Source: a virus
Lineage: Duplodnaviria > Caudoviricetes
Virus record (IMG/VR): IMGVR_UViG_3300043765_000088
Span: 1 to 29,975 of that record
DNA length: 29,975 nucleotides
Reading direction: 5' to 3' (one strand)
Shown here: positions 1 to 29,975 of the stretch, piece after piece
How the letters are laid out: each line of letters starts with the position of its first letter
How positions within the stretch are numbered: the first letter of the stretch is position 1
Program-made: the position numbers and the translations under genes
The notes under the pieces: model-generated
Seen by the model: only the letters and a program-made list of their open reading frames with translations
Databases searched by the model: none
What the model was told of the DNA's origin: nothing

Positions 1-238
1 GCATCTGGGTATACTGCTGCATATCGGTCTGGTTAACCCGATTAGTAAATGCAGCTACGGCTGGGAACTGGCCTGCTTGCTGGGTATAATAGGCAAAAGC
101 AGCACTTGGATCCTGCAGGTCGACACCTTGCAATTTGGGATCTGGGATACTGCCACCACCGCCATTAAAGATACCGCTACTCAATAGCCCGCCGGCAATG
201 GAGCCAACTGCAGTAATACCAGCAGCAATTAATCCCAT
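1..238 (-). CDS. 5' part of a putative ejection / internal virion (DNA pilot-like) protein; runs off the window edge
   Basis: Not in the ORF track. Translated by hand from ATG at 238-236: MGLIAAGITAVGSIAGGLLSSGIFNGGGGSIPDPKLQGVDLQDPSAAFAYYTQQAGQF..., open to base 1. The Gly/Ala-rich hydrophobic N-terminus followed by a Gln-rich region resembles P22 gp7 / T7 gp14-type ejection proteins. It overlaps the upstream stop codon. Confidence 0.65.
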   Translation of the reverse strand, partial: MGLIAAGITAVGSIAGGLLSSGIFNGGGGSIPDPKLQGVDLQDPSAAFAYYTQQAGQFPAVAAFTNRVNQTDMQQYTQM

Positions 239-765
239 AACTTTAATCCTTCATGTCGGGTTACAAACTCCTTGGCCTTACGTAAGATGATCTCTTTAGG
301 TACAGTCACATTGAAGGTTTCCAGCATCTTGGTTCGTTCCTTGTTCAAAGGCACCTCTGGCATAAGAAAGTTCCAGATACCGGGCGCATCGAAATCATGG
401 AAATTGACTACCAATGGATTGTATTTCTCTTCAATTTGATCCAAGGCTATACTCATTCGATTGATTAGTTCTTCAGCTGGCCAACCCAAATCGGTCAGGC
501 TGTTTAAGACTTCCAGAGCTGGCCGCCGGACCAAAACCAGCTTGGCAGCGGGGAAAACTCTTAAGAGCCGGTCCAGTAACAGAGTGTTCAAGCTGTCACT
601 GGTACCGACATATTGTTTACCAGTTGAACGAAAGAGCAGAGGCAAGTCCTCTATCCCGCACTCATTAAACGGTTCATGGAAACAGTGGCTGGCATTGTAA
701 GACAAGAAGTTGGCCAGCCATGCTGTCCGTGACCGAGGGAGTGCGCAGATAAAGAACGTGTTCAC
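229..765 (-). CDS. Sulfotransferase-like P-loop protein (~178 aa)
   Basis: N-terminal FFICALPRSRTAWLANFL resembles the 5'-PAPS-binding loop (xxPRSGTTWL), followed by CFHEP and KLVLVRRP..EV..S (3'-PB-like). The start is better placed at GTG 765-763, which overlaps the upstream TGA (GTGA), than at 798. Confidence 0.6.
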   Translation of the reverse strand: MNTFFICALPRSRTAWLANFLSYNASHCFHEPFNECGIEDLPLLFRSTGKQYVGTSDSLNTLLLDRLLRVFPAAKLVLVRRPALEVLNSLTDLGWPAEELINRMSIALDQIEEKYNPLVVNFHDFDAPGIWNFLMPEVPLNKERTKMLETFNVTVPKEIILRKAKEFVTRHEGLKLWD

Positions 766-1049
766 GTACGTTTGCCGCTGTCCCAGTCTTGCTGGCAAGC
801 AATCTGTGCCTCTAGTAAAGTATGAACATCTTGGGCTACCACATTGTTGATGGTACCTTTTCCTCTTTTTTCTAGTACGATAACTACAAAAGTACCGTTC
901 TCATTATCATGAATCCGGTAAGTTGTATTTGGACTAGGTGCTCCAACTAGTGCAGCTGTAGTTGGTTCCTCAGCTACAGTTATAACTTTTCCTGCAACGA
1001 TCTCAGGCACCTTTTCCATGGATCCTTGTTTCCAATTGATATTACTCAT
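762..1049 (-). CDS. Hypothetical protein (95 aa)
   Basis: ATG start 6 nt after the previous stop; fills the gap in the operon exactly; no recognisable motif. Confidence 0.7.
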   Translation of the reverse strand: MSNINWKQGSMEKVPEIVAGKVITVAEEPTTAALVGAPSPNTTYRIHDNENGTFVVIVLEKRGKGTINNVVAQDVHTLLEAQIACQQDWDSGKRT

Positions 1050-1055
1050 ATGTTT

Positions 1056-3197
1056 CTACCATCCGGTATCTGCTACAAAATGAAAACGATAAGATTGATT
1101 GGCTACACTGCTGGTCATGGAGATGTAATCCAATGACTTGGTAGTAACCTCAGCACTGGTAACAGTATAGGAAATATTTCCAGGATAAGATGTAGCCTGA
1201 TTGATTGTACCGTTACTGTAATTATATGCGGTTATCACAGGCACTTTAGCCATTGATACCGGTAATGAAATAGTGCCGAAACCATAACCAGCGGCAAAAG
1301 AGTTCATCCACTTTTCACCTGCAGCACCAGATGCGCCTACAGCTATACTATCCTCATAACTTTTATAGAAATAGCGGAGACAATCTTGACGATTAGCCGT
1401 GTACTCTTTATCGATAATGCCACTGGTCGAAGCACCTGGCTCATGTTGGACAAAAGCTATATCCAAGGTTGAACCTACGGGAGAAGCGGCAAAATTACTC
1501 TGGCCAGAGGCACCTTTTACATTACTAGCTTGCCAAATATTATTGGCTGTAGCCATAAGTGAGCTTCCGGCAAATAGGCAAAGACTAAGCGTATACCCTA
1601 CCGTACCTGGACCTAAAGGCCAAGTAGCACTAGTGCTCCAGGCTGCGATATTAGGTAAAGATACTATTGTCCAGGTATTAGCTGCGGTAAGTGCAACGGA
1701 TAAAGTTAAACTATAGGTTGGAGTACCGCTTTGTAGAGCTAGCCCAATTGTTATATTGGGCACACTGGAGCGTAAGACCAGAGTTGCTGAAGTTACACCA
1801 GCAATCAATTCTCTAAGGCGAATGCCTTCAACTGCTTGTTGTAGCCAAGCTGCATCTGAAGCGCCCAAAGTTGCTTGCTGGGCGGTAAGAGTAATTCGAT
1901 AAAAACTGGAAGACAGACTGAAATTTGCTCCAGGTAAAACTACACCACCAAGCGAAGCAGTTTGTTTACCAGTAAATGCGGCAGCTCCTGTAGTACTTAT
2001 ACCCCATAACCATCGATCTTGGCCCCAAGTACCATTGGCCCCTGAGCTGCCGGCCCCGGCAGTACGCATATCAATTTCAAAATTCGGGTTACTAATCGAA
2101 TTGAAACTTCGAACAATAGGCGCTACCAGCTTGATCTGACTAGGCAGATCATGACAAGTGTTATCACCACCAATGTAATCAGTAGCCAGTCCACTAACTT
2201 TAGTAAGCAATCCTGCCTGGGTTGTATCAGCCAGGGGTACAGTCGGCCCCACCGGTACTGGATAAGAAGCCTTGATACAATAGGTCAGAACCAGGAATGG
2301 GCTTAGAGTATTGTGTCCAGAACTACTTCCAATTGATGCTTCTGAAGCACTGATCCCAGTTGTATTTGAGTTATCCCAGAAGGCTGCAGCGTTAACTACA
2401 GAAGCTCCAGTAGTGGCAGCATAAATTCCAATCCCAGTACCAGCGGCATAAATGCCAATTCCAGTCCCGGCTGCTTGAACAGTATTATTTACGCCTGCTC
2501 GGAAAGGCTGAGCCAAGGGGTTACCCGCTCCATAAGCTGGTTGTGCACAATAGCCCGGTTGATCGTTACCGCCGCCTGCTGCACCATGATAGGAGTAGCC
2601 TAGCAGTGGGTGGGCATGCGCAGGGTCAGACACCGAGTGAGCATGGCCAGGATCTGAGATCGAATGGGCATGGCCAGGATCTGAAAAACTATGCCCGTGG
2701 GCTGGTACAACATGGGCATGCCCTGGATCTGAGATTGTGATCCCATGACTGTGCGCCGCCATCTCGGCTATGCTTAAGACATGGGTTTCCTCACCACCAG
2801 TCGCACCTAAAACTCGATTAGTTAGCCCGGTCCCTTGTCCTCCGCCCAGGATCATCCGCCCTAATAGGTTCGGTAAATTGAATGTAGTCGAACCATCACC
2901 CTGTCCAAAAGGCGAATTGACGCCACCTAATATGGTATAAAGATTAGCAAAGGTATTTCTACTCTGGGCACTCCCATCACAAAGCAGACTTCCCGTTGGT
3001 GGAGTAAGACTAGGCCAGGCAAAAATGGTACCAATCAGCATTCCTTCCGGCCCAACCGGACCTTGTGATCCAGTGGGGCCAGTACCACCCGGTCCTTGAA
3101 TACCTTGTGGTCCTTGTGCACCACCTGGGCTAACCAGTGCGCCAGTCGGTACCGCAGTACCGGGTACGGCATCCTGCTGAGTTGGTGATCCGTTCAT
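1056..3197 (-). CDS. Fibre protein: short collagen, tail-collar domain with HxH needle, linker, C-terminal putative receptor-binding domain ending ADTGW
   Basis: Gly-X-Y triplets; collar motif [33 protein letters not shown]...[18 protein letters not shown]; six HxH motifs; the C-terminal ~350 aa are paralogous to 20154..21383 and 21387..22931. Confidence 0.9.
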   Translation of the reverse strand: MNGSPTQQDAVPGTAVPTGALVSPGGAQGPQGIQGPGGTGPTGSQGPVGPEGMLIGTIFAWPSLTPPTGSLLCDGSAQSRNTFANLYTILGGVNSPFGQGDGSTTFNLPNLLGRMILGGGQGTGLTNRVLGATGGEETHVLSIAEMAAHSHGITISDPGHAHVVPAHGHSFSDPGHAHSISDPGHAHSVSDPAHAHPLLGYSYHGAAGGGNDQPGYCAQPAYGAGNPLAQPFRAGVNNTVQAAGTGIGIYAAGTGIGIYAATTGASVVNAAAFWDNSNTTGISASEASIGSSSGHNTLSPFLVLTYCIKASYPVPVGPTVPLADTTQAGLLTKVSGLATDYIGGDNTCHDLPSQIKLVAPIVRSFNSISNPNFEIDMRTAGAGSSGANGTWGQDRWLWGISTTGAAAFTGKQTASLGGVVLPGANFSLSSSFYRITLTAQQATLGASDAAWLQQAVEGIRLRELIAGVTSATLVLRSSVPNITIGLALQSGTPTYSLTLSVALTAANTWTIVSLPNIAAWSTSATWPLGPGTVGYTLSLCLFAGSSLMATANNIWQASNVKGASGQSNFAASPVGSTLDIAFVQHEPGASTSGIIDKEYTANRQDCLRYFYKSYEDSIAVGASGAAGEKWMNSFAAGYGFGTISLPVSMAKVPVITAYNYSNGTINQATSYPGNISYTVTSAEVTTKSLDYISMTSSVANQSYRFHFVADTGW

Positions 3198-5884
3198 AAA
3201 AACATTAACGAGCCTGAATATTCCATGGTGCCGAGTAAAAGAAGTTGTGCGCCAGCTCCCATTGTTTGGGCAGCAGTATCAAGTCGCGTTAGGCCAACTC
3301 CAGCCAGGCTATTAGCAAAGCACCAGTAAACCCCAACTGTTGTCCCAGCCGGGTTAGTAGCCTGAATTAAATAAATTGAGTTAGCTACTGAGGCGTATAT
3401 TCGGAGCTTGATTGGTATGCCGTAAGGCAAATGATTCAGGTTGATTGTAGTTTGGGTAGCATTTCCAGTTATATAAACATCGATGGCATCAAACCCAGCA
3501 CACTCCACAGTAACAGTAGCCTGGGCACTGAGGTAAGTGGCATTCCGGGTAATTGTCGTAATTATTCGCCAGGAAGCACCGTCATAAACGGCACCAAAAA
3601 CTCTACCACCTGGAATCTCAGTAGAACTAATCGCTACATTAGCCCGGTTAACTATTGGTTTTACCCCGGTACCATTAACATTGAGGGTTGGCGCAACTCC
3701 ACAGGGATTAGTAGGTAGTACCCAAACTACTACACCAGGAGTAAGGACAAAATCACCGGCAACACTGACTATGTACGCGCCGGAATTAGTCGTATCTGTA
3801 CCATAGTATCGACCTAAAGCTAAAGCTGCGACGGCATTAGCCAGGTTCTGGGCAGTATCAGTACCATCAATAAAATCAGTAGTTCGACCACTCAATGTGG
3901 CCATCAAGCCTGGTGCTGTGGTACTGGCTAGTGGTATCGCTGGTGCTTGAGCTGGAGTTAAAAGCGTAACCTGGTTCCCAGCCTTGGATACAACCTGCAT
4001 TGATCCTGGCTTACCAGTGCCACCACCAGCCTGATCAATCCAAAGCATCTGCCCTGGTACAACCCAGCTGGCATCTGAGACGGTGGCAACAATTGTTTGA
4101 CCAACTGGTGGTACAGTGAATCCAGCACTGGTTAAAGTAACTGCATTAGTTCCAGCTGGACCAGTTGGTCCTGCACCTCCAGCCGGTCCTGTCGGACCAG
4201 TTGGTCCTATTGGACCTGAGCCACCGACATTTGCTCCGGAGGCTACAACTGTCCCGGGTGCTGCGTTTACGGAGTAACCAAGATTTATACAAGTAGCAAC
4301 ACTCCCAGCTACTGAACTAACTGTGTAATAACCACCACCACCAATGTAAAGAACCAGGCCTTGCGAAACTCCAACCACTCCAGTCAAAGTAATTGCTACC
4401 GAAGCATTAACTGCCGGCTGGGTAAAAGCTGCTGCGGTAGTTGTGGCAACCGTAGTTCCAGCTGGTCCAGGAGGGCCAGTTGCGCCAGTTGCTCCCGGTG
4501 TTCCAGCTGCTCCAGTAACACCCGGAGGGCCTTGCGCACCGGTAGCAGATACCAAGCTTCCTTGTGCAACATTGGTCCCTACCGGAACTACTGGAGAAAT
4601 ACTGGTCAATATTACCTGGTTCCCAGTCTGAACAGCCTGGACCTGGAAGGAACCGGCTCCCGCAATAAACACATTGCAATTCGGTATAAGCCATGCCGTG
4701 TTATCAAATGGAACGGTTACAGTTTGTCCTATAGCAGGAGAACTGAATGGTGCTGTAGTCTTACTTAGCGAACTGATTCCAATTGGTCCTTGAGCACCAG
4801 TTATTCCAGCTGATCCACTGGATGTAATTAAACCGCCGGAAGGAAGAACTGTTCCTGGCGGTTGGTTTGCTGGTACTCCGGTATTAAGGATCGTTAGGGT
4901 CTGGGCATCATTTACCTGTTGAACAAGGTAATACCCAAGATTATTCAAGAACACATACTGCCCAGCCTGGACCCAATTGGTAGCAACTACCTTGAGTGTT
5001 CCATTTACGTTTACTGCCGGAGCAGTAAATGCAGCAGTTGTAGTAGTAAAACAACCTTGCCCAATTGGTCCAGTCGGTCCGGTTAATCCAGTCGGACCAG
5101 CAACTCCTACCGGTCCTTGTGGCCCAGAGCCAATTACTGGAGTTCCACTTGGAATAGCGGTGCCAGCTGCCGGGTTACCCGGTGTACCGATATCAGTAAT
5201 CGTGACATGAGTGCCGTCTGGTACTGCTGTTACACTATAATAACCAACCCAGCTGGGAGTATTAAAATAAAGAACTGTACCTGGAATCAGGCCGGTACTG
5301 GAATTTACCGGTACAGTTACAGTAGCAGGTGACTTAGCTGGAGTAACTGCTGCTGCACTGGTAACTGAAGAATACGCTACTCCCGGTGGTCCAATTGGTC
5401 CCTGTACCCCTTGTGGTCCAGTTGAACCAATATTGCCCTGTGGCCCTTGCGGACCAATTGGCCCAATTGAACCGGAAATTGATACCTGATTACCAACTGG
5501 GATTGTCGTACCTGAAGCTGCATTTCCAGTAGCTCCAGTATTAAGCAGCCCGACTGTACCTGAAGCTAGAGAATGGACTGTAAAGTAACCCGCACCCTGA
5601 ACATAAACTTCCATCCCAAGCTGAAGCCAGTTGATTGGCGTCATGTTCACCACTACCTGGGTCTGACCATCAGCTGGTGGTACTTGAAATGGAAGTGTGG
5701 TAAGGCTGACTACACCCTGCCCAGCTGCACCGGTTGGTCCTATTGGCCCAGTCGGGCCAGTTATTCCAACTGGGCCAGCTGGACCTTGTGGCCCTTCTGG
5801 GCCAGTAAAATCGATCTGAGTTTGAATCGGCCCAGCCGGCTGGATATCGACATTGATTGTACCAGTGTAATCTAGAGTTGGCAT
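3194..5884 (-). CDS. Long collagen-like fibre protein with six ~80-aa beta-rich repeat modules
   Basis: Gly-X-Y runs alternate with a repeated module (TT..FT.P.V...V.V.....W...G..VY..G.GYY.V..V....T..N.G...N..PGT.V.SG..V..SG); the sixth copy is truncated; the C-terminal region contains [13 protein letters not shown]...VYDGASW. Confidence 0.9.
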
Positions 5885-5886
5885 AG

Positions 5887-7053
5887 CTATCGATTGGTAC
5901 AGGTGTAGTACAGGGTGAGATAACCGCTATTAAAAACATCACCAACAGATTGGGCACTGATAGTGATATTGACCGTATCAACAAAAATTAAATAGGAACC
6001 GGCTTGTCCAGCAGCAGGTAAGGGAAGCCAGCCGTTCTTAGTCGAATCATGCGCCCAGCCATCATGATGAATAATGTTGGCTAAAAAAGTGATATTGTGC
6101 GCAACTGTGCCGGTATTATTACTACCTGGTAACGCACCCAGATTGATTGTTTTTTGGTAAACCTTGCTTCCATCAAGCCAGAGCCGGCCAGTCCATTGCT
6201 CATTAGTCGAATAGTTTAGTACACCCGTGGGCGGTAACGCTATCCAGGCACTACTCTGGCGCCCATAAAACTGGCCATCAGTTGGTGCTTCCGGTACTGA
6301 TCTAGACCAGGTTGCGTTTTCTCTGCCATAAATTGTTCCATCTTGGGGTGCTTCCAATACTACGGTCGGCGGAAGCTCATTAATCGGAAGCAATCCATTT
6401 TGATCTAGACCGGCATACCCATTGGGGTAATTCTTACTAGTTTGTAACTCAACTATTCCAATAGTACCGCTTACACTGGCCCAAGGAATACTATCAGCTG
6501 TATCTACAATCCCGTTATTGTTTTTGTCATAAACGCTTAAGCGCATCTCACCACCAGCGTCAGCAAACATGGCATGATCAACCAGATCTGGATTAGTTGA
6601 TCCGGCGCCAATAGCGTAGTCAGTCTTGAGCATGACATCACCGACTACGCCACCACTGGGAGGCGGGGTACCACCACCACCGACTGGTGGAACATTACCA
6701 TTCCCGGTACTCATCATTCCTGGTACTGCCGTAATCGGCCAGGTGCCGGCCATGATCGTAGTGATATTTCCAACTGGATCGGCCATATCCAGGTTGAAGT
6801 AATACGATCCTGGCTCAAGCGTACCAGTCAGACTACCTGGAACTTCAAAAGTAGTTTCTCCGTTTGGAGAAAGTGCAGTCTGAATCCAGCTGATATTAAC
6901 TGGTGGCTGGAGCTTGCCACTTAAGTCTTTGTTGGCAATAAAGGAAAAGGCATATCCGGTAATATCAATTGGTGACCCGTTCTGGTTGACGATCACATTA
7001 AACGTCATCGAGTTGCCCTTGGGGCAAGCTGGAAGTCCAACAGTATTACCCAT
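5887..7053 (-). CDS. Tail fibre / fibre-adapter protein with BppU-like N-terminal Ig domain
   Basis: N-terminal FNVIV..NGSPIDITG...L.PG.YYF.L...D..G.ITT...G pattern; two EAPxDGxxYGR...W repeats; NGYAGLD.NG..P motif; C-terminal YSTNEQWTG..WLDG.KVYQKT domain seen in phage fibres. Confidence 0.7.
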   Translation of the reverse strand: MGNTVGLPACPKGNSMTFNVIVNQNGSPIDITGYAFSFIANKDLSGKLQPPVNISWIQTALSPNGETTFEVPGSLTGTLEPGSYYFNLDMADPVGNITTIMAGTWPITAVPGMMSTGNGNVPPVGGGGTPPPSGGVVGDVMLKTDYAIGAGSTNPDLVDHAMFADAGGEMRLSVYDKNNNGIVDTADSIPWASVSGTIGIVELQTSKNYPNGYAGLDQNGLLPINELPPTVVLEAPQDGTIYGRENATWSRSVPEAPTDGQFYGRQSSAWIALPPTGVLNYSTNEQWTGRLWLDGSKVYQKTINLGALPGSNNTGTVAHNITFLANIIHHDGWAHDSTKNGWLPLPAAGQAGSYLIFVDTVNITISAQSVGDVFNSGYLTLYYTCTNR

Positions 7054-7056
7054 AAT

Positions 7057-8985
7057 TTAGATTGGTTGATTACGAAGTACACCCGTCATCCAGCCACGCA
7101 TTTGCACATTCAAATTCCCGGTTGCACTACCTCGGTGTGCCCGCAGCTCGTCATTCAAAATTTTATAGGCCCGCTGTTCATGTATCTGGGCGATATCCAA
7201 CTTCTGCGCCTCTTCATTGGCAATAGCGAATACCATCTCTTTTAATGCCGGATAGCTGGTTACAGTGAGAAAGTCTTCTGGATTCCATACCTTGGCAGCT
7301 TTGAGCTTGCACTGGCAATAGGCAGCTGCATCGAAAGGAAGCGGGTCATGACCTAGGCCGCCAATAAACCAGCGGCGGAATTCAGCAACCTTCATCCAAG
7401 GTGGCATACTCGCTAGAGTCTGGCCATAAGCCCAGAGTTGGATTGTGCCTATAGTCAGCGGCTTAATAATAGCCGTGATATTTTGGAACAGATTAAAGGA
7501 AGTGTTATTAACCAAAACCTGTTCACCCTTCCAGGCGATACCATTAAGCTCAACTCCGGTATTAACTTCATTTCCATTCTGATCATAACCTTGAATCAAA
7601 ACCCATTGATTTACATCAGCCGCAGTAGTTGAACCCACCATGATATTAACTGGATCCCTTAAAGAGAAAAAAGTAGGTCCGGTACCACGATCAATAGCCG
7701 ACATAGGAGGGAAATCACTTTTGGTCTTCATCCCCACAGACCCCTCCTGGCTTTCAAACCATCGGTTCCGCATGATCATGGACCGGTTTTGAATGGCTAG
7801 GGTAGTAATAGATTCTACATTGGGCGGTGGAATCACATACCCTTCACCTAAAATCTTTAGCCAGAGATTGATTACCGTATCTTTCCAGTACCCTTGGCTG
7901 ATTAATCGTTCCTGAGCTGTGTTTAATCCCCTGGTTATATTACGCAGACCTACCCGCAAAAACTGTGGATTCTCTAAAGCCAGCCTAGCTCGAACATGAC
8001 CTAGTTGATTCTTATCGTAATTAGCTTCATCATTGATACACTGTGCCTTACGATAACTTACTCTGGTTGGATCTTGCTGGTATTGCTTGGCTTCAGCCTG
8101 TAATAGATCAAGCGCACGCTTATGGAACTCAGCACTGGATTGGAAATCATTCCCATCCTCGCGATCCAGTGCCATCATCTCCAGGCGAAGACCGCCCATA
8201 TTGGACAGAATCAGGAAATCCGTATCATTCTGGATGGGCAAGAATCGTCTGATTCCCGTTACTCGAACTCGGACCGGTGGTGCACTTGGATCTACAGTTG
8301 GGATATCGTCGCAGTAGTAACGACGGTACGCGGGAACGCGCTCGGTCGGATCCAAAATTGCCAGCATTATATGGTTACCGGCATTTGATGGATCAACCTC
8401 ATAAACTCGGACTGGCCCAACAGTCTGAGGTTTCTCCATATTAGTGATACGCGAGAAAGTATTTACTGTAGTCGCACCAGCTATGGTCAAATCAACTAAT
8501 TCGCCTGGCATATAGCCTTGCGGCTGTGTGGTATAAATCTCATTCCCATTTGCATCCAAGCCAAAGATCCGAATCTGGGCGCCAGTAGCTTCAGTAAATT
8601 GCGTGTAAACAATAAGCCGTCCTGGAGTACAGATATCAAAGAGGGTTGGATACTCACCTCGATCAACTAGGACTAGATCATTCAAGAATTCCGGGTCGAC
8701 ATAGGTGCTGGGATTCTCAACTGAGTACCAGCCACTGGTTACATCCAGGCTTTGATCAAGAATAAAAACCTCCATTACTGTCTCAATCTCGCGTGGTAAA
8801 GTGAAACACTTAGCTTGAGTGCAAACCTTGTATTCCTGCACCATCCCAACAAAGATGCCGCCAGCCATCAAACGTTCAGTAGCCTGATTAATTCGATCCG
8901 GTACACGCGGATCGGTAACCGGCACCCCGTTATCCACTGCCCGACAGAGTTGCGGCCTGGCTTCAGCTAAAGTAATTCGTGCCAT
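7057..8985 (-). CDS. Putative head-tail adaptor (tail tubular protein A-like) made of two tandem homologous halves (~642 aa)
   Basis: Start placed at ATG 8985 (MARITL..), 1 nt after the upstream stop. Each half has an N-terminal helical part (IN.A.ERL...G), a beta-rich middle and C-terminal helices, as in podovirus adaptor proteins. The duplication is visible directly; the function is inferred. Confidence 0.6.
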   Translation of the reverse strand: MARITLAEARPQLCRAVDNGVPVTDPRVPDRINQATERLMAGGIFVGMVQEYKVCTQAKCFTLPREIETVMEVFILDQSLDVTSGWYSVENPSTYVDPEFLNDLVLVDRGEYPTLFDICTPGRLIVYTQFTEATGAQIRIFGLDANGNEIYTTQPQGYMPGELVDLTIAGATTVNTFSRITNMEKPQTVGPVRVYEVDPSNAGNHIMLAILDPTERVPAYRRYYCDDIPTVDPSAPPVRVRVTGIRRFLPIQNDTDFLILSNMGGLRLEMMALDREDGNDFQSSAEFHKRALDLLQAEAKQYQQDPTRVSYRKAQCINDEANYDKNQLGHVRARLALENPQFLRVGLRNITRGLNTAQERLISQGYWKDTVINLWLKILGEGYVIPPPNVESITTLAIQNRSMIMRNRWFESQEGSVGMKTKSDFPPMSAIDRGTGPTFFSLRDPVNIMVGSTTAADVNQWVLIQGYDQNGNEVNTGVELNGIAWKGEQVLVNNTSFNLFQNITAIIKPLTIGTIQLWAYGQTLASMPPWMKVAEFRRWFIGGLGHDPLPFDAAAYCQCKLKAAKVWNPEDFLTVTSYPALKEMVFAIANEEAQKLDIAQIHEQRAYKILNDELRAHRGSATGNLNVQMRGWMTGVLRNQPI

Positions 8986-8986
8986 A

Positions 8987-9691
8987 TCAAGTAGTGTATC
9001 CAACAAACTGCACAAATCCCAGGGCGAGGTAAGGTGGGATCAAACTGATTGGCGCTTGTCCACCAGTACCGGTCAGCGGATAAGTCCAAATACCATCAGC
9101 TACATCACCGTATCCAGTTACTCCAACCATGTTACCACCTTGAAATCCATCTCTGGTATTCAAGGTAATAGTCATGTAAGGCAGATTCTGTAGCTGGATT
9201 TGAAAAGTAGCTCTACCGCCAGAGTATGCATCATACCCATCTACATTGGTGACCCAGGCATACCAACCATCACAACGGTATCCAGGAACAATGAATTTAT
9301 TGGTCAAGTTCTGAGTACCATTGTTACCATTGGCAATTGCCCACCCATCCCAAGGCAACGTAGCCAGTCCCAAACCGGTAGAATCAAAATAGGTATTCCA
9401 ATCTCCAGCATACATGGTGACCTGGGCCGGGTTACCTGTACCCACTTGGCGCCAGCGTCCATTGTACATGACATAAAGTCCCAATGGTCGGCCAACTGAA
9501 TCAGTCTTTAGCCAAAGCTTATTCTGATCCTGAGCTAAAGGTGTGTTTGGTCCTTTAACTAGAAGCACATAATCTGGATCAAACTGGTAAAGGGTGTACT
9601 GAGCAATAGTCGCTAAGAGACTCTGGAAAGTCGAAGGTGCGCTTAAACTCTTTGGGAACTGTAATGGCTGCGCTCTGATCTGGATTGACAT
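8987..9691 (-). CDS. Short fibre/spike protein with tail-collar-like domain (paralog of 9691..10677)
   Basis: GWAIANGNNGTQNLTNKFIVPG and C-terminal IPPYLALGFVQF are collar-domain-type motifs; TAATG overlap with the upstream gene. Confidence 0.7.
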   Translation of the reverse strand: MSIQIRAQPLQFPKSLSAPSTFQSLLATIAQYTLYQFDPDYVLLVKGPNTPLAQDQNKLWLKTDSVGRPLGLYVMYNGRWRQVGTGNPAQVTMYAGDWNTYFDSTGLGLATLPWDGWAIANGNNGTQNLTNKFIVPGYRCDGWYAWVTNVDGYDAYSGGRATFQIQLQNLPYMTITLNTRDGFQGGNMVGVTGYGDVADGIWTYPLTGTGGQAPISLIPPYLALGFVQFVGYTT

Positions 9692-10677
9692 TATCTGTAG
9701 CCCATGAATTGTACGTACCCCACCGAAATGTAAGGCGGTATACGACTGATCACGTCATCTTTCATCTTGGCATGTTGATCAATTGGATACTGCCAGTACC
9801 CGGCAAAACTTTGTACACTAGCTGCTGGTCCAGGTGCTGCCACTGACCGTTGTCCACCAGTTGCTACACCACCAGGACCGGCATAAATCAGCTCATAATT
9901 ATTATGTGCGCCTCCTTGCATATTGAGGTCCACATTTACCCCAGGAAAATTCTCGCCCGCATTACCAAAATTAAATGCCGCTAGTTGCAGTAGACGCCAA
10001 CCACCGCTGGCTGCATCCAATGGCGCAATCTCTGCAGCTGTCCTGGCTGGAGGATATATAGTAGTAAAGTAATCAGTAGAGTAGGGCTCTTTAAATGTTC
10101 TCCCTGGACCAACTCCACCACCACCCGGACCTTTACCGCCTGGCTGATCTAGCGCACAACCAACATTAGTAATCCAGTTCCCAGGCTGTGCGCCAGAACC
10201 GGGAACAGCATAACCATTTGGGTTATAGGCATATCGATAGCCAGGAACAATAAAATGATTCAGTAAATTAAATGTCTGATTGTTCCCATTACAAATAGCC
10301 CAGCCTTCCCAACCGGAATTGTGCAAGCCGTTCCCACTGGAATCGAAGAACTCAGTCCAAGGTCCGTCAAAAAGACGAATTTCTCCTATTTTACCAGTGT
10401 TAATTTGGTACCAGTCATTTCTATATCCAGACATTACCCGAGGAGCCCAGGGTGCCCCAGCTCCTCCACCAGTCAGCATCCAAATCCAAAGCCCGTCTAA
10501 GCTGGCATTAGCGGCAGCTGCATCAGAACCAGTTGATACTACTATTGATGGACCCGATACTTGCGCCTCGTAATCAGTATACTGAGCGACTGCTTCCAAG
10601 ACTCCCTGCATATCATTGGGAACCGTATAATCAGCTGGTACACTTTTGGGAGTAGCTGTAACAGGAATTGGAATCAT
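9691..10677 (-). CDS. Short fibre/spike protein with tail-collar-like domain (paralog of 8987..9691)
   Basis: GWAICNGNNQTFNLLNHFIVPGY and C-terminal IPPYISVGYVQFMGY; ATGA overlap with the upstream gene. Confidence 0.7.
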   Translation of the reverse strand: MIPIPVTATPKSVPADYTVPNDMQGVLEAVAQYTDYEAQVSGPSIVVSTGSDAAAANASLDGLWIWMLTGGGAGAPWAPRVMSGYRNDWYQINTGKIGEIRLFDGPWTEFFDSSGNGLHNSGWEGWAICNGNNQTFNLLNHFIVPGYRYAYNPNGYAVPGSGAQPGNWITNVGCALDQPGGKGPGGGGVGPGRTFKEPYSTDYFTTIYPPARTAAEIAPLDAASGGWRLLQLAAFNFGNAGENFPGVNVDLNMQGGAHNNYELIYAGPGGVATGGQRSVAAPGPAASVQSFAGYWQYPIDQHAKMKDDVISRIPPYISVGYVQFMGYR

Positions 10678-13094
10678 GGCAGCGGTACTCCTGGTTCAAC
10701 CAAGATTGAACGCACTGGCGGTAACGGTCCCGGCTCTATGGAAAGACCCAGCATTTCATCCACAGTTTTCTTTGGCGTATACTGCAGGCTAATCCCTCCA
10801 GAACGAACTGCGGCCTTGCCGTTTAAAGAACAATCTATTTCTCCATCATAAGCATCATTGTAAATCTGCCATTTTAGAGATGGCATTATGGCTAAACGTG
10901 CTGTTGGAGAACGGGTATCAAAAAACCAAGCAGCAATATACTGTGGTCCAGCCGGCTCTAGACCCAGTGTGGCACAGTAAAGCGCAATTGCCTGATACAC
11001 TTCATCAATAGCGAAATCTGATCCATAAGGTCCTTGGATATTCCAGAGGTGATAATTGTTCCAAAACACAGCAGCATTAGCATTCTGGAAATCTTCATAA
11101 CTGGTTGGAATATTCGCTGCACCATTGTATTGAATGGTTTCTGGGCGAGTAAATGGATCAGCAGCACTACCTGCAATTGAGCTATATCCGGTAATCGTCA
11201 GCCAATTCTTCATGTTTGGCTGCCAAGCTGTCCGAATCCCATTATAAGAATCCTCAAAATAAAACTCACCACCGGAAAGGTTATCGCCTTGCCCCAAAAG
11301 AAACTTGAGCCAGTAAATCCGGCCATTCCAGGTGCTGTATCCGGTTGGTTGTACATAAGGTGCAGGAGGATTCCCCATCCAAGCAGTCTGGTTTACACTC
11401 GGCATGACAAAGGTCGTGCCACTAGCTGGTGTAACATTCTGATCCTGCGCCCAGTTAACTTTAATTGATACGCTAGTTGGTGTATAAACCAACTCTATGG
11501 CGCCATGCCAGAGAGTGAAAAGCGATACAGATAAAGTCGTACCATTGCTCTGGGGCAACTGAAGTGTAATTGTCCCTTCAATGACATCGACATTAAGACC
11601 GAATGCGCTATTGAATACCCGATAGTTCTGGCTGGTTGAACTAGTCAGGGCATTCAGGGCAAAATCAATTTCAAATTCTAGTTGGCTATTGTCTGGAATA
11701 CTAGCTGGCGCGCTAAAATAGCAATAAGCCTCAGTATCAAATTCAACATAATTTGAATGGATATCTGGAATTAAGGCGATTCCACCATTATCTGGATTTA
11801 GCGTACCTAAATCGCTAAGTATTAAAGCATTACCTATAATATGAGTACAGACTTTTGGATCGCCTGGACAAATGGCAATTGGTGGAGTACAACCGGCTAA
11901 TCGCCCTGGAATACGCGGATAATAATGGTTAAAATCCAGCCATTCCTCGATATCTTTTACTCCATTAATACGTGGATTAATTGATGCTTGAGCTAATCCA
12001 GTCTTGAAATTGTTGGTAGTATTGTAGATTAATCGGTCAGTATATGGACTCCCCCGCCACTGAAAATTCTCTAAATAAAAACTATATGCTTCACCTCGAA
12101 GCGTATTTAGCACTAGCTGCGTTGTGTTCTCAGAATTGTCTAGAGCTAATGGCGCAAACCAATTTACCCCAACCAAATCAAGCTCAGCGGTAGTCCAAAG
12201 TGGATCTAGGTTATTGGGATAATAGGCAATCAGGTATGGATAGTAGTACTCATCCAAATCGGCAAAATAAGTAACCAATGAATTAGACAATTGCTGCTTA
12301 GCGTAACGTATCAACCACTGAAATGCTGCAATCACTTGAGGAAATACAGTCCTATTGATTGCTGTCAGATCCCGCATACCGGACCCAATTGAAAACAGCC
12401 AGGGTCGAATATTGTTGGCTACACAAAGATCAATATAATGCTTAATGAATGCAGTATAATTATTTAGGTAGAAAGTCAGCTGCGCCGTAGATGCCCAGGA
12501 TTTATTATTCCGGTCAATTTCCCATTCACCACCATTTTGGTAATAGTAGTTTTGCGTAAGCAAAGCGTTAATGGGCAATAAGCCAACTTCATACCCCTGG
12601 CTTTGCAGATACTGTATACCCTGGATCAGAGTAGTATCCTCGGGAGTTGGCCAGACCTGATGGTTGTTCTTTAACCAATAGGCATTACTTCTAGTCCACG
12701 AGCCCACTTGCCATATGGGCGGTGCATTGGACCAATTCCAGCTTTGTACTTCTGGACCAATGGCTGGACCAACTTGATACAACCAACCGCTACCACTATC
12801 ATTGGCGGTATACCAATAGATCGCAATCAATACCCGCTTGACAGTAGGCAGCTGTTTTAAATCATTTTGGACCAGATAAACCAAATCACTCATCGATGAG
12901 CTAGCTGGATCAGTCTGATATGACTGGGTATTTACTCCATAACTTCCACCAGCAAAACTTGCACCAGTCCAGTAGCCTCCAGTAGCCATGCCATACTCGC
13001 CATAGGGCCGAATCACCACGGTATCCGGCAAGAACTGAGGTACGAATACCTTGTATGAACCAACCTGATAACTAAAATCTCCTGGTATACTCAT
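10674..13094 (-). CDS. GTA-type TIM-barrel (glycoside hydrolase-like) tail protein with an inserted beta-rich domain
   Basis: Ordered motifs matching the gene-transfer-agent megatron TIM barrel as I recall it: GYEVGLLP, FIKHY, IGSGMRDLT, VTYFADLDEY, LDPLW...LDLVGVNWFAPL, GEAYSFY, KDIEEW...H, TAWQP, AWFFDTRSP. Confidence 0.7.
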   Translation of the reverse strand: MSIPGDFSYQVGSYKVFVPQFLPDTVVIRPYGEYGMATGGYWTGASFAGGSYGVNTQSYQTDPASSSMSDLVYLVQNDLKQLPTVKRVLIAIYWYTANDSGSGWLYQVGPAIGPEVQSWNWSNAPPIWQVGSWTRSNAYWLKNNHQVWPTPEDTTLIQGIQYLQSQGYEVGLLPINALLTQNYYYQNGGEWEIDRNNKSWASTAQLTFYLNNYTAFIKHYIDLCVANNIRPWLFSIGSGMRDLTAINRTVFPQVIAAFQWLIRYAKQQLSNSLVTYFADLDEYYYPYLIAYYPNNLDPLWTTAELDLVGVNWFAPLALDNSENTTQLVLNTLRGEAYSFYLENFQWRGSPYTDRLIYNTTNNFKTGLAQASINPRINGVKDIEEWLDFNHYYPRIPGRLAGCTPPIAICPGDPKVCTHIIGNALILSDLGTLNPDNGGIALIPDIHSNYVEFDTEAYCYFSAPASIPDNSQLEFEIDFALNALTSSTSQNYRVFNSAFGLNVDVIEGTITLQLPQSNGTTLSVSLFTLWHGAIELVYTPTSVSIKVNWAQDQNVTPASGTTFVMPSVNQTAWMGNPPAPYVQPTGYSTWNGRIYWLKFLLGQGDNLSGGEFYFEDSYNGIRTAWQPNMKNWLTITGYSSIAGSAADPFTRPETIQYNGAANIPTSYEDFQNANAAVFWNNYHLWNIQGPYGSDFAIDEVYQAIALYCATLGLEPAGPQYIAAWFFDTRSPTARLAIMPSLKWQIYNDAYDGEIDCSLNGKAAVRSGGISLQYTPKKTVDEMLGLSIEPGPLPPVRSILVEPGVPLP

Positions 13095-14896
13095 GGTTGG
13101 CGATCCATAAACTTGGCTTTTTCAATCAATCGCTGGGCATGAAGCCGTAATCGACTAATTGACCAGGAACCAGTTATATCCAGGCGTATCTGGAATGAGT
13201 AACCACGCCAAGACTGACGTCCGGTAGCGGTATCATCCGAATTGGGTGGAGTAGGAAGTTGAAATCTAGGCTCAAAGGCCGGCTGGTAATACTGTAAAGG
13301 GAAGACTTGTTCGTCAGTCCCAGTTCGATACTGCGTTCGGATTATATTATTGTACCAAGGAAACCAGTTCGGGTATTCGTCCGGTCGATAGGAGGCGGTA
13401 ACGTTAACGTCTCCACGCAGATTGTTAAACCAAATATCCCCACCATAAAGCCTCTTTTCCTCCCGATCATTCTGGAAAATAAAAGCGCGCGATTCGATGG
13501 ACGATTGGATAGGCTGGTCACTTGTACCGAAATTATCAAATGGATCGTCTTTGGTAATTTCATAAAGTGCAATTCGGCCATTATCATTAGCTAAACAGAA
13601 TGCTTTATTCTCCGAATTGATTGAGCCTTCCAAAAGTTGATAAGGTAAAATACCAGTCCAAAGATCATTCCAGACTGGATACGGATTCATGTACAACTGG
13701 AGATAAGCTGAAGGAGTAATGGCTACACTGGATACAGGATGGAAATCTAAGACCAGGAGCCCCTGATGATAGATTCCATTTGGACCTTGAGTAGGTACGC
13801 AAGTAACAATCAGTCTATTATCAAAGTAAATACCGGAGCCATACCAAAGTAATGGCTCAGACTCATCATTAACTCGATGTTGTACTTCACTGGAAAATGA
13901 AGTTTGTGCCCAGGTACCACCATTACCGCTTGGCTGCATACTCTGCGCCCTGGCATTCCTGTAAGAACACCAACCATTATAGGCTCGATACCAGATATCG
14001 CCGTTAACAGCGACTGGTGAGAGGTCACCTAATGAGCCATTATTTACAAGAGTGACAGTAATAAAACCGGCATTTACACTATTTGATCCAATATCTTTCC
14101 AGCCGATAGTAAGTAGCTGACCGGCACTAGAGAAAGTTGTTTCTCTGGGGTATTCTACTTTAGCAGTAATAGCTCCATCTGTTCCAAAGATAAGCAACGA
14201 TCCTTGACCACTAGCCGTGTCCTGGATCGGGACAAACATCATGCTGGTAATCTCACCAACAAACGAAGGTGGTCCAAAATCACCTCCTTCATCCAGGTAA
14301 TTTGTTTCAGTAAAAGTAAGGGGTGCCCCGGTAACACTGCCTAGCTGATCGCCGGCACGAACAGCACGTGAGCCAACCTTAACAAATAATCGTCCCTGGC
14401 CATAAGCCATTATTGTACCAACTGGGACTGTGGTAGAAGCTGCTACAGTAGAACCATCCCAAGTAAGCGGTGGATTTTGCCCATCTTGTACAACTAGGTA
14501 TTTATCTGCTACACAGAAATAACAGCGTTGTACATATGGATTCAGGTAGCCGTAGCTTAAGGCAATGACATTGGCATATCCGCTTTCCAGCTGGAGCTGA
14601 TAAAGATTGGAGCCAGAAACTACTACAATTGAAGGTTTGTAGAAAACCAAGTCTGGAAAATAACAAGCCCCTTGAAATTTACCTTGCTCGAATAAATTCT
14701 GATCAGCTGGGTTAGCGTACCTTAAGATCCATTTCTTAAATCCAGGACGATTAGAGAGAAATCCACCACGGTATGAGCAATTAATTGACCGAACACACCG
14801 GTCTGGCTGAAGTAAACGCGGTTGGTGTCCAGTATCGGTTCCACCTTGAAAGGAAACGATCTGATCTTGTAGTTCACCTTGTGTAACTTCAGCCAT
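13091..14896 (-). CDS. Putative tail nozzle / DNA stabilisation protein (tail tubular B / P22 gp10-like)
   Basis: 601 aa, beta-rich; N-terminal SFQGG...N....GG.L..RPG, LVVQDG...P..WDG, MAYGQGRLFV and C-terminal G..FQIRL.ITG.W.I..L are typical of podovirus nozzle proteins. Confidence 0.7.
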   Translation of the reverse strand: MAEVTQGELQDQIVSFQGGTDTGHQPRLLQPDRCVRSINCSYRGGFLSNRPGFKKWILRYANPADQNLFEQGKFQGACYFPDLVFYKPSIVVVSGSNLYQLQLESGYANVIALSYGYLNPYVQRCYFCVADKYLVVQDGQNPPLTWDGSTVAASTTVPVGTIMAYGQGRLFVKVGSRAVRAGDQLGSVTGAPLTFTETNYLDEGGDFGPPSFVGEITSMMFVPIQDTASGQGSLLIFGTDGAITAKVEYPRETTFSSAGQLLTIGWKDIGSNSVNAGFITVTLVNNGSLGDLSPVAVNGDIWYRAYNGWCSYRNARAQSMQPSGNGGTWAQTSFSSEVQHRVNDESEPLLWYGSGIYFDNRLIVTCVPTQGPNGIYHQGLLVLDFHPVSSVAITPSAYLQLYMNPYPVWNDLWTGILPYQLLEGSINSENKAFCLANDNGRIALYEITKDDPFDNFGTSDQPIQSSIESRAFIFQNDREEKRLYGGDIWFNNLRGDVNVTASYRPDEYPNWFPWYNNIIRTQYRTGTDEQVFPLQYYQPAFEPRFQLPTPPNSDDTATGRQSWRGYSFQIRLDITGSWSISRLRLHAQRLIEKAKFMDRQP

Positions 14897-16666
14897 TTAT
14901 GTGCTTTGAATAACGTGATCAGTACCGCCATTATCACAAAAATGAAATTTAAGATCATCTCCTAGATAAAGATACGCTGCCGTATATCCTCGATTCTGAA
15001 ATCCGATTCCAGCTCGAGGGGATGGATTTTGTGCGTAGGTAGAATTAGTGGAAATGATCAATGCTGCACGCTGCCAAGCCGTAGAATTTATTCCGACATC
15101 TTTCCAAAGCTGGATTGCACCACTGAAGTAATTAAAGACTGCACCATTAGCCGCCTGACCACCGTTATTATTCATCGGTGGATAATTCAGACCATAGGCA
15201 TTGGGACTATTTGCTTGAGTACAAACTGGCGAATTTAAGCCGTAAGCATATGGACTGTTGGCATCAGTAAGCACTGTCGAATTTATGCCCCAGACGTATG
15301 GGCTATTGCTGCTATCCATCAACACACGAACTGTGCCGCCGGCATCAATAGTTCGCATGCTTGCATCAGTTTCAAAATAAAGTGAGCAAGCATATCCTAG
15401 ACCGGCATGCCAGAAAGCAATCTGGGGTCGAGCACCGGACGTTGTACACTGCACTCGAATTGGTGCGCCTTCCCAAGAAGTCGATCCTAAACCCCATTCC
15501 CGTTGCCAAGCAAACACGCTAGTATTGGTCATCTGGTCCCCATTCCAGTTTACTGGGCGATAACCTAAATTAGCTTGAGCAACTCCAGCGGCAAGAGTAC
15601 CGGCTGTGATTGATCCAGCTGCTATTTGACCACCTGGAATTGAAGAGATTGAGGAAAGTAGGGTTGCAGCAGTTCCATCTCCATATTCCAAATTTAGATC
15701 TGCATGACCGCTATTGAACCAAATTGCTACTGATCCTCCACCAGGTGCAAGGCGCGCTAAACCAATTGTCGGATAGCCGGCACCAGTAGGTGACACTTCA
15801 GCAAATAAGTGGGCATTCTGGTACATATTGGCATTTACATTCGGTCCACTCATCAACACAGCCAATTGCCCGCTCATGGTATCTCCAGTCTTATTGACTG
15901 GTTCGTATCCCAGATTTACGGCAGCAACACCAAGGGCAAGTTTATCTGAGGTTACTGCTTGACTAGCAATTGCCGCAGTAGTTACTCCTCCGGCTACGAC
16001 TGAATCAGATTGTTCAACAATTCCATCATGATCCGGATCATAGACGGCTTGGGTCATATCACCAGCACCCACACTGGCTGGATACCATCCCAAAACACCG
16101 TTTGGATCAGTCCCATACCGCATGTCCGGACCAGGAGAAGCTTTATCACCAATTAAAGAAACAGTTAAATCACCGGAAAGCGGACCACCTCCTTCAATAG
16201 AGAACGAGGTGTTGACCATCCTTGTATTAGGTACCTTGGCTGCCAGGTCACTAACTAAGTTGGTAACATTACTCTCTGAAATTGGTACAGTAGGAGGAAA
16301 AGTCAGCGGTAATCCGGTAATACCACTCCAAGGTACGCTGGCAGCTTTGGCAACAATTCCAGAAGCAGTTGGATCATAAGTACTCTGGAGCATGACCCCA
16401 GGAGTATTACCGGCCAGGACTGAGGAAGTAATGACAAGCGCATTACCATCAGATGCCTGTGCAATTGTAACTCCAGTACCAGCCTGTAATCGATAAAAAG
16501 CTAAACCGGAATTCTTATCTGTACCTTGTAAAACAGGCTGTCCATCTGAAGTAGTTCCTAGACTATAACCAGACAAGACTGCACCAGCAGTAGGTGCAAG
16601 TGTTCCTTGGACCTCGCGACCGAGATCAACCTTTTTGCCAAGTGGAGTCCAGCCGTTATTGCTCAT
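14897..16666 (-). CDS. Tail fibre protein with internal repeats
   Basis: Two M.Q..YDP...GIV motifs; I.ES.VTNLVSDLAAK and GGGPLSGDLT.SL fibre motifs; three L[GN]Y.P[VM]N..G-led domains; three NSP.[AV][WY]G[IL]N repeats. Confidence 0.75.
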   Translation of the reverse strand: MSNNGWTPLGKKVDLGREVQGTLAPTAGAVLSGYSLGTTSDGQPVLQGTDKNSGLAFYRLQAGTGVTIAQASDGNALVITSSVLAGNTPGVMLQSTYDPTASGIVAKAASVPWSGITGLPLTFPPTVPISESNVTNLVSDLAAKVPNTRMVNTSFSIEGGGPLSGDLTVSLIGDKASPGPDMRYGTDPNGVLGWYPASVGAGDMTQAVYDPDHDGIVEQSDSVVAGGVTTAAIASQAVTSDKLALGVAAVNLGYEPVNKTGDTMSGQLAVLMSGPNVNANMYQNAHLFAEVSPTGAGYPTIGLARLAPGGGSVAIWFNSGHADLNLEYGDGTAATLLSSISSIPGGQIAAGSITAGTLAAGVAQANLGYRPVNWNGDQMTNTSVFAWQREWGLGSTSWEGAPIRVQCTTSGARPQIAFWHAGLGYACSLYFETDASMRTIDAGGTVRVLMDSSNSPYVWGINSTVLTDANSPYAYGLNSPVCTQANSPNAYGLNYPPMNNNGGQAANGAVFNYFSGAIQLWKDVGINSTAWQRAALIISTNSTYAQNPSPRAGIGFQNRGYTAAYLYLGDDLKFHFCDNGGTDHVIQST

Positions 16667-17733
16667 AAGACAAAGAAACTGACGCCATTGGAGTAAACAA
16701 AAACGTGTCCATATGGGATATCGATCACATAAGTCGATTGTCCCTGGATCAAACTGCCATCACTGGTAGTTAAAGTAATTGGATACTGATCTGCTGTACC
16801 CGTTTCATCTTTAATCACTACGAATCGGGCCATCCAATTCGTAATTGGAGCTAAAACCACATTCATCGGTACGGCTACAGTTGGAGTTGAAACTCCAACT
16901 AGAGTTTCTGTTCCAGTTAAAAGAATTGGAGTAGCCGCATAATTACGTCGAGTAAAACTTAAACCTATGGCCGACTGCCAACTGACACCTGGATCTGCGG
17001 TTGGATCAACCGTCAGTACTAACCCAGCCATATTGGCTATTGGTACCCGGACATTGGTAGTACCATCATAAGCAATCAGGTCACCTTTAGTTGTAGTAGG
17101 TGCAATCTCATTAAACGATACCTGTAGCTCACTTTGAGGCGCCCATCTTAAACCGCTGGGAACAGTGTTATCAGTGATTAAAACTTCACCATTAGCATCA
17201 GAAACAATGGCAATATTATGGGCATTATCATGCCCGATAACTTGTCCAGGACCGGTTAATGGCGATAGGTTATCAAATGCACCCGTTGGAGTAGCTGACG
17301 CTGTTCCACCCAAGTTGATCCCAAGCGGTGAAGTTAAAATCCAAGGTGGTCCTTGCGGTCCTTGTAATCCAGAAGGAGCAACTTGAATACCTGTACCGAC
17401 CTGTGATCCAGGTGCGAGATTGCCTGGATAACCAAGATTGGTCAGCACCATGACTGAAAGGGTGCTGACAAAAGCAACCTGATAATAACCAACCCCCAGC
17501 AGATAAACAACTTGGGTTGGTGTAGCCCATTCAGCTGGGTCTACTGAGACATTTACATTAGAGCCAACTGCTGGAACAACAAAAGGCGCTGTAGAAAGAC
17601 CAAACGCATTTTGGCCATCAATTCCTTGCGGCCCGGTTGCTCCTTGTGGACCAGTCGGTCCCGGTGGACCGGGCGTTCCACTGATCGGAGGACAATCGGG
17701 TTCGCATTGGCAACCTAAAGCTATTAGTGACAT
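16663..17733 (-). CDS. Collagen-containing fibre / fibre-anchoring protein
   Basis: Cys-rich N-terminus (CQCEPDC), Gly-X-Y run, one complete ~80-aa module, LGINLGGTAS and TTKGDLIAYDG fibre motifs, C-terminal beta domain (VIKDETG...PITL...DG..IQG...VYSNG). Confidence 0.75.
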   Translation of the reverse strand: MSLIALGCQCEPDCPPISGTPGPPGPTGPQGATGPQGIDGQNAFGLSTAPFVVPAVGSNVNVSVDPAEWATPTQVVYLLGVGYYQVAFVSTLSVMVLTNLGYPGNLAPGSQVGTGIQVAPSGLQGPQGPPWILTSPLGINLGGTASATPTGAFDNLSPLTGPGQVIGHDNAHNIAIVSDANGEVLITDNTVPSGLRWAPQSELQVSFNEIAPTTTKGDLIAYDGTTNVRVPIANMAGLVLTVDPTADPGVSWQSAIGLSFTRRNYAATPILLTGTETLVGVSTPTVAVPMNVVLAPITNWMARFVVIKDETGTADQYPITLTTSDGSLIQGQSTYVIDIPYGHVFVYSNGVSFFVL

Positions 17734-18086
17734 TATCCGGGTTCTTCTTCAGACATGTCTCCACCCGGTTCGCCTAGCGCACCGGCAATTTGTTTAGCAC
17801 TTACTCTTTTTTTACCACCCGTTACCTTAATTGAATGCACTTTCAGCCGGACATGATGATGATGCTGCCCAGGCTTAGTCGGGTGTCGTTCCCTGGTATG
17901 GGAATGCTTATGGAAATGAATTGTAGCTTTACCTTCTTCCGGAATTTCACCCATATCTGGGTGATCACTGGACATACTTAATTCCGGATAAGATGGGCCA
18001 CCACCATCTCCACCACCTATACCCATTGGCATTCCAGGGCCACCATCGCCACCACCTAAAGGAATACCGTCGCCATCGCCATTCAT
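17733..18086 (-). CDS. Gly/His-rich hypothetical protein (117 aa)
   Basis: ATGA and TAATG overlaps on either side; low-complexity GGGDGG repeats and a His cluster. Confidence 0.7.
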   Translation of the reverse strand: MNGDGDGIPLGGGDGGPGMPMGIGGGDGGGPSYPELSMSSDHPDMGEIPEEGKATIHFHKHSHTRERHPTKPGQHHHHVRLKVHSIKVTGGKKRVSAKQIAGALGEPGGDMSEEEPG

Positions 18087-18265
18087 GGAAATTTTGCTTT
18101 CAGTTTCTCGAAGTCTTCAGACTGTATTAACGCTACAAATTCATCAGCCATTTTAAGTGCCGTAGTCGAAGTGATTCCGGGAACAGCCATAAGGTGAGCA
18201 GCCACATTGAGCCGAATTTGATAAACGCTCGCCTCATAGATTTCATTTACCTCCTGTTTAGTCAT
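18083..18265 (-). CDS. Hypothetical protein (60 aa, helical)
   Basis: ATGA overlaps with both neighbours. Confidence 0.65.
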   Translation of the reverse strand: MTKQEVNEIYEASVYQIRLNVAAHLMAVPGITSTTALKMADEFVALIQSEDFEKLKAKFP

Positions 18266-18537
18266 ACGGCACCCATTGCCTGAAGGAAGGTGCGCGGTTG
18301 ACCTCCACCCTGTTCCGCTCCAGCAGTAGCTGCAGCACCACCTGGTGTTGGCGGCGCGCCGGCTCGACGTTCAGCAGCCTCTTCTTCCCCGCCTTCAACT
18401 GGTAAACCATCCAGTGCCAGAAGCTGTGCTTTACCATCTTCTCCCACTGTAAGAGTGGCAACAGCATCAAATGATTCACCTGGTTCGGTATCATCTGGTA
18501 CTTGAAATCCTGCTGGTAGGTCAAATTCAACTGGCAT
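18262..18537 (-). CDS. Small acidic hypothetical protein after the major capsid gene (91 aa)
   Basis: AAAGGAAG purine tract just upstream of the ATG; Asp/Glu/Gly/Ala-rich; ATGA overlap downstream. Confidence 0.75.
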   Translation of the reverse strand: MPVEFDLPAGFQVPDDTEPGESFDAVATLTVGEDGKAQLLALDGLPVEGGEEEAAERRAGAPPTPGGAAATAGAEQGGGQPRTFLQAMGAV

Positions 18538-18553
18538 AAGCTTCCTTTAGAGT

Positions 18554-18587
18554 AATGCCGGGAAAGTGAACAAACTCTCCCGGCATT
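18554..18587 (-). terminator. Strong hairpin downstream of the major capsid gene (attenuator, processing or stability element)
   Basis: mRNA AAUGCCGGGAGAGU-UUGUUC-ACUUUCCCGGCAUU: 14-bp stem with one G-U pair. No U-tract follows on the coding strand, so it is not a canonical intrinsic terminator. Confidence 0.55.
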
Positions 18588-18604
18588 TATGCTTCTAGGG
18601 GATT

Positions 18605-19771
18605 TTAACTGGTCGGGCAAGCCGACATATCCAGGAACGTGTCGCACCGTAGGTGCCTGATCACGTAAGCAAACGATGGAATAACCGGCTTAGTTGCCTG
18701 CATGAAGATGGCACGGAAAAATCCAATCGTACCATCCGGGTTATCGGTCTGGTGTGGGATATTGAGCCACTTAAATTCTCCTCGGTAACTTACCGGATCG
18801 AACTTGGTGTTCCCACCTGGAGCCGTAATCGGCGCCGGAACCAGGCTGATCATGACGTCATTGTGGAAAATGATCGAATCAGTATATAAAGCCTGCTCGT
18901 AGTTGGGATCAATTACTGCCTTGTTCCCTTGGGTTGCAGCCTGATTTACATACGGATATTGCCGTACCCAAGCACCACCGGTAAAATTCCAGCGTGCCGG
19001 AAGATCGTCGACAATATGGAAGAAACCGGCATACGAACGCTCAACTCCCAGGGGAGAGAGCAACTCGTTTACACGTGAACTGAACCGGAAATCCTGCCGA
19101 ACATCTTCATTGGCTTTAATGATGTTCTCACTGGATTCAGCATCGGTAATCAGGCCGTAAACAGGCCGGCCATTTTCGCGATCCAGCGGATTCAATGAGC
19201 CACCATCACGGTTCAGCTTCATATAGAACTTGCGCAGGATACCCTGAGTCAAGGTTGCTGTTGGCACCGTAAGCGGGAACCCACCACCAGCACCATCTGG
19301 GAAACCGGCAGCAGCAATGATCTGGTGACCGGCAATCCGGGTATATTCATCCCGGTAACGGTTGATCCAAGCATACGCACTATTCTCAGTCAGTACGTAC
19401 ATCATGTTGGTCAACTGCTCTTTACGCTTGAAAGCGACTCGCAAGTCATTGACACAGAGAGCCGGGCTTTGCAGAGCATAATGCTGCAGCTGGTATTGGA
19501 GCAAAGTTTGCGCGTAATCGACCTCAGAAGTGGGCGGTAAACAGGTACCACCAGTCGTTCCAGTCGAAACGCCGACATTAACCCAGGCTAGCGGGTAAGC
19601 TGGCAGGGATCGTTCATAGGTCAGAACCGAGATGATCTGGCCCATTTCCTCGGGAAACTCTTCTTGTTTAACGAGCTTCAGCCAAGGCGACATATTGAGC
19701 GTACGCCGGTAGATATCCGGCCCGATACGCCCAGATTCCAGGATTAGCTGTTCCTGAATTGTATAAGGCAT
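18605..19771 (-). CDS. Major capsid protein (HK97-fold expected), 388 aa
   Basis: Size, position downstream of portal and scaffold, long leader upstream and hairpin downstream; LG....Y.GF.H..D P-domain-like segment. Start placed at ATG 19771 (MPYTIQ) rather than the TTG at 19834. Confidence 0.8.
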   Translation of the reverse strand: MPYTIQEQLILESGRIGPDIYRRTLNMSPWLKLVKQEEFPEEMGQIISVLTYERSLPAYPLAWVNVGVSTGTTGGTCLPPTSEVDYAQTLLQYQLQHYALQSPALCVNDLRVAFKRKEQLTNMMYVLTENSAYAWINRYRDEYTRIAGHQIIAAAGFPDGAGGGFPLTVPTATLTQGILRKFYMKLNRDGGSLNPLDRENGRPVYGLITDAESSENIIKANEDVRQDFRFSSRVNELLSPLGVERSYAGFFHIVDDLPARWNFTGGAWVRQYPYVNQAATQGNKAVIDPNYEQALYTDSIIFHNDVMISLVPAPITAPGGNTKFDPVSYRGEFKWLNIPHQTDNPDGTIGFFRAIFMQATKPVIPSFAYVIRHLRCDTFLDMSACPTS

Positions 19772-19950
19772 ACGTGTGACTTTCCAAGAGACAAAAGTGG
19801 ATCGAACGAGATCGGAGTTAAAGAGCCCGATCAACCGGCTCTGCCCGAGGAGGAATACAGGGGCTTACACTCGAGTTTTGGAAATGTCACCCAGTTTGGA
19901 CCGGCAGGGGGATCGCCGTAGGGTAAGAGTGCTAGCGTTATCCTAAAAAA
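19772..19950 (-). promoter_or_regulatory. Structured non-coding leader of the capsid gene
   Basis: Longest intergenic gap in the window (179 nt). GUGAC-A-UUUCCAA (19890-19878) pairs with UUGGAAA-GUCAC (19787-19776); internal hairpin AGAGCCGG-UUGA-UCGGGCUCU (19842-19822). Confidence 0.6.
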
Positions 19951-20151
19951 TCAAGGAGGAAGTGAGAGGACTGCAATGCCATCAGTACAATTGGGCAGAT
20001 GAAATTGAATCGAGTCGTTATCAATATGGAGCCGTTCACCATCATTCGAAGTCACGGTAACCAAACGGTCTGGCGCTCCCGGCATAAATTGTGGGGTTAC
20101 CAGGATCGAGTCACCAGCTTTGAGGGCAAGAGCCTGTTCGTGTGTGATCAT
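19951..20151 (-). CDS. Small hypothetical protein (~66 aa, beta-rich)
   Basis: ATG at 20151 (MITHEQ..), 2 nt after the upstream stop; LKAGDSILV..VTVTSNDGERLHI suggests a small SH3-like barrel (weak). Confidence 0.6.
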   Translation of the reverse strand: MITHEQALALKAGDSILVTPQFMPGAPDRLVTVTSNDGERLHIDNDSIQFHLPNCTDGIAVLSLPP

Positions 20152-20153
20152 AG

Positions 20154-21383
20154 TTACCAACCAGTATCAGCTTGCCACTGGCCTAAGCAATCGCACCATG
20201 CATTAGCAGAACCAGCGGCAGCAAGATGATAAGACTGTATCCCATAAATACTTACTCCATAACTGGATACAGCAAAATCACCTTCCAGATAAATTGAAGG
20301 CGGTGCCATTGTCCAACCAGTGGTAGATGCTGTCGGAACCTTTGCCATTGTTGGCTGAAATATGGCATTAGACAGAATCTCGGTACTTGAAGCTGCTCTG
20401 TTTTGACCAATCAAAGCATATTCTGTAGTCGTTGTTCCAAACTTGCAGTTACAACTCTTCTGGTAATATCGACGGCACTGATTCTCGTTGGTCGATATAT
20501 CTAGATCGACCAGATCATTGCAGTATGGTCCTGGCTCATACTGCACAAAGCCGATATCGAATGTGCTATTAACCGGAAGTGAAGCGAAATTGGTTTGTGT
20601 GGGTGAACCTAAAAAATTGCCAGCAACCCAGTTGCCAAGTGAGGGAGCCGTATAGGTTGAACCAGCCACTAAACAGACTCCAATGTTCAAATAAGTGCCC
20701 GCTGCACCAGAAAAACTGCCAGAGGAAGTAAAAACCGGAATATTTGGCAGGGGAACCAAGGTCCAAACATTAGCCGTACTCAAAGTCGCTTGTTGGACTA
20801 AACAATACGCATTTGTGCCATCACGAATTTGTACCCCAAAAGTAATTGGGGCTTGGCTAGAGCGGCAGACAACGGAGATACTAGTTGGACCACCCAGAAG
20901 TTCTCGATAACGCGGTCCTTCTACCCATTGCTGCATTCCAACAAGATCAGTAGCAGCCAAGGCCGCTTTCTGCGCGGTTAGCGTGAAGCGCAAGAAGCGT
21001 CCACTGATACAATAATTGGTGCCTGGAACAAAAACATTCCCAACAGTCGGCACCCAGCTTCCAGTTATTGGCGCACCTCCTATCCAGCCGTACCAGCGGT
21101 CTTGTATGTAGCCACTTACTGTAATGCCAGCGAACGCCAATCGCTGATCAACCTCGAATGTCGGGTTGCCAACGGTATTGTACCGATTGCTGGAAACAAA
21201 AATCTGACTGTCACTTCCATTCCTGGCTAGGTTCCCAGCATCAGTACTGATCCCAGGCGTAGGCGTAGCTGGCCCAGTTGCTCCGGTCGGCCCAACCACT
21301 CCCTGAATCCCTTGCGCCCCGCCGGGAGTGACAATCACTCCACTTGGAACATTCGTACCAGCTATGGCAATCGGGTTAGACAT
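20154..21383 (-). CDS. Short fibre: brief collagen plus ADTGW-type C-terminal putative receptor-binding domain
   Basis: GNPTFEVDQR..QDRW..FLRFTLTAQ..VEG...RELLGG..FDIGFVQYEPG..CRRYYQKS..ADTGW; ISTDAGNLARNGSD linker. Confidence 0.85.
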   Translation of the reverse strand: MSNPIAIAGTNVPSGVIVTPGGAQGIQGVVGPTGATGPATPTPGISTDAGNLARNGSDSQIFVSSNRYNTVGNPTFEVDQRLAFAGITVSGYIQDRWYGWIGGAPITGSWVPTVGNVFVPGTNYCISGRFLRFTLTAQKAALAATDLVGMQQWVEGPRYRELLGGPTSISVVCRSSQAPITFGVQIRDGTNAYCLVQQATLSTANVWTLVPLPNIPVFTSSGSFSGAAGTYLNIGVCLVAGSTYTAPSLGNWVAGNFLGSPTQTNFASLPVNSTFDIGFVQYEPGPYCNDLVDLDISTNENQCRRYYQKSCNCKFGTTTTEYALIGQNRAASSTEILSNAIFQPTMAKVPTASTTGWTMAPPSIYLEGDFAVSSYGVSIYGIQSYHLAAAGSANAWCDCLGQWQADTGW

Positions 21384-21386
21384 AAG

Positions 21387-22931
21387 TTACATACCCGTGT
21401 CTGCCGCCCAGGAAACGGCAACGTAGTCATTTGCTGCTGGGGTAACCGTTACAGAAATGCCGTGATTGCCTCTTGAGGTGATGCCCCAAGGTGTTTGACT
21501 TGAGACAGTGTAAGAAGCCCCAGAGGGCCAGCCATAAGCACCGTTAGCCGCTCCTGTACTTGGATTGAAATAACGTACTGTCGGTGTTTTAGCCATCTCT
21601 ACAGGCCACAGCATATTACCCATATTCCAGTTCCAGGTGCTGCCCATTGCGATATACGCACACCCAGATAGACCGGAAGTGGACCCTTCCCTCAGATTGT
21701 AGGCATAACTTTTTGCATAATAACGAAGGCATTCCTGGTAGTTTTGCGGAAAATTTTTATCAAGGAACGGCGTGCATTGGCTCCCTGGCTCATGCTGTAT
21801 AAACCCAATATCCAGCGTGGTATTGACCGGAAGCGCACAAAAATTGCCTTGTCCGGCAGCACCTATAAAATTCCCGTTCTGCCATGTGTCATTAGCTGGA
21901 GCCATGTATGTTGACCCACACATAAGCGTAATAGCCAAGTAGTAACCTCCTACTCCAGGCTGCAAAGACCATGTGGCACCAGGAGTCCAGATTGGCATGT
22001 TTGGCAGAGAAATTATAGTCCACACATTGGCCGTTGAAATAGAGGCTAACTTCGTTAAAGAGTGAGCAGATCCCGTATCTCGCAAGGCTAACCCAAAACT
22101 AATAGGGGCACTGCAACGAGCTAAAATGGAAAGAGAATGAACGCCTCCGATTAATTCGCGAAGGAAACAACCTTCAATTTGCTCCTGAATAAATATATAA
22201 TCACCGGCAGGCGGTGCTGTTTCCTGAGCAGTGACAGTAAGCCGCAGAAATTTGGAAGAAATACAGACACTCGTTCCTGGTATAATAACGCCCGTGGGTG
22301 ATGCATCAGTTACTTTCCAACCAACGCCAGCTCCGCCACTAGCAATGTAGTTCCAAGACCAACGATCTATGCCGAAAGTGCCGCTTGCTCCAGGACCTGC
22401 CCCAACCGTCCGAGCATCCACCTCAAAATTGGGATTTCCAATCACGTTTACGGCTCGAGTTCCCTGCACCACCGCCAAGCTGTGACAGGCGTTATCGCCG
22501 CCGATATAATCGGTCGAGTTGCCACTCAAGGTATTGACTAGGCCGGGAGTGGTGGTGCTGGCCGTAGGGATCGTTGGCGGTGCTGTAGGATTTAAAAGAG
22601 TTACATTATTCCCGTTAATTGCTGTAACCTGTAGAACTCCCGGTGAGCCGGCCCCACCGCCGCCGGCCTGATCGACATAAACTAACTCACCTATTGTAAC
22701 CCAGGCGACATTAACAAATGTAACTACTGTCGTTGACCCGACTGCCGGTACTGTAAACGCGCTGGATGTAGTGGTAAAAGCAGCTTGTCCGGTTATTCCT
22801 TGGATACCTTGATTACCCTGTGGTCCAACCGCACCTTGCACACCTTGCACACCCTGTGGTCCCTGATCACCGGCTGGTCCAATTAAACTGCCACTAGCTA
22901 CTACAGTACCAGGTTGTGATTGAACAAGCAT
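21387..22931 (-). CDS. Fibre: collagen, truncated module, linker, ADTG[WM]-type C-terminal domain
   Basis: Gly-X-Y run; GNPNFEVDAR..DRW..IEG..LRELIGG..LDIGFIQHEPG..CLRYYAKSY..ADTGM. Confidence 0.85.
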   Translation of the reverse strand: MLVQSQPGTVVASGSLIGPAGDQGPQGVQGVQGAVGPQGNQGIQGITGQAAFTTTSSAFTVPAVGSTTVVTFVNVAWVTIGELVYVDQAGGGGAGSPGVLQVTAINGNNVTLLNPTAPPTIPTASTTTPGLVNTLSGNSTDYIGGDNACHSLAVVQGTRAVNVIGNPNFEVDARTVGAGPGASGTFGIDRWSWNYIASGGAGVGWKVTDASPTGVIIPGTSVCISSKFLRLTVTAQETAPPAGDYIFIQEQIEGCFLRELIGGVHSLSILARCSAPISFGLALRDTGSAHSLTKLASISTANVWTIISLPNMPIWTPGATWSLQPGVGGYYLAITLMCGSTYMAPANDTWQNGNFIGAAGQGNFCALPVNTTLDIGFIQHEPGSQCTPFLDKNFPQNYQECLRYYAKSYAYNLREGSTSGLSGCAYIAMGSTWNWNMGNMLWPVEMAKTPTVRYFNPSTGAANGAYGWPSGASYTVSSQTPWGITSRGNHGISVTVTPAANDYVAVSWAADTGM

Positions 22932-22932
22932 G

Positions 22933-24942
22933 TCAGTACTTAATAATGTAGTTTACCACTACATAAGGAGGCATGTTGTTATGAGCATTTCCACTGCCAA
23001 CACTGGTTGAACTAGCTGATATTCCAGTACCAGCTGAGTAAATGCTTATTCCTGTAGCAGCGGCAGCCAGACCGCAAGCAGCAGCATAAAGACCACAACC
23101 TGATGCAGAATTATAACATCCAGTACCAGCTGCGGCAGAATTTATATTATTAACACCAATATTATATTGTAATGGAGCCGTTGCGGGCACTGCTTGGTTA
23201 GTAGCAGTATATCGAGGAGCAATAACATGAAGATGACTTGGATCATTAAAACCATGGTTATGCCCTGGATCACCATGGTTATGTCCTGGATCACCATGGT
23301 TATGCCCGGGATCATATACTGAATGAGCGTGCCCAGGATCACTAATATTAATTGTATGACTATGCGCAGCTAACTCGGCAATTGTCAGAGCATGCACAGC
23401 TTCACCACCAGTAGCTCCCAAGGCATAAGTAGTACTATTTGCTCCTAAAGGAAACGCCCCTTGCATGGGCGGCAAATTAAAAGTAGTAGATCCATCTCCA
23501 ACGCCATAGGTAGTTCCAATTACCTGGTAAAGTCCGACGAAAGTTGTTCGGCTTTGGGCGCTGCCATCACAAATTAACCAGCCACTTGGTGCCACACTTC
23601 CGCCAAACATCTGGATTGAGCCAACCGGACAAGCTGCTCCAGCACCAGCATTCACTGGTGGATTTTGCAAAGTAAGCTGGTTACCGGTTTTAGCCGTAAC
23701 CTGCATCGCACCGGCCTGAGCGGCACTGCCACCAGCTGTGGCGACATCGACAATCTGACCAACTACAACCCAGCTGGCATCAGCTATTGTGACTGTAACT
23801 GTCTGCCCAACTGGTGGAATCGTAAAACTGGCAGTTGTCGGAGCCCAGGAATTACCTCCTTGTGGTCCAGTTGCACCAGTTCCGCCAGTTGCACCTGTTG
23901 GTCCAGCTGGACCTGTATTTCCAATTGGCCCTTGTGCTCCAGTTGCCCCGGTATTTCCAATCGGTCCTTGTGCGCCAGTTGCTCCAGTCGGACCAGGGTT
24001 ACCTTGTAATCCCTGCGGCCCGGCTGGACCAGTTGCTCCTGTATCACCAGTTGGTCCCTGTGCTCCTTGAGCACCAGTCGCACCAGTCGCGCCGGTATTT
24101 CCAACTGGCCCTTGCGCGCCTGTAGCACCTGTCGGCCCAGCCGGACCTTGAGGTCCAGCCGGACCAGTACCTGTTAAAGTAGACCCACTGGGCGCAATTG
24201 ATCCGGGTGCTTCGTTAACGGCATAACCGAGGTTATCAAGAGTAAGTTGGTTTGCGCCAGTATTAACTGCTGTGATCGAAAGGTATCCAATAGGCGAGAT
24301 ATAGACGATCCCACCTACATTGAACTGAGCCGCACCGCCGCTGGCAACATTGGCCACCGCTGTCGCATTGACAGCCGGCAATGTAAAAGCACTGGTAAGC
24401 GTCGTATAGGCACTAGCTCCACCTGGTGGTCCTTGAGGCCCAGTTGCACCTTGTGGCCCAGTTGGCCCAGTATTTCCAACCGGGCCTTGCGGTCCAGTTG
24501 CCCCAGTTGGACCAGCTGGACCCGCTGGTCCGGTTGGTCCAGCCGGTCCGCCCGGATCTCCCGGCGGTCCTTGTGGCCCAGTTGGCCCTACTGGACCGGT
24601 ATTACCGGGAGGAATCGATTCCCATTCAGCATTCTGACGCCCATAAACCTTGCCATCAGTTGGCGCCTCTGGAATCCCACCACCAGTCCCACCACCGCCT
24701 TTAATGACTTGCGCTGCAGTTAGTAACGCCGCTGCTTCAAAATCGATATTCTTCTCGCCGTAAGCGTAATACTCTCCAAAAAGCTTGAGTACACTTGGAT
24801 CAATCGCGCCACCATCTTTATCAATTTGCGCGAGAGTAAGAGTCGCTGCCGTTTCCGAATTCCAGTTGCCCTCTCCTTGGGCTAAGTAATCCTTAAACAG
24901 CTGGAGCGTTGCTGGATCAATGTCTGGATAGGTTAGCGGCAT
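22933..24942 (-). CDS. Collagen fibre with duplicated N-terminal helical domain, two modules and C-terminal tail-collar/HxH needle
   Basis: Two long Gly-X-Y tracts; [51 protein letters not shown] collar motif; HxH repeats; ends [16 protein letters not shown]. Confidence 0.9.
23252..23314. repeat. Three tandem 21-bp coding repeats (DPGHNHG)
   Basis: ccatggttatgccctggatca / ccatggttatgtcctggatca / ccatggttatgcccgggatca. Confidence 0.9.
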
Positions 24943-24957
24943 GTTCCACGTGGAACA
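24942..24957. promoter_or_regulatory. parS: parS-like 16-bp perfect palindrome
   Basis: TGTTCCACGTGGAACA matches the bacterial chromosomal parS consensus TGTTNCACGTGNAACA and occupies almost the whole 18-nt spacer between the scaffold and fibre genes. Confidence 0.75.
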
Positions 24958-24960
24958 CTT

Positions 24961-26274
24961 TTACCGAGCCTTCATTTTAGCTTCAATTGCGTCAATGAAC
25001 GATGTTTCATCGGAAACTCGTGGTGCCATAGGTTCTGTACCAGCACCGGAATTACCGCCACCAGCACCTGGAGTAACACCCTGGTAACGCTTGAGCGCAT
25101 TTGCTGCTTCGGTATACATATTCCAAAGTTGAGAAATTGCGACGCATGCACGAGGAAGCAATGCAGCTTGAACTAAAATCTTAGCTTTATTAACCGAATC
25201 CATTGAAGAAAGATCGGTTTGAGCTACCAATTGTCTAGATTCATTAAGCGAGTTGTTCCAGTCATCATTCCCTTTCATCGGCCTGGCCAGGTAAAGTGAT
25301 TCACCTAAATTATCCCAGGCTTTATTTAAGGCCTGACCCCATTCTGTTTTTGTTGCCGCACTCTTTGCTTCTGTATCCGCATTACGCTTGGCCTCGATGT
25401 AATCGAGAGCCTGTTTAACGTCCTTGTGCAAGACGTCTCGCTTGCGAGCGATTTCAGCCGCCGCATCGGCGACCTTGAAAAGGTTGAGCTTGTCCCGGTC
25501 ATTAAATGTTTCAGTGACCTGTGCTAAAAGTTCGCTTTGCTTATCCGGATCGGGCTCAATAATCGCACGTCGAACCTGGTGATCGTTTAGACTGTACTTA
25601 GAGCTGAGACGATTAATCTCGTGGTTAATTCCTTCTAAAGGCCTGGTAACAGCTGCTTTATACTCAGGTGTAGCCTCTAGCTTGGCCAGGCGAAGCTCCT
25701 GGTTGAGCGTATCCCGTTCATTGGTTAGACGATTGAACTCGTCTGTCCCCATTGGAGTCTTGCCATCAAACTCCTGTAATTTTAGCTGAGCTTCTTTGAG
25801 CCTGGATTCAGCTTCTTTAAACTTAGTAGTGAGTTCTGCATTCTGATCCCAAAGCGCCTTATTACTTTTGCGCATTCCAGCGAATGCTTGCTCAACCTGT
25901 GGAGTAACTTTACCTGGTAATTTCTCTGGAAAGTGTTCTGGTGGAGGTATTTCTGGTGCTTTTTCCTTTGGCTCAGGCGTCGACACAACCTTGGTTGCCA
26001 CTTCCTGACCAAAAGCGAGCTTGGAAAAGTCAGGAATTAGCTGATTTTTGTCACCTTCAGCCGGCTTTTGGTCAGGTTTTGGCTCAATTTTGTCAGGTTT
26101 TGACTCTGAAATGGCAGGTTCCGGTGGCGTTTCGGCCTGTGTTTCCTGCCTTAACTCCCCAATAGCCGGCATTTTGGGGTTCTCTTTAAGCGCAGCGCCG
26201 ATTGAATCGGACATAAAGTCCTCAAATCGTTGCGGTGGAGGTTCTTTTACAGGAGCTTCAGCTGTTTCACTCAT
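24961..26274 (-). CDS. Capsid scaffolding protein (putative)
   Basis: Pro/Glu/Lys-rich disordered N-terminus, long coiled coil, Gly-rich linker and short basic C-terminal helix; lies between portal and capsid. Confidence 0.75.
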   Translation of the reverse strand: MSETAEAPVKEPPPQRFEDFMSDSIGAALKENPKMPAIGELRQETQAETPPEPAISESKPDKIEPKPDQKPAEGDKNQLIPDFSKLAFGQEVATKVVSTPEPKEKAPEIPPPEHFPEKLPGKVTPQVEQAFAGMRKSNKALWDQNAELTTKFKEAESRLKEAQLKLQEFDGKTPMGTDEFNRLTNERDTLNQELRLAKLEATPEYKAAVTRPLEGINHEINRLSSKYSLNDHQVRRAIIEPDPDKQSELLAQVTETFNDRDKLNLFKVADAAAEIARKRDVLHKDVKQALDYIEAKRNADTEAKSAATKTEWGQALNKAWDNLGESLYLARPMKGNDDWNNSLNESRQLVAQTDLSSMDSVNKAKILVQAALLPRACVAISQLWNMYTEAANALKRYQGVTPGAGGGNSGAGTEPMAPRVSDETSFIDAIEAKMKAR

Positions 26275-26570
26275 GGTTTTACTGGTCCAGGTGGCAGTTT
26301 TATCTCTTCTTCATCCCGTTCCCACGGCTTTTTAAGGGCTTTTGGAGGCTCAGGAACAGGTTGAGCAAGACCACGAAAGCTGCGAATGGCACTAAATACA
26401 CCTTCCCTAAACTGATTCTGCAGGGCATTAACCTCAGTTGATGTTGGTGGGGTTCGAACACTGGATGCTTCTTCCATCACCACATTACAAGCGATCTGAA
26501 AGATCTCCTGAGCAACCACTTGGCGCCAGGGACCATCAAGACTTCGGGTATACCATTCACGATAAGTCAC
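26271..26570 (-). CDS. Small protein between portal and scaffold (99 aa)
   Basis: ATGA overlaps on both sides; the helical A....FREG motif resembles small head-assembly proteins commonly found at this position. Confidence 0.7.
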   Translation of the reverse strand: MTYREWYTRSLDGPWRQVVAQEIFQIACNVVMEEASSVRTPPTSTEVNALQNQFREGVFSAIRSFRGLAQPVPEPPKALKKPWERDEEEIKLPPGPVKP

Positions 26571-29092
26571 ACTTCTCCGCCTTCGGCTACTCCTTCGGTA
26601 CCTGCCGCTCCCATACTGCCTCGGGATGCTTGCATTCCCATAAGTTGCGCCTCGCGCGCGATTCGGCGAGCCATGCGCGCATCCTCGAAAGCGATCTTTT
26701 GACGTCCCTGATCCGCTGAGATCTGATTTTTAAGGTCAGCTTCATCTTTCATTATCTGCATCTTTATCTGATGCGCCTGAATTTGAGCAATCAATTGTGG
26801 ATCCAATGGCGGTTGTCCTTGTGCCGCTGCCTCATGTTGCGCATAACGAGCGGCAGTTGTTTGCGCTGCTCCTGCTACACCCTGCGGTCCCATTAAAACT
26901 GGTGCACCTCCAGCAACCCGGGCTACACTGCCGTTCCGGCCACCACCAGCGCCAGTTACCGGGCCGCCGGCCACCTGTCCACCAGGCAATTGCCCCTGCT
27001 GAGCACGCTGGGCAAGCAACGCTTGGGCTTGTGAAGCCTGTTCACCTTGCTTGGCAATAGCTGCTTGGGCTTCAGCGATATTGTGATCCAACTGAGTTAA
27101 GAAACCTTCAACCAGATTTAAGCCCTTATTGATCATACGGACTTCCTGGAACCGAGTTGGATCAGCTGTCAGCTGTTGTACGTGCCCAACAATATGGTTA
27201 AGCAGATTGTGCAATTGCGGACTACCCTGCATAGCTGGAATCTGACCTTGCTTAATCCCAGCAATGACGGCGTGTATCGCCATCAAATGGACCATGATAT
27301 GAGTCTTAGGTATATCATCTGGATCCACTGGAACCGATTGGCCAAGCATCAAAACTGCATTCTCCAGTTCTGCATCTTTCTTATCGCGTGGTTGACGTCC
27401 ACCTTGAGAAATTGAAGGTACATACCGATCAGCCTGGGCATATCCAACATATGCTGCTACTCGATCCCTGATCGCATTTCGCCGGCCAATCTCATCAAAC
27501 TGTGGTGCAAGCTGCGCCACCTGATCAAGAGCCAGAAGCCTGGCTGAAGCACTCCCATAACCAACTGCGCGTACCGCACGCACACGCTTTATATGTTCCA
27601 GAGCCTTACTCGGAACCTGGCGCTTTAAACAGCGTTGTCTAAAATCAAAAGCTTCACGTCCACCGGGATCTAATTGAGTTAAAGACGGACTGACTGCGCG
27701 CCTGAAACACTCTGTCAGTACTCGATCCCAGGGAATATAGAAAAGGTTCATCGCGCTAGTTGATAGCGTTGACTCCTTTTGCAATTCCGCCTGTACCTCA
27801 AACTTGGTTTTGCGTTCCCTCCCCGGCGCTTGTTGTGGAGTCGGCATCCGAGGCTGATAGGTACCCGTGTTGTTTTGGATCTGAGAAGACAGATCTTGGA
27901 CGATAGGAAGGATGTTCTGGGAGATATTTTCACGCTTATAATCGACAAATTTAATGTTTGGCGGCACCAGCGTGAAAGGCCCCATGTAGCTAAAGGAGAG
28001 TTCATCGAGCGCCACCGAATCCTCCGGTTGAATAACGGCGCCGGAACTAAAGAACGTAGCGTCGATGACAGCACACCGAAGCTGATTAGAGACTTGGATC
28101 TGGGGGAAGATCTTGTACCCAAGGCCGCGTATCGAATGATAATAACCGTTGCCAATCCCATAAGTAAAGATGTGCAAACAGTTTCGAACTGACTTGAATC
28201 GACCTATGTTTCGATAAAGGAAATCTTGATTCAGTCCATTCTCAAGTGTGAGAAAATGACTAATCGTACCATCAAATTCTTTAACCCAAAAATGCAGTAC
28301 CCAGATCTCCTTGGCTCTGACTCGACCGAAATAGACGTCATTCTGCTTAAGCTCTCGTTCCAATTCTTCCCATTCCCAGCTAGTTGGGGAGGAATTACGA
28401 GACGAAGTAGCCCAGTAAATCGCCTTTTTGGTTTCCTCGATATTCCAACCATTCTCCTTGGCGAAATCCGGATCTTTGATGAACTGATAGAGCTGCGTGG
28501 TCGTGTACCGACGCCGGGCGATAGCATAATCAATATCTTCCTCATTCGCTGGCGTATTACGGGGCAAGATGAAATCACTCAAGCCACAAGTTTTCCAACG
28601 CCAGTCGTGATCGTCCTCGAAATAGACGACGCCCAGGCCATGGACTACAAACTCACGCGCGAGTGCCTGGTTATTGAACTCAAATCGGTGCCATGCTCGC
28701 AGGAGACGGTCAAACTCTTCACTGATTATCTGATTCCATTCACTCCGGGTTTGAGCATCCCCTTCTGCAGTTTCGACATGCGCAATGTAATCAACGCTGG
28801 AGGTGAGATCATTATAGGGTTGAAGAGCAGCTTCGACAATTGCAGCGCCTTCCAACAAATTAAGATTGGTTCGCTGAGCTTGACCCAGGTTGTCCAACTC
28901 CGATTGATCGTAGGGGGGAAAACCGTCAAGCATTTCCTGAACTCTCGCCCGATTATAGGCATTCTCCCGATCAGCTTGCCAGGCGGCAGTCCAGAGCGCC
29001 CAAGCTGCGAAGACGTCAGTTAATCGTGAACCCTTGGGAATTTTCCCTTGATAATCAATATTAGATAACTGATCTTCGGTAAGCTGGTTCAT
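26567..29092 (-). CDS. Portal protein with long Gln/Ala/Gly-rich C-terminal extension
   Basis: 841 aa; FVVHGLGVVYF, GYYHSIRGLG, KTKFEVQ (TATEV-like tunnel loop) motifs and a P22-like helical barrel tail; position upstream of scaffold and capsid. Confidence 0.8.
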   Translation of the reverse strand: MNQLTEDQLSNIDYQGKIPKGSRLTDVFAAWALWTAAWQADRENAYNRARVQEMLDGFPPYDQSELDNLGQAQRTNLNLLEGAAIVEAALQPYNDLTSSVDYIAHVETAEGDAQTRSEWNQIISEEFDRLLRAWHRFEFNNQALAREFVVHGLGVVYFEDDHDWRWKTCGLSDFILPRNTPANEEDIDYAIARRRYTTTQLYQFIKDPDFAKENGWNIEETKKAIYWATSSRNSSPTSWEWEELERELKQNDVYFGRVRAKEIWVLHFWVKEFDGTISHFLTLENGLNQDFLYRNIGRFKSVRNCLHIFTYGIGNGYYHSIRGLGYKIFPQIQVSNQLRCAVIDATFFSSGAVIQPEDSVALDELSFSYMGPFTLVPPNIKFVDYKRENISQNILPIVQDLSSQIQNNTGTYQPRMPTPQQAPGRERKTKFEVQAELQKESTLSTSAMNLFYIPWDRVLTECFRRAVSPSLTQLDPGGREAFDFRQRCLKRQVPSKALEHIKRVRAVRAVGYGSASARLLALDQVAQLAPQFDEIGRRNAIRDRVAAYVGYAQADRYVPSISQGGRQPRDKKDAELENAVLMLGQSVPVDPDDIPKTHIMVHLMAIHAVIAGIKQGQIPAMQGSPQLHNLLNHIVGHVQQLTADPTRFQEVRMINKGLNLVEGFLTQLDHNIAEAQAAIAKQGEQASQAQALLAQRAQQGQLPGGQVAGGPVTGAGGGRNGSVARVAGGAPVLMGPQGVAGAAQTTAARYAQHEAAAQGQPPLDPQLIAQIQAHQIKMQIMKDEADLKNQISADQGRQKIAFEDARMARRIAREAQLMGMQASRGSMGAAGTEGVAEGGEV

Positions 29093-29886
29093 ATGGCCGC
29101 TGGCGCCTCTTCAGTAATTTCTTCTTTTCTAGCAGTTAAAAAGCCGCGCATGATCTGCATAATCGATCCATCCTTACAACCATGATGCACAACCGCATCA
29201 GGCCGTAACCTAGGAGCTGGCAAATGTGCCGGTAATATCCCAGGAGCACGATCACCAACAATTTCACCGGACTTCTTATCCCGTCGAAAATTAAACGAAC
29301 GCCAATCCAGCTGCATATAATTGGTGTTAGCCGCATACTTAACAATTTCCCATTGCCAGTAAACATCCCAAGGCAAACCGGTATGAGGAATGGTTGAGAA
29401 AAGTCGGCTGTAAGCCGGAGTGTTTTTAGGATAGATTCCAGACCCGTTCATATGGGTTCCATCCTGATAGAAAGTACCGTCTTTCCGTTTCCAAAAAGTG
29501 GCATGAACTACGCCCATGAATGGCCGAGCGGCTCGGGTGTATTCCTCTTGCAAGGTATTAGCCCAGCCTGGCTTGATTGGCGTATTGTCCGGCTCGAACA
29601 TGTACCAGCAGGGACAATCCACGCTCCTGGAAATATAATCCGCAATCATATGAAACATGATATTGGATCCTTGTGGCCAGCCATCCGCGCAATTCGGAGT
29701 CAGGGTTAGAACCCGGCCAAACTGGTCACCAATTAATTTTTCAAGCTCTTCTAGATGATCTTTAATGTCTGGTCGACAGACCAGCATAAGCTCATGCTGC
29801 TTGTAGGGACCGAGATGTTGCAGGTATTTGGCTAGAGAAACCGCCAATTTGTAATCAAGCTTGCAGAACGGCAAAACGATTAGCAT
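29089..29886 (-). CDS. Glycosyltransferase-like (GT-A fold) protein
   Basis: Starts with a beta strand (LIVLPF); WYMFEPDNTP (DxD-like EPD), GW...L..EY, FMG, HMNGSGIYP, PWDVY, VVHHGCKDGS; clear RBS TAAGGAG. Confidence 0.5.
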   Translation of the reverse strand: MLIVLPFCKLDYKLAVSLAKYLQHLGPYKQHELMLVCRPDIKDHLEELEKLIGDQFGRVLTLTPNCADGWPQGSNIMFHMIADYISRSVDCPCWYMFEPDNTPIKPGWANTLQEEYTRAARPFMGVVHATFWKRKDGTFYQDGTHMNGSGIYPKNTPAYSRLFSTIPHTGLPWDVYWQWEIVKYAANTNYMQLDWRSFNFRRDKKSGEIVGDRAPGILPAHLPAPRLRPDAVVHHGCKDGSIMQIMRGFLTARKEEITEEAPAAI

Positions 29887-29893
29887 CGGTAAG

Positions 29894-29900
29894 CTCCTTA
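29894..29900 (-). promoter_or_regulatory. Shine-Dalgarno site
   Basis: TAAGGAG 7 nt upstream of the ATG at 29886. Confidence 0.8.
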
Positions 29901-29903
29901 TTA

Positions 29904-29975
29904 TCAGCGAAATCGACCGGAAGCAAGGTCATTACCATATCTGAGTCGCGGTGCCGTAATCCGGGCAAACCGCTG
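29904..29975 (-). CDS. 3' end of an upstream gene (possibly terminase large subunit, by position only)
   Basis: Open frame QRFARITAPRLRYGNDLASGRFR ending in TGA TAA just before the RBS; too short to identify. Confidence 0.35.
   Translation of the reverse strand, partial: QRFARITAPRLRYGNDLASGRFR

Follow-up and report, generated by a model that had tools for sequence, protein, structure and literature searches.

A split beta-barrel module predicted to join collagen-like phage fibres in trans

Fibre genes and modules in the window

The window, meaning the whole stretch of DNA analysed here, comprises 29,975 nucleotides and is a virus record, 38% complete, of an uncultured soil phage. Its fibre genes are all encoded on the minus strand and match the coordinates of an initial annotation made from the sequence. 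They show features of collagen-like fibres, with Pfam Collagen matching fibres A, B and D and Pfam Collar matching fibres A and E. A module of about 85 aa is complete in seven copies, one in fibre A, five in fibre D and one in gene 16663-17733. Three further copies have a long Gly-rich loop and lack the last segment. We term such a truncated copy a socket and the corresponding N-terminal segment of a following gene a plug. The features are listed below.

22933..24942, minus strand: fibre A gene, 669 aa, Pfam Collar and Collagen; plug absent
24157..24423, minus strand: complete short-loop module of fibre A; in-chain tail 27.8 bits
23659..23859, minus strand: socket A, long-loop module without last strand; in-chain tail 2.6 bits
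21387..22931, minus strand: fibre B gene, 514 aa; plug, 11 Gly-X-Y triplets, socket and tip domain
22869..22931, minus strand: plug B, N-terminal last-strand segment; 18.5 bits
22587..22790, minus strand: socket B, long-loop, low in-chain tail score; used for structure models
20154..21383, minus strand: fibre C gene, 409 aa; plug, short collagen and tip; no module, putative chain end
21318..21383, minus strand: plug C; 20.5 bits
3194..5884, minus strand: fibre D gene, 896 aa; five collagen-spaced complete barrels, socket and tip; plug absent
5456-5722, 5108-5383, 4799-5062, 4523-4780 and 4208-4459, minus strand: five complete short-loop modules of fibre D, located by profile
3953..4153, minus strand: socket D; in-chain tail -7.6 bits
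1056..3197, minus strand: fibre E gene, 713 aa; plug, collagen, Collar domain and tip; no module, putative chain end
3120..3197, minus strand: plug E; 22.7 bits
16663..17733, minus strand: control gene, collagen and one complete module (17359-17616), no socket; next gene without plug

Fibre A runs from an N-terminal region through a foldon-like motif, collagen, a complete barrel, more collagen and the socket to a Collar-domain tip. Its foldon-like motif is a weak Pfam match (Fibritin_C, E 0.02, below the cut-off), and for its N-terminal region all Atlas leads were below 0.9. The fibre B tip matches phrog_27782 and phrog_4492 in PHROGs and is related to the fibre C tip (42% identity); the fibre E tip is related to both. 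None of the Pfam families of beta-helical depolymerases matched fibres A to E, a result that concerns sequence families and not folds. Judging from collagen and gene context, the fibres are presumably trimeric and carried on the virion. Their tips are likely host-binding. For the putative capsid and portal proteins, solved-structure searches gave no identification.

A last-segment profile was built solely from the in-chain tails of short-loop modules; it scored the seven complete copies at 19.9-31.1 bits. Behind the three truncated copies it scored 2.6, -4.1 and -7.6 bits, and at the N-termini of the three following genes, which open with the missing segment and then enter collagen, 18.5, 20.5 and 22.7 bits. 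These scores bear out the seven complete and three truncated copies of the initial annotation, the latter being a few codons longer N-terminally than first drawn, as well as its observation that in all three cases the next gene opens with the missing segment. Its two internal controls also held: the gene behind 16663..17733 has no plug-type N-terminus (-0.2 bits), and an ORF scan placed modules in only four window ORFs, leaving 20154..21383 and 1056..3197 without one. A degenerate DNA pattern of the long-loop type picked out exactly the three truncated copies, with 0 matches in 100 shuffles. That the start of the Collar domain might complete socket A in chain was considered and rejected; the alignment is loose, and its score fell from 9.3 with a 7-sequence seed profile to 2.6 with the final one.

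Misassembly at the gene junctions is unlikely, because contigs of two sequencing runs cover the fibre regions and junctions and agree with the split genes. In run X1, from which the window may itself stem, one contig spans each fibre region with zero differences from the window; all three stop/start junctions are crossed by contigs of run X2, and no gap is listed there.

Plugs and sockets in related loci

The split-module arrangement is present in dozens of related sequences. Loop length among 202 unique copies was bimodal, with 94 short and 105 long loops (3 others were left out). The last strand was found in cis in 75 of 94 short copies, a figure that is partly circular since the last-segment profile was trained on those copies, versus 7 of 105 long copies. 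What lies downstream of 98 open sockets was heterogeneous: one fibre motif in 54, collagen in 7, a stop in 6, a foldon-like motif in 6, two other motifs in 6, other sequence in 17 and a contig end in 2. Where the gene ends at the socket (6 cases), the next gene could be called in 5, and 4 of these open with a plug.

Linkage of plug and socket in related genomes, on which the proposal of a plug-and-socket system hinges, was pronounced. A plug opens the next gene after 55 of 77 open-socket genes versus 0 of 32 closed-only genes (Fisher 2e-13), and after clustering at 65% identity the same adjacency was seen in 26/41 versus 0/25 clusters; the pattern used to retrieve these loci was biased towards sockets, and the loci lack phylogenetic independence. 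Seen in reverse, plugs occur at the start of 63 of 640 called genes, 51 of them directly behind an open socket and 5 with the upstream gene absent from the locus. The plug runs into collagen in 62 of the 63, its motif starting 1-11 residues after the Met. Among the 22 open-socket genes (of 77) whose next gene has no plug, 12 have a relaxed-score plug within 1.5 kb, where two plugs also lie behind a nearer socket and two rows are the same gene, and 10 have none. Sockets outnumber plugs in some loci (L111, L105 and L110), and locus L185 holds five plug-plus-socket genes in a row. Natural fusions of a long-loop barrel with a plug-type strand occur twice in L124 and in L208, L108, L141, L024 and L096. 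Phages that carry Baseplate_J genes and phages that lack them both show the arrangement.

When 62 plugs chosen by profile score were aligned, G9, G15 and P20 were each conserved in at least 90%, and mean column identity across phages was 51%. Several plug columns are more conserved than in in-chain tails. Over three pairs of window and relative, pN was 0.056 and pS 0.395 (Fisher 3e-8), indicative of purifying selection. What the sequences show is that the socket lacks the very stretch with which the next gene starts, immediately ahead of collagen, and that selection conserves this stretch.

Zero matches to the socket stretch were obtained in 50,697 cultured-phage records. With respect to a host, those of the 62 GTDB pattern matches that were listed contained no module of at least 28 bits; all 62 were kept out of every count. 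No RNA run was among the matches listed.

Structural models of the module and the joint

The complete module, represented by the last copy of fibre D, was modelled as a six-stranded beta-barrel (pLDDT 91.1) whose terminal strand, residues 77-81, is the segment missing from sockets. In the model of the module without this strand, strand 1 was no longer assigned as a strand. No Pfam family matched the module at E<0.009, and no solved homolog was found by sequence. By fold, the complete module resembles the JBD30 baseplate (8rk3, Z 9.1, rmsd 2.4, 77 aligned) and the Mystique tail tube (9n71, Z 8.9, rmsd 2.2, 72 aligned); phrog_31840 is matched by 51 of 72 complete copies, and a BFVD search returned Nodularia phage protein A0A482MJ42 (TM 0.95, 41% identity). 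These have the same fold as the complete module, but as intact domains, and a shared fold shows no function. The best fold matches are six-stranded barrels, with the T4 gp10 chain absent among the matches listed.

The socket alone was modelled with a pLDDT of 91.5 and may be stable without the plug. Its Foldseek neighbours were weak and include SlyD chains (E 0.15-0.28). The insert domain of SlyD binds peptides as an added strand.

A complex of three B sockets and three C plugs scored 0.61 versus 0.01 for the best of three controls, which were unrelated proteins and not sibling plugs. Of 157 solved complexes 116 attain the 0.61 mark, as do 2 of 215 mismatched pairs, a calibration that is only rough here. 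The complex joins two halves of one domain, and such cases tend to pass by resemblance to the intact fold, although sequence searches gave no solved homolog. Model runs shared at least 81% of contacts, with partner pLDDT of at least 57. In the model, plug C pairs antiparallel with socket strands 1 and 3 as the missing strand, its residues 3-21 forming the interface with socket B. Antiparallel contacts 17-16, 21-12 and 23-10 place the C-terminal end of the plug beside the N-terminal end of the socket. Predicted binding, linkage and selection support the plug-and-socket reading of the initial annotation; dependence of socket folding on the plug is unsupported, the socket alone being modelled confidently.

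Strand complementation in trans and its alternatives

From sequence and modelled binding, we consider it probable that strand complementation in trans joins the fibre proteins. The long-loop module would be a beta-barrel short of one strand, the last, whose place in the upstream barrel would be taken by the N-terminal segment of the next fibre protein, joining separate collagen-like fibres into the chains A-B-C and D-E. Because the plug C-end adjoins the socket N-end in the model, the collagen of the child fibre would exit where parent collagen enters, continuing the trunk. Wherever the parent continues beyond its socket into a tip of its own, as it does three times in the window, this tip would project as a side branch; a gene stopping at its socket would make a simple end-to-end joint. 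The long Gly-rich loop probably takes the place of the in-chain linker and holds the plug leader in a clamp. Chained and probably branched fibres with several tips are thus predicted. Against them counts a point of geometry: one three-fold axis has no room for both a child trimer and the trimeric tip of its parent, so that symmetry would have to be broken in some way. A fixed cognate order A to B to C is unsupported: sockets of 17 proteins tracked the downstream plug (r 0.284) not significantly better than their own (r -0.004; swap test 262/2000).

The same swap result would suit self-complementation, in which proteins of the B type close their socket with their own plug to give a circularly permuted barrel, with trans pairing confined to first and last members and no long chain. 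The modelled proximity of plug C-end and socket N-end means that a short linker could close such a hairpin, and in some middle proteins (L012, L124 and L143) about 6-12 residues separate the two. We regard this as improbable. Fibres A and D have a socket without a plug, and C and E a plug without a socket, so trans pairing is needed there. A Gly-X-Y run in a collagen triple helix keeps its two flanking parts apart, and in fibre B plug and socket are 11 triplets apart. Moreover, a middle protein closed on itself would have nothing to attach by, and L185 nevertheless retains five such genes in a row.

Slightly less credible still is docking without partner choice, in which the plug adds a strand to an already folded open barrel and chains are mixed or unordered. 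The confident model of the lone socket, its weak SlyD neighbours and the likeness of plugs across phages are consistent with it, as is the weak covariation of cognate plugs and sockets (Mantel r 0.17, 16/1000 permutations, in a set that held one false own-plug row). The best covariation between the parts was exceeded in 7/200 shuffles and does not fall at modelled contacts. Such docking is nevertheless a variant of trans complementation and not its opposite, the plug still taking the last-strand position, and the strict gene order, in which plugs follow sockets, suggests that pairing may be ordered or co-translational.

A bolder reading of the joint is tentative, though not far-fetched: a universal split-barrel joint in which any plug fits any socket would yield extendable combinatorial fibre trees, a virus-encoded donor-strand polymer that gains new tips via plug-collagen-socket-tip cassettes, possibly via a self-closed precursor opening by strand exchange without chaperone or usher.

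Joining at the nucleic-acid level (compare tip-switching systems) would produce a single fused fibre through excision, splicing or bypass of the tip cassette; it is very unlikely. Fused long-loop forms do exist in other loci. Nonetheless, direct repeats between socket end and plug start are no longer than in shuffled pairs; 51 of 55 pairs share at most 8 bases, and the other 4, with long matches, come from genes ending at the socket, where the two compared stretches overlap. No pre-plug DNA motif is conserved but the start codon, which is ATG in 54 of 55 and lies -26 to +32 from the upstream stop. A socket-to-plug joint is absent at both loci in contigs of the two DNA runs, although contigs drop rare variants. 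Least credible is a neutral remnant, in which a tip cassette entered an ancestral repeat gene and the half-modules flanking it are dead. Such anatomy is what an insertion or fission would give at first, and the joint may plausibly have originated in this way, but the purifying selection on plugs, the plug columns that exceed in-chain tails in conservation, the tie between truncation and a distinct loop subtype, and recurrence irrespective of Baseplate_J genes all count against a remnant.

Pili assembled by the chaperone-usher pathway through donor-strand complementation, and type V pili through strand exchange, use a terminal strand to complete the fold of the neighbouring subunit (PMC7616799). 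From sequence and models the same principle is predicted here, a partner's terminal strand completing the acceptor fold. The acceptor is modelled as a small six-stranded barrel in likely trimeric collagen fibres, with a side branch possible at each joint, whereas the pilin fold is Ig-like. Chaperone, usher and pilin Ig families were absent from the 17 window proteins scanned, in a record that is partial.

In Klebsiella podophages KP32, K11 and KP34, RBP1 has a branching domain and RBP2 a conserved N-terminal peptide (PMC13352976, PMC6872550). As in such systems, the downstream fibres here carry, in place of an anchor, a short conserved N-terminal peptide that would dock on an upstream-fibre domain, the genes are neighbours and several tips are predicted per anchor. 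Their branching site is described as T4gp10-like and their fibres are depolymerase spikes. In the present fibres, by contrast, plug and socket together make up a single barrel, intact copies of which occur in the same proteins; the shafts consist of collagen, and the same joint is used repeatedly in series (five plug-plus-socket genes in L185). G7C, CBA120, the Menlow group and phiKp24 likewise dock primary, secondary and tertiary fibres on each other, but rely for this on T4gp10-like folds and on N-terminal domains that measure tens to hundreds of residues, and a split repeat domain is absent from the portions of their descriptions consulted (10.1101/2022.03.15.484430, PMC6872550). In the T5-like phage DT57C, a second lateral fibre is attached through the first (LtfA/LtfB); that structure did not resolve the joint, and the likeness noted here is one of arrangement (PMC10713586). 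The outcome resembles KP32-type branched receptor-binding systems and the mechanism pilus donor strands, by analogy. A literature search that covered few subscription papers found no description of a split-module joint in phage fibres.

If true, trans complementation would provide a structural rule for hanging several phage fibres on one anchor, with wiring readable from sequence as plug after socket, and would carry the principle of donor-strand complementation over from the pili of bacteria to collagen fibres of viruses. The coexistence of intact, fused long-loop and split forms of one domain would illustrate how such a joint can arise. A 68-residue socket and a plug of about 20 residues also make a possible trimer-compatible protein connector.

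Split modules in the fibres of the window

The two fibre chains considered here are encoded at:

24942-20154, minus strand: fibres A, B and C, upstream of a 388-aa gene
5884-1056, minus strand: fibres D and E, last in a run of tail-like genes

Splitting the proteins between collagen runs delimited seven complete modules of ~85 aa each and three truncated copies with a Gly-rich loop, ending at a T-L-x-N/T-P motif. The initial annotation had proposed that the next gene supplies what these open copies (sockets) lack. Indeed, behind each truncated copy the following gene opens with the missing segment (plug) and runs directly into Gly-X-Y (3/3), while terminal genes C and E have no module. Also as proposed, no plug-type start was found in the gene behind the complete-module gene 16663-17733 (-0.2 bits, tail profile).

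Contigs of two metagenome DNA runs, X1 (possibly the source of the window DNA) and X2, match the window sequence at the junctions, and none of these contigs contained a socket-to-plug joint at the DNA level. No common repeat or DNA motif was found at the two ends of the cassette between socket and plug. Compared with relatives, the three plugs carry 22.5 changes over 57 synonymous sites and 8.5 over 153 non-synonymous sites; sockets gave a pS of 0.45 and a pN of 0.099. Plug genes started with ATG near the upstream stop in 54 of 55 cases. The split-module feature is real, recurrent and under selection. Separately, an X2 contig omits 198 bases within the fibre D tip (window 3244-3443) and is a strain with an altered tip.

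Plug and socket linkage across related loci

Viral, metagenome and genome collections yielded 298 loci beyond the window's own. After removal of window-derived loci, 62 GTDB loci and matches below 28 bits, followed by de-duplication, 202 module copies were retained. Loop length was bimodal, with 94 short (13-17) and 105 long (19-22) loops and 3 copies excluded. A 16-column tail profile, trained solely on in-chain tails of short-loop copies, detected the last strand in cis in 75 of 94 short-loop copies versus 7 of 105 long-loop copies. Seven long-loop copies have the strand fused in cis, and six genes end right at the socket.

The predicted adjacency of plug and socket was borne out in relatives. 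Among 129 module-bearing genes, 20 of which had no callable next gene, a plug opens the next gene behind 55 of 77 open-socket versus 0 of 32 closed-only genes (26 of 41 versus 0 of 25 when clustered at 65% identity), counts that are not independent trials, given a socket-biased search pattern and kinship among the loci. A relaxed-score plug lies no more than 1.5 kb away in 12 of the 22 misses, often past one small intervening gene; the other 10 have none within 1.5 kb, some being close to contig ends, and at least one gene among the misses was counted twice (L159/L184). Conversely, 51 of 63 plug-bearing genes, among 640 called genes, lie directly behind an open socket. One locus, L185, encodes five consecutive plug-and-socket genes, and behind them, on the same contig, lies one more gene, which has a weak plug. 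Of 40 loci with adjacency, 5 contain a Baseplate_J homolog. Head or tail-like genes of the window have homologs in 9, a count that includes the window itself and two loci from a single contig; thus, virions of more than one type use the joint.

Other arrangements were also observed. An unrelated 80-90-aa gene separates socket and plug genes in L124, L136 and L185, so strict adjacency is not required. In L111, L110 and L193, a single protein can carry two or three open sockets, in some cases adjoining each other with no collagen in between, and the region covered has fewer plugs. A 2353-codon frame on 221-kb and 473-kb viral contigs (L019/L020:7223-14284) lacks a socket but has 11 complete modules in tandem. 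Finally, a second N-terminal motif (Met-Pro/Ala...Asn/Thr-Ile-Lys-Gly-Pro), immediately before collagen, opens other fibre genes and may be the plug of another joint:

L185:10342-12092, second pre-collagen motif
L159:7589-11832, second pre-collagen motif
L110:4701-6079, second pre-collagen motif
L200:754, second pre-collagen motif
L015:7092, second pre-collagen motif

Predicted structure of the joint

The complete module, modelled from a 72-row alignment, folded with a pLDDT of 91.1 and strands at 5-8, 20-25, 36-39, 43-51, 54-59 and 77-81. Among solved structures it most resembles small barrels in baseplate (Z 9.1) and tail-tube (Z 8.9) proteins of phages, a common arrangement from which no function follows. 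The socket modelled alone (85 rows) reached 91.5, yet its first strand received no strand assignment. Binding was predicted as the initial annotation anticipated: three B sockets with three C plugs scored 0.61, 0.57 and 0.62 versus 0.01, 0.00 and 0.00 for controls. Of 157 solved complexes, 116 reached the mark, as did 2 of 215 mismatches; these rates transfer only roughly here. The score supports binding without showing it because domain halves tend to pass by likeness to the intact fold. Runs shared at least 81% of contacts, with a partner pLDDT of at least 57. Plug residues 3-21 lie against socket residues 13-26, 44-54 and 58-62, the best-defined pairs, within one copy, being 21/23/50/51 with 12, 46/48 with 18, and 17 with 16. 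Judged from the complete-module strand list, the modelled plug would occupy the expected place of the in-chain last strand, antiparallel to strands 1 and 3.

The plug probably completes the barrel in trans by supplying the missing strand. Because the plug's end adjoins the socket's start, the trunk would run on into the child's collagen, and the rest of the parent chain would exit the barrel's far side via a Pro-rich linker, bearing its tip as a branch. This joining mechanism is well supported, albeit unproven. It would function by analogy with the KP32 branching-domain/conserved-peptide pair portrayed in PMC13352976 and PMC6872550. It would likewise resemble pilus donor strands (PMC7616799), but falls outside those systems by its modelled fold and by the genes in the window. 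Branching or adaptors, and not a split repeat, are described in passages from 10.1101/2022.03.15.484430, PMC10713586 and PMC12143355. A search of mainly open-access literature found no published description of a split-module joint in phage fibres; the joint would be a previously undescribed variation on branched fibre assembly.

Genomic setting of the chains

The window, a linear virus record with an estimated completeness of 38%, has its long genes on the minus strand, and its DNA is present in soil metagenome runs. Pfam Collagen matched A, B, D and 16663-17733, and Collar matched A and E. Portal, scaffold, nozzle and tube labels for other genes are putative, based on size and position; solved-structure searches found no solved relative of the putative capsid or portal. 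As a lead only, language-model neighbours of the 388-aa gene downstream of A-B-C include phage capsid families. Chain A-B-C (24961-20154) sits between putative scaffold and capsid genes, apart from the tail genes, and so could belong to the head or neck. The N-terminus of fibre A has two copies of a ~38-aa unit of unassigned fold, then a foldon-like motif.

Preceding fibre D, the 388-aa gene at 5887-7053 matches Fibritin_C above cut-off and, at its N-end, phrog_1084; its product may anchor chain D-E or act as an adaptor for it. Among the tail-like genes, one at 10674-13094 encodes an 806-aa protein in which Pfam detects a GTA TIM-barrel-like domain (E 8e-12); it is possibly a glycan-acting tail component. 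Gene 16663-17733 encodes a Cys-rich N-terminus, collagen and one complete barrel, with a weak T4_gp9_10_N match under cut-off (E 0.001), and has near-identical counterparts in two related loci, L009 and L012.
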